Positions 1 through 64,000 of a DNA stretch of 64,000 nucleotides are shown piece by piece (the stretch's first letter is position 1; every line of letters begins with the position of its first letter). The position numbers were made by a program, and so were the translations under genes. Where the stretch lies: the sequence record OZ335964.1. The stretch is one strand, 5' to 3'. The notes under the pieces are model-generated. The model saw only the letters and a program-made list of their open reading frames with translations. It was not told the DNA's origin and did not search any database. The DNA comes from a phage.

Positions 1-141
1 AATATTAGAAACGATAATACGGTTACTAATACTGCTAACGTTGCCAATACGCAGATCTATAACAATAATAGGACAGTGCAGATAACTAGACCTCAAACTA
101 ATACACCTTCTCCTGGACTATTACAAAAAGGAATAGTTTAA
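1..141 (+). CDS. 3' end of upstream late structural gene (partial; gp29-like baseplate hub/tape-measure by synteny)
   Basis: Open frame 1 from window edge to TAA at 139-141, immediately before gene 48; Asn/Thr-rich tail. Identity by T4 order 29-48-54 only. Confidence 0.35.
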   Translation, partial: NIRNDNTVTNTANVANTQIYNNNRTVQITRPQTNTPSPGLLQKGIV

Positions 142-142
142 T

Positions 143-1189
143 ATGAAAATTCAAATTTTGGATGATGCTAAAGATACTATTAATCGGGGTATCAAAGCAT
201 CTGCTGGGTTTACTAAAAAACCAGATAATACAACATTAACCGCACAATTTCCGTCTGAACGAGCTAGCGGTAATGATACTTCTGGTATATACATAAATGA
301 CCTTTATAATAACGGCTTGTTGTTTACTGCCTATGATTATAAAGAGCGTGTTACCGGTTCTCTTCGAAATTTCAGAAACGAACATAGTACATTGCGTGGA
401 TTTGGTGCACAAGGAAAGATAAGCGACAAGGAATTTTATCAAACATCTTTTGATCGCGAGGCTGTTGCTAATATCCTACTTCCTCGTAGTCAATCCGATG
501 TTGACTCGGTGAGTCATAAGTTTAATGATGTGGGTGAATCTCTCGTTACACGTGGTGGTGGCACTATTTCTGGTGCGTTGTCTGCTATGGCATCAACCGC
601 CGTATTTGGTGGTTTGGAGAGTTTAACGGGTGGTTATCTTGCCGATAAAAACGAACAGATTTATAATACCGCTCGTAGCATGTATGCTGGCGCAGATCCT
701 AGAACTAAAAACTATGTTTGGCACTTAACACCACGTAGTATTGAAGACCTGCGCAATATATTGATTATCTATGAAACTTTTGTAGAATTGTCTTATGGTT
801 CCAGCGGTATTTCTAGCACAGCAAAGCAATTAAAAGCGGAAGTTGATGCATGGTATAAAAAGACAATTCTTTCTAAGACGGTTCCAGAAGGAGCGGATAC
901 TTCCGGTACTTTGTTTGAGGGCATAACAGACTTTTTGACCAACGTGACCACGGTATCGAATCCGACTATATGGATGATCTCTAACTTTGGTAAACGTTCT
1001 GCTTATGAAGGTCGTAGCGACGTTTTCGGTCCAGCGCAAATTACTAACGTAAGGCTTGACAAATCACCAGACGGTAAATTTGGTGGTTTGGCTATTTCTC
1101 CTAACTTGCCTAGTACCTTCGTTCTGGAAGTATCGTTCAGGGAGATTCTTACTCTTTCTCGCGGTACTGTGTTTGGGAGTTCATTATAA
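143..1189 (+). CDS. 48: baseplate tail-tube cap protein gp48
   Basis: 348 aa, + strand, stop overlaps next start (TAATG); size and position match T4 gene 48 upstream of 54 and alt. Confidence 0.55.
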   Translation: MKIQILDDAKDTINRGIKASAGFTKKPDNTTLTAQFPSERASGNDTSGIYINDLYNNGLLFTAYDYKERVTGSLRNFRNEHSTLRGFGAQGKISDKEFYQTSFDREAVANILLPRSQSDVDSVSHKFNDVGESLVTRGGGTISGALSAMASTAVFGGLESLTGGYLADKNEQIYNTARSMYAGADPRTKNYVWHLTPRSIEDLRNILIIYETFVELSYGSSGISSTAKQLKAEVDAWYKKTILSKTVPEGADTSGTLFEGITDFLTNVTTVSNPTIWMISNFGKRSAYEGRSDVFGPAQITNVRLDKSPDGKFGGLAISPNLPSTFVLEVSFREILTLSRGTVFGSSL

Positions 1190-2118
1190 TGTTTGATTTA
1201 AAAGATTTCAACGAACAAGCCGCAAATCTTGATTTTCAGCGTTCTAATCTATTTTCGGTGGCATTTGCCACCGTTCCTAGTAGCAAGACACAGCAAATTT
1301 TAGAAAATTTTGGTGGTGCTATTCATGATATTATACCAGGTAAATTAAATGATTATTTTGGTATCACAGAGGGTGATTATACCGATGCTGTAAAAAATTT
1401 GGCTATACATGGAGTGCGCAGAGCCGTTACATCGTCAGGTGTCAAAAAGTATCTTTTGGGTGCAATGTCATCCCGTGTAGTTCAATCTCTTTTGGGGCAA
1501 TTTGAAGTTGGTACATATGTCATGGATTGGTTCAACATGGCATATAAGACAAGCGGTTTGATGGTATATGCTGTTAAGGTTCCAGAAAACCGATTGAGTT
1601 ATGAAATGGACAGAAACCACAATGCGCCTAACATTAGAATTACTGGACGTGATTATGACCCGTTGATTCTTAGCTTTAGAATGGACGCTAGCGCGTCTAA
1701 TTACAGGGCGATGCAGGATTGGGTTAACTCTGTAGAAGACCCCGTTACAGGGCTTCGTGCGCTTCCTGTAGACGTTGAAGCAGATATTCAAGTTAACCTA
1801 CATAATCGCATGGGTGTACCTCACACTATCATGATGTTTAATGGTTGTGTTCCTGTTGGGGTTAGTGCACCTGAGTTGAGTTATGAAAACAACAACGAGA
1901 TCACTACATTCGACGTGACGTTTGCTTATAGGACAATGCAAGTTGGTGCTGTTGGTGAGCAAGCCGCTAGAGAATGGATTGAAGATAAGGCCATAAACCT
2001 TATTCAAAATACTATAGGTGAGGGTAAAACAGGTTCATTAACTTCTGCTGGTAGTGCATTATCTAGATTGCAGGGTGTTGGTGGTAGGGTAGTTAATACT
2101 ATCACTAGATTATTTTAA
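1189..2118 (+). CDS. 54: baseplate tail-tube initiator gp54
   Basis: 309 aa, translationally coupled to gene 48; synteny 48-54-alt; followed by strong hairpin terminator. Confidence 0.55.
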   Translation: MFDLKDFNEQAANLDFQRSNLFSVAFATVPSSKTQQILENFGGAIHDIIPGKLNDYFGITEGDYTDAVKNLAIHGVRRAVTSSGVKKYLLGAMSSRVVQSLLGQFEVGTYVMDWFNMAYKTSGLMVYAVKVPENRLSYEMDRNHNAPNIRITGRDYDPLILSFRMDASASNYRAMQDWVNSVEDPVTGLRALPVDVEADIQVNLHNRMGVPHTIMMFNGCVPVGVSAPELSYENNNEITTFDVTFAYRTMQVGAVGEQAAREWIEDKAINLIQNTIGEGKTGSLTSAGSALSRLQGVGGRVVNTITRLF

Positions 2119-2120
2119 TA

Positions 2121-2148
2121 CAAAAAGGGGGCAAATGCCCCCTTTTTT
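2121..2148. terminator. bidirectional rho-independent terminator
   Basis: GGGGGC-AAAT-GCCCCC hairpin flanked by A-run and T-run between convergent genes 54 (+) and lipoprotein (-). Confidence 0.7.
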
Positions 2149-2653
2149 AATTTAGCAGATCTTCACACTGTTTACGCAGTTTATGACGATATTCTTTAGA
2201 TTGCAGTAGTTGTACTTTTTCATAATCCCCTATTTCATATGCATTTGAGAGATCATCCTGATATGCTGCCTCTGTACCAATTCGGCAAATGTCGTATTGA
2301 CGGGCTTTTTTCAAATCTAATTGTTCTCTCTCAAATTCTTTTCTTCGTTTTTCTTCTCGCTCTTGATACTTTTTATTTTGATATTCGATGTTGCTCTTAA
2401 TCTCTGCAATTCGTTGCTGTGCTTCTTGTGGCAATCCTACACGCAAAGCGGCTTCATCTTTTTTCTGTAACAGGTCGATAACACAGTATTCTGGTTCTTG
2501 ATAAGTCTGATTACCATGTGGATGGTAGTACCAACGAGCGCAATGTTCTTCGATTGACTGTATAGAAGCCGTAGCCGTTCGATAGTCTTTAATATTAGCA
2601 CAACCAGTTAACATGAATACAGCCGCAAGTCCGATTGGTTTAATCATTTTCAT
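2147..2653 (-). CDS. predicted lipoprotein, unknown function
   Basis: N-terminus MKMIKPIGLAAVFMLTGC has a signal peptide with lipobox L-T-G-C; charged coiled-coil-like C-terminal half; start overlaps upstream stop (ATGA). Confidence 0.6.
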   Translation of the reverse strand: MKMIKPIGLAAVFMLTGCANIKDYRTATASIQSIEEHCARWYYHPHGNQTYQEPEYCVIDLLQKKDEAALRVGLPQEAQQRIAEIKSNIEYQNKKYQEREEKRRKEFEREQLDLKKARQYDICRIGTEAAYQDDLSNAYEIGDYEKVQLLQSKEYRHKLRKQCEDLLN

Positions 2654-3474
2654 TTAGTCACCTCACCGAAAATTGTAAATTGTCTACGATTCTCATCGCC
2701 GAAAGATTCTACTACGTCGTTTACCTTTATGCAAGTCCCGCGCGGTAAAATTACTTCACATTCGCAAGGATTCCATGCAATTGACCCAACAACAAAACCT
2801 TTATGATCTTTTACGTCAATTACCCATGATACATTACAAGAATGTTGCATCTTTCCGGTCATTGATTCATATCGATTCTCACAATAAAGGCTAGTGCTAT
2901 TTGAAAGCCAGCCTCCAAAGATGATCGGTGTCATGCTGGTCGACACAAAGTTTTTAAAGGTAAATTCCTTATCTTCAATAATACGCTCTATTGTCTGAAT
3001 GTCAAGATGTTGACCGCGATAAAGAGTACCGTTTAACTTTTCGGTTTTATCCATGACACAATCCATCAAATCGACGATCTCTGATATCTCATCGGTCATG
3101 TCTTCTTCCCCTAAGAGAGCACCATTTACCCATTCGTATTGTTCAGACACATAATCACAGATTGCATTATATTCTGCTGGGGTTATGTTGTTATGTTTGT
3201 AATGTTTGAACACATTATCTCCAAAGTCTTCAGAGTGTACTTCATACATCACATTAATGATTTTCTTGACAAATCCATAATCTTGTGTCTCGCGCTCAAG
3301 GAAGCGGATAACATTCACGTAATCATCAAAGTTAATCTGATCGCTGATCATCTCAGTGATCATGTAACCATTAATCCCCTCAATGTCATATGTTTCAATA
3401 TAATTGTCCATACGTTCCATCATTGATTCGCGTGATTCTTCCGAAAGACGAAAATCCTGTAATTTCTTGAACAT
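2650..3474 (-). CDS. ADP-ribosyltransferase-fold protein (Alt/Mod-like paralogue)
   Basis: 274 aa with R-S-E triad in order: TLYRGQ (Arg), FVSTSMT (STS), CECEVILPRG (ExE); same motif set as Alt next door. Confidence 0.55.
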   Translation of the reverse strand: MFKKLQDFRLSEESRESMMERMDNYIETYDIEGINGYMITEMISDQINFDDYVNVIRFLERETQDYGFVKKIINVMYEVHSEDFGDNVFKHYKHNNITPAEYNAICDYVSEQYEWVNGALLGEEDMTDEISEIVDLMDCVMDKTEKLNGTLYRGQHLDIQTIERIIEDKEFTFKNFVSTSMTPIIFGGWLSNSTSLYCENRYESMTGKMQHSCNVSWVIDVKDHKGFVVGSIAWNPCECEVILPRGTCIKVNDVVESFGDENRRQFTIFGEVTK

Positions 3475-3493
3475 TTTAAACCTCCCATATAAC

Positions 3494-3528
3494 AGAAAAC
3501 GGGGCTAGTATAAAACTAGTCCCCGTTT
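3494..3528 (-). terminator. rho-independent terminator downstream of alt
   Basis: 11-bp perfect stem ACGGGGCTAGT/ACTAGTCCCCGT followed on minus strand by T-rich tract. Confidence 0.6.
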
Positions 3529-3552
3529 GAGTCAACCATTATTTCTTAAAAA

Positions 3553-5604
3553 TTACATTTTAAATTTATCTGGCATAGCGTCTACAGATACCAGATCAGC
3601 GATAAGCTGACGTAGAGTTGCCTTATCTGCTTTCTTACGTTCGGTTTTAGCTTCGGTAATAAAGCTGGAGAAAGACAGGTCAGAAGCAGGTTTAACAACA
3701 CCTTCACGGATGAATGCATCACCGTCCGCGATCATCTCGCCAGATTCTTGTAATGCTGCCAGTTCATTTTTGTTCATAATATGTGCCTCAATGTAATAAG
3801 TTTCTTGTGAATCCGTCGATGCCGTAGCACGAGTTACCGTATCAAAGGATAACACAACACCGCGAGGAAGTAAAATCTCGCATTCTTTGTAAGCAAATGC
3901 TTTGTTACCTACTGGCAATACAGGGATGTTTTCCGCGCCAGCAATGGAGAAAGCAACATTAGCGCCACCTTCACCGCGAGATCCAGCCATAGAATCTACA
4001 CCAGCAACGGCACTAGCCACGTTTGCATTCCAGCCACCAAAAATGTTAGGTGCAAGGGAAGTGCTCACATAGTTTTTAAAGTAAAACGCTTTTTGCTTAC
4101 GTGCAGTTTCCCACATTTGAGACCGGAAGTCCATACCACGATACAGAATAGTACCAGGATCAAGTTTAACGCCATAGTTAGAGAAGGCATTATCCAGTGC
4201 ATCGCACATCTTGACCAATTCTTCTGGATCTGCGATGCCTTCAAACTCTTCCAGCTTACGGTCGGTTAGGAAGTTGTTCATATTGATGTATGCTGCATCG
4301 GCATATTCGCTCAACACAAAACCTTCCGCGCCAGGCAGATCAAGATCAATATCTGCCATCATTTCACCCATGTTGCTAGCAATTGCTTCAAACATACCGG
4401 AAGCAACATTACGTAGGGCATCGGTTTTAATCTGGGTGATATGACTACGCAGCATTTCAGCTTTTACATCTGCTGGCATAGACTGGTCTACTCGATCCAT
4501 TGCCAGTGCGGTGATCTTGTTTTCGAATACTTCCTCGCTCATGATTTCTTTTAAGCGTTTGATTGATGCTGCGATAACTTCCGCAGACAACGGATCATAT
4601 TGATCCTGAACTTTTACCAGTTCACTTACTGCGTATTTTGCATCGGCTTCGCTTTCAAAAATAGTACGCATGAAACCATAGCGAGTGATAATATCACTTG
4701 TCCAGTCATTCAGAGAACGGGCGGTTGAACGTTCTAAGGCTTGACGATCAATCAGAGTATTAAACTGTTTCTTAGGTTCGGCTTCGGTGATATCTTCTTC
4801 CGGTTTAAGATTAATTTTTTCTGGATGATTCACATAGTCGCTGTTATAGGTCGCTTGAGTTTTCAGCATTTCTTCTTTAGTCAAACGAGACTTAGCCGCT
4901 ACACGTTGTTCTGCTTCCGCGTTTCGTTCTTCTTCTGATGCAAGGCTAGCCGCATACGCTTCATCTTTAGTCAGAGATTCACCAGTAGCTTTAGATACCC
5001 AGCGATCACCTAAATCACTTTCTACTTTAGTGAACAGGGAATCATCAAGTTTAATCCCTTTAATCTTATCAATCGACATCCCGCGACGCTTGACAACAAC
5101 TAAAGCGATCTTTTTGCTGGTCATTACTTCCTGCTGGAATACTTCAAACTTAGGAGTACGACGCACCAAACGCTCTATAACGCGCTTAACCAGTTCGGTC
5201 TTACCTTTCATGCGGGATACGTTAAAACGGAACATAACAGCGTCTAATTGCGCTTTACGGGCTGTTTCCATAACCACATCAAAAGCACTTGCCATAACTG
5301 CAATCGGGTTATCGCCTAGACCATTTTTAAGCTGTACAATACGACCGCTTTTGTTCATCTCGCACAGTACAACATGTGCGGTCTTGTCACCCATACGAAT
5401 GATTTTAGGTGTTTTGTTGGTGAAGTTACAAAGACGGACAATCACATCTTTATCGCGTGTCTGTACTGCAAAAAGCTGTTTAGGGTTCTGCTTAGGCTTT
5501 AAGCACTGTACCGGAGCAATACTACCAAAGTTTTCTTCCTCTTCCGTCAACAGCCATTTCTCGAAAGATTCAATCATTAGATCGTCGATTTCTAAGTTAA
5601 ACAT
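3553..5604 (-). CDS. alt: ADP-ribosyltransferase Alt (packaged, modifies host RNA polymerase in T4)
   Basis: 683 aa (T4 Alt 682 aa); C-terminal ART motifs ILYRGM, YVSTSLA, YKECEILLPRG; synteny between 54 and 30. Confidence 0.8.
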   Translation of the reverse strand: MFNLEIDDLMIESFEKWLLTEEEENFGSIAPVQCLKPKQNPKQLFAVQTRDKDVIVRLCNFTNKTPKIIRMGDKTAHVVLCEMNKSGRIVQLKNGLGDNPIAVMASAFDVVMETARKAQLDAVMFRFNVSRMKGKTELVKRVIERLVRRTPKFEVFQQEVMTSKKIALVVVKRRGMSIDKIKGIKLDDSLFTKVESDLGDRWVSKATGESLTKDEAYAASLASEEERNAEAEQRVAAKSRLTKEEMLKTQATYNSDYVNHPEKINLKPEEDITEAEPKKQFNTLIDRQALERSTARSLNDWTSDIITRYGFMRTIFESEADAKYAVSELVKVQDQYDPLSAEVIAASIKRLKEIMSEEVFENKITALAMDRVDQSMPADVKAEMLRSHITQIKTDALRNVASGMFEAIASNMGEMMADIDLDLPGAEGFVLSEYADAAYINMNNFLTDRKLEEFEGIADPEELVKMCDALDNAFSNYGVKLDPGTILYRGMDFRSQMWETARKQKAFYFKNYVSTSLAPNIFGGWNANVASAVAGVDSMAGSRGEGGANVAFSIAGAENIPVLPVGNKAFAYKECEILLPRGVVLSFDTVTRATASTDSQETYYIEAHIMNKNELAALQESGEMIADGDAFIREGVVKPASDLSFSSFITEAKTERKKADKATLRQLIADLVSVDAMPDKFKM

Positions 5605-5645
5605 TTTATATCCTCTAGTTGATAACCTATAAACCTATATTTATG

Positions 5646-5673
5646 AAAAAAGGGGCTTAACGCCCCCTTTTTA
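5646..5673. terminator. hairpin terminator
   Basis: GGGGC-TTAAC-GCCCC hairpin with flanking A-run/T-run. Confidence 0.55.
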
Positions 5674-5886
5674 TTATAATGCACCATCAAGCAATTGCTC
5701 TAAGGTGTATCCTGAATAGTCTTTTTCAATCAGGATATATTTTCCTACTCGTTTAATCCAGCCACGCATTTCAACGTATTCTGCGTAGTTGATAGTGCGA
5801 GTTGTTCCATCTTCTAGCAAAGCAGTACCGATTTCGTTAATGCGGTCATAAGTTACGTCGGTGATGATGATTTCGATGTTAGCCAT
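5674..5886 (-). CDS. hypothetical small early protein
   Basis: 70 aa; preceded by promoter cassette and RBS AGGAG; begins MANIE like the 8047..8298 gene, whose first codons are part of the same cassette. Confidence 0.5.
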   Translation of the reverse strand: MANIEIIITDVTYDRINEIGTALLEDGTTRTINYAEYVEMRGWIKRVGKYILIEKDYSGYTLEQLLDGAL

Positions 5887-5922
5887 TTGATACTCCTTAG
5901 TAGTTCGTTTCGGTATGTGTGC

Positions 5923-5951
5923 ATTATAGGGGATCGATGATCCCCTGTCAA
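5923..5951 (-). promoter_or_regulatory. sigma70-type early promoter cassette
   Basis: Minus strand: TTGACA - 17 nt palindromic spacer GGGGATCATCGATCCCC - TATAAT, then conserved leader CCGAAACGAACT and RBS. Confidence 0.6.
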
Positions 5952-5958
5952 CAACTTT

Positions 5959-6477
5959 TTAGTTATTTTTTAATTGCTCATCTTGCAATAAAGCAATCAC
6001 ATGCTGGCGATGTTCTTCCGACTGAGGCACACCGAAAAAGTTTGTTTTGTAGAAATACTCTAATCGGTCTTCTCGTGTGCTCTCTTCCATCATGATCGCG
6101 GGTAGTCCGAGATTTCGGAAACGTCGCTTTTCTGCTGGCGTAAAATCGCTGTAATACAGCATAGAATCATCATTACCAGCAATGCTAAACTCATCCTTCA
6201 TGAAAGAGAATATTGCGTTTAAACGCTGTTTACCGTCCACGATTTCGATCTCATAGCGAGAGCCATCATCAATCTTAGCCATTGCGATAGCACCAACCGG
6301 AAAATCATTAATCAGGTTTTCGATAAACATACGTTTGTTTTCTGTGTCCCATACTAAAGGACGCTGATAATCTGGGTTCATGTTGATAAAGCCATCTTCT
6401 AGCCATGCTTCATAGACAGATATGACAAAGTTTTTAGTATTGGTATAGTAACGGCGTTTAGGCGTTAAACGGTTCAT
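5959..6477 (-). CDS. DUF262/ParB-like domain protein (GmrS N-terminal-domain-like)
   Basis: Motifs DYQRPLVW, FPVG and VDGKQRLNAI (DGQQR-like); start MNRLTPKRR chosen by RBS AGGAGA and coupling to upstream stop (track ORF extends to 6513). Confidence 0.6.
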   Translation of the reverse strand: MNRLTPKRRYYTNTKNFVISVYEAWLEDGFINMNPDYQRPLVWDTENKRMFIENLINDFPVGAIAMAKIDDGSRYEIEIVDGKQRLNAIFSFMKDEFSIAGNDDSMLYYSDFTPAEKRRFRNLGLPAIMMEESTREDRLEYFYKTNFFGVPQSEEHRQHVIALLQDEQLKNN

Positions 6478-6478
6478 G

Positions 6479-6811
6479 TTATAGTCTCCTGAATGGATCA
6501 TCACGTAAATCAATATCTTTTAAGAACTCATCCCATGAATGGCGGATATTGTTCTTAATTCTCCAGATAAGCGCAGGGATTGAACGCTCTCCCATCTGGA
6601 AGTAAGGATCATATGATCCGTATGCCCAATATGCTACTACAATTCCACAATCAGCGCAATAGTATTCTATTTCACTTGCTGGCGACCAAAGTCCATCAAT
6701 ATGATCGGTGATCTTGCTTTCGATGTTATGGCTATGGCAATCAGGGCAACGGATGCAATGACCTTGTTTATCGTAATTTGACGTTAGCGAATACTTAAAC
6801 AATCTCATCAT
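6479..6811 (-). CDS. Cys-rich zinc-ribbon protein
   Basis: 110 aa with CIRCPDC ... CADCG cysteine clusters; start overlaps upstream stop (ATGATGA). Confidence 0.5.
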   Translation of the reverse strand: MMRLFKYSLTSNYDKQGHCIRCPDCHSHNIESKITDHIDGLWSPASEIEYYCADCGIVVAYWAYGSYDPYFQMGERSIPALIWRIKNNIRHSWDEFLKDIDLRDDPFRRL

Positions 6812-7572
6812 AGATCCTTATTGGCTTCAAATACTGCCTTTGCGAATCCTCGCGGGGTAAGTGACCTGATAGTCTTTGTTCTGGTTCCTTTCCCGCCTAG
6901 CTTAGAATGCTGTTTACTGTACCCTTTCTCAATCGGCAACGGTTTCTTTTCTGGCATTATAAAGCCTTGTCCGGTCCATAAGCAAGTCTTTTTCGGGTAC
7001 ATATCACGGGCGGCAATATACTCAGGAAACGTAGGATGTATATCATCTTCCGGCAAATAACCGCCATATTCCCACGGGTGGAACATGTAATCAGGCTTAC
7101 GCCACATGCTAGAGATAACGCTTACAGGATTCTCTATCATGTAGGGAACTCCTAGCCATTCACCCAAATAAGCTGTTATTTTAGCTGCCCGTACATCATG
7201 AACTTGAATTAATGGTCCTTGCTCTCGTTTCTTTCGTTCAAAGTGTGCAGCGCCACTAACAGCTAAATTTGAACAGCTAGGAAACGCAAAGATCATATCC
7301 GGTTTGCCCCATTCAAGATCCATCGCCCTTTCCAACCAATCCAGATCTATCCATGAATTAACATAAGTTAAATTTGGGTGTTCAAATCGAGTGTTATACT
7401 TTTTATATGTTCCATGATCGGCATCATCAGCATTAAAGCAGATCACTTTATGACCTGCTTTAGCCCATTCTAGACCCATAATACCGGACCCATCGAATGT
7501 ACAAAATATAAGTTTACTTTCCGTGGTTTTCATGATAGCCATACTCTCTTTCTGCTTTGGTTCTAACTGCAA
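6808..7572 (-). CDS. SAM-dependent methyltransferase-like protein with C5-cytosine-MTase-type motifs
   Basis: 254 aa; FDGSGIMG (motif I FxGxG), FAFPSCS (motif IV Pro-Cys), MIENPVS (motif VI ENV-like) with canonical spacing; no obvious TRD or motifs VIII-X, so function uncertain. Confidence 0.45.
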   Translation of the reverse strand: MQLEPKQKESMAIMKTTESKLIFCTFDGSGIMGLEWAKAGHKVICFNADDADHGTYKKYNTRFEHPNLTYVNSWIDLDWLERAMDLEWGKPDMIFAFPSCSNLAVSGAAHFERKKREQGPLIQVHDVRAAKITAYLGEWLGVPYMIENPVSVISSMWRKPDYMFHPWEYGGYLPEDDIHPTFPEYIAARDMYPKKTCLWTGQGFIMPEKKPLPIEKGYSKQHSKLGGKGTRTKTIRSLTPRGFAKAVFEANKDL

Positions 7573-8050
7573 CGGCTTCTTCTAGTGTGTCGAAACACCC
7601 TAGATATTTTCTATCACCGCGTCGACCGCCGCCAATTCTAACTACCCATTTATTGTATTTGTTTTTATGTATTCCACTATGTCCGCTTGTATTCTTTTTA
7701 GACTTTGTTTGATTTCTCATGTTGTCGCGGTGTAGTTTAAGTTCAAAGTTAACCGCTCTATTATCTGTCTTAATGTGATTAATATGATCTACTTCATATC
7801 CTTCTGGTATAGGTCCATTGTGGATAATATAACATACTCGATGAACTTTGTAGTTAATAATTTTACCGTCAATTTTTATTGACGATTCAAGATAACGTCC
7901 ACCACTTCCTAGTGACCCGACCTCCTTTCCAGCCCATGCAGCATTCCATTGTTTTATTCTTGATGGGTGTATATCTGTTCTCTCCTTCCATGTAAGGATA
8001 CCAGTGTCAGGATCATAATTAAAGTATTTCTTCCAGTCTATATTGTTCAC
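7514..8050 (-). CDS. HNH homing endonuclease with AP2-like DNA-binding domain
   Basis: 178 aa; HNH_3-type motif VDHINHIKTDNRAVNFEL plus AP2-like SGHSGIHKNKYNKWVVRIGGGRRGDRKYLGCFDTLEEAVAVR. Confidence 0.75.
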   Translation of the reverse strand: MNNIDWKKYFNYDPDTGILTWKERTDIHPSRIKQWNAAWAGKEVGSLGSGGRYLESSIKIDGKIINYKVHRVCYIIHNGPIPEGYEVDHINHIKTDNRAVNFELKLHRDNMRNQTKSKKNTSGHSGIHKNKYNKWVVRIGGGRRGDRKYLGCFDTLEEAVAVRTKAEREYGYHENHGK

Positions 8051-8298
8051 GCTGCCCCCATTGGTTTGATAGTAACAGAATCTAAAAGACCTTTGTTAGC
8101 CAGTTCGCGGCAAGTTTTCAGATCCGTAACTTCCCAGCCAGCCGCAATCAGGTTATCAATCAGGCTGTTAGCAACTTCTTCGCTCATGAAAGAGCACTGT
8201 TTGCCGATGGTGTAGCGTACACGCTGTAATTTCAGTTTACGGAAGCCTTTAACGTTCAGGTCTTTAGCGATTTTCTTTGCGGTTTCGATGTTAGCCAT
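8047..8298 (-). CDS. hypothetical small early protein
   Basis: 83 aa; promoter cassette and RBS upstream; stop overlaps HNH start. Confidence 0.5.
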   Translation of the reverse strand: MANIETAKKIAKDLNVKGFRKLKLQRVRYTIGKQCSFMSEEVANSLIDNLIAAGWEVTDLKTCRELANKGLLDSVTIKPMGAA

Positions 8299-8338
8299 TG
8301 TTTGATTCTCCTAAGTGGTATCTCGTCTTGATGTTTGT

Positions 8339-8368
8339 ATTGTAGGGGATCTCCCGATCCCCTGTCAA
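8339..8368 (-). promoter_or_regulatory. sigma70-type early promoter cassette
   Basis: TTGACA - 18 nt palindromic spacer GGGGATCGGGAGATCCCC - TACAAT on minus strand. Confidence 0.55.
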
Positions 8369-8381
8369 CAACTTTTTTAGA

Positions 8382-8855
8382 TTATTTGCACCAAATTCGA
8401 ATTATTTCGTCTCGTTCAAATTTCTGCCAGATTACTCGGTCACCCGCTGCCATGATACTGACAAATCCAGTTGTGTTTCCTGTGTACTTGCTTTTAGTCT
8501 CGGCATCATATTCAAAGAATGGTGCTTTAAGATCGCTAAACTCATCTTTTCCCACAAACTTCATAACATGACGATGCGCGTAATATTCGCTTCTTAGTGT
8601 TGTTGTGATAGTTCCGTCATTATTTGATTTCAGATGTAATTCTGCATCTTCATAAAGACTTGCATCTCGTTGTTTACTTTCAATACCGTCGTTATATGTT
8701 GATTTCGTTGCACTCCAACATTGATAAGTTTTATCAACATTTTCGATCTTTTCCTGTGTCATATCAAAAAGCGGTGCAACCTTTTTCTTAGCCGCGTGTG
8801 CTACGTTGGTCATGGACAGTGCTGCAACAACCACAATAGCAATAATCTTCTTCAT
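8382..8855 (-). CDS. secreted/periplasmic protein, unknown function
   Basis: 157 aa; N-terminal signal peptide MKKIIAIVVVAALSMTNVAHA. Confidence 0.6.
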   Translation of the reverse strand: MKKIIAIVVVAALSMTNVAHAAKKKVAPLFDMTQEKIENVDKTYQCWSATKSTYNDGIESKQRDASLYEDAELHLKSNNDGTITTTLRSEYYAHRHVMKFVGKDEFSDLKAPFFEYDAETKSKYTGNTTGFVSIMAAGDRVIWQKFERDEIIRIWCK

Positions 8856-8885
8856 AGTATTCTCCTTTTGTTTTGTGTTGGGAGT

Positions 8886-8914
8886 ATCTTAGCGACACTC
8901 CCGTTATTTTTCAA
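8886..8914 (-). promoter_or_regulatory. early promoter cassette (variant)
   Basis: TTGAAA - 17 nt - TAAGAT on minus strand; -10 lies in loop of GGGAGT..ACTCCC inverted repeat. Confidence 0.45.
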
Positions 8915-8919
8915 ATCTT

Positions 8920-9201
8920 TTATTCGTGATTAGTTTCGATGTTATACATTTTGCACCAGTTCAGCCAATCGCCCAGATCTTGATAGTTGATGCTTTTATC
9001 TGCTGCCATCGTTTTGGTCTTGATACCCATATGTGCGTTATGAGTAAGCATTTTTACAGTGAACTCAATTTTATCGCCTTTAGCTTTAACATCAACCAGT
9101 TTGGTCCACTGGCTACCAGCGCCGCGAATGTTCATACCAACGATGTTTCCGATGTATGCTTCTTTGTTTTTCAGGATTTCGGTTGCTTTGATGAATTTCA
9201 T
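8920..9201 (-). CDS. hypothetical protein
   Basis: 93 aa ORF with RBS and promoter cassette upstream. Confidence 0.5.
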   Translation of the reverse strand: MKFIKATEILKNKEAYIGNIVGMNIRGAGSQWTKLVDVKAKGDKIEFTVKMLTHNAHMGIKTKTMAADKSINYQDLGDWLNWCKMYNIETNHE

Positions 9202-9234
9202 TTTTGATTCTCCAGTTCGTTTCGGTATGGGTGT

Positions 9235-9263
9235 ATTATGCTATGTTCTTACTTTGGTGTCAA
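9235..9263 (-). promoter_or_regulatory. sigma70-type early promoter cassette
   Basis: TTGACA - 17 nt - CATAAT on minus strand, followed by conserved leader and RBS. Confidence 0.5.
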
Positions 9264-9270
9264 CAACTTT

Positions 9271-9540
9271 TTAGATATTTTCAGAAATAAATTTTAAAAC
9301 TTGACGTAAATGTTTCTCATCTTTGATAGTCGCCGGAAGTTCTTCTTTTACTTCCTGTGCAAGATAGATATTTCCGTTCCAAGTGAAAGATCCGTCTTCG
9401 TTTACGCGATAGCTGAACATCCACTCGCAATCATTTTCGATTTCATATACACACAGAAGGGTGTAATCGTTAAAGCTATTGATTTCAAGGTCGAAGCCGT
9501 GACGTTTTGCAAAGTTGGTAGTGGTTTTAGTCAGTGCCAT
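9271..9540 (-). CDS. hypothetical protein
   Basis: 89 aa; shares near-identical leader/RBS with the 8047..8298 gene. Confidence 0.5.
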   Translation of the reverse strand: MALTKTTTNFAKRHGFDLEINSFNDYTLLCVYEIENDCEWMFSYRVNEDGSFTWNGNIYLAQEVKEELPATIKDEKHLRQVLKFISENI

Positions 9541-9580
9541 TGTTTGATTCTCCTAAGTGGTATCTCGTTTCGATGGGTGT

Positions 9581-9609
9581 ATTATGCTATACACAGGATC
9601 TGGTGTCAA
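9581..9609 (-). promoter_or_regulatory. sigma70-type early promoter cassette
   Basis: TTGACA - 17 nt - CATAAT on minus strand. Confidence 0.5.
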
Positions 9610-9633
9610 TGCCTTTTTTAAAAATTTTGGCAA

Positions 9634-9659
9634 TAAAAAAGCCGACACTAAGGTCGGCT
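9634..9659 (-). terminator. rho-independent terminator
   Basis: GCCGAC-ACTAAG-GTCGGC hairpin followed on minus strand by T-run. Confidence 0.6.
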
Positions 9660-9666
9660 AATAAAA

Positions 9667-9975
9667 TCAACGAGATAGATAATCGTTTTGCGCGATCTGG
9701 TCGGCGTATGCTGGTGTTATGTCAATCGCCAACACTTTAACGCGTGCTTTCTTGCGACCTGGGTTTTCTCGTAACCAGTGCTCATGACCGTGCACATTTT
9801 TATATTTTGATGCGGTTTCGAAGGTACGGATCGGACCTGGATAATCTGCGTAAAGGATCTCTAGGTCTTCGGTGATGTAAAAATATACATCATAATTACT
9901 GTTCTCTAGTTTAAGCAGAGAATTGCGAAATTGTGGTAAATTCTCGCGGGTAAATTCAACTACAAGATTTTTCAT
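9667..9975 (-). CDS. HxHW/AVDV paralogue family member 1
   Basis: 102 aa from MKNLVVEF (RBS GAGGA upstream); track ORF's 49-aa extension runs through a terminator hairpin; motifs YFYITEDLEI, HGHEHW, VLAIDI. Confidence 0.55.
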   Translation of the reverse strand: MKNLVVEFTRENLPQFRNSLLKLENSNYDVYFYITEDLEILYADYPGPIRTFETASKYKNVHGHEHWLRENPGRKKARVKVLAIDITPAYADQIAQNDYLSR

Positions 9976-9997
9976 AGTGATATCCTCATTCAGATAG

Positions 9998-10022
9998 ATT
10001 AAAAGGGGCTTAATGCCCCCTA
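9998..10022 (-). terminator. rho-independent terminator
   Basis: AGGGGC-TTAAT-GCCCCT hairpin with minus-strand T-run. Confidence 0.55.
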
Positions 10023-10024
10023 TA

Positions 10025-10312
10025 TTAAAACAGTCCTTCCTGTACACCGTAGTAGAGTTCATCGCTGATAATTTCATTAATGCGACGGTGTGCATATTCC
10101 TGATTTGCGAAGTTGTCAGCAAGTTCTACTTTAGTTTCGCCGTCATGAGTCCATTTAGTGATAACTTTACCATCTGCAAATTTGAAGTTGAACTCTTTAG
10201 CTACCGCATCGCGTACCAGACATGCAAACTTGTTGTTGCGGATTGCATTATCGGTTTCGTGTGCAGCGTGAGCAAATTTGTTAACTTTCAGAGTGATAGT
10301 AATGTATGCCAT
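10025..10312 (-). CDS. hypothetical protein
   Basis: 95 aa ORF with cassette promoter and RBS. Confidence 0.5.
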   Translation of the reverse strand: MAYITITLKVNKFAHAAHETDNAIRNNKFACLVRDAVAKEFNFKFADGKVITKWTHDGETKVELADNFANQEYAHRRINEIISDELYYGVQEGLF

Positions 10313-10358
10313 AATTTGATTCTCCTAGTTAGAAAGTGTATCTCGTTTCGATGGGTGT

Positions 10359-10387
10359 ATTATGCTATACACCCGATCCGGTGTCAA
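10359..10387 (-). promoter_or_regulatory. sigma70-type early promoter cassette
   Basis: TTGACA - 17 nt - CATAAT on minus strand. Confidence 0.5.
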
Positions 10388-10394
10388 CAACTTT

Positions 10395-10688
10395 TTATAA
10401 AATAATTTTTTGATATTTTTCTATGATGTTCGTGTAATTCACATCAACCGCTATCACCGTTGCTTCGAATCCACCGTTTAGCCAATGGCTATGGTCATGA
10501 TCGTGAAAGAAACCAAGACCAGTGCGAAGACCTTCTTTATATTCGGCGCGTACATTTAGAGAATCGTCGATAAACAGATAAAACCATGAATTTTTACTAG
10601 GATTGATGATACAACCTTTCAGATTAGGGAGAATATCACGACTAAGAATAAACTTATCACCTACTTTGAACATAATATTAGTCCTCAC
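10395..10688 (-). CDS. HxHW/AVDV paralogue family member 2
   Basis: 97 aa; FYLFIDDSLNV, HDHDHSHW, VIAVDV. Confidence 0.55.
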   Translation of the reverse strand: MRTNIMFKVGDKFILSRDILPNLKGCIINPSKNSWFYLFIDDSLNVRAEYKEGLRTGLGFFHDHDHSHWLNGGFEATVIAVDVNYTNIIEKYQKIIL

Positions 10689-10998
10689 TTATAAGGTCAA
10701 ACCAATTGTTTTTCGCATAATGCTTAATGCGTGCTTGATCTGCTTCCGCTGGTGATAGATTCCATGCAACCACTACAACTTCTGACGCATCGTCATCCGT
10801 TTCTGATACCCAATGATTGTGATTCATACAGTTATTTGCGATCGAGTGAGCAAATGATTTCATCACTGGAGACGTATAATCATAGTAACGGATTTTCAGA
10901 TTTTCATCAACGTACAAATAGATCGTATAAGGTTTATATTCAGTAACCAGTAACAGACAGTTACGCAATTCTGGGAAAATATTTTTAGTTAATTTCAT
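10678..10998 (-). CDS. HxHW/AVDV paralogue family member 3
   Basis: 106 aa; IYLYVDENLKI, NHNHW, VVVVAW; N-terminus similar to member 1. Confidence 0.55.
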   Translation of the reverse strand: MKLTKNIFPELRNCLLLVTEYKPYTIYLYVDENLKIRYYDYTSPVMKSFAHSIANNCMNHNHWVSETDDDASEVVVVAWNLSPAEADQARIKHYAKNNWFDLISED

Positions 10999-11200
10999 AT
11001 TCTAGTTCTCCGTAATATACGGTAATCCATTTTTCTTCATACTTTGTATCTTTCCAACACACAATCCCGTTTACTGTGCAATCTTTGGAATTGACGAATG
11101 ATTCATATTGTTCTGCATCTTCCATCATTGCATGAGCGGTCTTTTCATCGAATATATCGCAGATCGCTTTATATGCTCGATAATCTTTAAATTTGCTCAT
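10985..11200 (-). CDS. hypothetical small protein, tandem duplicate A
   Basis: Starts MSKFKDYRAYK (track ORF has 4 extra codons); paralogue of adjacent 11203..11412 (MSKFKDYKAY...MMEDA). Confidence 0.5.
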   Translation of the reverse strand: MSKFKDYRAYKAICDIFDEKTAHAMMEDAEQYESFVNSKDCTVNGIVCWKDTKYEEKWITVYYGELEYEIN

Positions 11201-11202
11201 AA

Positions 11203-11412
11203 TTAAGACCACTCAAGAGTTTTTGAAAACACATCTATCCATTGTTGAGTATATGCGGTTTCTTTCCATGATACAATACCAGTCGAATAATGGTTTTTGT
11301 TTCCAGAAAAGGACGGGCATTTTGATGCATCTTCCATCATCTTTTCGGCGAACTCCGCGTCATATACCCGCAGGATCTGTTGATATGCTTTATAATCTTT
11401 AAATTTGCTCAT
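11203..11412 (-). CDS. hypothetical small protein, tandem duplicate B
   Basis: 69 aa; paralogue of 10985..11200. Confidence 0.5.
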   Translation of the reverse strand: MSKFKDYKAYQQILRVYDAEFAEKMMEDASKCPSFSGNKNHYSTGIVSWKETAYTQQWIDVFSKTLEWS

Positions 11413-11677
11413 AATTGTTAACTACCTTATCAGCTTCTTTTATTGTTTTTACATCAACTGCGATAATCCGTAAAGGTTCGTCGAAGGTCCACCAATGATC
11501 GTGAATATCGGCTTGTGATTTATCACCAAAGGAATCACGAATATCATTTTTACATTTATAGCTAATGTGACCTTCATAGTCAACATAAAGGTAATTATCG
11601 AAAATCGGCGTTTTTAAGATCATACCGAAAAATCTTTCTTTGTGTGTCTTATCCAGTGTTGCAGTAATTCGCATCAT
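11399..11677 (-). CDS. HxHW/AVDV paralogue family member 4
   Basis: 92 aa; LYVDYEGHISY, HDHW, IIAVDV. Confidence 0.55.
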   Translation of the reverse strand: MMRITATLDKTHKERFFGMILKTPIFDNYLYVDYEGHISYKCKNDIRDSFGDKSQADIHDHWWTFDEPLRIIAVDVKTIKEADKVVNNYEQI

Positions 11678-11689
11678 AATATATTCCTC

Positions 11690-11869
11690 TTAGAAAGGGA
11701 TGGTCATTTCTTGAGCTTGTACATTCTCGTTAGGATTAAACTTCATCCAACCGATATTGTCTACCAGCATATGTACATTTTTATCATATCCTACGTGAGT
11801 AGTCAACACTAAATGTGCTTTACCTTCAACGATGATTTCCATGTACTTCTGAACTTCGATAGCTTTCAT
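11690..11869 (-). CDS. small ORF (59 aa), below track threshold
   Basis: Hand-translated MKAIEVQKYMEIIVEGKAHLVLTTHVGYDKNVHMLVDNIGWMKFNPNENVQAQEMTIPF; RBS GGAGAATCAAAA and promoter cassette directly upstream. Confidence 0.4.
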   Translation of the reverse strand: MKAIEVQKYMEIIVEGKAHLVLTTHVGYDKNVHMLVDNIGWMKFNPNENVQAQEMTIPF

Positions 11870-11902
11870 TTTTGATTCTCCGTTTGTTGTCTTGATGGGA
11901 GT

Positions 11903-11931
11903 ATCTTACTACTCCCTTTAATCATTGTCAA
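11903..11931 (-). promoter_or_regulatory. early promoter cassette
   Basis: TTGACA - 17 nt - TAAGAT; -10 inside GGGAGTA..TACTCCC hairpin. Confidence 0.5.
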
Positions 11932-11934
11932 CTA

Positions 11935-12102
11935 TTATTTGTTAATTTCTGGTGCGTTGCTCGGATAGTAACCTTCTTTAACACCTAGATATTTTGCAAC
12001 CATTCCGGGGATCTTCTGTGCTACTACGATATCGAATTTCAGGTAGTCTTCACCGTGGTTTGCTACAATGTATGCTTCGCATTCTGCTTTAGTCTGGAAC
12101 AT
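11935..12102 (-). CDS. hypothetical small protein
   Basis: 55 aa from MFQTK with RBS AGGAGAATAAAA; track ORF's extension uses a GTG that overlaps the promoter -10 TATAAT. Confidence 0.45.
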   Translation of the reverse strand: MFQTKAECEAYIVANHGEDYLKFDIVVAQKIPGMVAKYLGVKEGYYPSNAPEINK

Positions 12103-12135
12103 TTTTATTCTCCTATATCTCGTTGGTATGTGTGC

Positions 12136-12164
12136 ATTATAGGGGATCACCGATCCCCTGTCAA
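12136..12164 (-). promoter_or_regulatory. sigma70-type early promoter cassette
   Basis: TTGACA - 17 nt palindromic spacer GGGGATCGGTGATCCCC - TATAAT on minus strand. Confidence 0.6.
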
Positions 12165-12169
12165 CAACT

Positions 12170-12463
12170 TTATAATGCTTTATATGCGTATTTCATAAAT
12201 TTGTCTGCCACTTCATTGGCATGTTCAGATTCTACGCCTGATTCGAGAACAATAGCTAGGTCGGTTTCGTCATTCCCGCCGTACCAATGATTTGATGTTC
12301 GATTTTTTTCAATTGGAAATTGGTCACTTTTATCTGTGCGACAAAATACATCTAAATGCTCGTCGATGTAAAAGATCCAATCCTCATAAAGAATAACGGT
12401 ATTAGCCAGATTTTTATTACCTTCAACGAAAGGTTCGGCTACAAACAAATTAGTATGTTCCAT
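12170..12463 (-). CDS. HxHW/AVDV paralogue family member 5
   Basis: 97 aa; IFYIDEHLDV, SNHW, LAIVLE. Confidence 0.5.
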   Translation of the reverse strand: MEHTNLFVAEPFVEGNKNLANTVILYEDWIFYIDEHLDVFCRTDKSDQFPIEKNRTSNHWYGGNDETDLAIVLESGVESEHANEVADKFMKYAYKAL

Positions 12464-12520
12464 AGTATTTTCCTCAATTTGTGGGAGAGTATTGCCCCTC
12501 CCGATGATTGTTATATTATA

Positions 12521-12841
12521 TCACACAAAATGGCGTGTCAATGCTTCTTTTGCGGTTCCGCTAAGACTTTCGATCTCGCCTGGCATAACATCAACTGCCA
12601 GAACTTCTACAACATCCTCTGATCCTAACCAGTGAGTATGACCTTTGTAGAACTTGATAACCAGACTACCTTCCTCGTCCCATTTAACGCTATCGCTAGC
12701 CCACCACACATCACCGTCGATAAAGTTGATGTAAAGCACACTACGCCACATTGAATTAATTACTTTCAATACTGCGCCTTTCATCTCTTCCACGGTGTGG
12801 TCTTCCATTTTGAAGACCTCACCTACCTGAACTTTTGCCAT
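12521..12841 (-). CDS. HxHW/AVDV paralogue family member 6
   Basis: 106 aa; LYINFIDGDV, HTHW, VLAVDV. Confidence 0.55.
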   Translation of the reverse strand: MAKVQVGEVFKMEDHTVEEMKGAVLKVINSMWRSVLYINFIDGDVWWASDSVKWDEEGSLVIKFYKGHTHWLGSEDVVEVLAVDVMPGEIESLSGTAKEALTRHFV

Positions 12842-12858
12842 TTAGTCACCTCTCTTTA

Positions 12859-13038
12859 TTACATAACAATCACGCCAGCCGTTGAAAGTTGATGTTTCAA
12901 CTGAGCATTTTCTGCTACTGTCAAATCAATGATTTCTTGTGACGCTGCAATCATATAACCATTGGTGATATTGTTTTGCATCAGTTCAATGGTTTCTTCG
13001 TTGTAGCGGATTTTAGCGATGATTTCGTTGAAGTTCAT
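12859..13038 (-). CDS. small ORF (59 aa), below track threshold
   Basis: Hand-translated MNFNEIIAKIRYNEETIELMQNNITNGYMIAASQEIIDLTVAENAQLKHQLSTAGVIVM; RBS and promoter cassette upstream. Confidence 0.4.
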   Translation of the reverse strand: MNFNEIIAKIRYNEETIELMQNNITNGYMIAASQEIIDLTVAENAQLKHQLSTAGVIVM

Positions 13039-13072
13039 GTTTGATTCTCCTAGTTCGTTTCGGTATGTGTGT

Positions 13073-13101
13073 AGTATAGGGGATCACCGATCCCCTGTCA
13101 A
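13073..13101 (-). promoter_or_regulatory. sigma70-type early promoter cassette
   Basis: TTGACA - 17 nt palindromic spacer GGGGATCGGTGATCCCC - TATACT. Confidence 0.55.
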
Positions 13102-13114
13102 CAACTTTTTTGAA

Positions 13115-13591
13115 TTATTTTTCTTGATGCTCGCGCTCGTACTTTTCGAAATAAAATTCTACTGGCTGGTCGTGGATTGACAGTAAGCCAAAGCGTTTAG
13201 CCGCTCGCAACCCCATATTGCGCTGAATGTACTTCTGGAAGTTCTCGCGTATACACTTACGCCAGTATTCTAAGCCCATACAGCTTTTATAAAGATTGCA
13301 TTGCACACACGCCGGATTCATGTTATCAAGTATATCATGCTCCGGTTTATGCATTCCTACAACCTTATACTTCCACGATCCATCATCATTACGGGCAATT
13401 CGTCCATTTTCATCATAGACTACTTTTGAGCGTCGTAATACTGGTTTGATGTGGTCTGCGTGCCAGCGATCCCCTAGTTCCTCGCCACAATAGGCACAAT
13501 GTCCACCATATTTCATTTTCAGGATCTGGCGTTGCTCTTTCTTTGACAATTTTTTAGGTTTAGGGGCTTTCGCCCCTTCATTATCACACAT
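13115..13591 (-). CDS. HNH-motif zinc-finger endonuclease-like protein
   Basis: 158 aa; CAYCG ... HADHIKP ... N ... CVQCN: canonical HNH Cys/His pattern; stop coupled to ligase start. Confidence 0.55.
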   Translation of the reverse strand: MCDNEGAKAPKPKKLSKKEQRQILKMKYGGHCAYCGEELGDRWHADHIKPVLRRSKVVYDENGRIARNDDGSWKYKVVGMHKPEHDILDNMNPACVQCNLYKSCMGLEYWRKCIRENFQKYIQRNMGLRAAKRFGLLSIHDQPVEFYFEKYEREHQEK

Positions 13592-15086
13592 CGAATACCT
13601 CTTTTACTGTATTTGCAGTGGTCTTGTCGTAGCGAATACGTTTGATGATCGGGAGAAATAAAGAGAACTCCGGTTCATCTTCTTTACGTGATTTGCTGCG
13701 GATATACCCGTTGCATGTCATCTCAATGACTTTTCCAATCAGGTTATGACGGTCAGCCCATAACATTTCTCGGTCAAGTTCATTTCGACGATCGAACGGA
13801 ATTACACGTTCGATACCATCATCACCTTTTTCGGTTGTAGTGTCGGTTAATCCCGATCCGGTGTTAGTCATCATTCGTCCACACGCACTACGGACAGTAA
13901 AACCGCCTACCTTATTGGGGTCTTTACTATGCGGATATACATCAACAATTTCCGCGTCGAAGTCAATCACTTCTTTAAATTTAACCTGATCTTTACTACG
14001 GCGATCTTCAAATACACCATGCAGATTTTTAAGGATAATACCTTCTAAGCCCATGTTTACATAGCGATGATATACTTCGCGAGCTTCATCGATATTGTTA
14101 ACTACAGTATTTTCGATTATCTGAACACGAGGATCGTTAAGTTCTTCAACAATCTGTTTTAGTTCTTCGAATCGATCTTTATATTGCTTCGTTGCTTTCT
14201 CGTTTCCGTAATACACATCACGGTCGATAACATCCCAGACAGTGTAAACAATACATTGGGCTTCTTCTTTTGGAATAGTTCCTTTCAGTGATTTGTTGAG
14301 GATACCATTTCCGGTCTGACGATCTGCAACAACGGATTCTTTTACTGCTTCCGCTACTGGCGTTAATGGTATTTCCTCTTCTTCAAATATCCATGACAGA
14401 GTACCATCATAAACGCTCTCAACGAAGTTCTGCGCTGGTGTTTGCGAAAGGGTAGGCATATATACCAATTCGCCATCTAGAACAATTCCACGGCCTCGTA
14501 GACGCTCTAAAACAGAAAACAAATCATCCAGCCCCTGGTAGGTATTACCTGAACGGGTATATATTGCTAATGTTTCCCCGTCAATATCAGCCATACCACG
14601 AGCGCCATCACTTTTAAGTTGTGCATATGCCGGATATTTGATATTAGCAATAGCCTTATCAGAATATGACGATGCAAGGTGGCATGGTTGCTGGGGGATC
14701 AGTTTCTTCCATACCTTGTTTGAAGTGGTAGCGGAACAACCGCATTCCAGATCACGATTCAGGACCATCATTGCAACTTTAGCATCATCTTCTGACAAGC
14801 AAGTCAGAGTATCGGTAACTAGCTGTAATGCTGCATTACCAGTTACTTGACGCGTGGCAAGTTTATTTTTAAAGACCTGCAATGCACCGGATAAAGACAA
14901 TACAGACGAATAGCGCGATGGTTTATCGTATTTCTTTACGCCAAACGTAACCTGTTTGCAATATGCCAGATAAAAGCATTCTTTCAGCGTTTCATTGCTT
15001 GCAGATTCTTTCAGGATCTTTTCTTTCAGCGATGTTTTGTCGGTCGCTGCAAGCTGGTTAATGATATTAAGAATTGACATTTTCAC
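13584..15086 (-). CDS. 30: ATP-dependent DNA ligase
   Basis: 500 aa (T4 gp30 487 aa); adenylation motif I KSDGARG; synteny alt...30...31. Confidence 0.9.
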   Translation of the reverse strand: MKMSILNIINQLAATDKTSLKEKILKESASNETLKECFYLAYCKQVTFGVKKYDKPSRYSSVLSLSGALQVFKNKLATRQVTGNAALQLVTDTLTCLSEDDAKVAMMVLNRDLECGCSATTSNKVWKKLIPQQPCHLASSYSDKAIANIKYPAYAQLKSDGARGMADIDGETLAIYTRSGNTYQGLDDLFSVLERLRGRGIVLDGELVYMPTLSQTPAQNFVESVYDGTLSWIFEEEEIPLTPVAEAVKESVVADRQTGNGILNKSLKGTIPKEEAQCIVYTVWDVIDRDVYYGNEKATKQYKDRFEELKQIVEELNDPRVQIIENTVVNNIDEAREVYHRYVNMGLEGIILKNLHGVFEDRRSKDQVKFKEVIDFDAEIVDVYPHSKDPNKVGGFTVRSACGRMMTNTGSGLTDTTTEKGDDGIERVIPFDRRNELDREMLWADRHNLIGKVIEMTCNGYIRSKSRKEDEPEFSLFLPIIKRIRYDKTTANTVKEVFDV

Positions 15087-15546
15087 CTCGTTTTGTTAAA
15101 CGTTCACGAATATCATTGAGGATACTACAAAATTCCGATTCGGTCAATATGGTCTTTAACGGATCAGTTCCACCTATGCTATGACGCAATTTCTTATTTC
15201 CGGTAGCGAGTAATGCTTTACAAAATTCTGGGTTATTCCGTGCCATCGTAACAAATGCCAGATGCACCAGTCTGTAATAATGCTCACTCATTCTATGAAT
15301 CGGGCGACCCTGAAAATATAGCATGTGATTCTCTATCTTTTCAGCCCTTCCGGTTCTTTTTGCTTTGCCACCGTGCATCAAAAAGATTTCTCTTTGTCTC
15401 TGAGGGTTCTTAAATCTTAGCCCCTGTAAAAATCCTTCTGTGCTGTTAATATCGCAACCAAATAGACGGAATGGTCTTTTATTGAAATTACTCAATTCAC
15501 CCGATGGATAAGGTCCACCCGCATAGATATCAATTTCAGAAGTCAT
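15067..15546 (-). CDS. NADAR/YbiA-like (DUF1768) domain protein
   Basis: 159 aa; GELSNFNKRPFRLFGCDINSTEGFLQGLRF parallels E. coli YbiA GDFSNFAAWPIKVDGKTWPTSEHYFQAQKF; C-terminal ALLATG also shared. Confidence 0.6.
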   Translation of the reverse strand: MTSEIDIYAGGPYPSGELSNFNKRPFRLFGCDINSTEGFLQGLRFKNPQRQREIFLMHGGKAKRTGRAEKIENHMLYFQGRPIHRMSEHYYRLVHLAFVTMARNNPEFCKALLATGNKKLRHSIGGTDPLKTILTESEFCSILNDIRERLTKRGENVNS

Positions 15547-15700
15547 TGAAACTAATCTCGCTAATCATAGAGAACGGATCATAATCGTCATGAGGAATAT
15601 CGATAGTAATCGAATGAGGATTTACCCATACACCAAACTGGTCTTCTTCGGTGAATACTTCGGTATGGATTTCGTGGATGTTTACATTCATAGTTTTCAT
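15536..15700 (-). CDS. small ORF (54 aa), below track threshold
   Basis: Hand-translated MKTMNVNIHEIHTEVFTEEDQFGVWVNPHSITIDIPHDDYDPFSMISEISFNDF; stop overlaps start of NADAR gene; RBS AAGGAA upstream. Confidence 0.35.
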   Translation of the reverse strand: MKTMNVNIHEIHTEVFTEEDQFGVWVNPHSITIDIPHDDYDPFSMISEISFNDF

Positions 15701-15743
15701 AATAAAATTCCTTAATAATCAATAACTTACAAAATCATATAGC

Positions 15744-15772
15744 CAAAATATAGGCGGGATTATTTCCCGCCG
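15744..15772 (-). terminator. rho-independent terminator after gene 31
   Basis: GGCGGGA-TTATTT-CCCGCC hairpin with minus-strand T-run. Confidence 0.6.
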
Positions 15773-15782
15773 TTTAAAATCA

Positions 15783-16106
15783 TTAACCGTAAACTACCAC
15801 AATATTCTGTTTGTGCGTTACAGTCCATTTCAGGTCGATCTCTTCTTCCTTCTTAACGCCGTTAATAACGTCTGGATGAGGAACTTTATTCATCTTGCCA
15901 TGTGGCAGTAGAACAATTTTACCCAGCAATTCTTTATCTACAGTTTCACCAATATCAATAATCTTACCTACCAGCGGAATCTCGCCCATAGTGCGCTTTT
16001 GCTCAATAATGATCCCCATAGAGCTTTTTACTTCGGTCCCTGCGCTTTCTGCTTTAGCTTCGATAATTACATAATCACCAAGTGCTTTAGGAGTTTTAAC
16101 GGTCAT
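15783..16106 (-). CDS. 31: GroES-like co-chaperonin gp31
   Basis: 107 aa; resembles T4 gp31 (GEYVI..., NVPHP mobile-loop region); synteny 30-31-cd. Confidence 0.7.
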   Translation of the reverse strand: MTVKTPKALGDYVIIEAKAESAGTEVKSSMGIIIEQKRTMGEIPLVGKIIDIGETVDKELLGKIVLLPHGKMNKVPHPDVINGVKKEEEIDLKWTVTHKQNIVVVYG

Positions 16107-16147
16107 AATTTTATTACCTCTTCAAATCAATACAGTTTAATGATGAA

Positions 16148-16468
16148 TTATTTATAAATTTCGACGATCTGCGCTGGAGTCAGCCCGTCTACATTAATCA
16201 GACTATCAAGCCCAAAACTACGGAAACCTTCAACTGCAATTTCATATACTGGCAAAGATGTTTCTGATTCTTTACGCGGTTTTTCAACATTCGGAACTAA
16301 CCACTTTTCGTATGTTTCAAACGGCATCAGTGCCGGATCTCTCGTAGCGATCATCTCGCGGACAGTACCATCTTTCTTAGTAAACTGCAAAGAGTGAGTA
16401 CCGACCGAAAACATTTTCTTTAGTGCTTCACGAAGTGCGATATTATCAATTTGTTCGGTCATTATCAA
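16148..16468 (-). CDS. hypothetical protein
   Basis: 106 aa ORF between 31 and cd; stop overlaps cd start. Confidence 0.5.
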   Translation of the reverse strand: MIMTEQIDNIALREALKKMFSVGTHSLQFTKKDGTVREMIATRDPALMPFETYEKWLVPNVEKPRKESETSLPVYEIAVEGFRSFGLDSLINVDGLTPAQIVEIYK

Positions 16469-16961
16469 TACCCTTCAAATCAGTCAATAATGCTTTTGGA
16501 ATACGCGTGATCGTAATATCTGCATTATTAAGAATATCAGCCCAATCACGCCCACCATTTCGATCATATGTGTCGCAATAGTATAGATGTTTAATTCCAC
16601 TGTTTGCAATTGCTTTAGCGCAATCTGGACACGGTGAAGCAGTACACCACATACTAGCACCTTCAATCGATACACCGCTACGGGCAGCAAACAAAATAGC
16701 ATTTAATTCAGCATGGATCTCGTTTTTCTGTGACCATGCACTATGTTCTGGTCGTTTTTCTGGGATCATTTTGCCGTCATCATCCAGCCAACCGCTTTTA
16801 TGTGCATGACAGCTACAATTTACTTGCCCTGCTGGAGTGCCGTTAAATCCAGTAGAAATGATTCGCCCGTCTTTTTCAATTAGTGCGCCTACCTTCCACG
16901 AAACGCATTTAGAGTTCTTTGCGATTAGATAGGCGATCTGCATGTAAGTTTGTGACAACAT
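16446..16961 (-). CDS. cd: dCMP deaminase
   Basis: 171 aa; zinc-binding deaminase motifs HAELNAI and CTASPCPDCAKAI. Confidence 0.85.
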   Translation of the reverse strand: MLSQTYMQIAYLIAKNSKCVSWKVGALIEKDGRIISTGFNGTPAGQVNCSCHAHKSGWLDDDGKMIPEKRPEHSAWSQKNEIHAELNAILFAARSGVSIEGASMWCTASPCPDCAKAIANSGIKHLYYCDTYDRNGGRDWADILNNADITITRIPKALLTDLKGIDNDRTN

Positions 16962-16982
16962 AATATAATCCTCACATATTAA

Positions 16983-17186
16983 TTAACCGTATACGCGAAA
17001 GTATTCTACTGTTCCGTCGCTATACTGTTTTACATTGAATGTATTCACGCCATGATCATTGCTCATAATGACATATACACTGCGACGCTCATCACCAAAC
17101 GGGTTAACTGGTGCGGGTTCAATTTCAACATTAAAACCACGTTTAGCAAGTGCTTCGCCTAATTGCTTGAGTTTATCGGTAAACAT
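16983..17186 (-). CDS. hypothetical small protein
   Basis: 67 aa ORF between cd and pseT. Confidence 0.45.
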   Translation of the reverse strand: MFTDKLKQLGEALAKRGFNVEIEPAPVNPFGDERRSVYVIMSNDHGVNTFNVKQYSDGTVEYFRVYG

Positions 17187-18085
17187 TAAAAGTCTCCGTA
17201 GTTAACCTGAAAACATTCTACACCAATTGAGCGGTACATGTCAACCACTTGATCACGGTCGTCTACTGCCAAAACAACATGATAACGCGGTGCAATTTCA
17301 GAGAAGAAAATCTCTTTCTTCACTTCATGGTCAGGACGACGATCATTAGTTTCGCGCTGGAAGTGATCACTAGGTTCAATACCTTGTTCACGCAACCATT
17401 GCAGCGTATCTTCCTCGCAAACATCCTCACGTCCTGAGCACGTAATGATACGATAGCCATTATCACGATACAGTTTAAGCATTTCGATCACTTGCGGACG
17501 CGGTTTATCTTCTTTGACCTTTGTCCAGTCAAACGGATGACGACCGCCCTTATCCGCTAATGTTCCATCAATATCAAAGATCACTGCCTTCGGCAGCATT
17601 GTATTCGGTTTGTATACTTCTTGACCCATATATTCCTGCATCAGATAAAATTGGTTACGCAAATGAGAAAGTGGAATTGCTTTCTCGCCGCGATAGAAAT
17701 TACGTTTCTTTAGTGTCTCAAATGATTCATTGAACACTTGTTCAGTATACACCGCGTTAAATTCTTTTGCAAGTTCTTTGTAGAATACACGATGTTTTTC
17801 TTTCAGGTTGGTATCGGAGATAATGATACTCAATCCGCGTGATAGAGTCTCACGAGCAATCATTCTCTGAATAGACTCTACCAGCTTTTCTTTTTCCTTA
17901 GTATACTTGTATTTCAAAAGTGAGTCAACACCAAACAACATAAGACGAAGATCATCGCGATTCACATTACGATAATTACTAAACCGTTTACATGTTTCCA
18001 TAGCCCATGTAGTTTTACCAGACCCAGAACAACCAACGGTTAAAATCACTTCACATTTCGGCATTATTTCTCCTTCGGTTTGCAC
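17186..18085 (-). CDS. pseT: polynucleotide 5'-kinase/3'-phosphatase
   Basis: 299 aa (T4 PNK 301 aa); Walker A GCSGSGKTTWA and HAD phosphatase motif VIFDIDGTLAD. Confidence 0.9.
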   Translation of the reverse strand: MQTEGEIMPKCEVILTVGCSGSGKTTWAMETCKRFSNYRNVNRDDLRLMLFGVDSLLKYKYTKEKEKLVESIQRMIARETLSRGLSIIISDTNLKEKHRVFYKELAKEFNAVYTEQVFNESFETLKKRNFYRGEKAIPLSHLRNQFYLMQEYMGQEVYKPNTMLPKAVIFDIDGTLADKGGRHPFDWTKVKEDKPRPQVIEMLKLYRDNGYRIITCSGREDVCEEDTLQWLREQGIEPSDHFQRETNDRRPDHEVKKEIFFSEIAPRYHVVLAVDDRDQVVDMYRSIGVECFQVNYGDF

Positions 18086-18516
18086 CGTTCCTCATTAAGT
18101 TCTTTGCGATAATAACACATGATCAACTTACTTTCAAGTGTATATCTCTTAATATCAGCCAACCAAACTCTAAATTTTTGGGAGTCCTCCCACGACATAG
18201 AAACTCTAGGTTTACCGTCTATTGTATCCACTTTCAGGTTAATGTCAACTTTTTCTATTGGTGCTGGTAGTGGAGGATGTAATTTCGGTTCCTGTGAATA
18301 ATGGTCCATTGTACACGAAGAAAGAGCAAATACAATAGGCACAGCGAAGACATGGATTATGGCGGTCTGAAAATTCTTATGTGCTTTCTTAAACATCCAG
18401 TGTATCACGAAAATTGAAAACACCATAAGGATAATAATGCTTGCACCTATCCCCAGATAATCAACCAGATTAAAATTGTTTATCTGCTCTTGCGTAGGCA
18501 ATATTTCTATGCTCAT
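18064..18516 (-). CDS. membrane protein, unknown function
   Basis: 150 aa with two hydrophobic helices (IGASIIILMVFSIFVIHW, IIHVFAVPIVFAL); exact start uncertain. Confidence 0.45.
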   Translation of the reverse strand: MSIEILPTQEQINNFNLVDYLGIGASIIILMVFSIFVIHWMFKKAHKNFQTAIIHVFAVPIVFALSSCTMDHYSQEPKLHPPLPAPIEKVDINLKVDTIDGKPRVSMSWEDSQKFRVWLADIKRYTLESKLIMCYYRKELNEERCKPKEK

Positions 18517-18848
18517 TTAGTAGCCTCCTTTAATTCTTCGGTAAACTCCTTAAATGAATCATTAAGCTGTTTCTCTACCAACTTGGGTTTTTGTGCTACT
18601 ACATAGCCTCGTGTAGCGTCTTTCATTGCTTTGTTTTGTTCTTCTGCAAACTTAGTTCTTATTCCGTACATCTCCTTTTGTAGTGAGTCTACGACCTTCA
18701 TCTTTTCATCTGTCTTTTTCTTATACTCTGTAAATTCCTGATTCAGACGATCTACCTCCTTTTTATTTTCCCACCACATATTGCCACCTACCCCCAGCAA
18801 TACAGATATGATAACAATGTATATCAGCTTTGACATATTACCCCCCAA
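18513..18848 (-). CDS. membrane-anchored coiled-coil protein
   Basis: 111 aa; N-terminal TM segment LIYIVIISVLLGVGG then charged helical region. Confidence 0.5.
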   Translation of the reverse strand: MGGNMSKLIYIVIISVLLGVGGNMWWENKKEVDRLNQEFTEYKKKTDEKMKVVDSLQKEMYGIRTKFAEEQNKAMKDATRGYVVAQKPKLVEKQLNDSFKEFTEELKEATK

Positions 18849-18849
18849 C

Positions 18850-18876
18850 GACGAAAGGCGGGGAACTAGCCCCGCT
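18850..18876 (-). terminator. hairpin terminator after rnlA
   Basis: GCGGGG-AACTAG-CCCCGC hairpin just downstream of rnlA stop. Confidence 0.45.
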
Positions 18877-18881
18877 TATTA

Positions 18882-20051
18882 TTACCAATCAATCTTATCA
18901 GCCGGAATTAGTTTCTTATAATTCCGTAGATAGTAAGTTTTCATTGAAGCCAGAATACGGTCATAATCAAGACCATCAAATGCAATCATCAGACACATGA
19001 AAATATATGCTTGTGCATCACCATGTTTACGTGATTCGATAGTCGCATTGGATGCATATGTCTTTCTGTCTTCTCCAGCGTGTGCGTTATAAAATTCTGT
19101 TGCTGTCGTGAAGGCATTGCGAAGAATAGACCTGAATGCTTCCTCGAATAGCTCGATTCGTTCCAGTGCTTCCGGTTCTCCTTCATATGCAGCACGCAAA
19201 TCATCGGTTTCGCTTTCTACGACATAGTAGATCAGGTTATTAGGAAACATCGATGTGTTTTTAATGTTGTGCACACCAATATACCATTCACTCTTCACTT
19301 TGAACATTTGACCGTCTTTAGTGCGTGCAACAATTCCTTCGATACCTTCTGCGGTCCGAACTTCATCAAGAATATTGCTAAAACGCGCTGAATCAACCTG
19401 TAACGCATTTACCAGATGAGGACGTAGGATTGCGTCAGCAAATAGCATTTGATGCGGTACGTACTCTCCTGTGACGTTATGGCGTACATTCAGAAGTGTT
19501 AGCGACGGTTCAGAATATTCTACAACAATTCGGTTGCTGGGTGCTGTATATTCAAAGTTGAAAGTATAATCAGACCCAATATCGGCGATCTTAGCGCGTA
19601 GATCCGCATACTTCTCTGAATACAGAAGACCGTTTGCTCTCTCTGCCTGGCTTGAGTACAAGGCCGCTTTAGACTTCAACTGAACATAGCCGTTATCAAT
19701 GTATGTGCTTACTAGACTACCGTCCATTTTGTCCATGACCATTTCCACATCTTCCGGCTTAAAGCGAGCGCGATCATTCTCACCTAAATTAAAAAACTTC
19801 TCCATAGGACGAGATGCAATGCGGACAGGTCGGTCTTTATCATCGATTTCAAACATGATCCCGCGACACTCTAACGCATCTGGTTTATTCCACATTTCCG
19901 GTTTGCTCAAGTACAGATAACTAAAAATGCGCATACGGGTTTGCATTGCCGTAATTTCATCTTTGTAATAGAACGTATCAGATCCGTCACATAGTGCCAT
20001 CAGATTTTTGAACAATGCTAAAACTTTTTTGTTGTTTTCTTTTGTTGACAT
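18882..20051 (-). CDS. rnlA: RNA ligase 1
   Basis: 389 aa (T4 Rnl1 374 aa); nucleotidyltransferase motif I KMDGSL; synteny next to pseT. Confidence 0.8.
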   Translation of the reverse strand: MSTKENNKKVLALFKNLMALCDGSDTFYYKDEITAMQTRMRIFSYLYLSKPEMWNKPDALECRGIMFEIDDKDRPVRIASRPMEKFFNLGENDRARFKPEDVEMVMDKMDGSLVSTYIDNGYVQLKSKAALYSSQAERANGLLYSEKYADLRAKIADIGSDYTFNFEYTAPSNRIVVEYSEPSLTLLNVRHNVTGEYVPHQMLFADAILRPHLVNALQVDSARFSNILDEVRTAEGIEGIVARTKDGQMFKVKSEWYIGVHNIKNTSMFPNNLIYYVVESETDDLRAAYEGEPEALERIELFEEAFRSILRNAFTTATEFYNAHAGEDRKTYASNATIESRKHGDAQAYIFMCLMIAFDGLDYDRILASMKTYYLRNYKKLIPADKIDW

Positions 20052-20448
20052 AATTTGTGTTCCATTCTGGTTTAAATTTGGTGATCAAAACAGGTTCTTC
20101 GATATCGGCAGTGCTTATAATATCTTTACCCGTTGGATTCTCGATGTACAACTCAAAGCATTGGCGGTAATAGAATGTTACTGTCTTACCTTCCTCTAGC
20201 GCCTTATGAATATTCTTACTCTTGCGAGTATCCGCTGTTGGTGTTTGTCTGTTAATGCTCGTCCGGTAATAATTGATCCGCTTTCTGAGATTAACAGTCT
20301 GACCAATATATACCAGTTCATCATCAACCACAATAGCGTAAAGAACATTTAAACGGTTCTTCTGAGGCGGTAGAATCACATCACCATCTTTACACTCTAA
20401 ACATGAATATTTAACGAATCCATAGTTTTCTATTAGCTCATTAATCAT
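19987..20448 (-). CDS. denA: endonuclease II (GIY-YIG family)
   Basis: 153 aa; NVLYAIVVDDELVYIGQTVNLRKRINYYRT closely matches remembered T4 EndoII GIY-YIG core. Confidence 0.8.
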   Translation of the reverse strand: MINELIENYGFVKYSCLECKDGDVILPPQKNRLNVLYAIVVDDELVYIGQTVNLRKRINYYRTSINRQTPTADTRKSKNIHKALEEGKTVTFYYRQCFELYIENPTGKDIISTADIEEPVLITKFKPEWNTNYVNKRKQQKSFSIVQKSDGTM

Positions 20449-20469
20449 TATCCTTTCCTCACGTCACAA

Positions 20470-20492
20470 CAAAGGCGGGATTTCTCCCGCCC
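20470..20492 (-). terminator. hairpin terminator
   Basis: GGCGGGA-TTTC-TCCCGCC hairpin between denA start and upstream gene stop. Confidence 0.45.
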
Positions 20493-20498
20493 ACCTTA

Positions 20499-20897
20499 TT
20501 AACTTTCCAGAATATCGCGAGCTTCGTTACGCTCCTTGATGATTTTCAGGACAAATTCCAGTTTTTCTTTGTTCAGTGTTCCGTTTTCCATTGCTTCTTT
20601 GACGGTAAACACTCCGCCACCTTGCCCGTATACAGTGACAGTGATTTCACCTAACATCGTGGTATGAAAACCGCCAATTTTCGGTGATTCGAAAGAAACA
20701 ATCACCTCACGGATAGTATTGCCATCGTTGATTTCTTCCAGCGTAATATCGCTTTTGTAAGCGGTTGCTTTAACCATACGGATCAGCATAGTCTGATCTG
20801 GGGAGATGGTCATTTTGTCCATTGCATGTTGCAATGCAGCGTAACCGAAAACTTTAACGAAGTCCAGAACGTCTTTGCGAGTTTGAAATTTAATCAT
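20499..20897 (-). CDS. hypothetical protein
   Basis: 132 aa ORF with cassette promoter and RBS AAGGAG. Confidence 0.5.
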   Translation of the reverse strand: MIKFQTRKDVLDFVKVFGYAALQHAMDKMTISPDQTMLIRMVKATAYKSDITLEEINDGNTIREVIVSFESPKIGGFHTTMLGEITVTVYGQGGGVFTVKEAMENGTLNKEKLEFVLKIIKERNEARDILES

Positions 20898-20938
20898 CTT
20901 GATACTCCTTAGTAAGTTAGTTTCGTTTCGATGGGGGT

Positions 20939-20967
20939 ATCTTACTACCCCCGTTTCAGGCTGTCAA
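20939..20967 (-). promoter_or_regulatory. early promoter cassette
   Basis: TTGACA - 17 nt - TAAGAT; -10 in loop of GGGGGTA..TACCCCC hairpin; conserved leader CATCGAAACGAAAC. Confidence 0.5.
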
Positions 20968-21186
20968 CTACTTTTTAATGACAAGTTCGAATTTTGCTAC
21001 CTTACGTCCTCGTTTATTGAAAGCAACCCACGGACGGTTTTCAATGTAGAACAATTCTTCGCCAATAATGAATACTGGCTGATTGTAAAGGCGACCCATC
21101 AGGTCACGCTGGCGAATGGTAGTAGATTCGTATACTTCGCCTACTACAAAGTGTTTGCTGATAGAGTCGGTGCAAGTAAATTTCAT
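20968..21186 (-). CDS. hypothetical small protein
   Basis: 72 aa; C-terminus VAKFELVIKK resembles 47700..47906 (VAKFEIIE). Confidence 0.5.
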   Translation of the reverse strand: MKFTCTDSISKHFVVGEVYESTTIRQRDLMGRLYNQPVFIIGEELFYIENRPWVAFNKRGRKVAKFELVIKK

Positions 21187-21219
21187 TTTGATTCTCCTGT
21201 GTTTCGTTTCGATGGGGGT

Positions 21220-21248
21220 ATCTTACTACCCCCGCTATTCAGTGTCAA
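21220..21248 (-). promoter_or_regulatory. early promoter cassette
   Basis: TTGACA - 17 nt - TAAGAT; near-identical to the 20939..20967 copy. Confidence 0.5.
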
Positions 21249-21255
21249 CTACTTT

Positions 21256-21474
21256 TTACTTGTTGTATTCATTCCACCATTGAGTGAGCTTATCAATTAT
21301 TTTTGTGTTTCTATCCAACTTATCCCACCGTTTTCGAGGGTTTATCAACCGGAATAGGTAAGGTGTACTTGTTAAGTGAACTCTGTCAATATAGTGATTG
21401 ATGTACTGTTTTTCAATTCTAAGTTTCATCTTTTTACGATGAAAATATGCAATGACTTGTTCTTCTGTTTCCAT
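21256..21474 (-). CDS. hypothetical small protein
   Basis: 72 aa basic protein. Confidence 0.45.
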   Translation of the reverse strand: METEEQVIAYFHRKKMKLRIEKQYINHYIDRVHLTSTPYLFRLINPRKRWDKLDRNTKIIDKLTQWWNEYNK

Positions 21475-21498
21475 ATGTTCCTCCGTTTCGATGTGCGT

Positions 21499-21528
21499 AT
21501 TATGCTATGGCAAGATCTGATTGTCAAC
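21499..21528 (-). promoter_or_regulatory. sigma70-type early promoter cassette
   Basis: TTGACA - 18 nt - CATAAT on minus strand. Confidence 0.45.
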
Positions 21529-21540
21529 ACCCAATAACAA

Positions 21541-21566
21541 AAAAGTCGCCACTATGGGCGACTTTG
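21541..21566 (-). terminator. rho-independent terminator
   Basis: GTCGCC-ACTATG-GGCGAC hairpin with minus-strand T-run. Confidence 0.6.
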
Positions 21567-21574
21567 AACAAACA

Positions 21575-22051
21575 TTAATCATGACCGTGATTTGCAATAT
21601 CCGCTCGCGTCTTATCTTTGTGATTTCCTACGTCAAAGACACGATAACCATTTTCACGCAAAACTTTAATCACTTCTGGGTTATCTTCGAATACCCCCAC
21701 TACTCCATCTTTATCAAAGGATTTAATTACCTCTAATTTGATGTGATAGTCTTTACGGGAATCGGTACGTCCTCTCATAAAGATTTTATCAAAACATACA
21801 CCGTTAGAAATTAACCAATCAATTGTTTCCATGTAAGCATGTGAACTTCGTCCGGTGAGGATGTAAATCAAATGCCCGTTGTCGGAAAGAGCATTGATAA
21901 CACGGATTACATCGTAAATGGGGGAATCTCCCCCACATGCCTTGTTATATTCGATCCATGACTCGACTTTATCAAGATTTTCGGTTGGCATCTTTGCTAG
22001 TCGATGTGTTGGATCTGTGATCGTAAAATCTAAATCGACAAAATATATCAT
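21575..22051 (-). CDS. HAD-superfamily phosphatase (possible nucleotidase)
   Basis: 158 aa; motif I FVDLDFTIT (DxDxT), ILTGR, C-terminal VFEDNPE; coupled to nrdB stop (ATGA). Confidence 0.55.
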   Translation of the reverse strand: MIYFVDLDFTITDPTHRLAKMPTENLDKVESWIEYNKACGGDSPIYDVIRVINALSDNGHLIYILTGRSSHAYMETIDWLISNGVCFDKIFMRGRTDSRKDYHIKLEVIKSFDKDGVVGVFEDNPEVIKVLRENGYRVFDVGNHKDKTRADIANHGHD

Positions 22052-23208
22052 AGATATTTCCCGAATCGGTTGTAGTCATCGTCTGTTAAATCGGTATTAA
22101 CCTGAGACACCAGATACATAATCTCTACTTCCTGCGCTGCATTCTGCACTTCGTCAGAGTTTAACCACTTACGCATCCACGGTAAAGGATGACGACGAAC
22201 ACTAAACGGGCTTTTCAGTCCGGCAGCACGCATACGGGAATCTGCCAGGTATTCTACATAGGTTTTCAGAATTTCCGGTGACAGGTTAGGAATTGCCCCC
22301 ATTGCGAATAGGTGGTCTACCCATTCTTTTTCTTGCTCGACAACATCCAGAAAGATTTTCGTTGCTTCGTCTTCAAGTTCTTCCGCAATCTGTTTCCACT
22401 CATCACCATCAGCCCCCGTTTGCCATTGACGAATAATGTATTGTGTGCCTTTTAAGTGAAGTTGTTCATCACGCGCAATAAATTTCATGATCTTCGCGTT
22501 ACCTTCCAGTAAACCACGTTCGGCAAAGCTGAAAGTACATGCAAAGGACACATAAAAACGGATTGCTTCCAAAGCATTGACGCAGTGTGCACACAGATAA
22601 ATCGAAGCCATCAGATCTCGTTTTGTATCTTCAAAAAATCTTCTTGCATCATCTAATGCTGTCGGGTCGTCTCGTTCTTCCCAATAGCGGAGATCTTCTT
22701 TTGCGTTCTCATACTTACGAATCCAATAGAGAACATCATCATAATATTGCCCGATAGATTCCGCTCGCTTCATGATAGCAGGGTTATCGATGATCTGGTC
22801 AAACTCACTAGCCGGATCAATAAAACAGTTACGCATAATGTGAGTATAACTGCGGCTATGAATCGTTTCGCTGAATGTCCATGTTTGCAACCATGTATCA
22901 AGAGTCGGATCAGATACAATTGGACCAAATGCTGCGGACGGTGCGCGACCTTGAATAGAATCAAGTAATGTCTGATACTTCAAGTTTTCGGTAAAGAAAC
23001 GCTTTTCAACGTCACCCATATTAAGATATTGAATGCGGTCAGTTGCAAGCGAGATCTCTTCTGGACGCCAGAAAAATGACAATTGCTTTTCGATCAGTTC
23101 TTCAAATACTTGATGACGCTGAATATCATAGCGAGCGATACCCAACCCACTACCCAGAAACATCGGTTCGTTCATAATATCAACATGTTCGCGGTTAAAT
23201 ACGCTCAT
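22048..23208 (-). CDS. nrdB: ribonucleotide reductase small subunit
   Basis: 386 aa (T4 NrdB 388 aa); uninterrupted, no intron; synteny with nrdA. Confidence 0.9.
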   Translation of the reverse strand: MSVFNREHVDIMNEPMFLGSGLGIARYDIQRHQVFEELIEKQLSFFWRPEEISLATDRIQYLNMGDVEKRFFTENLKYQTLLDSIQGRAPSAAFGPIVSDPTLDTWLQTWTFSETIHSRSYTHIMRNCFIDPASEFDQIIDNPAIMKRAESIGQYYDDVLYWIRKYENAKEDLRYWEERDDPTALDDARRFFEDTKRDLMASIYLCAHCVNALEAIRFYVSFACTFSFAERGLLEGNAKIMKFIARDEQLHLKGTQYIIRQWQTGADGDEWKQIAEELEDEATKIFLDVVEQEKEWVDHLFAMGAIPNLSPEILKTYVEYLADSRMRAAGLKSPFSVRRHPLPWMRKWLNSDEVQNAAQEVEIMYLVSQVNTDLTDDDYNRFGKYL

Positions 23209-23223
23209 TAATTCACCTCACTA

Positions 23224-23391
23224 TCACTTTTTAACACAAAAGAACTTAGTATTTCTGTTTATTTCGTTATCCTGTTGCAATTCCTGCACGGCTTCAAAAC
23301 AACTTTGATGTGATGAAAACTCCACGCTGGTAACAGTTCCTTTATTATATGAGCCTACGCTAACGGAAAGCAATAACCATATTGTAGCCAT
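23224..23391 (-). CDS. small ORF (55 aa), tandem paralogue 1
   Basis: Hand-translated MATIWLLLSVSVGSYNKGTVTSVEFSSHQSCFEAVQELQQDNEINRNTKFFCVKK; start overlaps upstream stop (TAATG). Confidence 0.45.
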   Translation of the reverse strand: MATIWLLLSVSVGSYNKGTVTSVEFSSHQSCFEAVQELQQDNEINRNTKFFCVKK

Positions 23392-23564
23392 TAGTTCACC
23401 TTCTGCTTTTCAACACAGTACAGATTCATAAAGCGTTTATTGTCTTCGCGGATAATCTCGCGAGCTTTAACGCAATCCTGCTTTGTTGCAAATTCAATAC
23501 TTGACATGTTTCCGTAATTATACATTGAATTGCTGATTGCAATCAATAACCATACAGTAGCCAT
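23391..23564 (-). CDS. small ORF (57 aa), tandem paralogue 2
   Basis: Hand-translated MATVWLLIAISNSMYNYGNMSSIEFATKQDCVKAREIIREDNKRFMNLYCVEKQKVN; paralogue of 23224..23391; coupled on both sides. Confidence 0.45.
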   Translation of the reverse strand: MATVWLLIAISNSMYNYGNMSSIEFATKQDCVKAREIIREDNKRFMNLYCVEKQKVN

Positions 23565-23731
23565 TATTCGACAACCTCAAAGCATTTATCATCAGGAAGA
23601 ATAGCCCATTCTACGCCGTATTCATCCTCAACGTAGTAGCAAGTCCCATCATGTCGAGCATCATATACATCACCGACAACAAAGCTATCGGCTAGTTCAA
23701 AATCTACAGCAACACATTTTAATTTGGTCAT
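23564..23731 (-). CDS. hypothetical small protein
   Basis: 55 aa from MTKLKCV with RBS GAGGA; track ORF's 21-codon extension overlaps the promoter. Confidence 0.45.
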   Translation of the reverse strand: MTKLKCVAVDFELADSFVVGDVYDARHDGTCYYVEDEYGVEWAILPDDKCFEVVE

Positions 23732-23762
23732 AATAAAATCCTCACTTGTTTTTGATGGTTGT

Positions 23763-23791
23763 ATTATAGCGGGGATTTCTCCCCGCGTCAA
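23763..23791 (-). promoter_or_regulatory. sigma70-type early promoter cassette
   Basis: TTGACG - 17 nt palindromic spacer CGGGGAGAAATCCCCGC - TATAAT. Confidence 0.5.
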
Positions 23792-23800
23792 CACTTATTT

Positions 23801-26044
23801 TTACAGTTTGCAAGATGAACATTCGCTAGCGTCTTCCGTACCATCAGCACCATCACGCACGTTAGCGTAATACAGTGTCTTGAGGCCGTAATATTGAGCA
23901 AATAACATATCATCTAATACATCAGCAATATCGACTTTACCAGTCTTATAAGTGCTTGGATCATAGGATGTATTGGAACTAATCGCCTGGTCGACAAACT
24001 TCTGCATAATAGCTGCCAGTGTCAGATAAGGCTTGTTACCTTTCTTGATCAGTGTCCAAAGCAAGTCAATAACATCAGCATTATTCTCTACGTTCGGAAT
24101 AACCTGATTAAATTGCCCTTCTTTCGATCCTTTAACCGATACAATCCCGCGAGGCGGTTCAATACCGTTTGTGCTGTTAGACACCTGAGAAGACGACTCA
24201 CAAGGCATCAGCGCCGAAAGCGTACTGTTACGAATGCCATATTTTTTCAGGTCTTCGCGCAGTTCTTCCCAATCCATCTCATACACCGGGTCAACCAGTT
24301 CATCTACTGTCTTTTTGTACCAGTCGATAGGCAGTTCACCGCGACCATAACGTGTTTCGTGCATCAGTTCGCAAGCACCCTTCTCTTTAGCCAGTTGCAC
24401 ACTAGCCTTAATCAGAGCATATTGCAAGCGTTCAAACGTTTTATGCGTAAACTCGTTGGCGTCTTCATATGTGAAGAAATTATCCGCCAGATATGATGCA
24501 AAGTTAGTCACACCAACACCCAGAGAGCGACGTTTTTTTGCTGTCAGAGCTTGTTCTACGGGATAATCCTGGTAATCTAACAAGTTGTCAAGTGCACGCA
24601 CCATAACCATAGCAATGCGTTCTACTTCTTCCATGTTTTCGATATCGAAATTACCTAAAACATATGCTGCCAAAGTACATAGGCTGATCTCTGAATCATC
24701 ACGCCCCATTGGTTTAGTAGGCAGTGCAATTTCGCAACACAGGTTAGATTGTTTAATCGGTGCTACATTGCGAATAAACGCCCCGTGATTGTTCATGTTG
24801 TCTGTGAACGCTGGATAGATTCGACCAGTGTTAAAACGTTCAATTGCCACCGCTAAAAACAGGTCTTCGGCTTTAACACGAGTTTTACGAACACTCGGAT
24901 CTTTTTCCAGTTTTTCGTAAAGCTGGCGGAAACCTTCCTCATCTCGGAAGTACAGATCCCACAACAAGCCACCTGCAACATCTGGACTAAACAGAGTAAT
25001 GTAATCCCGTTTAAGGAATCGCTCTACCATCAGGTTATTAATCTGTACGCCGTAATCAAGATGGCGAATGCGGTTATCTTCTACCCCTTTGTTGTTCTTC
25101 AACACAATAAGACTTTCAAACTCTAAATGCCACATTGGGTAATAGAGAGTCGCCGCCCCGCCACGAATACCGCCTTGTGAGCATGACTTAACGGCAGTCT
25201 GAAAATGTTTCCAGAATGGGATAACGCCAGTATGACGAACTTCACCATGCCCGATCTTAGATCCTTCCGCGCGAATCATGCCAGCGTTGATACCGATGCC
25301 AGCACGCTTACTAATATACTTGATGATTGCATTTGCTGTTTCGTTGATGCCCTGCAATGAGTCATCAGATTCGATCACCACACACGAACTAAATTGGCGT
25401 GTTGGAGTACGCACACCAGCCATAATCGGAGTAGGAAGAGAAATTTGCTTATTAGCAACAGCATTATAAAAATCAATCACATGTTCAAGTCGATTTTCTG
25501 TCTCTTCTTGATGTAAACACATACCGATCAGCATATACGCAAATTGCGGTGTTTCGATGATTTTCTTAGTGCTGCGATCCTGAACAAGATATTTCTCTTT
25601 TAATTGCATCGCACCAGCATAGGTCATTTTAAAATCAAGTTTATGATCGATGAATTTCTCCAGATATTCCACTTCTTCACGGGAATACTTTTGCAGAATT
25701 TCGCGATCATATTTTCCGGTTGCAATATTACGCTCAATATGGCTGTAAAAATCAATCGGTTGGAATTGACCGTATACTGATTTACGAAGCGCGAACATTG
25801 CAAGGTTACTTGCTACATATTGATAATCAGGTGTTTCTACAGTAATGTTGTCTGCGGCGACCTTAATCAATACTTTCTGGATATCGTTGGTAGACATACC
25901 TTCTGTCAGAAGTGGTTCAACCATATCAAACAATTCATATGGATCAACGTTATGACCTTCGGCTGCCGCTTCCAGAATTTTCATTACTTTTTCTTTTTCA
26001 AACGGAACAGTCAGACCGGAAGACTTAACAACATTTTTAATCAT
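23801..26044 (-). CDS. nrdA: ribonucleotide reductase large subunit
   Basis: 747 aa (T4 NrdA 754 aa); ATP-cone N-terminus, class I RNR catalytic core. Confidence 0.9.
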   Translation of the reverse strand: MIKNVVKSSGLTVPFEKEKVMKILEAAAEGHNVDPYELFDMVEPLLTEGMSTNDIQKVLIKVAADNITVETPDYQYVASNLAMFALRKSVYGQFQPIDFYSHIERNIATGKYDREILQKYSREEVEYLEKFIDHKLDFKMTYAGAMQLKEKYLVQDRSTKKIIETPQFAYMLIGMCLHQEETENRLEHVIDFYNAVANKQISLPTPIMAGVRTPTRQFSSCVVIESDDSLQGINETANAIIKYISKRAGIGINAGMIRAEGSKIGHGEVRHTGVIPFWKHFQTAVKSCSQGGIRGGAATLYYPMWHLEFESLIVLKNNKGVEDNRIRHLDYGVQINNLMVERFLKRDYITLFSPDVAGGLLWDLYFRDEEGFRQLYEKLEKDPSVRKTRVKAEDLFLAVAIERFNTGRIYPAFTDNMNNHGAFIRNVAPIKQSNLCCEIALPTKPMGRDDSEISLCTLAAYVLGNFDIENMEEVERIAMVMVRALDNLLDYQDYPVEQALTAKKRRSLGVGVTNFASYLADNFFTYEDANEFTHKTFERLQYALIKASVQLAKEKGACELMHETRYGRGELPIDWYKKTVDELVDPVYEMDWEELREDLKKYGIRNSTLSALMPCESSSQVSNSTNGIEPPRGIVSVKGSKEGQFNQVIPNVENNADVIDLLWTLIKKGNKPYLTLAAIMQKFVDQAISSNTSYDPSTYKTGKVDIADVLDDMLFAQYYGLKTLYYANVRDGADGTEDASECSSCKL

Positions 26045-26087
26045 ATTACCTCACTTCATATTTTAGCAGGAACAAGTTTATCCTCCA

Positions 26088-26107
26088 TATTGGGGGCTTT
26101 CGCCCCC
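26088..26107 (-). other. GNRA-type stem-loop (possible terminator or RNA stability element)
   Basis: GGGGGC-TTTC-GCCCCC; minus-strand reading GGGGGCGAAAGCCCCC is identical to the hairpin 3' of gene 34; no clear minus-strand T-run. Confidence 0.35.
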
Positions 26108-26113
26108 CTTTGT

Positions 26114-27346
26114 TTATACTGCCATTTGAGCGGTGATTGCTGGATGGCTTTGATAGTTGTGAATTTTAAAGTCTTTCGGAGTCTTTGTCAATACCTCATC
26201 TAATGATTTAAATTCCGGCAACTCAATTGTTGGTTTATCAAACGGAACACGGCTTAACTGTTCCATAACTTGATCAAAATGGTTTTTGTAAATGTGAGTA
26301 TCTCCACCAGAGAAAATCAGTTCTCCTACCTCAAGATCACACATTTTCGCTATGATGTGAGTTAACAGCGCATAGCTGGCAACATTAAAGGGCAAGCCCA
26401 AAAAGCTGTCTACGCTTCGCTGAAACCACATACAAGACAGTTTACCTTCATTGACATAGAATTGTACGAACGGATGACATACACCCAATACAGCATTATG
26501 TGTTCCTTGTACGTTCCATGAGTCAATGATGATACGTCGATCCGTTGGATTGTTTTTAATTTGTTCAATCACGTTTTGTAACTGGTCTTCCCAAATCTTC
26601 GGGCGATAGACATATTCTTCATCGTCTTTAGTGCTCGATGTGTCTACGTCCATACTAGCAAAGATCGTGGTATCTGGCGCTAAAATATCCCCGCCCAGAT
26701 AATCACTATCAAGCAGATAACCGAAATAACCATCATCTACCCATTCCTGGAATCCCCACAAGCAATATGCATCATTAACAAAATTAGATTGAGTCTTCCA
26801 GTGGTCTGCTACTAAGAATAGATTATATTCAGAATCAAACTCTTCATAACGCATACCACGCCAGATGGCACATAAACGGTCTTCTGTTTCATTGGTTGGC
26901 GTAAAGTCTTCTACCCACGGGTGCTTAAATGTATGTGTATATTTGCTCTTAACGCGCTTAATTTTGATTTCACCGTGTGGATGAATCGGTTTGCGTCGCC
27001 AAGCCATACCATACATATTGCCGACATTATAACCATTGAATCGCAAAGGATTCTTTTCTTTCATATCAAGACAGTTGCCGCGCCAAATGTCGAAGGCTTC
27101 TTCGTCAAACTTACCGCGTGTAATTTCCTGTAAGCGACGGCGGTCAAGTGATCCCTCCATAAACCATAGCAACTCGCCAATTACAGAGGCTGTAGCCATC
27201 TTTTTAGTGGTCAGTAAGGGGAAACCCTTGCTTAAATCGATTCGCATCTCTGCGCCGAATTTAGAGAGCGTACCTACCCCCGTGCGGTCTTCACGAGGCC
27301 AGCCATTATCAAGAACATCACGCAACAGTTTCAAATATTCTTTCAT
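26114..27346 (-). CDS. td: thymidylate synthase with large in-frame insertion
   Basis: 410 aa; DRTGVGT, RRIIIDSWN, CHPFVQFYV and C-terminal MAV match ThyA, but ~120 extra residues lie between the MYGMAWRR and IWEDQLQ blocks. Confidence 0.8.
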   Translation of the reverse strand: MKEYLKLLRDVLDNGWPREDRTGVGTLSKFGAEMRIDLSKGFPLLTTKKMATASVIGELLWFMEGSLDRRRLQEITRGKFDEEAFDIWRGNCLDMKEKNPLRFNGYNVGNMYGMAWRRKPIHPHGEIKIKRVKSKYTHTFKHPWVEDFTPTNETEDRLCAIWRGMRYEEFDSEYNLFLVADHWKTQSNFVNDAYCLWGFQEWVDDGYFGYLLDSDYLGGDILAPDTTIFASMDVDTSSTKDDEEYVYRPKIWEDQLQNVIEQIKNNPTDRRIIIDSWNVQGTHNAVLGVCHPFVQFYVNEGKLSCMWFQRSVDSFLGLPFNVASYALLTHIIAKMCDLEVGELIFSGGDTHIYKNHFDQVMEQLSRVPFDKPTIELPEFKSLDEVLTKTPKDFKIHNYQSHPAITAQMAV

Positions 27347-27587
27347 CCCACTTCACCTTTTTCTTATTGATTGCTTTCTTACGCAGTTTTGCTACTGTCT
27401 CGTCAATATCGATAAAGACAACGCCCGGATCGAATACAGTAACAGGTCTTGAAATGTCGCTATTTTCCTGTACTGGAAGCCATGACGCTTTAGCTTCATC
27501 ATAGAGATATTGTAAACCGTAATAATCTACGGCTACTGCGTAGTTTTCACTGGTAGCTGACCATAATTGAATAATGGTTATTTTCAT
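27318..27587 (-). CDS. hypothetical protein
   Basis: 89 aa from MKITIIQ (track ORF starts 9 codons earlier). Confidence 0.45.
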   Translation of the reverse strand: MKITIIQLWSATSENYAVAVDYYGLQYLYDEAKASWLPVQENSDISRPVTVFDPGVVFIDIDETVAKLRKKAINKKKVKWDERIFETVA

Positions 27588-27680
27588 TATTGTTCCCGTC
27601 CGCAATGTAAACACCGACTACCAGCAAACATCAAAGATTCACCACAATGTTTGCACTCATAATCTGTCAGAATTTTCATG

Positions 27681-28268
27681 TTACACCTTCTTACGTTCTA
27701 AAATTTGTTCGCTGATCAGGTAATCATCAAGGAAGTAATTATGTTCTTCTTTTGTTGCAAAGTCAAAATATAATTCCTGAATCATTTCCTTAGAGATACC
27801 AACATCATATTCAAATGGATCGTTGATTCCTGAACGTTGAACATACGTTAACACAATACGATCCGCAAAGTCAACCGCTTTTTCAATCAGGGAAGGTCCA
27901 CCGATAACACTTACCAAACCTTGCGTTTTCTCTAGGGCTTTTAACAGATCCTTCAATTCAATTCCAGTGTACACATCAGGTTGGTCGCCGTTTTTTGTTT
28001 TCGGTTCTGGCTTGCTGGTATCGGTGCTAACAACCACATTCAAGCGCCCCCAAAGTGCTTTAGGCAGACTTTCAAAGGTATTACGTCCCATTACTACCGC
28101 AGCAAAATCAACCTCACCAATGGTGCGGATTTTAAAGTTCTCCATATCTTTTTTGATTGGACGACCCCACGGTAAACCGCCTTTAAAACCAAAAGCCCAA
28201 TTTTCATCCGACATTTTAGTGTCACCAATCGCAAATACACATTGAATCATAATATAATCTCCTGTCAA
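27681..28268 (-). CDS. frd: dihydrofolate reductase
   Basis: 195 aa (T4 Frd 193 aa); DHFR N-terminal motif around GGLPW; synteny td-frd-32. Confidence 0.85.
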   Translation of the reverse strand: MTGDYIMIQCVFAIGDTKMSDENWAFGFKGGLPWGRPIKKDMENFKIRTIGEVDFAAVVMGRNTFESLPKALWGRLNVVVSTDTSKPEPKTKNGDQPDVYTGIELKDLLKALEKTQGLVSVIGGPSLIEKAVDFADRIVLTYVQRSGINDPFEYDVGISKEMIQELYFDFATKEEHNYFLDDYLISEQILERKKV

Positions 28269-28594
28269 ATCAATTTAAAGAAGTTTTCGTTTACATTTTC
28301 TTCGGTGATTGCTGTCTTAAATTCAGCTTCATCATCAGGCGAAACATAATAGCGTTCGGAATAATCACGCCACATTTTCAGTAAGCTAACACCAACATTA
28401 ACACCATTTTCCCAGAAACGGAATACAATTTTATGTGCGGTGTAACGGTAATCACTTTGAATCAAGCTACCATCCCCGCGACGAGATTCATAAACCGTAA
28501 TACATTCACGATTAGCGGCTTTAATGCATTCTTCAATAGTTCCACACGAGACAATTTCGGTTGATTCGTCTACGATTTTTTCTACTGTCCACAT
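28265..28594 (-). CDS. hypothetical protein
   Basis: 109 aa; stop coupled to frd start. Confidence 0.5.
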   Translation of the reverse strand: MWTVEKIVDESTEIVSCGTIEECIKAANRECITVYESRRGDGSLIQSDYRYTAHKIVFRFWENGVNVGVSLLKMWRDYSERYYVSPDDEAEFKTAITEENVNENFFKLI

Positions 28595-28625
28595 AATATA
28601 ATCCTCTCTTTGTTTCTATGTTTGT

Positions 28626-28653
28626 ATTATACATCATCTGTGTTCGGCGTCAA
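28626..28653 (-). promoter_or_regulatory. sigma70-type promoter
   Basis: TTGACG - 16 nt - TATAAT on minus strand upstream of 28265..28594. Confidence 0.45.
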
Positions 28654-28979
28654 CCTTTTTGTTCCATGAAAAGCGGTGCTGTTTCTTCTTTCAGTTTAAT
28701 AACTAGCGCGGAAACTTCATCAAGAAAATCTTTTTCCATATGAGCAAGCATTGATTTAGAATCTTTGATGACTTTCAAAGAATATTCACTTAGATTTCCT
28801 TTTCCTAACAATAATGCGGGATACACACTATGTGGGATCTCGATTTCATGATATTCACTCATAGTATAATATTTGTGAATTTTTAAATCTATATTTCTTC
28901 GTTGTACGTCTACATCAGCAATGACATACAGAAGTTCGATTTTATCACTTTTCTGGGAAAGGGTAGCATTCAAAAACAT
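28650..28979 (-). CDS. hypothetical protein
   Basis: 109 aa ORF with RBS GGAGGA. Confidence 0.5.
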   Translation of the reverse strand: MFLNATLSQKSDKIELLYVIADVDVQRRNIDLKIHKYYTMSEYHEIEIPHSVYPALLLGKGNLSEYSLKVIKDSKSMLAHMEKDFLDEVSALVIKLKEETAPLFMEQKG

Positions 28980-29008
28980 TGTTAATCCTCCGTTGTTTCG
29001 ATGAGTTC

Positions 29009-29036
29009 ATTATACATTACCTCGCCAACATGTCAA
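29009..29036 (-). promoter_or_regulatory. sigma70-type promoter
   Basis: TTGACA - 16 nt - TATAAT on minus strand. Confidence 0.45.
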
Positions 29037-29062
29037 CACCTTTTTCATAAATTTTTAGGCAA

Positions 29063-29088
29063 TAAAAAAGCCTCCCCGAAGGGAGGCT
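29063..29088 (-). terminator. rho-independent terminator after gene 32
   Basis: GCCTCCC-CGAA-GGGAGGC hairpin followed on minus strand by TTTTTTATT. Confidence 0.75.
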
Positions 29089-29098
29089 GTAAAATTCA

Positions 29099-30073
29099 TT
29101 ACATCGCTAACAGAGAGTCCAGGTCATCCAGATCAGAAGCGGAGGAAGTACCGCCACCCAGGTCCAGAGATGCCATCAGATCATCAGCGGAAGAATCTGA
29201 CGCCGTGCTAGCTGCGTTAATACCAACTACAGTGCTAGCTGCGGTAATACCAGAATCGAATGCATTTAAAGCAGCGTCAAAATCGTCAAGCTGGCTGTTA
29301 ATCGCTGCCGCAGCACTGGAAGCCGCAGCACCAGCTACCATAGAAACGCCCATAGTTTTCTTAAATTTGGTTTCCAGTTCATCGAACGGTTTAAACTGGC
29401 TAGGCGCTACAATCTCTCCCAGGTCAACCATGTTTTCCATCAGATATTTCTGATATGCTTCGTCTTCAATTTTCGGAAGCTGTGATTGCTGCATGAAACG
29501 AGAATCATCATAGTTCTGGTGTTTATCAACCTTCTTAGCTTTCAGGAGGAAGTTAGCACCGGAGAACACACAAGTTACATCGACCGGAACTTCGCCCATA
29601 TCGGTATTCACGTTCACCATTGCAACGATCTTATCATAAATTTTCTGACCGAAGCGGAATTTGAATACCTTACCTTCATTTTCTGGTGCTTGAGGATCTT
29701 TCAGTACCAGAATATTTGCGTAGTAAGAGGCTTTACGCTTAATCAGTTGCCATTCGGTTTTGTCGGTATTGTACAGGTCTTTTTCGTTAATATATTTGCA
29801 CACAGGGCAAGAATCAAAATCACCGTGGGTGCTGGAGCAGTTTTCCCAATACCATTTTCCATTAACTTTGAAGGAATGGTTTACCAGTTTCACAATCGGC
29901 AGACCGTCTTCTGTCTTAGACGGCAGGAAGCGAATCAGGGCTTCACCGTTACCTGCTGCATCAGTCTTAATCTTCCACTCTTTCGGGTCTTCTTTGGAGA
30001 AACCGTTGCCACCTTTCAGTGCGGCCAGTTGAGCTTGCAGTTTGGAGCTATCTTGACGACGAAACATGTTCAT
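29099..30073 (-). CDS. 32: single-stranded DNA-binding protein gp32
   Basis: 324 aa; ALIRFLPSK, NGKWYWENCSSTHGDFDSCPVC, ENEGKVFKFRFG closely match T4 gp32 including the Zn site. Confidence 0.9.
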   Translation of the reverse strand: MNMFRRQDSSKLQAQLAALKGGNGFSKEDPKEWKIKTDAAGNGEALIRFLPSKTEDGLPIVKLVNHSFKVNGKWYWENCSSTHGDFDSCPVCKYINEKDLYNTDKTEWQLIKRKASYYANILVLKDPQAPENEGKVFKFRFGQKIYDKIVAMVNVNTDMGEVPVDVTCVFSGANFLLKAKKVDKHQNYDDSRFMQQSQLPKIEDEAYQKYLMENMVDLGEIVAPSQFKPFDELETKFKKTMGVSMVAGAAASSAAAAINSQLDDFDAALNAFDSGITAASTVVGINAASTASDSSADDLMASLDLGGGTSSASDLDDLDSLLAM

Positions 30074-30133
30074 AATTATACCTCTTTATACATTAACTAT
30101 TGATTAATTTACGTTTTATACTATATCAGATAC

Positions 30134-30730
30134 TTAATTGCTTGTCAATACTTTATCAATTATATCTAACAGTTTTGGCTTTCTATTTTCAAATTCTAAC
30201 ATCTCTTCGGGAGAAATGTCAACTACTTCTGTTTTGTTGAAAAAGTTTGGGTCTATAGCATCAGCAACAAAGTTTCTCGCAAGTGCTGCCGCTTTCTCAT
30301 GAACATATATTCCCAAATATATCAACTTCTTTCTTTCGACCTGAATATTGGCAACATATTTACCATCTCGTTTATAAAGACTAACACCGATATATTCAGA
30401 CGATCGACCTTTCTGTTTACCCATATTTCTTGAGTTTTGTTGCTCGTTCGCATCTCTCAAGTTTTCAATCCTATTATCTGTTATAATTCGGTTAACATGG
30501 TCAACGTATTTTGGCATGTATCCATGATGCATAAAGAAAATTATTCTATGCTCTTTATGATGTTTACCATCGATACACACCAATCTGTATCCATGACTAG
30601 GATTAACTCCACCCGCTCTAGATCCGACTTTATGCTTTCTGTTTGTCGATATCTTGCGAATCAGCTTACCGTTATCATATTTAAAGAGTTCATGACAACG
30701 AGCATACAATTCAGGATCATATGTTTTCAC
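30134..30730 (-). CDS. HNH homing endonuclease with AP2-like domain
   Basis: 198 aa; HNH_3 motif VDHVNRIITDNRIENLR plus AP2-like SEYIGVSLYKRDGKYVANIQV; sits between 59 and 32. Confidence 0.7.
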   Translation of the reverse strand: MKTYDPELYARCHELFKYDNGKLIRKISTNRKHKVGSRAGGVNPSHGYRLVCIDGKHHKEHRIIFFMHHGYMPKYVDHVNRIITDNRIENLRDANEQQNSRNMGKQKGRSSEYIGVSLYKRDGKYVANIQVERKKLIYLGIYVHEKAAALARNFVADAIDPNFFNKTEVVDISPEEMLEFENRKPKLLDIIDKVLTSN

Positions 30731-31394
30731 CTTTTAACCTCGATATTTCTTTACACTCTTTAACTACTTTAACAAATAATGCTCTTGCTTTTGCGGCGTC
30801 AATAACAAGTAGTTTCTTGTACGCCTTCATTTTAACACTATAAGTTTGCCAAATCAAGTCTTTGGCTACCTTGTCGTGTTCGTCGATTATATTTAGAAAG
30901 CTATCTAACAACATAAACGACTCAAACGATATAATCCGATTTTGCAGTAGTTTAAAGATACCGCTAGTTTCGGTTGCGGGATTGTATGTAATTAGCTCTT
31001 TAAGAGTAACCCCGCGTTTCTCGGAGAAGTATACCAGACTTTTAATGTCATCGTCAAATCTTGTTGCTGCATCAGTGATCTTACCGATATACTCCATGTA
31101 AAATCCGTATGCGTCAACATCAGTGATTTCGCCTACCCATGCATCGGTATTAGCTACCAGATTGCTTAGGAATAGGAAGTATAATTCTCTTAGATTGTAC
31201 TTTTCCGCTAATTTCGCGAAATAATACTTATCTCTGCGTTTATTGAATGCGGCATCAGATAACCGCATCCTCCAATTGTATTTTACGCAATCGTAACGCC
31301 CGTTCATATGAGCTTTCATCATGCAATATAACATATACACAGATTTAGCATTAATTCGCATATCTGGATCTGGAGGAAGACGGTTTCTGATCAT
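30717..31394 (-). CDS. 59: helicase loader gp59
   Basis: 225 aa; KSVYMLY, MNGRYDCVKYNWRMRLSDAAFNKRRDKY, FLSNLVAN, SFMLLDSFLNIIDEHD closely match T4 gp59. Confidence 0.85.
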   Translation of the reverse strand: MIRNRLPPDPDMRINAKSVYMLYCMMKAHMNGRYDCVKYNWRMRLSDAAFNKRRDKYYFAKLAEKYNLRELYFLFLSNLVANTDAWVGEITDVDAYGFYMEYIGKITDAATRFDDDIKSLVYFSEKRGVTLKELITYNPATETSGIFKLLQNRIISFESFMLLDSFLNIIDEHDKVAKDLIWQTYSVKMKAYKKLLVIDAAKARALFVKVVKECKEISRLKGENI

Positions 31395-31403
31395 ACATAC
31401 CCC

Positions 31404-31673
31404 TTAAATATCGAGAGTGTTGGTCGGTTCGTCGATCACTCCCTTCCTGAGCGTTCTATTTACTATACATTCTTGTGTGATCTTGTCAATAATGGACACC
31501 GGAATATATTTCTGATAGTGACCATATTCTATAGAGTTTTCCTCTACAAACTGCGTTGTCGCTTCAAGATAGGTCAATCCCTCTTCAACAACTAGTTTTT
31601 CGATTGCAAGACCGTTTGCTGTTTTGTTCGCGGCTTTTACCGCATGTTCATTAAGCATTGAACACCCGATCAT
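31404..31673 (-). CDS. 33: late transcription co-activator gp33
   Basis: 89 aa; GLTYLEATTQFVEENSI matches T4 gp33 GMSYLEATTAFLEENSI; C-terminal TNTLDI conserved. Confidence 0.7.
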   Translation of the reverse strand: MIGCSMLNEHAVKAANKTANGLAIEKLVVEEGLTYLEATTQFVEENSIEYGHYQKYIPVSIIDKITQECIVNRTLRKGVIDEPTNTLDI

Positions 31674-31926
31674 AGAGTTCTACTGCTTCGTCGCGTTCTG
31701 CTTCGAAGGTTTCGCGCTGTTGTTGGTGATACAGTTTAAACAGAATGCCCCACATTTTACCGTCTACGCCTAATTCTTCTTTAGCACGCTGCTTTATCTC
31801 TTTGATCTTATCGCCGTATGCTTCTTGAATGGTTTTCTGATCGCTGGCTTCTTTAATCAGTTGTGCCAGGGTATTTCCGTGCACTGCTTCGTCAAATACT
31901 ACTTTTTCTTTTTTCTGTTCAGTCAT
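31651..31926 (-). CDS. dsbA: DsbA-like dsDNA-binding protein (by synteny)
   Basis: 91 aa acidic/basic helical protein between 33 and rnh, as T4 dsbA; sequence identity not verifiable from memory. Confidence 0.4.
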   Translation of the reverse strand: MTEQKKEKVVFDEAVHGNTLAQLIKEASDQKTIQEAYGDKIKEIKQRAKEELGVDGKMWGILFKLYHQQQRETFEAERDEAVELYDRVFNA

Positions 31927-31930
31927 AATA

Positions 31931-32530
31931 TTAACCCTCTTTAGTCATTAATTGAAAACCACGTTCAGCTTTTGAGATTTCGCTAGGACGTAAATCGTCA
32001 CCCACATATTCTAGCATCATTTCTCGGATAATGTCAAGTGCTTTTTCATCACCTGATTTTAACTCGAACTCAAGTTCATAATGAGCAGTGTCGCCAATTC
32101 CTTCGCCTACTTTGCCATAATAGAAAGTGTCTTTGCACATTTCCACTATACCACAATCCATATCTAGAGTCAATGACTTGCGATATGTCATTACTTGCAT
32201 TATTGTAGTGATATAGTCGGAGTTTACCCCTAGACTATCAATAAAATGGACGAACTCATCCCAATTTGAAAATGTAATTTCCTCGCGGTTGAATAGTCCA
32301 GATTCATTATCACCAATTTTGACCATGATCTCTGATTTTCTACAGTCAAGTCGTGCATAAATTCCTTTTTGACGTAGAGCATGATCTTCGGTATCATAAT
32401 AAAATTCGTGTTTTAGAATGTTATCTCGGTCTAAGAGATTGTACCCGTCATACATTGCCACCCACAAATCACAGATGGTTTCGACGCCAATTTGTGAGTG
32501 TGCATAGTATTTTAATTCAAGTTCTTTCAT
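31931..32530 (-). CDS. CYTH-domain protein (triphosphate tunnel metalloenzyme / CyaB-like)
   Basis: 199 aa; N-terminal ELELKY (ExExK signature) and C-terminal acidic strand YELEFELK; not in T4 between dsbA and rnh. Confidence 0.5.
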   Translation of the reverse strand: MKELELKYYAHSQIGVETICDLWVAMYDGYNLLDRDNILKHEFYYDTEDHALRQKGIYARLDCRKSEIMVKIGDNESGLFNREEITFSNWDEFVHFIDSLGVNSDYITTIMQVMTYRKSLTLDMDCGIVEMCKDTFYYGKVGEGIGDTAHYELEFELKSGDEKALDIIREMMLEYVGDDLRPSEISKAERGFQLMTKEG

Positions 32531-32540
32531 GTGTCAACCC

Positions 32541-33488
32541 TTAGAACTCACCAATTTTCTGCAACATTTTAACTAACGCATTTGTTACAAAATAGTTATA
32601 AATTTTACCGCGTGGTGCTGGTTTAGATTTTTCCCATGACTCCAGAATCTGGTTCTGAATATCATCTGGGATGTAATCAAAATCAATAAGTTCGCGGTTT
32701 TCGTCAAAGCGTCGTGCTTCTTCCTCTGTCATCAAAGACTTTGGATCTTCGGCATCGAAAATTTGCTCTAACCATTTGGTCGCAACTGGTTTAGCTCGCT
32801 CCCCTTCCAGTCGAGAGATAATAAAATCACTACGACATTTGACAGAAGCTACACCGTCTTTTGCGTCACCCTTAACACATTTTACCATAAGGTCTTTGTA
32901 AGGACTACCATATTTGCATTTCTTCCATGCTTTCTGTACTGGCGCCCACTGTTTCACGTTTTTGTATTTGTGCAACTGTGTGTAGTCACCATCACCGGAG
33001 TTGATCAGCACCTGACGACCTTCTACAGAAAACTTTTTAGTTAACACAGCGATTATATCATCCGCTTCAACTTTGTCAACCTTAATAACGTGATAAGGCA
33101 TGTTCTCTTTAAACTCTTCTGTGATCTTATTGATCGCAGCAAAGATCATCTCCCAATCACGCGGGTCTGCGTCTCGCTTTTCCTTGCGGTTACGCTTGTA
33201 ATAAGGTGCGATATCACGTCGCCAGTAACCTTTGCTTGAATCAAAAGCAAGTACCGTAATCGGGTATTGCTCTTTGAATTTTGTCATATTATAACGCATG
33301 GTGTCAAGAATAAGATGACGGATCATGCCTTCACTAATAGGATCTTCCGGTTTAAAGGTATGCGAGATAGTAGCAATCATAAGCTGCGACATATCAATCA
33401 AATGCACACCTTCCGGCAGTTTATCTTCTGGATCATCGAAGAAATCATTAAGTGTAGCGGTAGTTTTTGTAAACGGGTTATACGTCAT
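32541..33488 (-). CDS. rnh: RNase H (5'-3' exonuclease, FEN-1 family)
   Basis: 315 aa (T4 305 aa); GYWRRD, YYKRNR, ADDIIAVLTKKFS, SGDGDYTQLHKY, ASVKCRSDF, IDFDYIPD, PRGKIY match T4 RNase H. Confidence 0.85.
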   Translation of the reverse strand: MTYNPFTKTTATLNDFFDDPEDKLPEGVHLIDMSQLMIATISHTFKPEDPISEGMIRHLILDTMRYNMTKFKEQYPITVLAFDSSKGYWRRDIAPYYKRNRKEKRDADPRDWEMIFAAINKITEEFKENMPYHVIKVDKVEADDIIAVLTKKFSVEGRQVLINSGDGDYTQLHKYKNVKQWAPVQKAWKKCKYGSPYKDLMVKCVKGDAKDGVASVKCRSDFIISRLEGERAKPVATKWLEQIFDAEDPKSLMTEEEARRFDENRELIDFDYIPDDIQNQILESWEKSKPAPRGKIYNYFVTNALVKMLQKIGEF

Positions 33489-33490
33489 AA

Positions 33491-33676
33491 TTAAGTTCTC
33501 TCCACTCTCACAACAACAGACTCATCAAACGAGCTAGATACTTCACGATCATACCCGTATTTCTCCATAACTCGCAGAATTGCATTGTTTAATTCGGCAC
33601 GGAAATAATTGTAATCCTTATCTGGGATTCTGTCAACTATCCATTTTGCACCGTCTGACAAATCAACTTTAACCAT
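33491..33676 (-). CDS. hypothetical small protein
   Basis: 61 aa, coupled to rnh. Confidence 0.4.
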   Translation of the reverse strand: MVKVDLSDGAKWIVDRIPDKDYNYFRAELNNAILRVMEKYGYDREVSSSFDESVVVRVERT

Positions 33677-33712
33677 AATAACATCCTCTCTTTATTTGTC
33701 AAGCCTTCATTT

Positions 33713-33720
33713 TATAAATA
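33713..33720 (+). promoter_or_regulatory. T4-type late promoter
   Basis: Exact TATAAATA ~29 nt upstream of gene 34 ATG. Confidence 0.6.
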
Positions 33721-33748
33721 ATCTCATACTATAACAGGAGATCATATA

Positions 33749-36700
33749 ATGGCAGATTTATTAAATCAACATTTTAAAGCCACATTTGGCTTTGATGCTG
33801 GTAACGAAAAAGTCGTTAATGTAGCACTTGCAGATAAGAACACTCTCACTGATGCCGTTAACGTCGAATTTTTCAATTACCATAACGGTATTACGCAGTA
33901 TGACACAACTCGCGGTTATGATCAATACGGTACTGCAATCTATCAAAACCGTCCTTACTATGCAAAAGAAGATATCGCAAAACCAGCCGGAGAATTTGAT
34001 CCGACTAAATGGCAAGCACTGCGTACTGATCCACGTTGGGATTACATTGCAGCGACGTCCGGCGATACTCCCTTAAAGTCCGGTGATTATATCGCGGCGG
34101 ATTGCCAATTTGCAAACTTGACTTTCTCTATGCCTAACAAACCAGCCGAGGGAGATACTATAACAGTAAAAGATATCGGTGGCAAGTGTGGCGTAAACGA
34201 ATTATCGTTCCTTAGTTCCGGTCATGAGTTCTATCATAACGGAAACGTGTATAATCGCAAGTGGTATTGCACTACCCCTTATTCTATGGTGTATTTCATC
34301 TTTGCTCGTAACCGTTGGCATGTCTATCAGACTGGAACGGAGCCGCGCGGGGTATATGCACAACCAGCGATCGATCCTATCCAGATGCAGAACGGCGATC
34401 AGATATTCCGTCGCAGTGCGTTAGGTGAAATCAGTCTCGTGTTGCCTAAATTCGCTAATAATGGTGATGTGGTTTATACCACGGATCTGGATGGTCTGAC
34501 AGCAACCAACCACGTTACGATCAAGACTCATGAAGGAGCGCCGGATCATTCAATTGGCGCGGCTGGCGTGAAAGAGATTGTTGGTAAACGTAGCGGTCAT
34601 GGTGCATTCATCTTTGATATTGCAGAAAACTTATGGCGTGTCTGGGATGGCGACCAGTCTGTTCGTTTAAATCCGATTGTATCGGATACCCGTTTATCTC
34701 CGAATAGCTATGTTGCTGTATTTGGTGACAAAGATGTTACTCTGACTCTTCCTAGCAATGTAGAAATTGGTGACCGTATTCAGGTATCTATGCAGTATAT
34801 GCACGGAAACCAGAATTGCAAAATCGTAACTGCTGACGCAGATACAAAAATTCTTATGCAAAAGAATATGTTACAATTCCCTAAACGCAGTGAATACCCA
34901 TTCAACGGCGTTAATACATGGGGCGAAGTAACAGAATTATCATTCAATGCAGAGAAAGATTATGTTCCTTATCTGGAGTTCTCTTATACAGAAGGTGATG
35001 ACGGTAAGAAACACTGGTTGATTGCACATGCTCACCCGATGGTTGAACGCGTCGATCCTAAGCGTAAAGCGCGTGTAGGTGTTATTGCACTGGCTACTCA
35101 GGAAGAAACCAATAAAAACCATGAAGATAATCCTAACGATGAAGTAGCAGTTACCCCAAAAATGCTGGCTAACAAAACCGCAACCGAAACACGACGCGGT
35201 ATTGCTCGCATTGCTACTCAGGCGGAAACTCATCAAAATACTGGTTCCAACTTCCTCGATGATGTTATTGTTACGCCTAAAAAGCTGAATAACTGCGTTG
35301 CTACCGAAGAACGACGCGGGGTACTGGAAATCGCTACCCAGAATGAAACTAACGAAGGCTTAGACGATACCCGCGCTATTACTCCTAAGAAATTAGAAGA
35401 ACGTCGCGCTAGCGAAACTCTGGCAGGGATCGCGGAAATTGTAACTAATGGCGGTAAAGCTGCAACCGTTCGCGGTCAAACTGGCACTGGCATTTATGAT
35501 ATTAATGACCATGCTAAGATTGTTACCCCGCATAACCTGAATGAAGTTAAAGCTACCGAAACGTCTCGCGGTGTGGGTTATCTGGCAACTGATGCAGAAG
35601 TGCAAGGAGCAACGGAAACAACGCCACAAGATGCATTATTCATCACTACCCGTACTTTAACTAAGCGCACAGCAACAGAAACACGCACCGGGATCGCGGA
35701 GATTGCAACTCAGGAAGAAACCAACTTAGGGCAAAGTGATAACCATATTGTTACGCCTAAAAAGCTGCATACTCGCCGTGCTACTGAAACACTTCACGGT
35801 TTGGCTGAAATTGCCACACAAGACGAGTTTGACGCAGGACGCGATGATGCTCGCATTTCTACCCCGTTGAAGATTAAAACTTTCTTTGAACGTGCACAAC
35901 GTCTGAAAGTAGATCCGACTCAAGGGCTTAATCTTGAGGGTAATTTGTGGGATGGTATCACGATTCGCGGTTTGGATGCAAATGAAACCACTAAAGGTGT
36001 TGCTAAAGTTGCTACCCAGCAATTAACCGATGAAGGTCAAGATGATACTACCATTATCACGCCGAAAAAGCTACATGCTAAAAAGGCAACAGAAGATAAA
36101 GAAGGTATTATTCGAGTTGCTACAGAAGAAGAGGCTAAAGGTGGTGATTTAGGTAATGTTGCAATCACTCCTAAAACCTTTAAACTGGTTGTTCAGGATG
36201 CAGAAGACTGGAAAGCTACCGAAGGACGACGCGGATTCCTGAAAGTATCAACCAAAGAAAACTGTTTCGTTGGTGACAATTTACAGGGTTCTACTCAAGC
36301 ACTTGAACAATACCAGCATGAAGGGATTGCCGTAACTCCACGCGGTTTAAACTATGCTCTTGATAATTTCTTACCGAAAATGGCAACCGCTCAGAATAGT
36401 TTGAAATTAGGCAACGTAGAGGCCGCTAAATGGGCGCGTAGAGACGTAGATCAGGTTATTGAGTCCAACTATACCTTTAATAAAAAAGTCACTGTAAAAG
36501 GCGAATTAGAGGGATTAAAATCTGGATCGTTTGAAACTCTTTATATAACCAAAAATTCAACAGAAGAGGCGAGTACAGGGAATCTTGTTTTAGGTCTTCG
36601 TGGACAGAATGGTCATACCGGAATTGCACTGCATGGAACAACCGGAGACGTTGAGAACTCATGGGCTATGCTGGTAGGTGGCACTGGAACGAATCAAATC

Positions 36701-37480
36701 ACCAGTCCAACGGCAATTGCTTTTGGTGGAATTAATGATGTTGGTTATATTGACCATTATGCTTTTGCAATTGAACGTAATGGTGATGTTGCAGCATATC
36801 AGGATTTTATCGCAGGTCGTAACCTGATGGCTAAATCAGGTGGTCTTTACATCGGTGATCATGAAAATGCGGCAATGACTTACGCTTCCGGTGTTCTTAA
36901 TATTGGACACGGTAAAGTAAACTTTAAGGCTGGTTATCAGGAATTGACCACAGAGATCGCAGGACAGAAATATCAAATTGTTCATGCAGGAAACGCTGAC
37001 GAAGTTCTTAACCGTCAATTTGTTAAGAATGCTGGTGATACGATGACCGGAAAGCTGATTATGGACAATGCCGCAATTGTTTCTGTTAAACATGAAGCAA
37101 CGGCAGCAACCGCACCAGCCATCGGTAATATCGGCTTCTGGAATATGCGCGTGGCAACACAGAATATTGCAGACACCTACCCAGAAAAGAAAAATGGTAC
37201 ATTGATGCAATGGGGTACTGATGAAAACGGCCTTACCCAAATCTGGTCGCCTGATGGTACTCATAAGCATTATATCCGTTCCGGTACAGATGGTCAATGG
37301 ACCGCATGGGGCGAAATTTACACCAAACAGAACAAGCCTACTGCTCAGGAAATCGGGGCAGTGGTTGCCGAAGGTGGTTTGATGAACTCTATGACGGTGC
37401 GTGACTGGATCAAGGTTGGTAATGTTAAAATCATCGCCAATAATCTGACTCGTACCGTAGATTTTATCTGGGAAGACTAA
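33749..37480 (+). CDS. 34: long tail fibre proximal subunit gp34
   Basis: 1243 aa (T4 gp34 1289 aa); first of four + strand late genes; internal ~40-aa repeats. Confidence 0.75.
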   Translation: MADLLNQHFKATFGFDAGNEKVVNVALADKNTLTDAVNVEFFNYHNGITQYDTTRGYDQYGTAIYQNRPYYAKEDIAKPAGEFDPTKWQALRTDPRWDYIAATSGDTPLKSGDYIAADCQFANLTFSMPNKPAEGDTITVKDIGGKCGVNELSFLSSGHEFYHNGNVYNRKWYCTTPYSMVYFIFARNRWHVYQTGTEPRGVYAQPAIDPIQMQNGDQIFRRSALGEISLVLPKFANNGDVVYTTDLDGLTATNHVTIKTHEGAPDHSIGAAGVKEIVGKRSGHGAFIFDIAENLWRVWDGDQSVRLNPIVSDTRLSPNSYVAVFGDKDVTLTLPSNVEIGDRIQVSMQYMHGNQNCKIVTADADTKILMQKNMLQFPKRSEYPFNGVNTWGEVTELSFNAEKDYVPYLEFSYTEGDDGKKHWLIAHAHPMVERVDPKRKARVGVIALATQEETNKNHEDNPNDEVAVTPKMLANKTATETRRGIARIATQAETHQNTGSNFLDDVIVTPKKLNNCVATEERRGVLEIATQNETNEGLDDTRAITPKKLEERRASETLAGIAEIVTNGGKAATVRGQTGTGIYDINDHAKIVTPHNLNEVKATETSRGVGYLATDAEVQGATETTPQDALFITTRTLTKRTATETRTGIAEIATQEETNLGQSDNHIVTPKKLHTRRATETLHGLAEIATQDEFDAGRDDARISTPLKIKTFFERAQRLKVDPTQGLNLEGNLWDGITIRGLDANETTKGVAKVATQQLTDEGQDDTTIITPKKLHAKKATEDKEGIIRVATEEEAKGGDLGNVAITPKTFKLVVQDAEDWKATEGRRGFLKVSTKENCFVGDNLQGSTQALEQYQHEGIAVTPRGLNYALDNFLPKMATAQNSLKLGNVEAAKWARRDVDQVIESNYTFNKKVTVKGELEGLKSGSFETLYITKNSTEEASTGNLVLGLRGQNGHTGIALHGTTGDVENSWAMLVGGTGTNQITSPTAIAFGGINDVGYIDHYAFAIERNGDVAAYQDFIAGRNLMAKSGGLYIGDHENAAMTYASGVLNIGHGKVNFKAGYQELTTEIAGQKYQIVHAGNADEVLNRQFVKNAGDTMTGKLIMDNAAIVSVKHEATAATAPAIGNIGFWNMRVATQNIADTYPEKKNGTLMQWGTDENGLTQIWSPDGTHKHYIRSGTDGQWTAWGEIYTKQNKPTAQEIGAVVAEGGLMNSMTVRDWIKVGNVKIIANNLTRTVDFIWED
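35040..36250 (+). repeat. tandem coding repeats within gene 34
   Basis: About ten ~40-aa units of form ATETxRG(I/V)AxIATQxE...ITPKKL (RRGIARIATQAETHQN, RRGVLEIATQNETNEG, RTGIAEIATQEETNLG, LHGLAEIATQDEF...). Confidence 0.6.
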
Positions 37481-37484
37481 TTAA

Positions 37485-37505
37485 AAGGGGGCGAAAGCCC
37501 CCCTA
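37485..37505 (+). other. GNRA-type stem-loop between genes 34 and 35
   Basis: GGGGGCGAAAGCCCCC, same sequence as the hairpin 3' of td. Confidence 0.4.
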
Positions 37506-37515
37506 TGGGGTTATT

Positions 37516-38655
37516 ATGACACAAGAGATAGAATTACGCAATACTGGAATTAAGTTTGCGCATTTCGACGAAGACTCCGCGACATTTACAAGCATTTCAG
37601 AAAACAACTCTGTGATGTATAAGCTGGAAGTGCGCGGATCTAATGCGGATTCTTCCAAACCAGCAAGGATTAGATTTAATGGAGTGGAGATCGTCGGGAC
37701 TGGCTATGAGACTGGCCTAAACTTTAAAGTTCTTACTCCAACTGGACAATTGCACGAAGAAAAGGTATTCTATGGTCGTGGTGCTGTATTGGCAATGCGT
37801 GATTATCTTTCTTTACTGAAAGGGGATTATATTATCGCAATGGCATCACATGGAGAACTATTTGCAGATGTTGTAAGTGATGGCATATTTGCTAAGTTAG
37901 GATCTGTATCATTCCCAAATCACATTTTGTTACAGCAAATGCCTCGTGTGTCCTATGCTGCAATTTATTCTACTAAAATGGGTAAAATTGTGTGCGAAGG
38001 GATGCAAGCAACGCACGGAGAAGGTCAAGATTCGTCTATACAAATTGAGAAAGTTTATGATACTATAGACGATCTTGCAATTACAGGAACACCACAACGA
38101 TTTTTAGATTATCCGGTCGAGTATGTTAGCGAAGATGCCGAACATTTCGAGCTAATACAATGGCCTCATGATGAGATCAGCGCACCACTTGAAGATTTTA
38201 ACATCAAGACAGGTGACAAACTATCAATATCTTTTGAATTGTTCCGTGATAGTGCCGCAGCCGCAGCCAACGTAACAGCGCGATTCTTCCATAACTATTT
38301 TATGGAGGGTCAATATAAAACTGGCGTTCGTTATAATGCCAGCCAGAAAGATCAATGGGAAAAGTTCGAAGCTGTTTATACTGTACCGGAAGGTGTCGAT
38401 AGTGTAGTAACTGGTTGTATCAGATATCCAACCAACTCCAATGAAGGTGTTGTTAAGGTTAGAAACATCCTGATCACTCCTATAAGTGGTGTCGTCAAAA
38501 CTACCGGACCTACTTCCTTTGGTGTTAACGGTATTAGAACAACTCACATTCAGGATAACGGTGATTTTACTAACCCTGTTATGAGTCTTCTTAAACTACC
38601 TAGAGACAATAAACATATCACATCCAACAACTTTAAAGAGTTCGATGTTGATTAA
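37516..38655 (+). CDS. 35: long tail fibre hinge protein gp35
   Basis: 379 aa (T4 gp35 372 aa); position 34-35-36-37. Confidence 0.6.
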   Translation: MTQEIELRNTGIKFAHFDEDSATFTSISENNSVMYKLEVRGSNADSSKPARIRFNGVEIVGTGYETGLNFKVLTPTGQLHEEKVFYGRGAVLAMRDYLSLLKGDYIIAMASHGELFADVVSDGIFAKLGSVSFPNHILLQQMPRVSYAAIYSTKMGKIVCEGMQATHGEGQDSSIQIEKVYDTIDDLAITGTPQRFLDYPVEYVSEDAEHFELIQWPHDEISAPLEDFNIKTGDKLSISFELFRDSAAAAANVTARFFHNYFMEGQYKTGVRYNASQKDQWEKFEAVYTVPEGVDSVVTGCIRYPTNSNEGVVKVRNILITPISGVVKTTGPTSFGVNGIRTTHIQDNGDFTNPVMSLLKLPRDNKHITSNNFKEFDVD

Positions 38656-38666
38656 CATTTTTAACA

Positions 38667-38696
38667 AGCCGATCCTCGTGGTCGGCTTTATTTTTA
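38667..38696 (+). terminator. rho-independent terminator after gene 35
   Basis: AGCCGA..TCGGCT hairpin followed by TTTATTTTTAT. Confidence 0.6.
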
Positions 38697-38816
38697 TACA
38701 GTTGGTTAAAACATAACCAAAACGAAGAAAGATCTTTAGAATAATAGAAAATTTGTTTCGGCTAAAAAATAGTCAGTGCCTACGGCACGTCGCGAAGCGA
38801 TATTTTGTTAACATTC

Positions 38817-38824
38817 TATAAATA
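38817..38824 (+). promoter_or_regulatory. T4-type late promoter
   Basis: Exact TATAAATA ~34 nt upstream of gene 36 ATG. Confidence 0.6.
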
Positions 38825-38857
38825 CTCGGAACTATAACTAATTTTTGAGGTTACTTT

Positions 38858-40348
38858 ATGGCAGATTTGAAACATGGATCTACTGTAGGTGGATCTCCCA
38901 TTTGGACGCAAGGAAACTTGACGATCCAGCCAGCGGGTGATCAGCTTTTCTACAAAGGTCATAAAATCTATACCGCTTTTGATAAACCTTCGGCTGCCGA
39001 TTTTGATGCTGTTAGTGCATCCGAAGGTGGTACATTTCAGAAACTGGTCCATTTTGAGGAAGGTTTAAGCGTAGGTAGCGCATCGGCGGGTGAAACCAAA
39101 AAGAATGGTATCTTTAAAGGCCAGAGTGATGCTGCTAATTTTGACGGTGTAAGCTGGGGTTTGCATTCATGGAAGTCAATCGGCTTTGTTAATGCCCGTG
39201 ATGGCGTTATCATGGCGTATATTGACACCACAACGGGCGAATTTAAGTCTAAAGGGACTATCGAAGGGACAACCATTAAAGACACAGGTCAACGCGTCTA
39301 TAGCCCTGTTAATAAACCAACGAATAATGATTTAGATTTGGTGTCTCGTCGCGGTGATACCCTCACAGGAACATATAATTTAAACACTGTCACTGTTAAA
39401 CTATCGGTTGATTCGAAATTAATTGCAAGGGAACGTGATTTAATTAATTTTGATGCGACTAAGATCTATTATGGTAACGTTCTTGATACGTTGGTCTTCC
39501 GAAGTAAAGATGAGCCTACCATTTTTGTTAATGGCAAAGAAGGTCGTTTTTATCACACCAACAATAAACCAACTAAAGCCGATGTTGGACTAGGCAATGT
39601 CACCAATGATGCACAGGTTAAACGTGCTGGTGATATTATGGAAGGCAACTTGCAAGCGCCTAGAATGCTGGCGACAAACGATCCTGCTGGTCCTAATGAA
39701 TTGGTTCGTTTGAGCTACTTTGAGAAAAAATCAATGGTAGCAAATCCAACCATCATTGGAAACGTTGATTGGAACACTCTTATTAATCGCGGTATCTATC
39801 GTGTGGAAAATGCTGGATCAGGTACTAATAAACCGTCTGATAGCTATTATAACGGCGTTTTGATGGTATATCGCCCAGAAGATGCGGTCGGTACTCGTCG
39901 AATTGTTCAGGTGTATTATCCTGAATCTATTGACCATCCGATGTGCTGGCGTTCTTGTTCTAATGAATCGTGGACTGCATGGAACTATGTAGATCACCGT
40001 AAATTAGCCGATATTCGCTATGTTAACGTAACTGGCGATACCATGACAGGACCGTTAACTGTTCCGGCTGCAAATGGAGTTAGAACGGCTAAAACTAACT
40101 ATAATGGGGATAATTGCTATGCGGCTTTAAGTGGTGCTGATGGCACTGCTATGATTCACCGTATTAGTGATATTAAAGGGACCGAAAAGCTGGGGATCAC
40201 CCACGACTCAAAGGTCGTGTTTTTCCGTTCTAGAAACAATACTCAAACCGTAGACCGCTATCAGCTTTATCATGAAGGTAATAAACCAACTCCGGCTGAT
40301 GTTGGCGCAGTTCCACTTAATGCGGTGATTGATTTTGGTACTTTCTAA
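38858..40348 (+). CDS. 36: long tail fibre distal subunit gp36
   Basis: 496 aa; N-terminus MADL as in genes 34 and 37; repeated NKPT(K/P)ADVG motif; synteny. Confidence 0.6.
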   Translation: MADLKHGSTVGGSPIWTQGNLTIQPAGDQLFYKGHKIYTAFDKPSAADFDAVSASEGGTFQKLVHFEEGLSVGSASAGETKKNGIFKGQSDAANFDGVSWGLHSWKSIGFVNARDGVIMAYIDTTTGEFKSKGTIEGTTIKDTGQRVYSPVNKPTNNDLDLVSRRGDTLTGTYNLNTVTVKLSVDSKLIARERDLINFDATKIYYGNVLDTLVFRSKDEPTIFVNGKEGRFYHTNNKPTKADVGLGNVTNDAQVKRAGDIMEGNLQAPRMLATNDPAGPNELVRLSYFEKKSMVANPTIIGNVDWNTLINRGIYRVENAGSGTNKPSDSYYNGVLMVYRPEDAVGTRRIVQVYYPESIDHPMCWRSCSNESWTAWNYVDHRKLADIRYVNVTGDTMTGPLTVPAANGVRTAKTNYNGDNCYAALSGADGTAMIHRISDIKGTEKLGITHDSKVVFFRSRNNTQTVDRYQLYHEGNKPTPADVGAVPLNAVIDFGTF

Positions 40349-40350
40349 TT

Positions 40351-40378
40351 TTAGCGGGGATTATCTCCCCGCTTTTCT
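40351..40378 (+). terminator. rho-independent terminator after gene 36
   Basis: AGCGGGGA-TTAT-CTCCCCGCT hairpin followed by TTTTCT. Confidence 0.65.
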
Positions 40379-40418
40379 AAATAATATTATTCTAATAACC
40401 GTTTAAGGATTTTATAAA

Positions 40419-43049
40419 ATGGCAGATTTAAGCAGAATCCAATTTAAACGCACTAGCACTAAAGGCCGTCGACCTGATGCTGGTACGATGAATCCGGGGG
40501 AATTGGCAATCAATCTTGCGGATCAATATCTTCTTACTAAAAATGATTCCGGTGCTATTATCAATTTAAGTTGTCCTCCGGTTTATGACCGTGATGTTAC
40601 AATGGCGGGTAAAGTTAAAGGAAATAATTATATTTTAAGTAAAACCGCTAACTATCTGGAAGATCAGACAGCGCGAGATCTTAACTACTTTGGTGCTTTC
40701 CGTACCAATGGTCTTGATGGTTTTCTCGAACTCACGCTAAACGTTCCTCATTCTTCTGGTGTTCAGCATGGTCGAGGATTTACTTTCCAGTATGGACACA
40801 CAGGAAACCGTGTAGAAACTTATGGTTATAATAAAGAAGGACAAAAAGCATTTAGTTATAAAATGTATCACGAAGGTGATAAACCAACTCCAGGAGAATT
40901 GAACGTCTATAGCAAACAAGAAATTGACCGTATGTTTGTGAAAAACGTTAAAATGTCTGTTCCTTCCGGTGACGCAACTCGTGGTTACTTTAAGATCGCG
41001 ACCGCAATGATTCCGCAGAATGGTCGAATGGCATTTTTACGAATTTACGGCGGAAACGGATATAATGTTAACTCCTACGACCAGGTTGATTTCCTTGAAA
41101 TTGTGATTCGCGGTGGTAATAATAACCCTAAAGGTGTTAGTATTGCTGCATATCGTCGAAATTCTTTGAACGTACATGAGGTATTTGCAATTAATACTTC
41201 CGGTGATAACTATGACATTTATGTTAACTATGGTCGTTACACCGATAACGTTATTGTCGAGTTTGGAAAAACTGTTGATGTTGCATTGACTGTTCATGAT
41301 GTTCCTGAATTTTCTGCGACTAAACCAGCAACCGGAACTAAATTTGATGCTCGTGTTATTACGATGTTCAACACCGAAAACAAAGCCGGAACGTTGATGT
41401 TTGATAATAACTCACAAGCAACCTATGATATTGTGAGCCTTAATAACGTACCAGACAACAATAAAAAATATATGCGTAAATTCCGCAGTCGTGCGGCGGA
41501 AACAATATGGCATGAAACTGTTCAAGGTGATGTGTATCGTTTGGCTACTGGTTCTACCGACCAAAAAGAAGTATTAAAAATTGTTGGTAGTGATGGTTTA
41601 TTTGTCGATAGACTTCATCTGCAAGGCAATAACGCGATTCGTATGTGGCGTCCTACTGGTCGTAGTAACTATTTTGAATATATGGATCAGCGAGATGGTG
41701 CTAATAAGCGTCAAGGTTGGTTTGGCTTTGGTTCTATAGATACTAACGATTTTCAATGGTATAGTGACGAAGGTAAAAACTTTGTTAAGCTAGAAGCAAG
41801 TGGTCAAGTATCTTTAAGTACTGGTGCGACCAAAATTGTATACACTAATGGTCAATATGTAGCTGCCAATTCTGATGCATACCGTATGATCTTTGGTAAT
41901 TACGGTGCATTCTGGCGTAATGACGGCACTAAAGTTTATCTTCTTTCTACGGCTGAAAATGATAAATTTGGTGGCTGGAATACCTACCGACCGTTTATCT
42001 ATAATTTAGTATCTGGAAACGTTGATTTGGGTGGTGATACCACAGCCTCCGCATTGACCTTAGAAGGTGCAAGCAAAACCGCTCGATTTGGTGGTCATGT
42101 TTATACAGGCGGTAACTTACATAATACAGGTCAGTATATAACTATGGAGGCCGGACTTGCTGGTCAATCAATGGATTATATTCGTTTTAACCATTGGGGT
42201 AGTAGCAGCACCGGACGAAATAACATCTTGTATGTTGAAGACAGCAAAGGTCGTCATTTTTCTACCGAACGTTCTTCCACAGGAGCACTTAAAGCTGACT
42301 TTTTAGGTGAACTCGAAGTTGGTGGTAAGCTGACATGGGGTAAGGGTACAGCTAAATCCTCGTTTAACTTACGAGTGTGGGGCAATGATTCCCGTAAACA
42401 AGTGTTTGAATGTGCGGACGAAAGCGGTTGGCATTTCTATACCCAGCGTGCGGGTGGTCCTGGAACTAATGTAATTGAGTTTAACGTAAACGGTAGGATT
42501 ACTGTTCCTGAATTATATGTTGGTACTGCTGCATCAATATCTAAAATCAATGGTGCTTTTGGTGTCGGTACTACTAATGGATTAGGTGGTAGTTCAATTA
42601 CTCTGGGTGATAGTGATACTGGCTTTAAGCAAAATGGCGATGGCAACCTTGATGTTTATGCTAACAACGTTGCAGTAATGCGTTTTACTTCTGGTGCGAT
42701 TACCGCAAACAAACAATTGAACGTATCTGGTCGTGTTAACCCGTCTGATTATGGAAACTTTGATGGTCGTTATATCAAAAAGACCAGAGGATGGACTAGA
42801 ATATGGACGGGTACACTAGGTGGGAATACTCAGACCGGAACATTGCCTCAAGACCTTCGCTACCGTAACGTGTGGATCGTAATGGCTGATGGATTTAAAA
42901 ACTTCTTCCGTTTTGGTGATGACGGTACTTATTATCTGTCTGGTTATGGAGGTTGGATTAAAATGCAACTTCACTCTAGTGGTAAGATCTTTAAAAATAT
43001 TCAAGACCATTATTGCGTTCCTCGCGAAATTTGGGTTGAAAACGAATAA
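40419..43049 (+). CDS. 37: long tail fibre distal subunit / receptor-binding protein gp37
   Basis: 876 aa; N-terminus MADL; Gly-rich C-terminal region; immediately upstream of holin t with no gene 38-sized ORF between. Confidence 0.65.
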   Translation: MADLSRIQFKRTSTKGRRPDAGTMNPGELAINLADQYLLTKNDSGAIINLSCPPVYDRDVTMAGKVKGNNYILSKTANYLEDQTARDLNYFGAFRTNGLDGFLELTLNVPHSSGVQHGRGFTFQYGHTGNRVETYGYNKEGQKAFSYKMYHEGDKPTPGELNVYSKQEIDRMFVKNVKMSVPSGDATRGYFKIATAMIPQNGRMAFLRIYGGNGYNVNSYDQVDFLEIVIRGGNNNPKGVSIAAYRRNSLNVHEVFAINTSGDNYDIYVNYGRYTDNVIVEFGKTVDVALTVHDVPEFSATKPATGTKFDARVITMFNTENKAGTLMFDNNSQATYDIVSLNNVPDNNKKYMRKFRSRAAETIWHETVQGDVYRLATGSTDQKEVLKIVGSDGLFVDRLHLQGNNAIRMWRPTGRSNYFEYMDQRDGANKRQGWFGFGSIDTNDFQWYSDEGKNFVKLEASGQVSLSTGATKIVYTNGQYVAANSDAYRMIFGNYGAFWRNDGTKVYLLSTAENDKFGGWNTYRPFIYNLVSGNVDLGGDTTASALTLEGASKTARFGGHVYTGGNLHNTGQYITMEAGLAGQSMDYIRFNHWGSSSTGRNNILYVEDSKGRHFSTERSSTGALKADFLGELEVGGKLTWGKGTAKSSFNLRVWGNDSRKQVFECADESGWHFYTQRAGGPGTNVIEFNVNGRITVPELYVGTAASISKINGAFGVGTTNGLGGSSITLGDSDTGFKQNGDGNLDVYANNVAVMRFTSGAITANKQLNVSGRVNPSDYGNFDGRYIKKTRGWTRIWTGTLGGNTQTGTLPQDLRYRNVWIVMADGFKNFFRFGDDGTYYLSGYGGWIKMQLHSSGKIFKNIQDHYCVPREIWVENE

Positions 43050-43091
43050 GGAAAACTCCCAGGGAAGGGAAACTACTAAGGAGAAACGGCT

Positions 43092-43331
43092 ATGGTCTAT
43101 AATATCGTCATTGGTGCTTTGTCTAATTTCGGAATGAAATTATTGTCAAAGTTAATTAGTGAAAAGATGCTCACTAAAATTTTCTTCTACTGCGCTCGTC
43201 GTCTTGCGGCGTATACCAATACGCCAATTGATGATCGTTTTGTGGAAGAACTTTATAAGGAGTTTAATAAAGATCAGTCAGAAGATAGCAACGAGCAAAA
43301 TAAAAATAGTGATAGTCAAGTACCTAAATAA
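43092..43331 (+). CDS. hypothetical small protein
   Basis: 79 aa; hydrophobic N-terminus, acidic C-terminus; occupies the position of T4 gene 38 but is too small and shows no adhesin-like Gly-rich motifs. Confidence 0.4.
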   Translation: MVYNIVIGALSNFGMKLLSKLISEKMLTKIFFYCARRLAAYTNTPIDDRFVEELYKEFNKDQSEDSNEQNKNSDSQVPK

Positions 43332-43364
43332 GAGTACACTGTCATAGTTATTTTAGGGCATTAT

Positions 43365-44021
43365 ATGCAAGTTTCTGAAAAAGAGAAAGACTTTGCTATC
43401 TCAAATGTCCTGCGCGCTATTTTCACAACTAAAAGCACGGAGTTGCTCGTACTTCGTGTTTTTGCTGCCGTCGTGTTGTCCATATTAGCATTTGTCGTTT
43501 ATAGCAAAAACGAGTTATTTGCCTTGTATAAAGAGACTCGTTATGAGACTTATGCTCACGTTCTCCAGGTAGAGAAAGACCGCAATTTTGATAATGCAGC
43601 ACAGGAGCAGTTACAGATAGTTCATGTGTCGGCTGATGCCGATTTTTCTGCTGTTTTTAGTTTTCGTCCGAAAAACCTAAATTATTTTGTTGATTTGGTG
43701 GCATATGAAGGAAAGCTACCGCATACAATCGATGAAAAAAATTTAGGCGGATTTCCTATCAATAAAACGAGTGAAGAATATCGTAGGCATCTTTTAGGTA
43801 AATCCTATTTTACCGATAAAGATTTCCAGTATATTCCGTCGAGGGAGAAAAAATTAGAGAATATCGATATAGGGTTTATGTATTCTTGTCCTATATTCAA
43901 TCTCGATAATGTCTATTCTGGTAGTATCGCCATTGCATGGAAGAATAAACCGGATATTGACATTGAGAATTTAGATACTCTTTGCAATCAATCTGCCAGA
44001 ATCCTCGGAAGGATTAGATAA
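43365..44021 (+). CDS. t: holin T
   Basis: 218 aa (T4 T 218 aa); LEQLQIVHVSADADFSAVFSFRPKNLNYFVDLVAYEGKLP and MYSCPIFNLDNVYSG match T4 holin almost residue-for-residue. Confidence 0.85.
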   Translation: MQVSEKEKDFAISNVLRAIFTTKSTELLVLRVFAAVVLSILAFVVYSKNELFALYKETRYETYAHVLQVEKDRNFDNAAQEQLQIVHVSADADFSAVFSFRPKNLNYFVDLVAYEGKLPHTIDEKNLGGFPINKTSEEYRRHLLGKSYFTDKDFQYIPSREKKLENIDIGFMYSCPIFNLDNVYSGSIAIAWKNKPDIDIENLDTLCNQSARILGRIR

Positions 44022-44025
44022 CTTA

Positions 44026-44058
44026 AAGGGGAAGCCTTTCGGCCTCCCCTTCTTTTTT
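44026..44058 (+). terminator. rho-independent terminator after t
   Basis: GGGGAAGCC-TTTC-GGCCTCCCC hairpin followed by TTCTTTTTTATT. Confidence 0.65.
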
Positions 44059-44305
44059 ATTGGCGCATAGAAGCCCCTGAATCACATTTTGACGCTGTAT
44101 GATGAAAACATGTAGCGTACCAGTCATCGGCTTGTTTGTCTTCGTCAGAGAACGCATAGTTTCGTTGTATGCCGTTTTCTACTTTGACCAGTACAATAGC
44201 TGTTTCTGGAAGATCAATCAATCGGACAAAATCACCATCTTCCCACTCTACACGAGCAATATCATAACCCATCTCAAAATAAACAATCGCTTGCTCTAAT
44301 CTCAT
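44057..44305 (-). CDS. hypothetical protein
   Basis: 82 aa ORF. Confidence 0.4.
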   Translation of the reverse strand: MRLEQAIVYFEMGYDIARVEWEDGDFVRLIDLPETAIVLVKVENGIQRNYAFSDEDKQADDWYATCFHHTASKCDSGASMRQ

Positions 44306-44634
44306 TCTGGAAACTTCCCGTAAATGTTTTCTGCCAACATACGCGCATCGCTAATGATATCTTTCATGCTATGACCGTAGTGTTCAGCCATTGAGTTGAC
44401 ACAATCAACAAAGAAATTATAACGTCGACGGTTTAAGATTTCTTCTCTGTTATAGTTTTCATATTTGACGGTCGAGTGTGCTTTCTCTATTGCCTTGATC
44501 GCTATATTGACTTCATTGATAATGGTTTTAGCATTGTATGCGCCACGACGGATCAGGATATTTGTCAATTCTCTTGCAATATCTTGCAATTCTTCATATT
44601 CATGTTCAAACATAATCAACCTCTCAAAATACAA
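44302..44634 (-). CDS. hypothetical protein
   Basis: 110 aa ORF, coupled to neighbours. Confidence 0.5.
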   Translation of the reverse strand: MYFERLIMFEHEYEELQDIARELTNILIRRGAYNAKTIINEVNIAIKAIEKAHSTVKYENYNREEILNRRRYNFFVDCVNSMAEHYGHSMKDIISDARMLAENIYGKFPE

Positions 44635-44637
44635 TCC

Positions 44638-44970
44638 TTACAGATGAAAACCTGTTACAATTACCGCATCGATCATACCGCTAGGGATAAACGGTTCACC
44701 CTCTTTTATCTCAACTTTGAATTGATGCCATTTCGCTAATACTTCTTCCGGTACACCCAGAGATTCGGCATCTGCTTTAGTTTCATCCATAATCCAACTA
44801 GGCTGCATGAGAGCATAGTTTACATAGTCCATTTCTGGGGTCATGTCATCAATGTTAATATATTTGCAGTTGACGCGTTTCAGAATTTCAAATTCTTTAT
44901 TGTCAACCTGTACCATGTATAATTCAGTAGTTTCTGGAATCAGTTCCCACACAATCAGTACATTTTTCAT
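44638..44970 (-). CDS. hypothetical protein
   Basis: 110 aa ORF. Confidence 0.5.
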   Translation of the reverse strand: MKNVLIVWELIPETTELYMVQVDNKEFEILKRVNCKYINIDDMTPEMDYVNYALMQPSWIMDETKADAESLGVPEEVLAKWHQFKVEIKEGEPFIPSGMIDAVIVTGFHL

Positions 44971-44978
44971 AGTTCACC

Positions 44979-45347
44979 TCACTTAACAAAGATTTTCTTT
45001 AATGCTTTCAGGATCGTTGCTTCCGGCGCTTCTTCCGGTGGAGGAAGCAATTCTACCACTTCCTCTTCCAACTCGATATAGTCTACCAGATATTCTACAT
45101 AGAATGCAAGTGCTTCCATGAAATTAAATGCTACATCCGATTCACCACAAGCGCCTACATGCATTGTATAAACATCACTGCGATCAAGTTTGTGGATGCT
45201 CCCCAGATAGTTCCGGTTATACCAGACTTCCCACACTTTCAGCTTTCCAGTTTTGGTTGCTGTTTTATAATCGGTTTCGTAGTGGTGCAATTGACGTTGC
45301 AGATCATTGATAATAACACATTTTTCGTAATTGTTTTGAATTTCCAT
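44979..45347 (-). CDS. hypothetical protein
   Basis: 122 aa ORF. Confidence 0.5.
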   Translation of the reverse strand: MEIQNNYEKCVIINDLQRQLHHYETDYKTATKTGKLKVWEVWYNRNYLGSIHKLDRSDVYTMHVGACGESDVAFNFMEALAFYVEYLVDYIELEEEVVELLPPPEEAPEATILKALKKIFVK

Positions 45348-45357
45348 GATGTAATCC

Positions 45358-45549
45358 TCACTTATCGTTAAGAAGTTCTAAAACTTTCTGTCGTACTTTG
45401 TCAATATTAGTTGATTCAAAAACTGTACGGTATCCCCAGCTTTGACCGTATGAGCGCGAGCAATCCCCATATCCCCATTGTTCAACCTGATAGTATTCAA
45501 GGAATGGATGTTGCCGAACTATGATACCATCACGATTAAAAATTACCAT
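45358..45549 (-). CDS. hypothetical small protein
   Basis: 63 aa ORF. Confidence 0.4.
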   Translation of the reverse strand: MVIFNRDGIIVRQHPFLEYYQVEQWGYGDCSRSYGQSWGYRTVFESTNIDKVRQKVLELLNDK

Positions 45550-45572
45550 AATATAATCCTCAAGTCAACAAC

Positions 45573-45854
45573 TTATTTTCGGTTGTACTTCTGCCACTTT
45601 CGGTAATACTGCTTGTAAACCTGTTTTGCGTTTTCACCATCTTTACTATACATGTTATCTACCATCAAGTCAATAAGACCTTCCGGTGTCTGGTAGTTCC
45701 CCGCTCGAATAAGTTCTTTAATTAAAGTGTCCTGATGATCTTTGTATACTACGTTAATGATGGTCTTTTCTGCTTTCTTCGTCCCGATCATCCGGTGATT
45801 AGCTTTCATCGCATCCCACCAATCTTTTGTGATCTTCATGTTATTGAATTGCAT
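45573..45854 (-). CDS. hypothetical protein
   Basis: 93 aa basic protein. Confidence 0.45.
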   Translation of the reverse strand: MQFNNMKITKDWWDAMKANHRMIGTKKAEKTIINVVYKDHQDTLIKELIRAGNYQTPEGLIDLMVDNMYSKDGENAKQVYKQYYRKWQKYNRK

Positions 45855-45865
45855 AATTTAACCTC

Positions 45866-46624
45866 TTACTTGCACACGTATTGATCTACATCAATTGCGC
45901 CACCGAATGTAGGATGACGTTTTTCAAATCGAATAGTTCCGTCGTTTGGTTCGAAAACGGAGTATTCATATAGATCTTTCTTGCCAACATTCTTATAAAA
46001 CCCGCCTTTAGTCATAACGGTTTCTTGTACGTTTGCTTTGTGTACGTTGTATTCGTCAATGTATACAAAATCAACCATCTTCCCATTTTTAATGGTTACT
46101 TTAAGATCTCCTGGTTGGTTTCCATATTTTGCATACAGTGGAGCTTCTTTAATTTTGGTGGAAATTCCATCTTTCATACTCCACTCATAACGAACGGTGC
46201 ATTGATAGGTAAAAGTTTCGACCTTCGGTTCTTCCACCACTTTTTCTTCCTGTTTCGGTTGTTCTTCGTCAACCTTCACGGAAGTCTCTGAATCGCTTTC
46301 TGACGCGGTTTCTTCTTTAGGTAATACATTCATCAAGTTTTGGATTTGAGCGTTGTATACAGCCTCCAGTGGCTGAATCTGCCCGATATTGATCATTGTA
46401 TCACGAACAGTTTTATTCCAGTTGCGTTGCTCTTGTTTCAGAGACGGATCAATCTTAACAGCCTTAACATATACTTCATGAAGTTTCGAATCCAGTGCGG
46501 AGATTGACTCATTAGCACAAATAAACTTCTCTGATTTGGTAGTGGCTTTAGCGCAATCAAAGGACGCAGCATTAGCACCGAAAGCAGTAGCAGAAAGAAC
46601 GATAGCAGCGATAATGTTTTTCAT
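45866..46624 (-). CDS. secreted protein with LprI/DUF1311-like N-terminal domain
   Basis: 252 aa from MKNIIAAIVLSATAFGANA (signal peptide); ASFDCAKATTKSEKFIC...LDSKL...QRNWNKTVRD pattern; track ORF's extension overlaps the promoter. Confidence 0.5.
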   Translation of the reverse strand: MKNIIAAIVLSATAFGANAASFDCAKATTKSEKFICANESISALDSKLHEVYVKAVKIDPSLKQEQRNWNKTVRDTMINIGQIQPLEAVYNAQIQNLMNVLPKEETASESDSETSVKVDEEQPKQEEKVVEEPKVETFTYQCTVRYEWSMKDGISTKIKEAPLYAKYGNQPGDLKVTIKNGKMVDFVYIDEYNVHKANVQETVMTKGGFYKNVGKKDLYEYSVFEPNDGTIRFEKRHPTFGGAIDVDQYVCK

Positions 46625-46658
46625 AATATATTCCTCAGTGTTTTGTCTTGATGGGAGT

Positions 46659-46687
46659 ATCTTACTACTCCCCTGTTCTGGTGTCAA
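46659..46687 (-). promoter_or_regulatory. early promoter cassette
   Basis: TTGACA - 17 nt - TAAGAT; -10 within GGGAGTA..TACTCCC hairpin. Confidence 0.5.
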
Positions 46688-46706
46688 CTACTTTTTAAAT
46701 TTCTTC

Positions 46707-46850
46707 TACAGTAAAGTCTTCAATGTTGTTGTGCTCGGCGAACGTTGCCAGACCAGCATCCCATGCATCATCCTCAGAGAAGAATACACCGTAACGTTCA
46801 TATCCTTTAGCGCCTTCAAATTTAACCATTAATTTATGAGTATGTTTCAT
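46707..46850 (-). CDS. small ORF (47 aa), below track threshold
   Basis: Hand-translated MKHTHKLMVKFEGAKGYERYGVFFSEDDAWDAGLATLPSTTTLKTLL; RBS GGAGAATCAAAA and promoter cassette upstream. Confidence 0.35.
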
Positions 46851-46882
46851 TTTTGATTCTCCTTCGTTGTCTTGATGAGTTT

Positions 46883-46911
46883 AGTATAGGGGATCGCCGA
46901 TCCCCTGTCAA
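46883..46911 (-). promoter_or_regulatory. sigma70-type early promoter cassette
   Basis: TTGACA - 17 nt palindromic spacer GGGGATCGGCGATCCCC - TATACT. Confidence 0.55.
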
Positions 46912-46920
46912 CCGCTATTT

Positions 46921-47133
46921 TTAATTTTTACCCGCTCGTGCATTAATACGCATTTTCTGCATAGCCATGATCTGGGTTATTGCTTCTTCTTTACGTTCTT
47001 GTGTGATAACGTGACCAGATTCCGCAAACTCTCCAGCGACTTCTTCCACGATCTCGCGAATTTGAGAACGTCCAAAGATGCGGTTTCCTTCGTAGCTCAT
47101 AAACTCGGTTACTACTTGCTCGATAGATTTCAT
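46921..47133 (-). CDS. hypothetical small protein
   Basis: 70 aa from MKSIEQVV (RBS GGAGAATCAC); track ORF has 15-codon extension. Confidence 0.45.
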   Translation of the reverse strand: MKSIEQVVTEFMSYEGNRIFGRSQIREIVEEVAGEFAESGHVITQERKEEAITQIMAMQKMRINARAGKN

Positions 47134-47172
47134 GTGATTCTCCTTTCGTTTGGTATGGGAGTATGTTACTAC

Positions 47173-47201
47173 TCCCATTTCTTTACGTCAACAACTATTT
47201 T
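47173..47201 (-). promoter_or_regulatory. early promoter cassette
   Basis: TTGACG - 17 nt - TAACAT; GGGAGTAGTAACATACTCCC hairpin spans -10. Confidence 0.4.
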
Positions 47202-47425
47202 AAATTATTTTCGACCTTCATCCATTCCGCGTATTCTTGCGCGGCTACTTTCGGATTTAGTCCGTCTTCGTACATTGCTTCAAGTAATTCTTCGTCGGTG
47301 GGCTTATACCCTAGATAAGCCTCCACCTGATTTTTCCAAATTTTATACCAGTTCATATTATCACCAGTCAAGAGCGCGTGTCTCTGCGTCTTCCCATGCT
47401 TGGTCCATAACAGCCTTGAAAACAT
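47195..47425 (-). CDS. hypothetical small protein
   Basis: 76 aa ORF; an internal start at MNWYKIW (47356) would remove the 65-nt overlap with the upstream gene. Confidence 0.4.
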   Translation of the reverse strand: MFSRLLWTKHGKTQRHALLTGDNMNWYKIWKNQVEAYLGYKPTDEELLEAMYEDGLNPKVAAQEYAEWMKVENNLK

Positions 47426-47633
47426 ATTCTAAAGTATCATCTTTAGAGAATCCGAAGACCTTAGACGGAATATCTTCAATTGCTACTCCCGCAACTTCTG
47501 CATTACGCGCTTGGCAATAATGCAACTCTAAGTTATCGAGATAGCGACCGCCTAATTTCTCCATATCATCCCAGCATTTCCAGTAACCTACTTTATCTGC
47601 AATTGCCAACACTTTGCTGTTTTTGTTGCTCAT
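47361..47633 (-). CDS. hypothetical protein
   Basis: 90 aa from MSNKNSKVL (RBS GGAGAATCAAAG); track ORF's extension overlaps the promoter. Confidence 0.45.
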   Translation of the reverse strand: MSNKNSKVLAIADKVGYWKCWDDMEKLGGRYLDNLELHYCQARNAEVAGVAIEDIPSKVFGFSKDDTLEYVFKAVMDQAWEDAETRALDW

Positions 47634-47664
47634 CTTTGATTCTCCTTTTGTTTGATATGGGAGT

Positions 47665-47693
47665 ATATTACTACTCCCATTATTCACTGTCAA
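47665..47693 (-). promoter_or_regulatory. early promoter cassette
   Basis: TTGACA - 17 nt - TAATAT; GGGAGTAGTAATATACTCCC hairpin spans -10. Confidence 0.45.
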
Positions 47694-47699
47694 TAGATT

Positions 47700-47906
47700 T
47701 TATTCGATTATTTCAAATTTTGCTACCGGATCACCGTTTCGTTTGGTTGCAGTAAGTTTCTGTTTGTCAAAGTAAAACCAAATATAGTCACCATGAACTA
47801 CATCAAATGTGTTTCCGCTATTGTCCGTGAATACATCAACATCATAATCACACCCAACACTAAAGCTATAATTGATGTGATCGGTTTCAATGCAACGTAC
47901 TTTCAT
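47700..47906 (-). CDS. hypothetical small protein
   Basis: 68 aa from MKVRCIETD (RBS AAGGAGATTC); C-terminal VAKFEIIE resembles 20968..21186. Confidence 0.45.
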   Translation of the reverse strand: MKVRCIETDHINYSFSVGCDYDVDVFTDNSGNTFDVVHGDYIWFYFDKQKLTATKRNGDPVAKFEIIE

Positions 47907-47937
47907 TTTTGAATCTCCTTTTTGTTTCACTGTGTGT

Positions 47938-47966
47938 ATTATGCAATGCTGGATTATGGAAGTCAA
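47938..47966 (-). promoter_or_regulatory. sigma70-type promoter
   Basis: TTGACT - 17 nt - CATAAT on minus strand. Confidence 0.4.
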
Positions 47967-47980
47967 ACAACTTTTCAAAT

Positions 47981-48006
47981 AAAAAAGCCGACCACAAGGA
48001 TCGGCT
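47981..48006 (-). terminator. rho-independent terminator
   Basis: GCCGA..TCGGC hairpin with minus-strand T-run (plus A6). Confidence 0.55.
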
Positions 48007-48016
48007 TAATAGTCAG

Positions 48017-48412
48017 TTACTTACTAAATTTCTTTTTGGCTTCGTCTACTGCATGAGATGCCAGCACCGCTGCCGCATGTGCACTTTTATCTGTGTTGCA
48101 TAGAACACCCAGATAAACATCACGCCAAAGTTTAATCATCTCGTAGATCATATCAATATCATTTTCTTGTTTGTTGGCGATGCTATTCGTCGTTATCTGG
48201 TAAGGCAACGGTTTGATCTGTACTGGTTCCGCCATCGGGCTAATCGGTTTCGGATCGGTCATAATAGGTGCTGTTGTTGGTGATGTTTTCCATACGTCAT
48301 TATTCCACGGTTTAACGGTTGTACCGTATATTTTATAAGGATTTTTGTCTGGATCAACCATCCATGTATGATGGATACCTAAACCATTTGAAGTGATGCG
48401 TCGTTCAGTCAT
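48017..48412 (-). CDS. hypothetical protein
   Basis: 131 aa ORF. Confidence 0.5.
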   Translation of the reverse strand: MTERRITSNGLGIHHTWMVDPDKNPYKIYGTTVKPWNNDVWKTSPTTAPIMTDPKPISPMAEPVQIKPLPYQITTNSIANKQENDIDMIYEMIKLWRDVYLGVLCNTDKSAHAAAVLASHAVDEAKKKFSK

Positions 48413-48617
48413 GTTTTACCCCCTCTGATAATTCTTTCATCAAGCTGTCGATCTTTGCTCTGTGTTCTGGCGTGTTTGTCATCTCTGCTAATTTGCTCAG
48501 AGATTCACCGGTGATCCGGTTGGATTCTTCCAGTGTTTCAACGACAATTGGCACAATCTTTTTATTGTTGTACAGAAATGCAATATAACCGCCTTCTGGA
48601 TATTCTTTCATAATCAA
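48405..48617 (-). CDS. hypothetical small protein
   Basis: 70 aa, coupled to gene 52. Confidence 0.45.
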   Translation of the reverse strand: MIMKEYPEGGYIAFLYNNKKIVPIVVETLEESNRITGESLSKLAEMTNTPEHRAKIDSLMKELSEGVKHD

Positions 48618-49993
48618 CCCTTCTTAAGTTCTTTAAGATCTTTCTTATATTCCTTCATTGCGGTCGTCTTTGTCCAATACTCATATTCACTATGATGTTT
48701 ATCGGCATCTTTGACCAGTCGATCATACTCTTCTTGAGTAACGCTATACAATGGCATAGAAACGAGCTTATCGGCATATGGACGCAGTTTTTCATGTTCA
48801 TTGATGGATTGCATTACCTCGGCCTTTTTCTTGCCCTGTAGCTCGATTTCGCCCTTAATTACGCGGTCGATAAATTCGGCTTTAGCCATTGCATAATTGT
48901 ATGCTTCCAGTGTTTCGGCTTGCATCAATTCAATGCGTTTATCGACATACCCTAAGCGGATTTCGACGAATCGACGAATCAGGTCGCTAGCTTTCTCGAA
49001 TACTTCAACTAAACCACGTTCATTAACCACTACGATATTCTGGGCTACTAACTGCGTTAGTTTAAAATCCTTCATGATTTGCTCATGTCGAGCGGATTCA
49101 TCTTCGCTTTTGAAATAATCTCGTTTCAGTGTTACTTCAAATCTGAAACCATCCTTAGAGCAACGGTCATTATACGATACAATCAGATCTTTTTCTTCCA
49201 GTGCATCCAGCACCGCTACATATTCTTCACGGTCGAACTTATAAGGAACTTCCGTTATTGTCAGCTTAGTCTTGCCATTTAATTCATATGTACCCTCAAG
49301 AATCACGCCATCGCGATCATCTCGCGGGATAACTTTACCCGTGAATTTCGGGAATTGAACACTAGGTTCTTTATCCAGTTTTCCGGCAAGTGCTAGCTCT
49401 GTGCATTCAATGAGGCTTTCCAGTGAATGCGGTAAAATGTCAGTTTTATACCCTGTAGCAATACCACTAATACCATTAGCCAATACCATTGGCACAACTG
49501 GCAAGTAGAAGGCTGGCGGGATGTGTTCCAGATCTTCGTGCTTAGGTGCGCAATTCATATCTTTATAGATTTTAAAGAAGTTTTCATGCACACGAGCAAA
49601 GATATAACGTGCCGCACCTGCTTTCTGGACTAAACGCGATCCGAAGTTACCTTGACCGTCAAGCAGTGGAGTATTATTGCTCCATGTATTCGCCATGAGT
49701 GATCCGGCTTCTACGGCATTAGTTTCCCCGTGGTGATAACCCAACTCAGCAACACCAGATCCAATATCTGCCATCTTACGGAATTTCTTACGGTCGCCTT
49801 TACTCTTTTGAAGTGCACATTCCATAACAAAGCGTTGCACTGGTTTAAGCCCATCTACCAATTGAGGAATCCCGCGTTCCTCGGCAGAATAGATCGCATA
49901 TTCCTTAGCTTCATTATGTACAATGCTTTCAAGGCTGCGGTAAGTAAATGTGTTTACAATTTGACTAATTTTATCCATCTTCACCTCATACAC
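48614..49993 (-). CDS. 52: DNA topoisomerase II medium subunit (GyrA-like)
   Basis: 459 aa (T4 gp52 442 aa); GyrA-type LVDGLKPVQR and HHGE motifs. Confidence 0.85.
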   Translation of the reverse strand: MYEVKMDKISQIVNTFTYRSLESIVHNEAKEYAIYSAEERGIPQLVDGLKPVQRFVMECALQKSKGDRKKFRKMADIGSGVAELGYHHGETNAVEAGSLMANTWSNNTPLLDGQGNFGSRLVQKAGAARYIFARVHENFFKIYKDMNCAPKHEDLEHIPPAFYLPVVPMVLANGISGIATGYKTDILPHSLESLIECTELALAGKLDKEPSVQFPKFTGKVIPRDDRDGVILEGTYELNGKTKLTITEVPYKFDREEYVAVLDALEEKDLIVSYNDRCSKDGFRFEVTLKRDYFKSEDESARHEQIMKDFKLTQLVAQNIVVVNERGLVEVFEKASDLIRRFVEIRLGYVDKRIELMQAETLEAYNYAMAKAEFIDRVIKGEIELQGKKKAEVMQSINEHEKLRPYADKLVSMPLYSVTQEEYDRLVKDADKHHSEYEYWTKTTAMKEYKKDLKELKKG

Positions 49994-50348
49994 GCTTACA
50001 AATCACATTCTTTACTTTATCAGATTTATCAGCCCAATCCAATAGCCATTTTAACGGAAGGATTGAAACAATAAACGGGGCAGCAATCAAAGCAAACATG
50101 ATACACCGGATAATCAGGAAAACGCAAGTGACAAAACTAGCGATAGTGATCCCGACAAAACAAAATACCATAGAAAACAGAGTAATGATATAGAAAGGCC
50201 AGAATACCCACTCCCGCATCTTAACGCCTTTGTATTCTCTGAATTGCTTAAAATCTACAAACAACTCTCGGATAGACGCGTACAGGACCGAAAAATCATC
50301 TTTCATTGCTCTGAATGAGCAATCTTCTATTTTAGAATGACCTAACAT
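49986..50348 (-). CDS. membrane protein, unknown function
   Basis: 120 aa with two long hydrophobic segments. Confidence 0.5.
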   Translation of the reverse strand: MLGHSKIEDCSFRAMKDDFSVLYASIRELFVDFKQFREYKGVKMREWVFWPFYIITLFSMVFCFVGITIASFVTCVFLIIRCIMFALIAAPFIVSILPLKWLLDWADKSDKVKNVICKRV

Positions 50349-50350
50349 TA

Positions 50351-50644
50351 TTAACCGCCTTTCATCATTGATACTGGAATTGTTTTCTGATTTGTGTATA
50401 ATTGGCCTACTTCAATTTTTTCTTGAATCACCACAACGTTACAATATCCACTGTCTTTAAGTTTTCTGATAATGACTCGCTTTTGTTCGTCGGTGATAGG
50501 ATTGACTGTTCTCACCAATTCACCGCAAATAATAGCACCATCTTTACAATTACCAGTAACTTTCATGCTACGACCGTGAACAACAACCACATCACCGTAA
50601 ATCACATTTTCGTCGTCGTATTTGGTAATAACCGTGACCGTCAT
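50351..50644 (-). CDS. hypothetical protein
   Basis: 97 aa ORF. Confidence 0.5.
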   Translation of the reverse strand: MTVTVITKYDDENVIYGDVVVVHGRSMKVTGNCKDGAIICGELVRTVNPITDEQKRVIIRKLKDSGYCNVVVIQEKIEVGQLYTNQKTIPVSMMKGG

Positions 50645-50657
50645 AATGTATTCCCTC

Positions 50658-50682
50658 TAAGAAAGGCCGCGCAAAGCGGCCT
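50658..50682 (-). terminator. hairpin terminator
   Basis: GGCCGC-GCAAA-GCGGCC hairpin downstream of 50690..51016. Confidence 0.5.
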
Positions 50683-50689
50683 ATGTTGA

Positions 50690-51016
50690 TTATTGTTCTA
50701 CAGTATAACCGTTGTTTTCAAGCCATGCAATAACAATCTTTTCACCAATTTCATCGAGCATTTCATCAGAACCATATTCTTTGATGAAAGTCGATGGATC
50801 ATTATTGCTTACTACGTGCTGGATCACAACATGTTCAGGAATTGCGTCTAGCAGTTCGCTATGATCATACTCATTAACGATATCTTCAACACTAACATTA
50901 TTAACCAAATCAACATCATCCATAGTCACAGTAACGCGACCGGACGGACGCAGTGAATATTGGCTACTTTCAACTTCAACATGTGCACTTTCGCAAGTAA
51001 CTTTCATATCAACCAT
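50690..51016 (-). CDS. hypothetical acidic protein
   Basis: 108 aa, strongly acidic. Confidence 0.5.
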   Translation of the reverse strand: MVDMKVTCESAHVEVESSQYSLRPSGRVTVTMDDVDLVNNVSVEDIVNEYDHSELLDAIPEHVVIQHVVSNNDPSTFIKEYGSDEMLDEIGEKIVIAWLENNGYTVEQ

Positions 51017-51030
51017 AATTAATTCCTCTG

Positions 51031-52032
51031 TTAGTAATGGCTAAAACCTTCGGTTACATCTTCAACCACATAGTAACGATGACAGCGCATTTTGGCATTC
51101 GCATAATCTTTCGGGATACTTACAACGTGACGCGGATCAACTTTACATTTAATGATTCTGCCTCGTCCACCGCCATAGTGCGGAATATAGTGTTTCGCTG
51201 CAACATGGAGGCCATTAGAGCAAGTACGGTCATCATCTGGGTCCACGTCTTTACGCTTCATTTTAACCGTGCGCCCTGGGCTATTATCAAACGTATGCGT
51301 AAAGAAATCTTTATAATCAACATCAACACGTTTCCATGCATAGAAACAACCATCTTCCCCGATCTCAATGTCGTTGTGCTCTAAGAAGTCAAACAGACGA
51401 TCTACGGCCTTACGGCTAGGGTTTTTCTTGCACTTCTCAAAGAAGTTCAGATAGTGCGTATATGGCTTATTCTCTTTAATCGACTCCACAACTCGACGAG
51501 TCAGATTATTATCAAGAACAATATTATGATAATACACAATACCATTTTCGATACGGAAAGCGCCGTGATAATATACTTCAACCGCTTTCTTAATGTCAAT
51601 CAGCGTAATTGCTTTAATGAAATCATTCTGCTTAACTGCTTCCAGTGCTTCATTAAAGTTAACATGTGATGGATCAGCAGTATAAACAATGTCACCACAT
51701 GTAATAGTAATAAACTTAGTTGAGGCTATGGCTACGATTTTTGAGGAAGTAGTCACGGGCTTTTTTGCGCGTTCACCGCCTTTTCCTTTACTGGTTTTAC
51801 GGCGTGCTTTACGTTTTTCTAGTGCCTTGCGACCTTCCGCTACTGCGTCTTTCTGAATCAGTAATACACGGGAGGCAGTGCGACGAGATACACCAAATGC
51901 TGCCGCAAGTGCTTCGCGGGTAGTAAACTTACCTTCGCCCCACTGTTTAGCCAGTTTGATTTGTTTTGCAGAGTCCAGACATTGAACGTTACGGTCAGAG
52001 ACGGTGATTTTTGCTTTAGTCATAGTATTCAT
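51031..52032 (-). CDS. rIIB: RIIB protein
   Basis: 333 aa (T4 rIIB 312 aa); NPSRKAVDRLFDFL, FYAWKRV, CSNGLHV, YIPHYG, DPRHVVSIPKDYANAKMR, VVEDVTE match T4 rIIB. Confidence 0.85.
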   Translation of the reverse strand: MNTMTKAKITVSDRNVQCLDSAKQIKLAKQWGEGKFTTREALAAAFGVSRRTASRVLLIQKDAVAEGRKALEKRKARRKTSKGKGGERAKKPVTTSSKIVAIASTKFITITCGDIVYTADPSHVNFNEALEAVKQNDFIKAITLIDIKKAVEVYYHGAFRIENGIVYYHNIVLDNNLTRRVVESIKENKPYTHYLNFFEKCKKNPSRKAVDRLFDFLEHNDIEIGEDGCFYAWKRVDVDYKDFFTHTFDNSPGRTVKMKRKDVDPDDDRTCSNGLHVAAKHYIPHYGGGRGRIIKCKVDPRHVVSIPKDYANAKMRCHRYYVVEDVTEGFSHY

Positions 52033-52084
52033 TCCTCTATTAGTGGGCGACTCTCGCCGCCCGATTCACATCATTATACCAGAA

Positions 52085-52216
52085 TTATTTTGCTTCTACA
52101 ACCTTGCGGATTGTGCGGTCTGATACATTATAGATTCGTGCCAGTTCGCCTTTAGTCAAGCCGCGAGCGTATTGTTTACGGATGGTTTCTTTCTGGATAG
52201 CGGTCAGTTTAGTCAT
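52085..52216 (-). CDS. small helix-turn-helix protein (43 aa), below track threshold
   Basis: Hand-translated MTKLTAIQKETIRKQYARGLTKGELARIYNVSDRTIRKVVEAK; sits between rIIA stop and rIIB start. Confidence 0.4.
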   Translation of the reverse strand: MTKLTAIQKETIRKQYARGLTKGELARIYNVSDRTIRKVVEAK

Positions 52217-52227
52217 AATATCACCTC

Positions 52228-54336
52228 TTAAAATTTAACATTCTTAACCAGTTTCATAAAGTCTTGTGCTCGTTTGTCGTTGTGCAGAATACGATACCAG
52301 TTATCTACAATATCATACAGTAACGGGCTATTCTCTTTAAACTTCGCACAAACTGCTTTAATTCGTTCGTTTGCTGCCGTGAATTTTTCATCACAAATCT
52401 TTTTAGTTTCTTCGTCCATAATCCAACGGGTGTGAAGGAGTAACTTGGAAACCACTTTATTATAATGACGACCGTACAGTCTGTCAATAAATTCTGGAAC
52501 ACAGCGTTCTAATTCATCGTCATGATACAACATAGTGATCACACCCAGATATTCGCCATACCCCAGATGATTGGTCTTAACCTTCTTAGCCAGACCAGCC
52601 AGCTTACCGCGAACAAATTCTAGCGCACATTCCAGTTGTTCGTCAACGAGATATTTTTGTGTCTCATTACGGGTAATAATATACTTTGTTACCCCGAAGT
52701 AGTCAAGCGCCGTGTGTAATGTATTTTCATTATAGATCGATTGACGGCTACGGCTTTCGAATGCATCACCCACGCGGAACATGTGCAAGCCTGATAACTC
52801 GCGAATCTCTGCCGCTTTCATGTGATGGCTGGTTTTATGCCAACTGTCACCGATCTTTTCCACAATATACACGTTAGGCAGCTTAGGAGTCGCTTCACGC
52901 TGTACACGTTCTGTCTTCTCCGGCTTAACTGCTTTAGCACGCAGGTCGTCGGCCTCGGATACCTTAATCACGGTCATTTCAGATTCATCATAATACTGTT
53001 TGATGTACTCGAAAGTCTCCATATGTTTTTCGTTGTTCTGACGGAACACCAGTACCTTTTTATTGATGCCGTATTCCTGGACCATGCCGTTAAGAGTCAG
53101 TGCACGCAGTTTCGGTTTATCGGTATCATCAATAAGACATGTAATATCTTCTTTATGCATCCATACAAAATGCGTAATGTTGTATTGACTGCTAACGAAA
53201 GCAGGGCGCAATTTACTGATTGTATGTCGAGTACGATACAGAGTATACACTTGACCTTCTACGTCATTAGGCGAATCTTTACCAGCATTAACAAACTTAT
53301 TATAGATTTCTACCGGATCATCCCATTGTCCGATCTTACCCATCTTGCTAATAATATTGCGTTGAGTCGATGAATACTCGCTCATAAATTGCGCAAGTTT
53401 GCGCTCTGTTTTAATGTTGGCGATCTTTTCTTTAACCTTTTCCAACATCATTTCATTGATTTCTGCAATGCGTTTTTCGATGTTCGCTTTAGTCTCAATT
53501 GACAAGTGAACTTCTTCACGCGATGGCATCAGGTCCAGATCACCCAACTCAAAATTAATGTAAATGGTCTGGTGCTGGCGGTTTACAGCTTCTAACCATG
53601 TTCCGCGAACATATTCATACGGGATCGGATACTGGATCTTACCCATGATTGCATATACCACATAGGAATCGTTATCACGTCCATTACACACATAATAATT
53701 ATCAAAGCTAGGGAAATAATTAATTTCGATGGCATTGATATTAGGTTTGTGTTCCCCAAAATGACGCAGTACAAATTGTGCTTCTCGATGCCATGTCTGA
53801 ATATCTTTTTCCTTCACCGGAATAGTGATTTTCAGACCGTTGTCTTCATAGGTCGGTTCGTCGAAAATCTGCACCATTTTCGGCATAGAGTTTTGCACGA
53901 ATGCAGTAAAGCCATAAGCACGACCATTGTAGTAGTTTACGATTGTAAAGGTGTCGGTGTAGCTATAAGCAGATTTCGCACCTAAACCAAAAGATCCGAT
54001 ATAATCATTAGTCTGGTCTTTGGTTGATTCAAAGTAAACAGTAAACAGTTGTTCTAATTCTTTCTTAGACGGAATACCAGTACCATAATCACGCACAGAA
54101 AAATACGGTTCGATTGCAGTCGGTAAATGAATATCAAACGGACGATCTAAGGTTCCGGCTTCTTTGTGAGTGTCGGTAGCATTACATGAATACTCACGGA
54201 CGCAAGCACGCTCACAATATTGATAAGTGTTCTTAGAAAGCACCATAAAAGCCTTGCTACTTGCTTTCAGTGAAAAATCAACCGCACCGCTCAAGTCACT
54301 GCCAAATACTTCTTCATTATCAATATGCATTTTCAT
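52228..54336 (-). CDS. rIIA: RIIA protein (GHKL ATPase-like N-terminal domain)
   Basis: 702 aa (T4 rIIA 725 aa); DYGTGIP and GSFGLGAKSAYSYTDTF Bergerat-fold motifs; adjacent to rIIB. Confidence 0.85.
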   Translation of the reverse strand: MKMHIDNEEVFGSDLSGAVDFSLKASSKAFMVLSKNTYQYCERACVREYSCNATDTHKEAGTLDRPFDIHLPTAIEPYFSVRDYGTGIPSKKELEQLFTVYFESTKDQTNDYIGSFGLGAKSAYSYTDTFTIVNYYNGRAYGFTAFVQNSMPKMVQIFDEPTYEDNGLKITIPVKEKDIQTWHREAQFVLRHFGEHKPNINAIEINYFPSFDNYYVCNGRDNDSYVVYAIMGKIQYPIPYEYVRGTWLEAVNRQHQTIYINFELGDLDLMPSREEVHLSIETKANIEKRIAEINEMMLEKVKEKIANIKTERKLAQFMSEYSSTQRNIISKMGKIGQWDDPVEIYNKFVNAGKDSPNDVEGQVYTLYRTRHTISKLRPAFVSSQYNITHFVWMHKEDITCLIDDTDKPKLRALTLNGMVQEYGINKKVLVFRQNNEKHMETFEYIKQYYDESEMTVIKVSEADDLRAKAVKPEKTERVQREATPKLPNVYIVEKIGDSWHKTSHHMKAAEIRELSGLHMFRVGDAFESRSRQSIYNENTLHTALDYFGVTKYIITRNETQKYLVDEQLECALEFVRGKLAGLAKKVKTNHLGYGEYLGVITMLYHDDELERCVPEFIDRLYGRHYNKVVSKLLLHTRWIMDEETKKICDEKFTAANERIKAVCAKFKENSPLLYDIVDNWYRILHNDKRAQDFMKLVKNVKF

Positions 54337-54350
54337 AATATAATCCTCAC

Positions 54351-54608
54351 TTAATTAAAATCTTCTTTGTCCATCTCTGCGTAGATTGCATCCCACGCCC
54401 ATAAATCAATAAACGCATTATATGTCACGGTGCAATCGTTGTCAATCACTTCTTTCGCATATTTCTTGATGTTTTCGTAGGAAACTTGCGGATTAATTTT
54501 GTTCTTCCGAAGGTGCGCATATTCATACCTCAAACATTTCATAAACAGGTCCATCGATTTCTTTTCTCGATGACACTTGGCGATCATAAAATCAAAACTT
54601 CGACTCAT
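54351..54608 (-). CDS. hypothetical protein
   Basis: 85 aa ORF upstream of rIIA. Confidence 0.45.
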   Translation of the reverse strand: MSRSFDFMIAKCHREKKSMDLFMKCLRYEYAHLRKNKINPQVSYENIKKYAKEVIDNDCTVTYNAFIDLWAWDAIYAEMDKEDFN

Positions 54609-54619
54609 TTTTCTACTCC

Positions 54620-54814
54620 TTACACATTTTCAATCACCCATTGCAGATGGGCTTCTTCGGCAACCAGTTCAGCGCGGCTTTTCTCTAAGCACTTGCTGTA
54701 TTCTTTACGTTCCCACTCGGCAATTTCGTTTTTCAGGACTTCTTCATAGTAAGCAATTACTCCTTTCAGGTCTGAAACTTTACGGTTTGCCAATTCGATG
54801 TAATGGTTACGCAT
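54620..54814 (-). CDS. hypothetical small protein
   Basis: 64 aa. Confidence 0.4.
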   Translation of the reverse strand: MRNHYIELANRKVSDLKGVIAYYEEVLKNEIAEWERKEYSKCLEKSRAELVAEEAHLQWVIENV

Positions 54815-55010
54815 TTTGATTCTCCTTTGTTACTAGATAACGAATTTGGTCTTGCATTGCGATCAGTTCCCAGCGTGCTACTTTCATCATGGAAACTGAC
54901 TCTTTGAACATAATATTAGCTTTTTCCTTCTCCCCTGTCAAGTAGATTTCTGCAATTTTTTCACAAAATTTTTGAGTTTCTTCATTCTTAAACGGTTTCA
55001 TATAAGTCAA
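54807..55010 (-). CDS. hypothetical small protein
   Basis: 67 aa; promoter cassette upstream. Confidence 0.45.
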   Translation of the reverse strand: MTYMKPFKNEETQKFCEKIAEIYLTGEKEKANIMFKESVSMMKVARWELIAMQDQIRYLVTKENQNA

Positions 55011-55031
55011 CCTTTTGTTTTCGATGGGGAC

Positions 55032-55060
55032 ATTATGATATATCCCCGATCCAGTGACAA
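55032..55060 (-). promoter_or_regulatory. early promoter cassette
   Basis: TTGTCA - 17 nt - CATAAT; GGGGA..TCCCC inverted repeat spans -10. Confidence 0.4.
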
Positions 55061-55067
55061 CAGATTT

Positions 55068-55367
55068 TTAATCTTTTTTCAGTGCATCCATTACTCGCTC
55101 TGCGATCAGTTCTCGTAAGCACTGATAACCATGATATTTGATGGCAATGTCACGCAGATCATTAACCAGTTCCCGTACTTCATGGTCTTTCAGATCGTCT
55201 CTGTATTTCGATTTAATCGTATCTTTAGGTGGATTGCGGATAACCTGAAAACCTTGTTCTGCAATCACTGCGGCTTCTCGCTGGCGTTCATGCTGTACTG
55301 TATTTTTGATCAGGTCTGCTTCCATGAACTTTGCCATACTCATCATCATGTTATTCTTTTTGCTCAT
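55068..55367 (-). CDS. hypothetical protein
   Basis: 99 aa from MSKKNN (RBS GAGGA); track ORF has 12-codon extension. Confidence 0.45.
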   Translation of the reverse strand: MSKKNNMMMSMAKFMEADLIKNTVQHERQREAAVIAEQGFQVIRNPPKDTIKSKYRDDLKDHEVRELVNDLRDIAIKYHGYQCLRELIAERVMDALKKD

Positions 55368-55425
55368 TATTAAATCCTCATAAAAGAAAAGGGAGACTCC
55401 CATTATAGAGAATCTCCCTTGTATG

Positions 55426-55989
55426 TCAACTAAAATTTAAAGATGCAAACTCCCCGTGATGAATTTTTGCATATTCATCATATGCTCTAGCGGCTTCCTC
55501 CTGAGTAGCAAACGATCCTATGTATTTTCTGTATCCGTTTATCCTTATTTGTGCTTGCCACGGTCTTTTGCTAGATCCTTTGCGATGAGTAACACCATTA
55601 TATATGCTCGTGCACCCGTCCATTTTCTTTTTATTGTACATGTTTTGTTGTTGTGTTGCCTCCCGTAAATTTGGTGGATTGTTGTTTTCTGGATTCCCGT
55701 CTATGTGGTCTATTACCTTAACCTGTGTTCCATATTCAAGAAACCAGACAATTCTATGTACAAGATATGTAGATGTTCTCTTTTTAACCTTATTGTAAAC
55801 ATCTATTGCCAAATGACCGTAATTTAACTTTTTTGTTTTTACTTTATCACCGACTCGGTAGAAATATCCCTCTGGTAGACCATTAAAAGACGGACTATTT
55901 GTTTTGTGATATAGAACACCTTCCGTGTGTTCAAATCTGCGTTTTAATTCCTCTTGAATTTCAGTATTCCAAAATTTCGCACTTTTCAT
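55426..55989 (-). CDS. HNH homing endonuclease with AP2-like domain
   Basis: 187 aa; HNH_3 motif IDHIDGNPENNNPPNLR..QQQN plus AP2-like SIYNGVTHRKGSSKRPWQAQIRINGYRKYIGSFATQEEAARAYD; immediately downstream of gene 39. Confidence 0.7.
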   Translation of the reverse strand: MKSAKFWNTEIQEELKRRFEHTEGVLYHKTNSPSFNGLPEGYFYRVGDKVKTKKLNYGHLAIDVYNKVKKRTSTYLVHRIVWFLEYGTQVKVIDHIDGNPENNNPPNLREATQQQNMYNKKKMDGCTSIYNGVTHRKGSSKRPWQAQIRINGYRKYIGSFATQEEAARAYDEYAKIHHGEFASLNFS

Positions 55990-55990
55990 A

Positions 55991-57814
55991 TTATGACGCC
56001 ATCCATGCCTTCCTCATGTCTGAATCTTCACTATAGAGCAAATCGAATAGCTCTTTATAGTTTTCCGGTAACGTGATGATTTCCATTACAGGATCGTTGA
56101 TCACGCGATGATAATCTGATTCTGTAAGCGATGCTAACCCTTTGATATATCGAATGTTGTAACCTTTGATATTATCGCGATCGTTCTCGAAATCTTCTAG
56201 GTCATAATACCATCGAACATCATCACCTTTCTTTGGTTCCGCAATGATAATAGGTGTTTTGATAAACCGGATTCGTCCATCTTCGAACAATTCAGGCCAA
56301 CGAGCAAAGAAAGAGATCAGACTAGGTTTAATAGACCCGATGCCGTCAGTATCAGCGTCAGTCATAATCGCAATATTTTTGTATTGCATAACTTCCAGCG
56401 CATCAACACCAAATTGCAAACCAGTGATCGCCATGATGTTAAAAATTTCGGCGTTCTTAACGATCTTTGCCTCCGGTTGTTCCCACGTTGTAAGAGTTTT
56501 GCCTCGCAACGGGAAACCGCCATGTAAATCTTGATCACGTACAGAGATCAGATAGTTGATCGCGGAATCACCTTCCGTCAAAAACAGGGTAGTTTCTGCG
56601 TCAGTTCCAATAAGGTTAGCTTTAACGTGTTTTGCTACCTTAGCCCGTTTTGCTGCCTTTGCTGCCTTAGTCGCTGCCGCTTTATCTGCTGCCTCTTTGC
56701 GTGCCAAAACTACAGCAATAATAGGCATGATAATGTTTTCTTTCTTCGCAATGACTTTAGCCAGTTTTTTAAAATCCAGATCAATGTGTCGCTTGATATC
56801 ACCAGTTGGATTAGTCAAGCGTTCTTTTGTCTGTGAATCAAAACGAAGGTTAGGCAATTCACGAACAATAAGAATACAGGTCAATCCAGACTTAACCGCA
56901 GCTTTAGTAACATCAACCTTATATTCTTTCTTGATTCGTTTTACAATCTCTTCACAAAGATCATCTGTCACGTAGTCTACGTGTGTTCCCCCGTTTTTGG
57001 TAAACAGACCATTAGCAAATGATACTGATTTAAAACCTTCACCTTCAACCGCAGGAACTAGGGCAAGTGAAAAGTTTTTATCTTCAATGACAAACGGATC
57101 ATCATTGTATAGTTTAGCATAATCCTTGAACTTACTAACAATACGTTTACCATTAAACTTAAACGTGATCTTAGGAAAGATTACGCTCAATGATTGCAGA
57201 CGATCATGAACAATATCTAAAACAGAGTTGTCCATCATATAACCTTCGAAGTGGTCGAAGTCTGGGCAAAATGTAACCTTTGTTCCCTTCAATTTTGATG
57301 GTTTTGATGACCATGTGATATTTTCAGCACCGTTTGTGCACTGTACGGTCATTTCTGTTTCGCCGTCACAGGTCACACCAGTAAACCAATCGCTAAAGAA
57401 ATTTGACAACGACGATCCTACGCCGTTCATCCCTTGCGTGAGTCGATTTGTATCATCAAAGTTAGACCCTGCTTTTGTTCGTGTCCAAGCGGCTACAGGT
57501 TGCGGAATCTGCGTGCCCTCTGGGGTAGTAACCATATGTTGAGGAATACCGCGACCATTGTCTGTTACCGTAACAATATTGTTTTGGATATCGACGCTAA
57601 TCACATTGGCAAATTCAAAGTTAGTGCGGATCGCCTCGTCTACAGAGTTGTCGATGATCTCATCAATGATTTTAACCAGTCCAGGAACGTATGAAATTTT
57701 TGTCCACTTACCGAACAGGAAACGTTGATGTTCTTCGTATGTAGTTGACCCTATGTACATCCCAGCACGCTTAAGGACATGTTCACGATCAGATAAAATG
57801 CGGAACTCACTCAT
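55991..57814 (-). CDS. 39: DNA topoisomerase II large subunit (GyrB-like), uninterrupted 39+60 equivalent
   Basis: 607 aa; LKRAGMYIGS, IIDNSVDEA, DNGRGIP (GHKL ATPase) and TEGDSA (TOPRIM); length equals T4 gp39 (516) plus gp60 (160) fused. Confidence 0.85.
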   Translation of the reverse strand: MSEFRILSDREHVLKRAGMYIGSTTYEEHQRFLFGKWTKISYVPGLVKIIDEIIDNSVDEAIRTNFEFANVISVDIQNNIVTVTDNGRGIPQHMVTTPEGTQIPQPVAAWTRTKAGSNFDDTNRLTQGMNGVGSSLSNFFSDWFTGVTCDGETEMTVQCTNGAENITWSSKPSKLKGTKVTFCPDFDHFEGYMMDNSVLDIVHDRLQSLSVIFPKITFKFNGKRIVSKFKDYAKLYNDDPFVIEDKNFSLALVPAVEGEGFKSVSFANGLFTKNGGTHVDYVTDDLCEEIVKRIKKEYKVDVTKAAVKSGLTCILIVRELPNLRFDSQTKERLTNPTGDIKRHIDLDFKKLAKVIAKKENIIMPIIAVVLARKEAADKAAATKAAKAAKRAKVAKHVKANLIGTDAETTLFLTEGDSAINYLISVRDQDLHGGFPLRGKTLTTWEQPEAKIVKNAEIFNIMAITGLQFGVDALEVMQYKNIAIMTDADTDGIGSIKPSLISFFARWPELFEDGRIRFIKTPIIIAEPKKGDDVRWYYDLEDFENDRDNIKGYNIRYIKGLASLTESDYHRVINDPVMEIITLPENYKELFDLLYSEDSDMRKAWMAS

Positions 57815-57913
57815 TATTAAACCTCTTCATAACATAACCATAACTTACTGCAACCGCCACAAAGACGGCTGCAACAATCATATTAAAAATTGAGTGATTG
57901 TCAAGTATATGAC

Positions 57914-58087
57914 TCATGACACGCGCACATTTTTATCGTAATACCCGCCATTAATCCCGCGCGGGGCAGTCAATCCCTGTTTGCATTCTTTACCGCATTC
58001 AGGGCATTCTGCCTTTTCACGCTCGGAAATTTTGCGGATTTTCTGAAATTGACCGTGTTCTTCACAAGAATAATCGTATAATGGCAT
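57914..58087 (-). CDS. zinc-ribbon small protein
   Basis: 57 aa from MPLYDYSCEEHG...CPECG (CxxC...CxxC); track ORF extension overlaps dexA 3' end. Confidence 0.45.
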   Translation of the reverse strand: MPLYDYSCEEHGQFQKIRKISEREKAECPECGKECKQGLTAPRGINGGYYDKNVRVS

Positions 58088-58088
58088 A

Positions 58089-58757
58089 TTATCCCCTTTG
58101 TTTCTTAACTGAATTTGGATCTGGATTTTCTGGTAGGTCTTCCAGACCCATAGCATAACGTTGTGCATAGATTAGCATAAGAATATCGCGAGCGCAATCA
58201 TGAATTGCATCATGTGCGATAAAACCATCTAGCGTACCCATTGGTAACGGACACTCACACATCCCGCGATGCATCAATGTACGCTCAATGGCGGTGCGAA
58301 CATCTCGGATGTTCCAGAATCGCACAGGTTCAAGATTGAACGTCTCTCGTGTATTGTGTGCATCGCGGATCATATCAACTAGTAACGGAATATCAAACGC
58401 ATTACCGCGTGACCACATTACGGATTTAACCGGATCTATTCCTACGGATTCACAGAATGCGTTAAAACGCGCTAAACCTTCTTTAGTTGATACTTCCGTA
58501 CCATTTGTGATTAATTGCTTTCTCATGCCTTCTGAGGCGGTATTCTTCCACCATTCAACCACACCATGATCAAACACCCTTACACCTTTCTGGGAAGGAA
58601 TATCAAATTTTACCAGAAAGGAGTTGTCAACCAGTTCTTTAAATGTAGGTGGATTGTGCGGATCTTCTTTAAATCCGATTGCCGCCATATTGATCACCGC
58701 CCCATCAGGTGGATAACCTAAACTTTCAAAGTCAATCATTAAATCCACTGGAAGCAT
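58089..58757 (-). CDS. dexA: exonuclease A (DEDDh 3'-5' exonuclease)
   Basis: 222 aa from MLPVDLMIDFESLG (T4 DexA 227 aa); DxE and H-x4-D motifs; RBS GGAGGA. Confidence 0.65.
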   Translation of the reverse strand: MLPVDLMIDFESLGYPPDGAVINMAAIGFKEDPHNPPTFKELVDNSFLVKFDIPSQKGVRVFDHGVVEWWKNTASEGMRKQLITNGTEVSTKEGLARFNAFCESVGIDPVKSVMWSRGNAFDIPLLVDMIRDAHNTRETFNLEPVRFWNIRDVRTAIERTLMHRGMCECPLPMGTLDGFIAHDAIHDCARDILMLIYAQRYAMGLEDLPENPDPNSVKKQRG

Positions 58758-58758
58758 T

Positions 58759-59001
58759 TTAAATATCCTCCGCGATGTGCCGGAATAACTCCAGATCATT
58801 TTTATCAAGAATGAAACCGCTACAATCAATAATTCCTTTACCGTAATTATCGGTTAATAGTCGGTCCGTTGCCATGTATGCGCGTACTTTGTTGTTAAAA
58901 TTCATTACATGTTGTGCATAGTCACAATGAATCTTTTGACGGTTCCACGCGACAATTGATTCAAGATGAATTACCTTAGAGATATCGTTAATAACAACCA
59001 T
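58759..59001 (-). CDS. hypothetical small protein
   Basis: 80 aa, coupled to dexA. Confidence 0.45.
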   Translation of the reverse strand: MVVINDISKVIHLESIVAWNRQKIHCDYAQHVMNFNNKVRAYMATDRLLTDNYGKGIIDCSGFILDKNDLELFRHIAEDI

Positions 59002-59180
59002 ATCAAAAACCTCGCTTAGTGAAATGTTCGATCATTTTATTGATACATGCAGCTTCACTATCGCCGGACACATTCCAGCCATATAGACCCCATCTAAAAC
59101 ACATGGTAACAGTTCCATTGTGACGGCTTACCGTCACATCATTAAATTCTGGGATACTTCGCATAATCATAATAATTTCC

Positions 59181-60572
59181 TCAAATATAGTCTACTCGAT
59201 ACCGCGCACGGGTAACACCCACATATAATAACTGCATTGCCAATTCAAAGTCAACATTGTCTGTACACATGCAAGGAGTATACAGGAACACGCGGTCTAC
59301 GCTTATCCCTTGTGACTTATGAATGGTGCAAGCTGGTAATGCTTTTACATTCAAGAACATACGTTTCATCGTCCAGAAGGAATCCCAATCTGGTTTAAAT
59401 TTTGGATTCTCTTTCTTCATTTCGCGATATTGTCCGGCGACCGTATTCAGATAGATAGAGAAAATGTTCTTCTGACGTTGTTCTGTCAGAATGTTGATTT
59501 CTACTAAATCCGGTTTATCTGTAGTGATTCCGACTGCATCTAAACCGACTTTCTGATTTAGGATTTCTTTGTCTTCGTCATCATCGACGCTTTCCACTTT
59601 CAGAGTATAGCCTAAAACTGGTTGCGGATCTACCCCTGTGCAACGTAATGTAAATTCGCGCGGGATAACCTCTTTAACTCGGATCATCTCACCATTGTTA
59701 AAAATAACATTGGGAATCTTCTTCCCGCGTTCATCTCGCAGATATTCGATCAACGGTTCCTGAGTAACCAGAATTTCATCTACAATCACTGGTTCATCGG
59801 TGTTATAAACGCGCTTACGCACAATTTCATTGAGTTTTTCGACGCTCTTGTTAGTGTAGGCCAGAATACGGTTTTCCAACAAGTCTTCCGGCGTTTTAAC
59901 AGCTTCAAAATAATGTTTCATGAACTCTGGCAGCGTTGAGCTATGGAATACACCCTCGTTGTCGCACTGCTTTTCGAATACCCATTTACCGTTACGGACA
60001 GCAGTCGCCACATCAATTATTGGCGCATTAGATCGTTTAATCTCTGTAAGTTCTACATTCTGGAACCTTTCATCTGTGAAGAAAGGAGAGATCGACGTTG
60101 CACCGCTCGGATCAACTGGTCGTAACTGGTACAGATCACCCACGGCAATAATAACAATTCGACCGTTGATACTCTTCATGAGAATATCAAATAGTTTCTT
60201 ATCGACCATACTCGCTTCATCAACAATGATGATCTGAACATCATCTAGCTTAGGAGTATCTTTTTGTTCAAATACTTGAGTATCTTCATAGTTGGTTGGA
60301 TTTAGTCGCAGTAGTGCATGTAAAGTAAATGCTTGACGACCTACCGCCTTACTCAAAACTTTTTTAGCCTGGTGGGTAGGCGTTGCCAAAACCACACCAG
60401 TTACACCACGGCGGACCATTTCCTGGACAATGAATTTCATCATTGCGGTTTTACCAGTACCCGCCGCACCACGGACAGTTGTATGCTTCTTTTGTTCAAT
60501 GCGTTTCATTAGAACATCAAAAGCATGTTTTTGTCCGTCTGTCAACATATCGAAAGTTAATACTCTGCTCAT
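59181..60572 (-). CDS. dda: Dda DNA helicase (SF1B)
   Basis: 463 aa; FDMLTDGQKHAF, Walker A GAAGTGKT, ATPTHQAKKVLSK, IIIVDEASM match T4 Dda. Confidence 0.85.
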   Translation of the reverse strand: MSRVLTFDMLTDGQKHAFDVLMKRIEQKKHTTVRGAAGTGKTAMMKFIVQEMVRRGVTGVVLATPTHQAKKVLSKAVGRQAFTLHALLRLNPTNYEDTQVFEQKDTPKLDDVQIIIVDEASMVDKKLFDILMKSINGRIVIIAVGDLYQLRPVDPSGATSISPFFTDERFQNVELTEIKRSNAPIIDVATAVRNGKWVFEKQCDNEGVFHSSTLPEFMKHYFEAVKTPEDLLENRILAYTNKSVEKLNEIVRKRVYNTDEPVIVDEILVTQEPLIEYLRDERGKKIPNVIFNNGEMIRVKEVIPREFTLRCTGVDPQPVLGYTLKVESVDDDEDKEILNQKVGLDAVGITTDKPDLVEINILTEQRQKNIFSIYLNTVAGQYREMKKENPKFKPDWDSFWTMKRMFLNVKALPACTIHKSQGISVDRVFLYTPCMCTDNVDFELAMQLLYVGVTRARYRVDYI

Positions 60573-60886
60573 TATCCTAAAATCCTCACCTTGCGAACAC
60601 AGATAGTATTGAGTTCTCGCCGTACCCGTTCTTTTTCATATTCAGGAATTTTGTATTCTATACCATCCCGAACAATTTCAGAAGACCGGATTATACCAAA
60701 TTTTCGTTTAGGCACAACCTTGTATTTCGGTTCACCTGCCAATAGACTCTCACAATAATCTATCTGATCACACATTGACGCTAAAGCTGCATCATGTGTT
60801 TCGCAAGTTAGGACGCGACCTTTCGCGTCCACTGAGTATTGAAAGAATCCGTCTTTATCACGATAACATACAGCAAATACATGCAT
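60572..60886 (-). CDS. hypothetical protein
   Basis: 104 aa, coupled to dda (ATGA-type overlap). Confidence 0.5.
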   Translation of the reverse strand: MHVFAVCYRDKDGFFQYSVDAKGRVLTCETHDAALASMCDQIDYCESLLAGEPKYKVVPKRKFGIIRSSEIVRDGIEYKIPEYEKERVRRELNTICVRKVRILG

Positions 60887-61641
60887 TATAAACCTACCTT
60901 CGCTTTCATCAATTCAATCCACGACGCATCAATCGGAAGCCCGTATTTCACGCGTTCTTTTTGTGCTGGCGTTAAGTTCTCATACTTAGAAAGAGATTCA
61001 ATCAAAACGCTGGTATATTTTAGCACGATTTCGGTATTGTTTGCAATAGCCTTAAGTTTTTCCTCTTTCTTGTTGATTTCGCTAAGGGCTTGCTTGAGAT
61101 CTGCAATTTTCTGATAACGTTCTTCCATACGGAAGAGAGTATTTTTAATCGCTCGCTCGGCTGCCTCTGCTTTCTCCGGTTCGTTGTGCTTTTTGTGGCG
61201 CTCGATTGCTAATTTCTTTTCTTCGATTGCCATTTCCTGATTTTTGATGCGATTCTCGTTAAGTTCGATCCACTCTATGTACTTCGCACGTAGGGCAATT
61301 TCATCATCAGAAAGTTTACCGTTAGTTCCTAGTTCTTGGATCTCTTTAAGAGATTCGATAGTGTGATTACCACGGAAAGAATTGTATTTCAGTTTAACCG
61401 GAATCACATTTCCATCAACATAGCCCAGATTGCAATCAATGCGCTCTAAGGAGAGTCCATCATCACCTTCACCAAACTCCTCACCTGAATATGCGCAATG
61501 AGTCTGGCGATAGATGTTACGCACAGTGACTAAGCTCATAGAGAAGTCTTTGTTACGACGAGAAGCGCCAGCCATGATAGAGTTCAAACGGAAAACAACC
61601 AGCGCCAATTCTTCGTTAGATTTAAAAGCAAACAGTTTCAT
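60886..61641 (-). CDS. hypothetical protein (position of T4 srd)
   Basis: 251 aa; N-terminal Cys/His-containing region, C-terminal coiled coil; assignment by position only. Confidence 0.35.
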   Translation of the reverse strand: MKLFAFKSNEELALVVFRLNSIMAGASRRNKDFSMSLVTVRNIYRQTHCAYSGEEFGEGDDGLSLERIDCNLGYVDGNVIPVKLKYNSFRGNHTIESLKEIQELGTNGKLSDDEIALRAKYIEWIELNENRIKNQEMAIEEKKLAIERHKKHNEPEKAEAAERAIKNTLFRMEERYQKIADLKQALSEINKKEEKLKAIANNTEIVLKYTSVLIESLSKYENLTPAQKERVKYGLPIDASWIELMKAKVGL

Positions 61642-61670
61642 AATTGATTCTCCTTAGTTGGTATGTGTGT

Positions 61671-61699
61671 ATTATTGTCTATCTGGTTTGTGCTGTCAA
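61671..61699 (-). promoter_or_regulatory. sigma70-type promoter
   Basis: TTGACA - 17 nt - AATAAT on minus strand, then RBS AAGGAGAATCAATT. Confidence 0.4.
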
Positions 61700-61702
61700 C
61701 AC

Positions 61703-62206
61703 TTAAATTAAAGAAAATTTGTAAATCTCTATCAGGTCGCCATTGCACGCGTAAACTTCCTCGATCTCATCAAGGATCATGGTCGTCCCTGTCTTGTATA
61801 TGCACTCGCGCTCATCCGCCAACATAGCATACAAAGACAGTCGAGTAGTCGGATTGTCATACTCTTTAGACACCACTCGGTCTATAGCATGTTCGTAATA
61901 ATTCATGCAAGGCTTGGTAGGTTTTATTGCAATAATCTTTCCTGTTGCATAAACATCGGTTGCAAAGTCCTCTGCTGTTGATTGTAGTGGCGTAAAGCTC
62001 ATAGGACGCTCTACAACGAAAGAATCACCTACAATTAAGGTATCCAGCTTACGGCCTTCTCTTTTGCTCACACCGCGATACAAGGCTTCGTGATGCACTA
62101 ACCGTTCAGTCTTTTCAATCAATCCATTAAGGATCGACATATCGATATTTTCTTTAGAGTTCATCACTTCATCAATGATGTTAAGTTCTTCTGGTGTGAA
62201 TTGCAT
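61703..62206 (-). CDS. ADP-ribosyltransferase ModA/ModB-like
   Basis: 167 aa; ALYRGV (Arg), SFTP (S-T), ADEREC (ExE); position after dda as T4 modA/modB. Confidence 0.55.
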   Translation of the reverse strand: MQFTPEELNIIDEVMNSKENIDMSILNGLIEKTERLVHHEALYRGVSKREGRKLDTLIVGDSFVVERPMSFTPLQSTAEDFATDVYATGKIIAIKPTKPCMNYYEHAIDRVVSKEYDNPTTRLSLYAMLADERECIYKTGTTMILDEIEEVYACNGDLIEIYKFSLI

Positions 62207-62210
62207 AATA

Positions 62211-62240
62211 AAAAAGCCTCCAATCTTTCGACGGGAGGCA
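62211..62240. other. stem-loop in leader of Mod-like gene
   Basis: GCCTCC...GGAGGC inverted repeat flanked by A-run and T-rich sequence. Confidence 0.35.
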
Positions 62241-62287
62241 TAATAAAACCATTATAGAGTAGTGTCAATCACAAAGTGTATGTGATC

Positions 62288-62295
62288 TATAAATA
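62288..62295 (+). promoter_or_regulatory. T4-type late promoter
   Basis: Exact TATAAATA ~30 nt upstream of the + strand HNH gene ATG. Confidence 0.5.
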
Positions 62296-62324
62296 AGTTT
62301 GCTAGAACTAAAGGAGACCACAAA

Positions 62325-63254
62325 ATGAACTATAAACGTATTTATGATAACCTGATTGAACGTGCTAAGACTAGAACTATCGACGGATATACAGAAAAGC
62401 ATCACATCATACCACGTTGTATGAATGGAAGCGATGATGATAGCAATCTAGTTAGACTCACCCCAGAGGAACATTACATTGCTCACCTTCTGTTAGTTAA
62501 GATTTACCCAGATAACAGTAAATTGGTTTATGCTGCAAATATGATGTGCGTTTCTTCTGATTCACATAATGGAGAAAGACAGTCAAATAAACGTCATGGT
62601 TGGTTGCGTAGAAAAATGGCAGAGGCACATAGTAAAAGAATCCGCGATAGAATGGAGAACGATCCTGAATATAGAGCTAAGGTTTCGGAATGGGCTAGAA
62701 AAATGGGTAAAGCCATGAAAGGAGTTAAGCGAGGACCGGAATTTAGCAGAAAGTTGGCAGAAAGAAACAGAAATACCGTGATGAAAGAAGAAACTAAACG
62801 TAAAATCGGGGAAGCCAACAAAGGAAGGAAACGTACAGAAGAATATAAAAGAAAACATAGTGAGCGGTATAAGGGTGAAGGTAATCCGATGTATGGTAAA
62901 CGAGGAAAGGAACATCCGGCATATGGTACTAAACCGTGGAACAACCAAACATCATTTGTTGAGCAGAAAGCATGGTGGCGGTTCGCTGGCATGTTCTATG
63001 ACTGGTATCAGATGGATATTGACCGTGGGAAACATAAACGCCACGGTCATAAAAGAATGCTTGATGAATTGGGTTTTGTTGGTTGGCGAGAAAAAGAGCC
63101 AGCCGCAGCAAGACGATCAATTGAAATGTTTGCTAAAGGCTGGAATCCTTATGAAGACCAAGAATGGTTAGATTATATTAATACCCGCTTTCCAAACGAC
63201 GATAGTTTTCCGCGTTCTTCAACATATACAAAACAAACAAATCCTTTGCAGTAA
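62325..63254 (+). CDS. HNH homing endonuclease with NUMOD3-like repeats
   Basis: 309 aa; EKHHIIPRCMNGSDDDSNLVRLTPEEHYIAH (HNH) and repeated basic HSKRIRDRM / KRKIGEANKGRK / HSERYKGEGNPMYGKRGKEH motifs; only + strand gene in this block. Confidence 0.7.
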   Translation: MNYKRIYDNLIERAKTRTIDGYTEKHHIIPRCMNGSDDDSNLVRLTPEEHYIAHLLLVKIYPDNSKLVYAANMMCVSSDSHNGERQSNKRHGWLRRKMAEAHSKRIRDRMENDPEYRAKVSEWARKMGKAMKGVKRGPEFSRKLAERNRNTVMKEETKRKIGEANKGRKRTEEYKRKHSERYKGEGNPMYGKRGKEHPAYGTKPWNNQTSFVEQKAWWRFAGMFYDWYQMDIDRGKHKRHGHKRMLDELGFVGWREKEPAAARRSIEMFAKGWNPYEDQEWLDYINTRFPNDDSFPRSSTYTKQTNPLQ

Positions 63255-63702
63255 GACCTAATGCTAGGAATTTACACATAATAAAATGGAGTTGGTCCAC
63301 CGCCTCTAGGTATGTTTCGAGACGATCCGCCTCTGGCAAATCACTAAAGAGGCGGTTTCGTGCTTCCATGTGATTTGCTTTCCAGTGTTTCCATACCGCG
63401 CTCGCGTCCTTCCCGTTAGACATTCCACCTAATGCAGTATACAATTCTCGTGTTTCGTCGTCAAGAGCATTATCATTCGCTCGAATAAAATCTAAAATTT
63501 CTCCACACGTTTTCAATTCGTCAATTTTTGCTACCCACGGACGGTCCTTAGACACCTGATCCTGTAACGCTTTTTGCATATTCATCATGTGTTGGAACGG
63601 GTTATCACCGTTGGCGATGATTTCTTTATATTTTTCTTCTGCAAAATTCAGAGTTTCCGCATTTACTAAGTGTGCACAAGAATTAAATTCTGACATATTC
63701 AC
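63178..63702 (-). CDS. 56: gp56-like dCTP pyrophosphatase (tentative)
   Basis: 174 aa; ASAVWKHWKA and C-terminal LKNAENYRRLESGY resemble what I recall of T4 gp56; position after mod genes; 3' end overlaps HNH gene convergently. Confidence 0.45.
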   Translation of the reverse strand: MNMSEFNSCAHLVNAETLNFAEEKYKEIIANGDNPFQHMMNMQKALQDQVSKDRPWVAKIDELKTCGEILDFIRANDNALDDETRELYTALGGMSNGKDASAVWKHWKANHMEARNRLFSDLPEADRLETYLEAVDQLHFIMCKFLALGLTAKDLFVLYMLKNAENYRRLESGY

Positions 63703-63710
63703 CTCATTAA

Positions 63711-63983
63711 TTAAAATTTACAATATTTCATAAACCGCATTTTAGCCATCAGACCTTGTACGGTGTTCTCTTTGATATATTCCATGATCTGGTCGCGTGT
63801 AGCGCCCTCGTCCTGAATCATGGCGTTAACGTCTTTAGAATGCCACGGGCAACGGTCCCACAATACAATCTTTTCCCCTGCATTGATAAACTTTTCCAGT
63901 CGGTGCATTGTATCGGCTGACCGTGGTTCCGCATCAAGTACAAACACTCGCTGGTCTGGGAAAGGTATTTCATCTAATCCCAA
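63711..63983 (-). CDS. hypothetical protein
   Basis: 90 aa ORF at window edge. Confidence 0.45.
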   Translation of the reverse strand: MGLDEIPFPDQRVFVLDAEPRSADTMHRLEKFINAGEKIVLWDRCPWHSKDVNAMIQDEGATRDQIMEYIKENTVQGLMAKMRFMKYCKF

Positions 63984-64000
63984 AGTACCGCCAGTAATTG

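Follow-up and report, generated by a model that had tools for sequence, protein, structure and literature searches.

Two diverged mini-protein genes in a probable promoter/stem-loop-led accessory cassette between nrdA and nrdB of a Krischvirus

Results

The DNA analyzed here, called the window throughout, is a stretch of 64,000 nucleotides from a phage (sequence record OZ335964.1) that is, judging by its nucleotide sequence, a Krischvirus (RB49-like) coliphage. A 1.2-kb region shares 99.5% identity with Escherichia phage UPWr_E1 and 95-97% identity with RB49, Phi1, ECD7, and about 50 further Krischvirus genomes. The genes of interest lie on the minus strand in the order td (26114-27346), a thymidylate synthase open reading frame (ORF) of 410 amino acids; nrdA (23801-26044, 747 amino acids), the core gene that flanks the small genes upstream; gene3 (23564-23731, with its ATG at 23731), which specifies a 55-amino acid protein starting with MTKLKCV; w57 (23391-23564), with a 57-amino acid product starting with MATVWLLIAIS; w55 (23224-23391), with a 55-amino acid product starting with MATIWLLLSVS; nrdB (22048-23208, 386 amino acids), which starts 15 nt past the w55 stop codon; and the gene of a HAD-family 3′-phosphatase with a PNKP phosphatase domain (21575-22051, 158 amino acids; Pfam HAD_PNKP, E value 8.5e-13). 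Annotated Krischvirus genomes, 95-99.5% identical at the DNA level, confirm that these two are NrdA and NrdB. An earlier note on this DNA had described three small genes linked by TAATG between nrdA and nrdB, and they are found as described in both the ORF list and the sequence. At each of the two junctions, gene3/w57 and w57/w55, the sequence is TAATG; therefore, the stop and start codons have one base in common. Shine-Dalgarno sequences are present for gene3 (GAGG), w57 (GAGG), w55 (AAGGTGA), and nrdB (GAGGTGA).

The w55 and w57 proteins, which the note had taken for paralogs, share 40% identity over their full length with a BLASTP E value of 7e-17 (a single comparison), and the motifs S-x-E-F, Q-x-C, and C-V-x-K are present. 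At the sequence level, this likeness is far beyond chance. The genes are not new, since all three have been annotated since the RB49 genome record, where gene3, w57, and w55 correspond to RB49p233, RB49p232, and RB49p231, each a "hypothetical protein". The UPWr_E1 record contains the same three genes, likewise as "hypothetical protein", and w57 has been annotated in RB49 and in more than 50 of its relatives. The w55 and w57 proteins are 89-100% identical to the annotated hypothetical proteins of RB49, Phi1, UPWr_E1, and other phages. They belong to PHROG 5579, the same family as RB49p231, RB49p232, and their Krischvirus equivalents, from which they do not differ, and the RB49 genes match them in position and TAATG packing. 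Residues 2-55 of w55 align to profile positions 1-52 of 52 (E value 7.6e-25) and residues 2-53 of w57 to the same positions (E value 6.8e-24). In the record of phage kaaroe the family appears as pVOG VOG8694. Thus, w55 and w57 are already known: the genes are catalogued, their family is known, and so is the type of mobile early-gene cassette that contains them. No significant match to w55, w57, or gene3 came from Pfam, NCBIfam, or PADLOC, and a profile search of PDB sequences found nothing.

The 69-nt spacer between nrdA and gene3, which reads TAAAAATAAGTG-TTGACG-CGGGGAGAAATCCCCGC-TATAAT, contains a predicted sigma-70-type early promoter (TTGACG-17 nt-TATAAT; 23763-23791, minus strand) that scored 11/12 in the promoter scan. 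A stem-loop with a 7-bp G/C stem (GCGGGGA GAAA TCCCCGC; 23769-23786, minus strand) fills the promoter spacer. Its RNA fold has an energy of -21 kcal/mol (z -4.9), and none of 200 shuffled sequences was as stable. The combined element is invariant in six aligned Krischviruses, and a promoter is annotated at the same position in the record of GEC-3S. Since the hairpin fills the 17-nt spacer, the element can be classified as a PeSL (promoter-early stem-loop). The next promoter/terminator pair lies beyond the phosphatase gene, at about 21500-21565, and includes a hairpin followed by a T-run that resembles an intrinsic terminator (21542-21565, minus strand) and is likely the end of the unit started by the PeSL. 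Because no second PeSL lies between w55 and nrdB, nrdB would be fed by the promoter of the cassette, and because the terminator lies past the phosphatase gene, the region likely forms one early transcription unit, gene3-w57-w55-nrdB-phosphatase. An Rfam scan of the region returned no RNA family matches.

Other elements of this kind were seen in the window. PeSL-type promoters (TTGACA...TATAAT/TACAAT) whose spacers are GGGGATC...GATCCCC palindromes start, by their -35 hexamers, at 5951, 8368, and 12164 on the minus strand. Between the td stop codon and the nrdA start codon there is a G/C hairpin (26092-26107, minus strand; GGGGGCGAAAGCCCCC) downstream of a TTGACA-17-TAAAAT promoter (26191-26163), an arrangement that parallels the element before gene3.

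The earlier note had proposed frame conservation in related phages as a check on the small genes. The w55 and w57 frames are kept in more than 50 related phages, with changes falling mostly in the third codon position. When 11-12 Krischvirus sequences per gene were compared, dN/dS was 0.020 for w57, with 2/0/12 variable sites at the first, second, and third codon positions, 0.26 for w55 (5/4/12), and 0.12 for gene3 (4/2/11); the corresponding values were 0.031 for nrdB (6/4/57) and 0.013 for the 3′ end of nrdA (5/2/62). By this measure, w55 and w57 are under purifying selection, w57 as strongly as nrdB. A frameshift or stop codon in w55 or w57 was not seen at any locus examined. The literature search found no expression data for Krischvirus and no record of the locus tags or of the family identifiers, and neither transcripts nor proteins of w55, w57, or gene3 were reported in it. 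Taken together, the comparative data indicate that w55 and w57 are selectively maintained genes of a translated type.

To describe the family, 50,697 phage records were searched by tblastn. Krischvirus genomes have two family copies each, and single copies with 31-44% identity were found in the Drexlerviridae phages JeanPiccard, Henu7, and Motto, the jumbo Erwinia phage Hallingskeid, and Vibrio phages (PS15B). Among 1.84 billion representative proteins, a profile search gave 67 hits at E values up to 1e-3, nearly all of 50-65 amino acids. The long eukaryotic repeat hits P0010, P0011, and P0063 were rejected as homologs, being low-complexity or RRM-repeat proteins; the resemblance to the RRM strand-helix unit is local, and the aromatic RNA-binding positions are absent. 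A tblastn match within the window at 59930-60013 was also discarded as a third paralog, as it is a spurious match inside a 463-amino acid ORF for a Dda-type helicase. Across a family alignment of 64 sequences, whose mean column identity is 25%, the cysteines C31 and C52 never vary, and conservation reaches 90% or more at W5, L7, and F25. A cysteine count of exactly two is found in 63 of the 64 sequences. The distant members, some of them on metagenomic phage contigs, are found in phage-like, same-strand, tightly packed contexts, where the start codon often overlaps the upstream stop codon, next to phosphatase, RNase T, rIIB, and sugar-modification genes. In T1-like, jumbo, and Vibrio phages, the neighborhood of the homologs (50-65 amino acids) shows no genes for ribonucleotide reductase. 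When viral contigs were scanned with a single protein, only two near-identical loci were added.

The two copies of the window, which the note had called tandem duplicates, are not a recent duplication. The w55 protein shares 49-51% identity with the singletons P0007 (49%) and P0008, and w57 shares 50% with the singleton P0006. Each copy is thus nearer to a singleton elsewhere than to its 40%-identical neighbor, which points to old paralogs or to separate acquisitions. P0007 is encoded directly upstream of an nrdB gene whose product is 92% identical to the NrdB of the window, on a Krischvirus-like metagenomic contig (ERZ27254724 k141_40510; locus L031). An identity of only 49% beside that of NrdB indicates that the gene in the slot diverged or was exchanged far faster than its core neighbor.

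A further observation concerns the phosphatase gene. Its product (21575-22051) shares 39-43% identity with Henu7 gp30 and Motto_69 (L004, 2471-3153; L006, 1971-2650), and in both of these T1-like phages this gene is located directly upstream of, and overlaps, the single PHROG 5579 homolog. In Henu7 (MN019128.1) the homolog, a 51-amino acid protein reading MISAWILVSISYYGG...CVKK (L004, about 3001-3156), is unannotated in GenBank and overlaps the end of gp30. The pairing of phosphatase and mini-protein may be a loose conserved linkage or a coincidence; it is absent from the other family contexts.

The composition of the locus varies among Krischviruses. The full cassette is present in 53 of 59 records, w57 is missing in two (FL20 and G37-3), and a homing endonuclease replaces both w57 and w55 in four records, which represent three phages. 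Phages JSE, FL15, and AV108 lack both paralogs and keep nrdA, and nrdB was shown to be kept in JSE, which has a 648-nt homing endonuclease gene at the site of the paralogs. An HNH or homing endonuclease gene is found between w55 and nrdB in G5211, G37-3, and phiS, and a DNA methyltransferase gene lies beside the cassette in Delraymugoa, Aragogtheria, and KMB43. The loss of w57 in FL20 and G37-3 can be ascribed to recombination between two direct repeats of 35 nt, one over the 5′ end of w55 (23359-23393) and the other at the 5′ end of w57 (23532-23566), which are 80% identical and spaced by 173 nt. The product of this deletion is a chimeric gene that starts as MATV and continues as w55. The natural losses of w55 and w57 imply that the pair is dispensable for growth and is not needed by NrdA and NrdB. 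On the evidence of these genomes, the interval between nrdA and nrdB serves, here as in T4, as a general slot for insertions.

The product of gene3 was assigned to PHROG 16302 and is predicted by modeling to be a five-stranded, SH3-like small beta-barrel. A sub-threshold match to DUF7244 was the sole result of its Pfam, NCBIfam, and PADLOC scans. Inactivated versions of gene3 were seen in at least eight Krischvirus records, with four different mutations (L009, L011, L016-L018, L026, L027, and L029 compared): a GAA-to-TAG stop at codon 12 in G37-3 and ELT3, an additional T in a T-run in kaaroe, FL04, and FL38, a 2-nt CT deletion in FL20 and FL37, and the loss of an A from an A-run in pEJ01. The gene of GEC-3S has a 21-nt in-frame duplication. 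E. coli K-12 MG1655 was the isolation host of six of the eight phages with a broken gene3. Sequencing errors could account for the homopolymer changes, given that the record of phage Whisky has indels in nrdA and nrdB as well; such errors are a less likely source of the stop codon and the CT deletion. Counter-selection on K-12 and simple dispensability are both possible reasons for the inactivation. A link between the loss of w57 and the inactivation of gene3, which coincide in FL20 and G37-3, was considered and rejected because gene3 is also broken where w57 is kept (kaaroe, FL04, FL37, FL38, ELT3, and pEJ01). Elsewhere in the window, a 72-amino acid ORF (20968-21186, MKFTCTDSISKHFVVGEVYE...) is weakly similar to gene3 around "FVVG-x-Y" (tblastn E value 0.09). 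It has no Pfam match and may encode a distant paralog of the small beta-barrel type.

The AlphaFold2 model of w55, built from the 64-sequence alignment, has a mean pLDDT of 93.8 and a pTM of 0.74. It consists of a strand at residues 5-11, a strand at 20-25, a helix at 28-39, a short helix at 42-47, and a strand at 48-54, and each of the two proteins is predicted to be a strand-strand-helix-strand mini-domain. The earlier note had drawn attention to a hydrophobic N-terminus. The feature is real, although it does not stand as a membrane or Sec element: the segment IWLLLSV is confidently predicted to be a strand of the sheet (mean pLDDT of 91 over the first ten residues), and the properties of the family speak against a transmembrane helix as well as a Sec signal peptide. 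The maximum Kyte-Doolittle hydropathy over 19 residues has a median of 0.95 and reaches 1.6 in only one of the 64 members, the median hydrophobic run spans 10 residues, and Lys or Arg precedes the run in only nine of 64 members. That W5 and L7 are conserved in position is a further argument in this direction.

In the model, C31 is located in the first turn of the helix and C52 on the last strand. From the periodicity of the sequence, C31, A34, and L38 would form one face of the helix and C52 would alternate with V53 on the strand; therefore, the two cysteines probably face each other in the core between helix and sheet. A second hydrophobic face (L6, L8, and V53) would be left uncovered, which suggests oligomerization or binding to a target. 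The best fold match in the PDB was the periplasmic domain of MzrA (PDB 4pwu), and ClpS, cyclase, and PII-like units were named alongside in the fold comparison. Neither w55 nor w57 matches the MzrA family sequence profile or has the N-terminal transmembrane helix of that family. Foldseek searches of viral models returned only uncharacterized small phage proteins. Features of thioredoxin, glutaredoxin, or NrdH redoxins were also absent from w55 and w57: there is no CxxC motif, C31 and C52 are 21 residues apart, and there is no Pfam match. The predicted architecture of w55, with three strands and one main helix, differs from the thioredoxin fold. T4-style capsid targeting or prohead-protease cleavage at the conserved [IV]-E-F was rejected because the hydrophobic residue occupies P2 rather than P3, and it is also disfavored by the occurrence of the family in T1-like phages.

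Discussion

The explanation of the locus that we consider somewhat better than even is that w55 and w57 are a diverged pair of mini-proteins, with the predicted fold and an inferred role on a host target, encoded in an accessory cassette led by a PeSL. The cassette, composed of w55, w57, and gene3 together with the PeSL, has been inserted between two core genes, nrdA and nrdB. It is probably co-transcribed with nrdB and the HAD phosphatase gene, and it is dispensable and shuffled among relatives.

What the two proteins do can be proposed only tentatively. We suggest that they may be cytoplasmic early proteins that pair and bind a host protein and that do not serve ribonucleotide reductase. They would form homodimers and possibly also a w55/w57 heterodimer, the latter in matched amounts through TAATG coupling, although such a heterodimer cannot be obligatory, as FL20 and G37-3 have a single copy. 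Pairing would occur through a conserved hydrophobic surface of the sheet, beyond the reach of the single helix, and the two cysteines would fasten that helix to the last strand; both this dimerization and the geometry of the cysteines come from sequence periodicity and secondary structure. By analogy with other small non-essential early phage proteins, the action would consist of binding a host protein in host takeover or counter-defense. Likely early expression, small size, restriction to phages, and dispensability combined with purifying selection fit this class of accessory proteins, as do the rapid exchange in the slot and the exposed hydrophobic face. On the other side, a pair of buried cysteines that never varies is a feature of exported proteins with a disulfide bond more than of proteins of the cytoplasm, and the best PDB match, a periplasmic domain, also counts against a cytoplasmic location.

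In the main rival reading, w55 and w57 are envelope proteins. Their hydrophobic N-terminus would serve as a membrane anchor or as an export signal of an unconventional kind, DsbA would form the disulfide in the periplasm, and the proteins would modulate a component of the envelope; superinfection exclusion and an MzrA-like modulation of a sensor kinase are examples. This would explain the invariant cysteine pair better than the cytoplasmic reading does. It conflicts with the N-terminal features of the family and with the w55 model, in which the segment that would have to serve as signal or anchor is part of the sheet, and we regard it as unlikely.

Another proposal, which we rate as rather improbable, is that w55 and w57 are the two half-domains of one heterodimer that acts as a four-cysteine redox or metal switch and neutralizes a host factor, such as a defense system. 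With three strands and one helix each, the halves would leave a central hydrophobic strand unburied when alone, and the TAATG junction would supply them in equal amounts. They would represent a ferredoxin-like double-half fold still split over two genes, and their family would be a new one among the counter-defense proteins of phages.

The position of the genes could suggest instead that they are accessories of ribonucleotide reductase, with the cysteine pair functioning as a thiol redox relay or with the proteins helping NrdA and NrdB to assemble. They lie between nrdA and nrdB and have a transcription unit in common with nrdB, a w55-type gene precedes nrdB again in the Krischvirus-like metagenomic contig, and the model places one cysteine in the first turn of a helix. 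However, members of the family occur in T1-like, Vibrio, and other phages away from any reductase genes, and JSE, FL15, and AV108 keep nrdA (and JSE, as shown, nrdB) with neither paralog. Furthermore, the CxxC motif and a thioredoxin or glutaredoxin match are lacking, T4 has unrelated genes at this position, and the slot also accepts methyltransferase and homing endonuclease genes. A role of this kind is thus very improbable, and w55 and w57 are probably unrelated to ribonucleotide reductase. Finally, the idea that the two ORFs are untranslated, either as frames that arose by chance or as decayed remnants in a spacer between genes, which could draw on the lack of direct expression data in the literature search and on the absence of the genes from some relatives, is effectively excluded by sequence comparison, considering the selection on w57 that equals that on nrdB, the homologs in distant phage groups, the confident predicted fold, the Shine-Dalgarno sequences, and the frameshifts and stops that true decay at this locus has left in gene3 and not in w55 or w57.

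The locus is a textbook, ordinary case of T4-type small, exchangeable early genes slotted between core genes. The gene catalogue is unchanged by this analysis, and what is gained is a sharper description of PHROG 5579, with a confident 55-residue fold, an invariant cysteine pair, and a conserved tryptophan, in a family that is spread over T4-like, T1-like, jumbo, and Vibrio phages and that is represented here by two copies that are probably co-translated. If a role in host takeover or counter-defense were true, many phage genomes would gain an annotation, and the Krischvirus variants with both, one, or no copies would be ready-made genetic controls.

Comparison with T4 requires some correction of the earlier note, which had placed an intron and a homing endonuclease at this locus in T4 and had proposed nrdA.1 and nrdA.2 as the genes to compare. 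In T4, nrdA.1 and nrdA.2 are located between td and nrdA and so are not counterparts at this locus; mobE and nrdB.1 are found between nrdA and nrdB, and the intron, which bears I-TevIII, is inside nrdB rather than in the interval. The contrast drawn by the note, an endonuclease in T4 and small proteins here, is not a clean one, as several Krischviruses also have an HNH or homing endonuclease at this locus, either beside the small genes or replacing them. No homology to nrdA.1, nrdA.2, or nrdB.1 was found (best BLASTP E value of 0.24 in a search of three sequences), and w55, w57, and gene3 showed no resemblance to the T4 proteins of this region. The T4 genes differ from the small proteins of the window in length and predicted fold, and mobE, nrdB.1, nrdA.1, and nrdA.2 are like the window genes in being small or mobile non-core insertions around the nrd genes. 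The td gene of T4 has an intron, while that of the window does not. The td ORF of the window matches its Pfam profile in two stretches, of which the C-terminal one (residues 254-410) begins at profile position 110, and about 140 residues with no Pfam match are apparently inserted in the middle of the protein.

A small phage protein with which the gene3 model can be compared is Gp54 of phage Bas11 (PDB 9axb), a non-essential trigger of CapRel-SJ46 (PMC11578894). Its barrel has six strands, one more than the gene3 model with five, and no sequence relationship between Gp54 and gene3 was detectable.

A close known system is that of the PeSLs of RB49 and phi1, which accompany small non-essential genes and bring about the shuffling of these genes (Arbiol et al. 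2010, PMC2839356). The sections of that report that were consulted do not mention the nrdA-nrdB locus, and the report describes the cassettes in large hyperplastic regions, whereas the cassette of the window is located between two core genes. A PeSL on both cassette borders, the arrangement for excision as a mini-circle, was not found in the window, where the 15-nt gap between w55 and nrdB holds a Shine-Dalgarno sequence. In other respects the published descriptions correspond closely to what is seen here. The element of the window matches the commonest published subclass, that with the stem-loop "between -35 and -10", and the order is the same, with a stop codon in an AT-rich stretch followed by the element, a Shine-Dalgarno sequence, and a start codon (PMC2839356). 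Like the cassette between nrdA and nrdB, the published ones are made up of small genes without an assigned function, which come and go between closely related phages.

Follow-up and report, generated by a model that had tools for sequence, protein, structure and literature searches.

A Probable Decayed Remnant of a Homing-Endonuclease-like Protein in the Thymidylate Synthase of Escherichia Phage RB49

The td Gene and Its Intact Thymidylate Synthase Core

The window analysed here is a stretch of 64,000 nucleotides of phage DNA (sequence record OZ335964.1). The 410-aa open reading frame that the initial annotation had placed at positions 26114–27346, with the strand left unstated, is confirmed and lies on the minus strand; translation of the plus strand across 26114..27346 meets many stops. 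Its product is 100% identical to the td product of Escherichia phage RB49 (Krischvirus) in AY343333/NC_005066. The gene is flanked by frd (27681..28268) and nrdA (23801..26044), with gene 32 (29099..30073) further upstream, which is the T4-like order. The parts of the gene are given below; modules a, b, and c are those of the larger homologous inserts described further on.

26114..27346, minus strand: td gene, 410-aa thymidylate synthase (open reading frame list; Pfam PF00303, E = 1e-84; stop codon 26114–26116)
26993..27346, minus strand: N-terminal thymidylate synthase core, aa 1–118, whose last residues include the invariant W116-R117
26957..26992, minus strand: entering strand of the insert, aa 119–130, KPIHPHGEIKIK (DSSP strand E118–130 in the AlphaFold2 model)
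26891..26956, minus strand: linker, aa 131–152 (alignments A1 and A4: a gap opposite module a of the 517–524-aa proteins)
26651..26890, minus strand: trimmed central module b, aa 153–232 (the family-homologous part; three helices and a beta hairpin)
26597..26650, minus strand: acidic loop and returning strand, aa 233–250, ending in DVDTSSTKDDEEYVYRPK (alignment A4)
26117..26596, minus strand: C-terminal thymidylate synthase core, aa 251–410 (Pfam stretch 254–410; catalytic Cys290-His291)

RB49 Td is a member of the ThyA family (PF00303), with a significant match over the whole fold. The Pfam model aligns in two stretches and skips the insert between them, the C-terminal stretch (residues 254–410 of RB49 Td) corresponding to profile positions 110–266. 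The earlier observation that the N-terminal, active-site, and C-terminal blocks align is borne out, and the catalytic Cys-His pair and the dUMP- and folate-binding residues of ThyA are all present. The columns that are invariant or nearly so in alignment A2 (R21, E58, W116, R270, R271, C290, H291, R310, S311, D313, N321, H351, and Y353) are all kept, and the C-terminal core contains the invariant D254, Q255, R270, C290, H291, R310, S311, D313, N321, H351, and Y353; the codon of the catalytic Cys290 occupies positions 26477–26479. We take the E. coli equivalents to be R21, E58, W80, R126-R127, C146-H147, R166, S167, D169, N177, H207, and Y209. With these residues in place, RB49 Td is presumably enzymatically active.

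Position, Composition, and Predicted Structure of the Insert

The last residue of the MYGMAWRR block is aa 118 and the first residue of the IWEDQLQ block is aa 251; between them lie 132 residues (aa 119–250, window positions 26597–26992), with the junctions WRR/KPIHPH and YVYRPK/IWEDQ. The spacing from the WR to the DQ pair is 136 residues in RB49 versus 5–34 in 95 insert-free relatives, and therefore the net excess amounts to about 100–130 aa, so the estimate of some 120 extra residues between the two blocks was a fair one. The T4-type Td, of 286 aa, has an 11-residue loop and no insert. The insert is in frame and, as had been proposed, lies in the loop that carries the small-domain insert of long-form thymidylate synthases. 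In enzymes of the Lactobacillus casei type, this insert has around 50 residues and occupies a permissive surface loop after the Trp-80/Trp-83 helix.

The description of the insert as Trp- and Tyr-rich reflects a real but modest enrichment (Trp 3.8% versus 2.5% in the remaining protein, Tyr 6.8% versus 2.5%), and Asp is also moderately enriched. The G+C content of the insert (0.41) is close to that of the remaining td gene (0.42). The same insert, with 91–100% identity, is found in 59 independently sequenced Krischvirus genomes.

Structure prediction of the full protein, which the initial annotation had suggested as a check, yielded an AlphaFold2 model with a mean pLDDT of 93.8 and a pTM of 0.92, in which the insert is folded with high confidence (block pLDDT 86–98, except 75 at aa 171–180). 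DSSP strands 118–130 and 245–254 open and close the insert, and between them stand three helices (153–169, 181–193, and 199–204) and a hairpin (210–213 and 228–231). The block pLDDT of the entering and returning strands is 86–95, and that of module b 89–98 outside aa 171–180. In the model, the strands at aa 119–130 and 245–254 would pair as a long two-stranded stalk, and the pTM of 0.92 suggests that the insert has a fixed orientation on the core.

Homologous Inserts in Other Thymidylate Synthases

A tblastn search with the insert alone retrieved, beyond Krischvirus, segments with 31–35% identity in six phages (Asteriusvirus UE-S1, Klebsiella phages KP13-7 and phiKp_21, and Vibrio phages D69, D181, and D148). 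All six matches lie inside thymidylate synthases of 477–517 aa and at the same loop; in the three Vibrio phages, the thymidylate synthase genes carry the mistaken annotation 'HNH endonuclease'. When the complete RB49 protein served as the query, 25 long thymidylate synthases (401–613 aa) were found, and the alignment with related Td proteins reveals a modular insert at this loop in them. The loop holds inserts larger than that of RB49, of around 195–285 aa, in the enzymes of jumbo coliphages, of Klebsiella and Vibrio phages, and of no fewer than 63 additional representatives of metagenomic clusters.

The full-length inserts share one order of parts: an entry strand, a beta-rich module a, a central module b, a module c, and an exit strand ending in V-x-R-P. 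Module a carries the motif G-x-Y-x-V-x-G-K...F-x-x-T-G...G-V-G-Y-L-G, and module c the motif G-F-K-x-Y...F-Y-S-R...R-G-L-S-R-K. The motif of module b begins with L-Y-x-x-W-x-x-M-x-x-R-C-Y...V-C-x-R-W-x-x-F-x-N-F-x-x-D and continues with L-D-K-D...Y-S-x-x-T-C-x-F...N. The model of the phiKp_21 enzyme (pLDDT 91.5) contains an extra beta module (156–188) relative to RB49, together with a strand-strand-helix element (279–305) bearing D-K-D...T-C...N and a small C-terminal module. Of the full-length insert, only the strands and a trimmed module b remain in RB49 and the relatives nearest to it. In RB49, the linker (aa 131–152) takes the place of module a, which is deleted, and aa 233–250 stand where full-length inserts have module c and the V-x-R-P exit motif; according to alignment A4, module c is missing, and the exit motif is conserved as YVYRPK.

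Seventeen of 24 larger inserts match the PHROG families 2081, 953, and 374, which are labelled 'HNH endonuclease', at E-values of 1e-20 to 1e-34, and the full-length inserts with 31–35% identity to that of RB49 hit PHROG 2081 at 1e-31 to 1e-34. A direct PHROG scan of the RB49 insert alone was not significant (E = 0.54), and a word-indexed homologue search with the insert alone as a query returned no match. When the window was scanned in all six frames, a profile built exclusively from free-standing family members detected RB49 module b (E = 1e-12) and nothing else in the 64 kb. The matches from a search of BFVD were all thymidylate synthases or small phage proteins without a name. By sequence comparison, the RB49 insert is homologous to the larger td inserts and to the PHROG family labelled 'HNH endonuclease'. 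The initial annotation had left room for the insert being a known conserved domain shared by all related Td proteins: all Krischvirus Td proteins do share it, but T4-type Td lacks it, and although no Pfam or NCBIfam domain is recognised, the insert turns out to be a degenerate member of a large phage family at the PHROG level.

A Large Family of Free-Standing Endonuclease-like Proteins

When the insert profile was compared with 1.84 billion cluster representatives, 13,445 proteins matched at E ≤ 1e-3 and 4371 at E ≤ 1e-10. Among the best 146 new representatives, the module sits at the same loop of a thymidylate synthase in 63, and the other 83 have no thymidylate synthase part; the latter are proteins of 170–300 aa with one a+b copy or of 400–720 aa with two. 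Sequenced phages hold 1911 module copies in 1334 records, with a maximum of five per genome, mostly annotated as 'HNH endonuclease' or as hypothetical proteins. Complete free-standing genes were verified in Vibrio phage K460, Shewanella phage 1/40, Bacillus phage Bc431v3, Vibrio phage 242E40-1, and the metagenomic contig L018. In K460, the free-standing gene lies around 225 nt upstream of an insert-free td. The open reading frame of contig L018 (protein P0133) has upstream stops and stands directly before a polymerase/exonuclease-like gene. P0133 aligns with positions 7–238 of the insert profile, the YRP exit motif included, and therefore the thymidylate synthase insert has the appearance of an entire free-standing protein set into the enzyme in frame.

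The 63 embedded and 101 free-standing module copies have in common (in profile numbering) W106, M109, R112, C113, Y114, C129, R131, W132, F138, and D141, followed by D161-K162-D163, Y170, S171, T174, C175, F177, and N183. The canonical HNH histidine is replaced by lysine throughout the family, giving Asp-Lys-Asp. No model in Pfam or NCBIfam covers modules a and b, module c has no Pfam hit, and the Pfam HNH models match none of the family members tested. Sequence searches of the PDB with the whole-insert and module-b profiles gave chance matches to CstF-77 only, and an hhalign comparison of module b with I-HmuI (reference sequence 1u3e) was negative; seven of the 83 free-standing proteins scanned showed sub-threshold I-HmuI NUMOD-like C-terminal hits. 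Since the PDB, hhalign, and Pfam comparisons were negative, what supports the 'HNH' label is the PHROG annotation, together with a plausible strand-strand-helix arrangement and a weak similarity of fold. The proteins of this family may bind and cut DNA. In the literature that we searched, the coverage of which is incomplete, no characterised member of the free-standing family was found, and neither the RB49 td insert nor in-frame endonuclease inserts in thymidylate synthase are described.

Mobility of the Module

A pair of enzymes with and without the insert comes from two phage contigs that share the order of a 238/237-aa gene, a 98-aa gene, DHFR, and thymidylate synthase. The core of the insert-bearing enzyme P0024 (281-aa insert) is 92% identical to that of the insert-free P0056 but only 83% identical to that of its nearest insert-bearing counterpart. 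At the DNA level, 850 bp in P0024 stand in place of 92 bp in P0056, between flanks that are 77% and 81% identical, and the native 28-residue loop was replaced rather than interrupted. The occurrence of 92% identical cores with and without the insert indicates that the module has been mobile. In a simple neighbour-joining tree of the cores, calculated with the loop removed, most of the insert-bearing enzymes form one deep clade, but P0017, P0023, P0024, and P0025 fall among insert-free enzymes, so the insert-bearing enzymes are polyphyletic. Between distant cores, full-length inserts are 55%–57% identical versus 51%–58% for the cores, i.e., the inserts are equally or more similar.

Probable Decay and Constraint in RB49

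The full three-module architecture of the family is not present in RB49, from which modules a and c are absent. The trimmed module b keeps the hydrophobic and structural residues W106, M109, W132, F138, D141, D161, D163, T174, and F177, but ten of the conserved polar and cysteine residues of the family are lost: at R112, C113, Y114, C129, R131, D161-K162-D163, Y170, S171, C175, and N183, RB49 has E, E, F, A, H, D-S-D, L, A, T, and D, respectively. The embedded full-length copies retain D161 in 100%, K162 in 96%, Y170 in 98%, C113 in 95%, and N183 in 92% of cases. Because the family-conserved residues are replaced, RB49 is best regarded as a degenerate derivative and not as a functional family member.

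Reduction occurred independently in the T4-like lineage of P0006 (with the synteny gp32...frd-td-nrdA-nrdB) and in the jumbo-phage lineage of P0013, the relatives of which have the full insert. Reduced inserts diverge much faster than the cores that carry them (55% versus 85% and 53% versus 80% identity). Within Krischvirus, dN/dS is 0.15–0.47 (about 0.2) for the insert versus 0.01–0.04 (about 0.02) for the core, estimates that derive from small counts of 8–12 nonsynonymous changes per pair; it follows that the insert is still under purifying selection, relaxed around ten-fold in comparison with the enzyme. In the trimmed loop of the insert, the genus is polymorphic for a 4-residue indel. Across relatives with only 50%–60% identity, the segments DAYCLWGFQEWVDS, APDTxIF, and YVYRPKIWEDQL are strongly conserved. 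The dN/dS of about 0.2 and these conserved segments show a real constraint on the insert.

Proposed History of the Insert and Alternative Explanations

We consider it probable that the RB49 insert is a decayed, never-spliced remnant of a homing-endonuclease-like phage protein that was inserted in frame in a loop of td. According to this proposal, a complete free-standing gene of this kind would have entered td in frame at the surface loop of the small domain, which the invariant W-R and D-Q pairs flank. The full element would have comprised the entry strand, module a, module b (helical and beta-beta-alpha parts with the invariant Asp-Lys-Asp...Asn), module c, and the exit strand. It may then have spread among phage td genes by homing, never being spliced out, which would account for its presence at the same single site in many unrelated phage thymidylate synthases, while the free-standing gene populates thousands of phages. 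After fixation, the element would have decayed; in the RB49/Krischvirus lineage, modules a and c would have been deleted and the ten residues of module b replaced. RB49 would thus represent a late stage, in which the 132 residues form a compact folded knob that a two-stranded stalk keeps at a distance from the catalytic core. With a and c deleted and ten residues replaced, the insert would no longer do the job of the family, presumably DNA binding and cutting. Most likely, the knob is retained because the folding of Td needs it to be folded and only a precise in-frame deletion removes it; the remnant thus appears to be a structural passenger.

Several other origins of the insert are far less credible. 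A spliced element or an error in the data has next to no likelihood. The group I intron of T4 td is well known, and inteins can occur in the thymidylate synthases of phages (10.1101/2025.01.02.630785), but the reading frame runs continuously through 410 codons and no Rfam match at E ≤ 1 occurs in 25900–27700; the N-terminal junction lacks Cys/Ser, the C-terminal junction lacks His-Asn followed by Cys/Ser/Thr, there are no Hint-domain hits, and a Pfam scan of RB49 Td at E ≤ 1 found nothing besides thymidylate synthase. The earlier view that the insert is neither an intron nor an intein therefore stands. The assembly artefact that had also been considered is contradicted by the presence of the insert in the 59 independently sequenced Krischvirus genomes, and its evolution as a protein-coding sequence under purifying selection opposes all three origins. 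An endonuclease hidden out of frame was rejected as well: open reading frames over the insert in other frames measure only 41–70 aa, none of them spans it, and the in-frame product is the homologous one. It is also very improbable that the RB49 insert has remained active in homing or DNA cutting and spreads by its own activity into insert-free td alleles. The homologous family does behave like mobile endonuclease genes, but modules a and c are deleted here, and the ten replaced residues include the Lys of Asp-Lys-Asp, Y170, and N183. Moreover, all of the matching Krischvirus genomes in the phage collection (59 records) carry the insert, and there is therefore no presence/absence polymorphism within the genus. 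No better prospects can be given to the reverse course of events, in which the insert would be an old, lineage-specific elaboration of the small domain, comparable to the L. casei insert, and the free-standing proteins would derive from it or resemble it by chance. The similarity is highly significant (1e-12 to 1e-34), and in size and diversity the free-standing family greatly exceeds the embedded copies (13,445 representatives, with tandem duplications and several copies per genome). Insert-bearing enzymes nest inside insert-free clades, and the insert showed no similarity to the native 28–34-residue loops, one of which was replaced in P0024.

The more serious competitor, though still an unlikely one, is exaptation: the remnant would have taken on a new role in the Td of Krischvirus, for which selection maintains it, for instance in docking to partners in the dNTP-synthesis/replication complex, in non-specific nucleic acid binding, or in the dynamics of the folate site or small domain. 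The constraint on the insert and its predicted fixed orientation would also fit an acquired function. The insert dN/dS of 0.15–0.47 is well below 1, and the blocks LWGFQEWVDS and APDTxIF are conserved across T4-like relatives whose proteins are only 50%–60% identical, being specific to the clade embedded in thymidylate synthase and not to the free-standing family. A reduced insert has also persisted in two deep lineages, and a definite placement of the insert on the core is suggested by the pTM of 0.92. However, the conserved blocks are mostly hydrophobic core positions that any folded passenger needs, the insert is around ten-fold less constrained than the core and tolerates a 4-residue indel polymorphism in the genus, the T4-type Td works with an 11-residue loop, and no result points to a partner or ligand. 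The decayed passenger remains the reading that we prefer.

A separate question concerns the intact copies. They may be so far undescribed, splicing-free homing elements that cut insert-free td alleles and copy themselves into them, with RB49 as their fossil; we put this forward tentatively, as a possibility with somewhat less than even chances. Such elements would use a variant of the beta-beta-alpha fold in which Asp-Lys-Asp stands where HNH enzymes have their histidine, and would be translated as part of the enzyme; neither an intron nor an intein would be needed, since the loop tolerates a whole extra protein.

Relation to Known Systems

The closest published analogue of the td insert that we found is the ShiLan domain (Arsenault, Gosselin & Gogarten 2025, PMC11855218), which interrupts a DNA methylase of a mycobacteriophage, is not spliced, and conceals an HNH endonuclease. 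Like the RB49 insert, it is read through in frame in a phage enzyme gene and has no intron or intein features. As with the td inserts, its distribution is sporadic, which suggests homing, and its structure is predicted to project from the host protein on a hairpin-like stalk. The two systems differ in that the endonuclease of ShiLan is encoded out of frame, the in-frame product being just a loop, whereas the in-frame translation of the td insert is itself endonuclease-like. They differ also in the host enzyme, which is thymidylate synthase here, and in that the RB49 copy would be a decayed remnant with no alternative-frame reading frame spanning it.

Inteins with homing-endonuclease domains, and the mini-inteins from which such domains have been lost, resemble the td insert as in-frame selfish insertions at conserved sites of nucleotide-metabolism enzymes, and the life cycle of invasion, fixation, and endonuclease decay would be the same. 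Unlike inteins, the td insert has no Hint splicing domain and no junction residues and therefore stays in the mature protein; the product of decay would be a folded knob in RB49 Td, as compared with a mini-intein. The td group I intron of T4, with its enzyme I-TevI, is likewise a mobile element that targets td in a related phage, but it is an intron spliced at the RNA level, located at a different position, and encodes a GIY-YIG enzyme, while the RB49 element is translated within Td. The free-standing relatives of the insert are comparable to the Mob and Seg proteins of T4 and to I-HmuI in being encoded by small genes wedged between conserved genes, often several per genome; they are distinguished by Asp-Lys-Asp in place of the HNH histidine and escape both the Pfam HNH models and an hhalign comparison with I-HmuI. 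The L. casei insert, finally, occupies the same surface loop as that of RB49, and in both enzymes (presumably, in the case of RB49) the insertion is tolerated without loss of catalysis. The RB49 insert is nevertheless two to three times longer, with its own fold and with homologues outside thymidylate synthase, and the two show no sequence relationship.

Conclusions

Selfish endonuclease genes are thought to survive in essential genes only by means of self-splicing introns or inteins, or otherwise to reside between genes. Here, an endonuclease-like protein is found unspliced inside thymidylate synthase in at least 88 cluster representatives from several phage lineages, in a graded series from full-length inserts to decayed remnants such as that of RB49. 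The phage family to which the module belongs has more than 13,000 cluster representatives and neither a Pfam model nor a solved structure, and mis-annotation is already present, as in the thymidylate synthase of Vibrio phage D69 labelled 'HNH endonuclease'. The RB49 fossil itself is of less interest than the wider pattern, in which many phages have intact copies at this site and which points to selfish DNA settling permanently inside an enzyme without the aid of an intron or intein. If the intact copies cut DNA, homing elements would have a third means of existing within coding sequence, and the inserts would also be a natural case of a whole domain inserted into a well-studied drug-target enzyme.

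Surroundings of the RB49 td gene

The start of td in RB49 is overlapped by a small ORF; Phi1, G2248 and SSG23 have shorter equivalents of it, 270 nt long and recorded as hypothetical proteins. The spacer that separates td from nrdA varies in length and content between phages.

Window 27318-27614, minus strand: 98-aa ORF with a GTG start, overlapping the td start by 29 nt
Window 26045-26113: td-nrdA spacer of RB49, 69 nt
L010:2416-2718, Shigella phage SSG23: extra 100-aa ORF in the spacer
L011:6247-6561, more distant T4-like phage: DUF4326 gene in the spacer

Long, split and mis-annotated thymidylate synthases

Many further phage thymidylate synthases matched in BFVD, compared by length alone, lie far above the 264-290-aa norm, among them those of Pseudomonas phage 201phi2-1 (457 aa), Aeromonas phages D3 (460 aa) and PS1 (752 aa), and Erwinia phage Yoloswag (366 aa). 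In Escherichia phage ph0011 (OP557969.1 150341-151984), the thymidylate synthase match (H164) falls in two pieces, under features that the record names 'hypothetical protein' and 'DUF2493 domain-containing protein'. Either a frameshift or a further interruption of an insert-bearing jumbo-phage td could account for the split.

Two Vibrio phage genes, one with an insert of the endonuclease-like family and one a member of that family, bear on how such genes are named in the records.

L001:3638-5071 (OZ195729.1 65922-67355), Vibrio phage D69: 477-aa thymidylate synthase gene, Pfam match 1.9e-47, catalytic Cys present
L007:3058-3819, strand opposite to its neighbours, Vibrio phage 242E40-1: 253-aa family member

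The D69 gene, which is identical in Vibrio phages D181 and D148, is annotated as 'HNH endonuclease', and it carries an insert of the family of about 190 aa at the same small-domain loop as the insert of RB49. It is a mis-annotated thymidylate synthase, called an endonuclease because the insert drove the annotation. The 242E40-1 gene is recorded as 'putative portal protein', which is probably another mis-annotation.

Free-standing members of the family

Members of the family also occur as separate genes, in one phage next to td itself.

L018:99-893, metagenomic contig SRR24204718_139519: complete free-standing 264-aa ORF (P0133)
L004:1402-2223, Vibrio phage K460 (OZ196711.1): free-standing family member, 273 aa
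L004:2448-3296, same phage: insert-free thymidylate synthase gene, 282 aa

The profile of the thymidylate synthase insert aligns to P0133 over positions 7-238, including the YRP exit motif, and a polymerase/exonuclease-like gene (MPKKKIYDFDIETNG...) lies directly downstream. K460 encodes four copies of the family, and the one listed lies upstream of the thymidylate synthase gene, about 225 nt from it. This gene order is that expected for a free-standing homing gene with td as its target.

What the first reader, a model, noticed from the sequence alone, without database searches (positions are those of the whole stretch)
31931..32530. CYTH-domain protein inserted between dsbA and rnh
A 199-aa ORF opens with the ExExK signature (ELELK) and has a C-terminal acidic ELEFELK strand, both hallmarks of CYTH triphosphate-tunnel enzymes (CyaB adenylyl cyclase, triphosphatases). 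As far as I recall, T4 has no gene at this position. It could make or destroy a nucleotide signal, which would be relevant to signalling-based host defences.
Basis: partly seen in the sequence, partly recalled or inferred. Interest (0 to 1): 0.6.

Follow-up and report, generated by a model that had tools for sequence, protein, structure and literature searches.

The report
Phage CYTH triphosphate-tunnel hydrolase gene
The ORF is a real, probably active CYTH (triphosphate-tunnel) phosphohydrolase kept between rnh and dsbA in RB49-like coliphages; the domain call is already in public annotation, but its substrate and role are unknown and most of the gene is unusually variable between otherwise near-identical phages.

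Summary
A 199-aa ORF lies at 31931..32530 on the minus strand, with ELELK at residues 3-7 and ELEFELK at 152-158. The window is a Krischvirus (RB49/Phi1-like T4-type phage).

- **Active site:** all metal-binding glutamates and the catalytic arginine are invariant. The three published adenylate-cyclase signatures are absent. It is most likely a hydrolase, not a cyclase.
- **Deviation:** the second Arg of the RxR motif is Asp/Asn in the whole phage clade.
- **Locus:** T4 indeed has no gene here. All 59 related phage genomes do (one frameshifted). Three metagenomic relatives, 32-48% identical, keep the CYTH-dsbA-33 order, with rnh upstream where the contig reaches.
- **Prior knowledge:** RB49's GenBank note ("similar to ygiF") and a 2006 paper already made the CYTH call.
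- **Additional here:** residues 1-148 occur as at least four deeply diverged alleles joined to a near-identical C-terminus. Synonymous sites are saturated while flanks are 95-100% identical, and dN/dS is about 0.3.

The substrate is unknown; PPPi is only the default guess. A counter-defence role is possible but untested.

The parts
31931..32530 (-). CYTH / triphosphate-tunnel metalloenzyme gene, 199 aa (homolog of RB49p245, PHROG 14893)
32510..32524 (-). ExExK motif (E3, E5, K7) on strand 1. E3 and E5 are predicted ligands of metal 2.
   Evidence: Invariant in the phage family and in cellular homologs. Equivalent to YgiF E4/E6 (PMC4641920; alignment).
32345..32359 (-). Y58-A-R60-L-D62 strand. 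R60 is the equivalent of the catalytic Arg (YgiF R56). D62 replaces the second Arg of the RxR motif.
   Evidence: Profile alignments place R60 on the first R and D62 on the second R. D (N in P0045) occurs in all phage-clade members; R in nearly all cellular homologs.
32057..32077 (-). E152-L-E154-F-E156-L-K158 on the last tunnel strand. E154 is the metal-1 ligand and E156 the metal-2 ligand.
   Evidence: E154/E156 are invariant and align with YgiF E160/E162 (PMC4641920).
31943..31984 (-). C-terminal SEISKAERGFQLMT segment (S183-T196), which contains the predicted plug helix
   Evidence: Helix H187-196. S186/K187 are invariant even against cellular homologs. The plug-helix concept is from PMC8233210.
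32087..32530 (-). Variable module (codons 1-148). There are at least four allele classes, 42-63% identical in protein, and about 50-60% nucleotide identity to phage Skers.
   Evidence: Sliding identity. Nei-Gojobori pS 0.74 (saturated) against Skers, and dS 0.34 against RB49 versus 0.13 in the flanks; omega about 0.33. Allele matrix.
31931..32086 (-). Conserved module (codons 149-199 plus stop). It is 94-98% identical in protein in three of the four Krischvirus allele classes (82-86% in the fourth) and 93-97% identical in DNA to Skers. It contains the dsbA Shine-Dalgarno (CCCTC on the + strand at 31935..31939) and a sigma70-like match at 32037..32008.
   Evidence: Sequence read. Promoter-like match (consensus match only).
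32541..33488 (-). rnh (T4-type RNase H / 5'-3' exonuclease), immediately upstream. Its stop codon TAA overlaps the GGG of the CYTH ribosome-binding site.
31651..31926 (-). dsbA (late-transcription dsDNA-binding protein), starting 4 nt after the CYTH stop codon
   Evidence: PF11126 on syntenic genes.
31404..31673 (-). Gene 33 homolog (late transcription co-activator), overlapping the dsbA end
   Evidence: PF16805 on syntenic genes.

Best explanation
The gene encodes a catalytically competent, stand-alone triphosphate-tunnel metalloenzyme of the YgiF-like branch of the CYTH superfamily. It acts as a hydrolase, not a cyclase. By homology it should use the two-metal TTM mechanism. Metal 1 is held by E154 and the substrate's triphosphate. 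Metal 2 is held by E3, E5 and E156 (with E84 behind them) and activates a water molecule that attacks the terminal phosphate. R60 acts as proton donor, and K7, K71, R82 and R117 bind the phosphates. The substrate is a small molecule ending in a triphosphate. Inorganic tripolyphosphate is the default candidate because YgiF is the closest characterised relative (roughly 35% of my belief). However, the clade-specific Arg-to-Asp change at position 62 and the Krischvirus-specific Tyr58 make a different, organic triphosphate plausible. The gene lies in the same minus-strand gene string as orf61, rnh, dsbA, 33, 59 and 32, so it is probably expressed with the replication and late-transcription genes. 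It behaves as a non-essential accessory gene. Shown here: fold, family, residue conservation, synteny, and purifying selection with allele exchange. Inferred: catalysis, mechanism, substrate and timing.
For: Family and fold:
- Pfam CYTH above gathering.
- hhalign 99.8% against cellular YgiF-like proteins.

Active site:
- E3, E5, K7, R60, K71, R82, E84, R117, D134, E154 and E156 are all invariant across alleles that are only 31-60% identical.
- They fall at i/i+2 positions of the predicted strands.
- Conservation is concentrated in the tunnel strands and plug helix (mean entropy 0.25-0.9), while the outer helices and loops vary (1.5-2.1).

Hydrolase rather than cyclase (criteria of PMC8233210):
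- There is no room for an HF motif.
- The gatekeeper Arg R60 is present.
- The second Glu of ExE, E156, is present.

Real gene under selection:
- dN/dS is about 0.3.
- It is present in 59 of 59 related genomes.
- CYTH-dsbA-33 synteny holds in lineages whose dsbA/gp33 are only 66-80% identical, with rnh upstream in the two where the contig reaches.

Operon-like packing: a 10-bp gap after rnh and a 4-bp gap before dsbA.
Against: - No biochemical data exist for any phage member; literature searches found none.
- D62 replaces an Arg that contacts substrate phosphates in ThTPase and AtTTM3, so PPPi binding may be altered.
- E. coli already has abundant PPPase activity from inorganic pyrophosphatase, and YgiF itself contributes little (PMC3440374). 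A pure PPPi-scavenging role therefore offers no obvious benefit to the phage.
- The CHAD domain that accompanies YgiF is absent.
- One isolate (G2494) has a frameshifted copy, so the gene is dispensable at least in the laboratory, unless that is a sequencing error.
Confidence: 0.7

Rival explanations
1. Counter-defence or signal-erasing enzyme. The same hydrolytic chemistry would be aimed at a triphosphate-bearing immune or stress messenger. Candidates include dITP of Kongming-type systems, pppGpp or (p)ppApp, thiamine triphosphate, or a 5'-triphosphorylated linear oligonucleotide. The allele diversity would then reflect an arms race with the host.
For: - The N-terminal 148 codons exist as at least four deeply diverged alleles swapped into a 95-100% identical backbone.
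- The gene evolves much faster than its neighbours: 32-57% identity against 66-99%. I read such patterns as typical of genes at the phage-host interface (my inference).
- Triphosphate messengers do exist, for example dITP (bioRxiv 10.1101/2024.12.20.629578).
- D62 and Y58 suggest a substrate other than plain PPPi; an aromatic residue at this position stacks the organic moiety in ThTPases.
Against: - There are no PADLOC hits, and no paper links a phage CYTH to anti-defence.
- The only phage countermeasure reported in the Kongming preprint is a dNMP phosphatase, not a TTM.
- Overall omega is about 0.3, with no sign of positive selection at pairwise level.
- The variation lies mainly in outer helices and loops, which could equally reflect relaxed constraint.
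- Y58 is not conserved in the more distant syntenic homologs (V or I).
Confidence: 0.15
2. Polynucleotide 5'-triphosphatase. The enzyme would remove the gamma-phosphate from 5'-ppp RNA, either primase-made Okazaki primers handled by the adjacent RNase H or host/phage transcripts, to prepare them for degradation.
For: - The gene is fixed immediately downstream of rnh in the lineages where the upstream sequence is available, within the replication gene cluster.
Against: - T4 and other T4-like genera process primers without such a gene.
- Gene adjacency in T4-type genomes is weak functional evidence.
- The C-terminal helix that plugs the tunnel in small-molecule TTMs is present and highly conserved.
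Confidence: 0.08
3. Class IV (CyaB-type) adenylate or nucleotidyl cyclase that makes a cyclic nucleotide, as some GenBank records annotate it.
For: Several phage records label the ortholog 'adenylate cyclase'. The CYTH family includes CyaB, and some plant TTMs show trace cyclase activity.
Confidence: 0.03
4. A decaying or non-catalytic remnant with no enzymatic role.
For: The gene evolves fast, one copy is frameshifted, and it is absent from most T4-like genera.
Against: Every catalytic residue is invariant across alleles down to 31% identity. Omega is about 0.3. 58 of 59 copies are intact.
Confidence: 0.03

Closest known systems
E. coli YgiF (inorganic triphosphatase, CYTH-CHAD; PDB 5a60/5a61)
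   Different: The phage protein has no CHAD domain (199 aa against 433). The second Arg of RxR (YgiF R58) is Asp62. Identity is only about 21-23%, so this is not a recent capture of the host gene. Activity is untested.
Stand-alone bacterial and archaeal TTM triphosphatases (NeuTTM, CthTTM, SaTTM; BH2851, GBAA_1210 structures)
   Same: They share the single-domain architecture of about 150-200 aa, the ExExK and ExE motifs, and the two-metal hydrolase mechanism.
Mammalian thiamine triphosphatase (W/YxRxR motif)
   Different: The second Arg is Asp. Y58 is confined to the Krischvirus alleles (V or I in the distant syntenic homologs). Sequence and structure are closer to YgiF.
CyaB / YpAC-IV class IV adenylate cyclases
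   Same: Same superfamily and fold. This is the source of the 'adenylate cyclase' labels in some phage records.
   Different: All three cyclase-specific signatures are absent.

Membership tests
CYTH / triphosphate tunnel metalloenzyme superfamily (PF01928) | Profile-HMM match above the curated threshold | tested here: met
   32.7 bits against GA 23.2, residues 27-191. hhalign 99.8% to cellular CYTH proteins.
CYTH / triphosphate tunnel metalloenzyme superfamily (PF01928) | Eight-stranded antiparallel beta-tunnel fold | tested here: met
CYTH / triphosphate tunnel metalloenzyme superfamily (PF01928) | N-terminal ExExK on strand 1 | tested here: met
   E3-L-E5-L-K7 is invariant and lies within strand E2-10.
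CYTH / triphosphate tunnel metalloenzyme superfamily (PF01928) | Basic residues lining the opposite tunnel wall (RxR, K, R, R) | tested here: inconclusive
   R60, K71, R82 and R117 are invariant, but the second Arg of RxR is Asp62 (Asn in one lineage) throughout the phage clade.
TTM hydrolases (PPPase / ThTPase type) as opposed to cyclases | ExE on the last strand with both glutamates (metal 1 and metal 2) | tested here: met
   E154 and E156 are invariant and align with YgiF E160/E162 (criteria).
TTM hydrolases (PPPase / ThTPase type) as opposed to cyclases | Metal-dependent release of the terminal phosphate from a triphosphate substrate | not testable with these tools
   Requires an enzyme assay.
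YgiF-type CYTH-CHAD inorganic triphosphatase | C-terminal CHAD (polyP-binding) domain | tested here: not met
   The protein ends at residue 199, right after the plug helix. Many related cellular proteins of about 500 aa carry the extension.
YgiF-type CYTH-CHAD inorganic triphosphatase | Specificity for PPPi | not testable with these tools
   YgiF data are from PMC3440374. There are no data for the phage protein.
Class IV adenylate cyclase (CyaB / YpAC-IV) | HF motif four residues upstream of ExExK (HFxxxxExExK) | tested here: not met
   Only M1-K2 precede E3. Criterion from PMC8233210.
Class IV adenylate cyclase (CyaB / YpAC-IV) | First Arg of RxR replaced by a small residue | tested here: not met
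   R60 is invariant and aligned to the first Arg.
Class IV adenylate cyclase (CyaB / YpAC-IV) | Second Glu of ExE replaced by Ala | tested here: not met
   E156 is invariant.
Thiamine triphosphatase | W/YxRxR motif (aromatic platform plus two arginines) | tested here: not met
   The sequence is Y58-A-R60-L-D62. The aromatic residue and the first Arg are present, but the second Arg is absent. Y58 is not conserved in distant syntenic homologs.
Cet1-like RNA 5'-triphosphatase | Membership of the Cet1-like sequence family, or closest structural similarity to it | tested here: not met

The most novel reading that the evidence does not exclude
The rnh-CYTH-dsbA enzyme is a phage counter-measure that hydrolyses a triphosphate-bearing host alarm or immune nucleotide, such as dITP, pppGpp/(p)ppApp, thiamine triphosphate or a 5'-ppp oligonucleotide. 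The Arg-to-Asp change would retune the tunnel for that substrate. The repeated swapping of the N-terminal 148 codons among otherwise near-identical phages would be the footprint of an arms race, through escape from a host sensor or inhibitor or through a change of substrate. This would make it the first TTM-family anti-defence enzyme.
Probability: 0.12. Interest if true: 0.7.

Novelty: new member of a known kind. Interest (0 to 1): 0.3.

Why it matters
CYTH/TTM enzymes are ancient and widespread, yet the physiological role of the bacterial ones, including E. coli YgiF, is still unclear. None from a bacteriophage appears to have been studied; four literature searches here found no such study. 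This phage lineage has kept one in a fixed slot of its replication and late-transcription cluster while repeatedly exchanging most of the coding sequence. That gives a compact, genetically tractable system: a 199-aa protein, a phage that grows on E. coli K-12, and natural allele series. It could be used to ask what triphosphate compound matters during infection. If the substrate proves to be a signalling nucleotide, the result would add a new enzyme class to phage counter-defence. If it is plain PPPi, this is a minor metabolic accessory gene. Practically, the 'adenylate cyclase' labels in several GenBank records are probably wrong.

Tried and rejected
- **PADLOC:** no hit.
- **NCBIfam:** only sub-threshold noise.
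- **Rfam over 28-35 kb:** nothing.
- **IMG/VR scan with the clade alignment:** only three near-identical Krischvirus loci, so no new distant contexts.
- **AFDB50 fold search:** unavailable.
- **Literature searches:** CYTH or TTM combined with phage, anti-defence or Krischvirus returned no functional study of a phage CYTH. The phi1/RB49 comparison paper does not mention this gene.
- **Alignment register:** the single-sequence phmmer alignment to YgiF put Y58 opposite the catalytic Arg. I rejected that register because three profile-based alignments agree on R60 = first Arg and D62 = second Arg.
- **Extra DNA-level constraint on the conserved 3' third:** I considered an embedded promoter or RNA element and rejected it. 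Its dS (0.03-0.19) is not clearly below that of the flanks (0.02-0.23), so the segment simply belongs to the backbone.
- **Recent capture of host ygiF:** rejected at 21-23% identity. The nearest non-phage relatives are diverse cellular stand-alone CYTH proteins, for example an archaeal one.
- **Fast divergence from positive selection alone:** rejected, because synonymous sites are saturated while flanking genes are nearly identical.

Full report
**What is there.** The ORF list gives a 199-aa ATG-initiated ORF at exactly 31931..32530 on the minus strand. It sits in a tightly packed run of minus-strand genes. A 61-aa ORF lies at 33491..33676, rnh at 32541..33488, the CYTH ORF follows, then dsbA at 31651..31926, gene 33 at 31404..31673, gene 59 at 30717..31394, an endonuclease ORF at 30134..30730, and gene 32 at 29099..30073 (names from syntenic annotation). 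The rnh stop codon TAA overlaps the GGG of the CYTH ribosome-binding site. The Shine-Dalgarno of dsbA (GAGGG) is formed by the last two sense codons of the CYTH gene. The window is a Krischvirus. The 2.3-kb stretch matches 59 phage records at 90-97% identity, and those whose annotation I opened (RB49, Skers, G2494) are classified as Krischvirus.

**Is it a CYTH protein?** Yes, by every test available.
- Pfam CYTH (PF01928) scores 32.7 bits against a gathering cut-off of 23.2.
- A profile of the phage family against a profile of cellular CYTH and CYTH-CHAD proteins gives hhalign probability 99.8%, E 8.7e-28 over 189 columns.
- AlphaFold2 with a 14-sequence alignment gives mean pLDDT 91.8 and pTM 0.85, with eight long strands plus flanking helices.
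- Foldseek against the PDB returns only triphosphate-tunnel proteins at the top. E. coli YgiF bound to tripolyphosphate comes first (E 2e-12, TM 0.75).

The model is a CYTH tunnel, and E3/E5/K7 sit on strand 1.

**Residue-level reading.** The family alignment spans sequences down to 50% identity, and a wider one goes down to 22-30%.
- The invariant positions are E3, E5, K7, Y44, D46, R60, K71, R82, E84, R117, D134 (nearly), E154, E156, S186 and K187.
- Within strands they fall at i/i+2 spacing: E3/E5/K7/Y9, R60/D62, K71/G73, F80/R82/E84, T115/R117, C132/D134/F136/Y138, E152/E154/E156/K158. This is what is expected of side chains pointing into the tunnel.
- Using the YgiF and AtTTM3 structures and mutants (PMC4641920) and profile alignments, the equivalences are as follows. 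E3/E5/E156 correspond to YgiF E4/E6/E162 (metal 2, water activation). E154 corresponds to E160 (metal 1). R60 corresponds to R56 (catalytic proton donor). K71 corresponds to K69. E84 corresponds to AtTTM3 E90.
- Positional entropy is low in the tunnel strands and the C-terminal plug helix, and high in the outer helices (13-29, 90-99) and loops.

I therefore infer an active enzyme using the published two-metal mechanism. This is an inference from homology, not a measurement.

**Hydrolase or cyclase?** Vogt et al. (PMC8233210) give three signatures that separate class IV adenylate cyclases from TTM hydrolases. These are an HF dipeptide four residues before ExExK, a small residue instead of the first Arg of RxR, and Ala instead of the second Glu of ExE. 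The phage protein has only two residues before E3, keeps R60 and keeps E156. All three cyclase signatures are absent. The 'adenylate cyclase' product names in some GenBank records are therefore probably wrong.

**How it departs from its relatives.**
- It lacks the CHAD domain of YgiF (199 aa against 433).
- The second Arg of the RxR motif is Asp62. Every syntenic phage-clade member aligned has Asp, except one with Asn. The cellular homologs have Arg, with one Gln. In ThTPase both arginines contact the beta/gamma phosphates. In AtTTM3 the corresponding R54A mutation does not strongly reduce activity. The change is thus compatible with catalysis, but it removes a positive charge from the tunnel and adds a negative one.
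- The Krischvirus alleles have Tyr58 two residues before R60. In ThTPases this is the position of the aromatic residue that stacks the thiazole ring. The deeper syntenic homologs have Val or Ile there, so it is not a clade-defining feature.

These points leave the substrate open. PPPi is the default by nearest characterised relative (YgiF is PPPi-specific; PMC3440374). The same paper shows that E. coli's bulk PPPase activity comes from inorganic pyrophosphatase and that YgiF contributes marginally. A purely PPPi-scavenging role would therefore bring the phage little obvious benefit.

**Distribution and synteny.**
- tblastn against 50,697 phage records finds the protein in 59 records, the same count as the locus-level megablast search, including the divergent Skers. 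Nothing else passes E 1e-3.
- An exhaustive HMM search of 1.84 billion representative proteins finds only three clusters below 1e-30 and six below 1e-10. The remaining 230-odd hits are distant stand-alone CYTH proteins of about 200 aa or CYTH-CHAD proteins of about 500 aa.
- The three most distant clade members all come from metagenomic contigs, and each has dsbA and gene 33 immediately downstream. These are P0043, P0044 and P0045, at 48%, 37% and 32% identity. rnh lies upstream in the two contigs that reach that far (P0043 and P0045).
- In those phages dsbA, gp33 and rnh are 66-80% identical to the window's. The CYTH gene is thus an old resident of this slot that evolves about twice as fast as its neighbours.
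- The nearest non-phage relatives are ordinary cellular genes. One is archaeal, next to a PRK-family kinase. Another lies next to a Mur ligase. No recent donor is visible.

**Sub-genic mosaic (not in the finding).**
- Against phage Skers, the flanking rnh and dsbA DNA is 95-100% identical. Identity then drops to about 50-60% from the CYTH start codon to about position 32090, and returns to 93-97% for the last ~150 nt.
- Nei-Gojobori estimates: for codons 1-148 against Skers, pS is 0.74 (saturated) and dN 0.49. For codons 149-199, dS is 0.14. For rnh and dsbA, dS is 0.23.
- Against RB49, the N-terminal part has dS 0.34 against 0.13 in the flanks, with dN/dS 0.33. The corresponding values for rnh, dsbA and gene 33 are 0.00-0.07.
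- Among database proteins there are at least four N-terminal allele classes: the Phi1/RB49 type, P0034, the Skers type P0035/P0037, and P0042. They are 42-63% identical to each other. This is as far apart as they are from P0043, which comes from a much more distant phage. Three of the four classes carry a 94-98% identical C-terminal 51 residues, and the fourth (P0034) 82-86%.
- Saturated synonymous sites inside a near-identical backbone cannot arise from rapid positive selection alone. They indicate repeated import, or long-term maintenance, of old alleles, with one junction at the conserved 5' end and one at the HYELEFELK-coding segment.
- Selection on the module is purifying but relaxed (omega about 0.3).
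- The pattern is compatible with an arms-race gene, and equally with a tolerant accessory enzyme in a recombination-prone genome. I did not run site-specific selection or formal breakpoint tests.
- One isolate, G2494, has a 1-nt deletion at codon ~59 that splits the gene. This is either a sequencing error or evidence of dispensability.

**Comparison with what is known, and novelty.** The CYTH assignment is not new. The RB49 RefSeq record notes 'similar to P45267, P30871, HI1598, ygiF' for RB49p245. Nolan et al. 2006 list RB49ORF244c with a CYTH Pfam hit (PMC1524935). A few recent records call it 'inorganic triphosphatase' or 'adenylate cyclase'. PHROG 14893 is still 'unknown function'. I found no experimental or comparative study of it. 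A review of jumbo phages mentions CYTH triphosphatases only in passing, as possible NTP-degrading enzymes (PMC7824862). In the viral structure library the fold is otherwise seen mainly in giant-virus capping enzymes and a few uncultured phage proteins. I therefore class it as a divergent member of a known enzyme kind, with a public domain call and an unknown role.

**Verdict.**
- The cyclase option is disfavoured. The signal-destroying option remains open but has no positive evidence beyond fast, mosaic evolution and an altered tunnel residue.
- Most likely this is an active Mg2+/Mn2+-dependent terminal-phosphate hydrolase of a triphosphate compound (confidence about 0.7 for the chemistry, about 0.35 for PPPi as the substrate).
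- Interest is modest at 0.3. A specialist would not be surprised by a CYTH gene in RB49-like phages. The fixed locus, the clade-specific Arg-to-Asp change and the allele swapping still make it a reasonable candidate for a cheap biochemical and genetic test.

Noticed in passing
window 30134..30730 (-): A 198-aa ORF lies between gene 59 and gene 32 and overlaps the end of gene 59 by 14 nt. The syntenic ORF of the same length is annotated as a putative HNH homing endonuclease in Skers and G2494. RB49 has no gene there. T4 carries an unrelated GIY-YIG endonuclease, SegG, in the same slot. The 59/32 junction thus seems to be a recurrent landing site for different homing endonucleases.
   Followed up: partly
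window 33491..33676 (-): A 61-aa ORF lies between the divergent gene 34 and rnh. It is conserved in RB49 (RB49p247), Skers and G2494 as 'hypothetical protein' and absent from T4. dN/dS is 0.25-0.5. A sigma70-like match (TTGACA-16-TATTAT with TG) sits just upstream at 33702..33675 and could be the promoter of the whole gene string.
   Followed up: partly
window 31300..33800, minus strand: There are 20 sigma70-like promoter matches against 7.7 +/- 2.6 expected from shuffles, 14 of them on the coding (minus) strand. They include a perfect 12/12 consensus inside rnh (33079..33052), one overlapping the CYTH start (32537..32509), and one inside the conserved CYTH 3' end upstream of dsbA (32037..32008). 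These are consensus matches only and were not tested.
   Followed up: no
L010:1501-2096 (phage vB_EcoM_G2494, MK327935): The CYTH ortholog is split into 66-aa and 130-aa ORFs by a 1-nt deletion in the codons for A59/R60. The 130-aa fragment also appears as database proteins (P0040; a 130-aa BFVD entry). It is either a pseudogene or a sequencing error.
   Followed up: partly
L011:4797-6606 (archaeal metagenome contig): The closest non-phage relative (P0046, 201 aa) lies directly downstream of a PRK-family (phosphoribulokinase/uridine kinase) gene in an archaeal contig with Sec61-beta and RIO1 neighbours. An RNA ligase and a Nudix gene are nearby. The arrangement is reminiscent of the kinase-TTM fusion of plant TTM1/2.
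   Followed up: no
window 31404..31673 (-) vs L009:3694-4032: The gene 33 homolog here is 89 aa, whereas T4 gp33 is 112 aa by its annotated coordinates. The difference was not examined.
   Followed up: no
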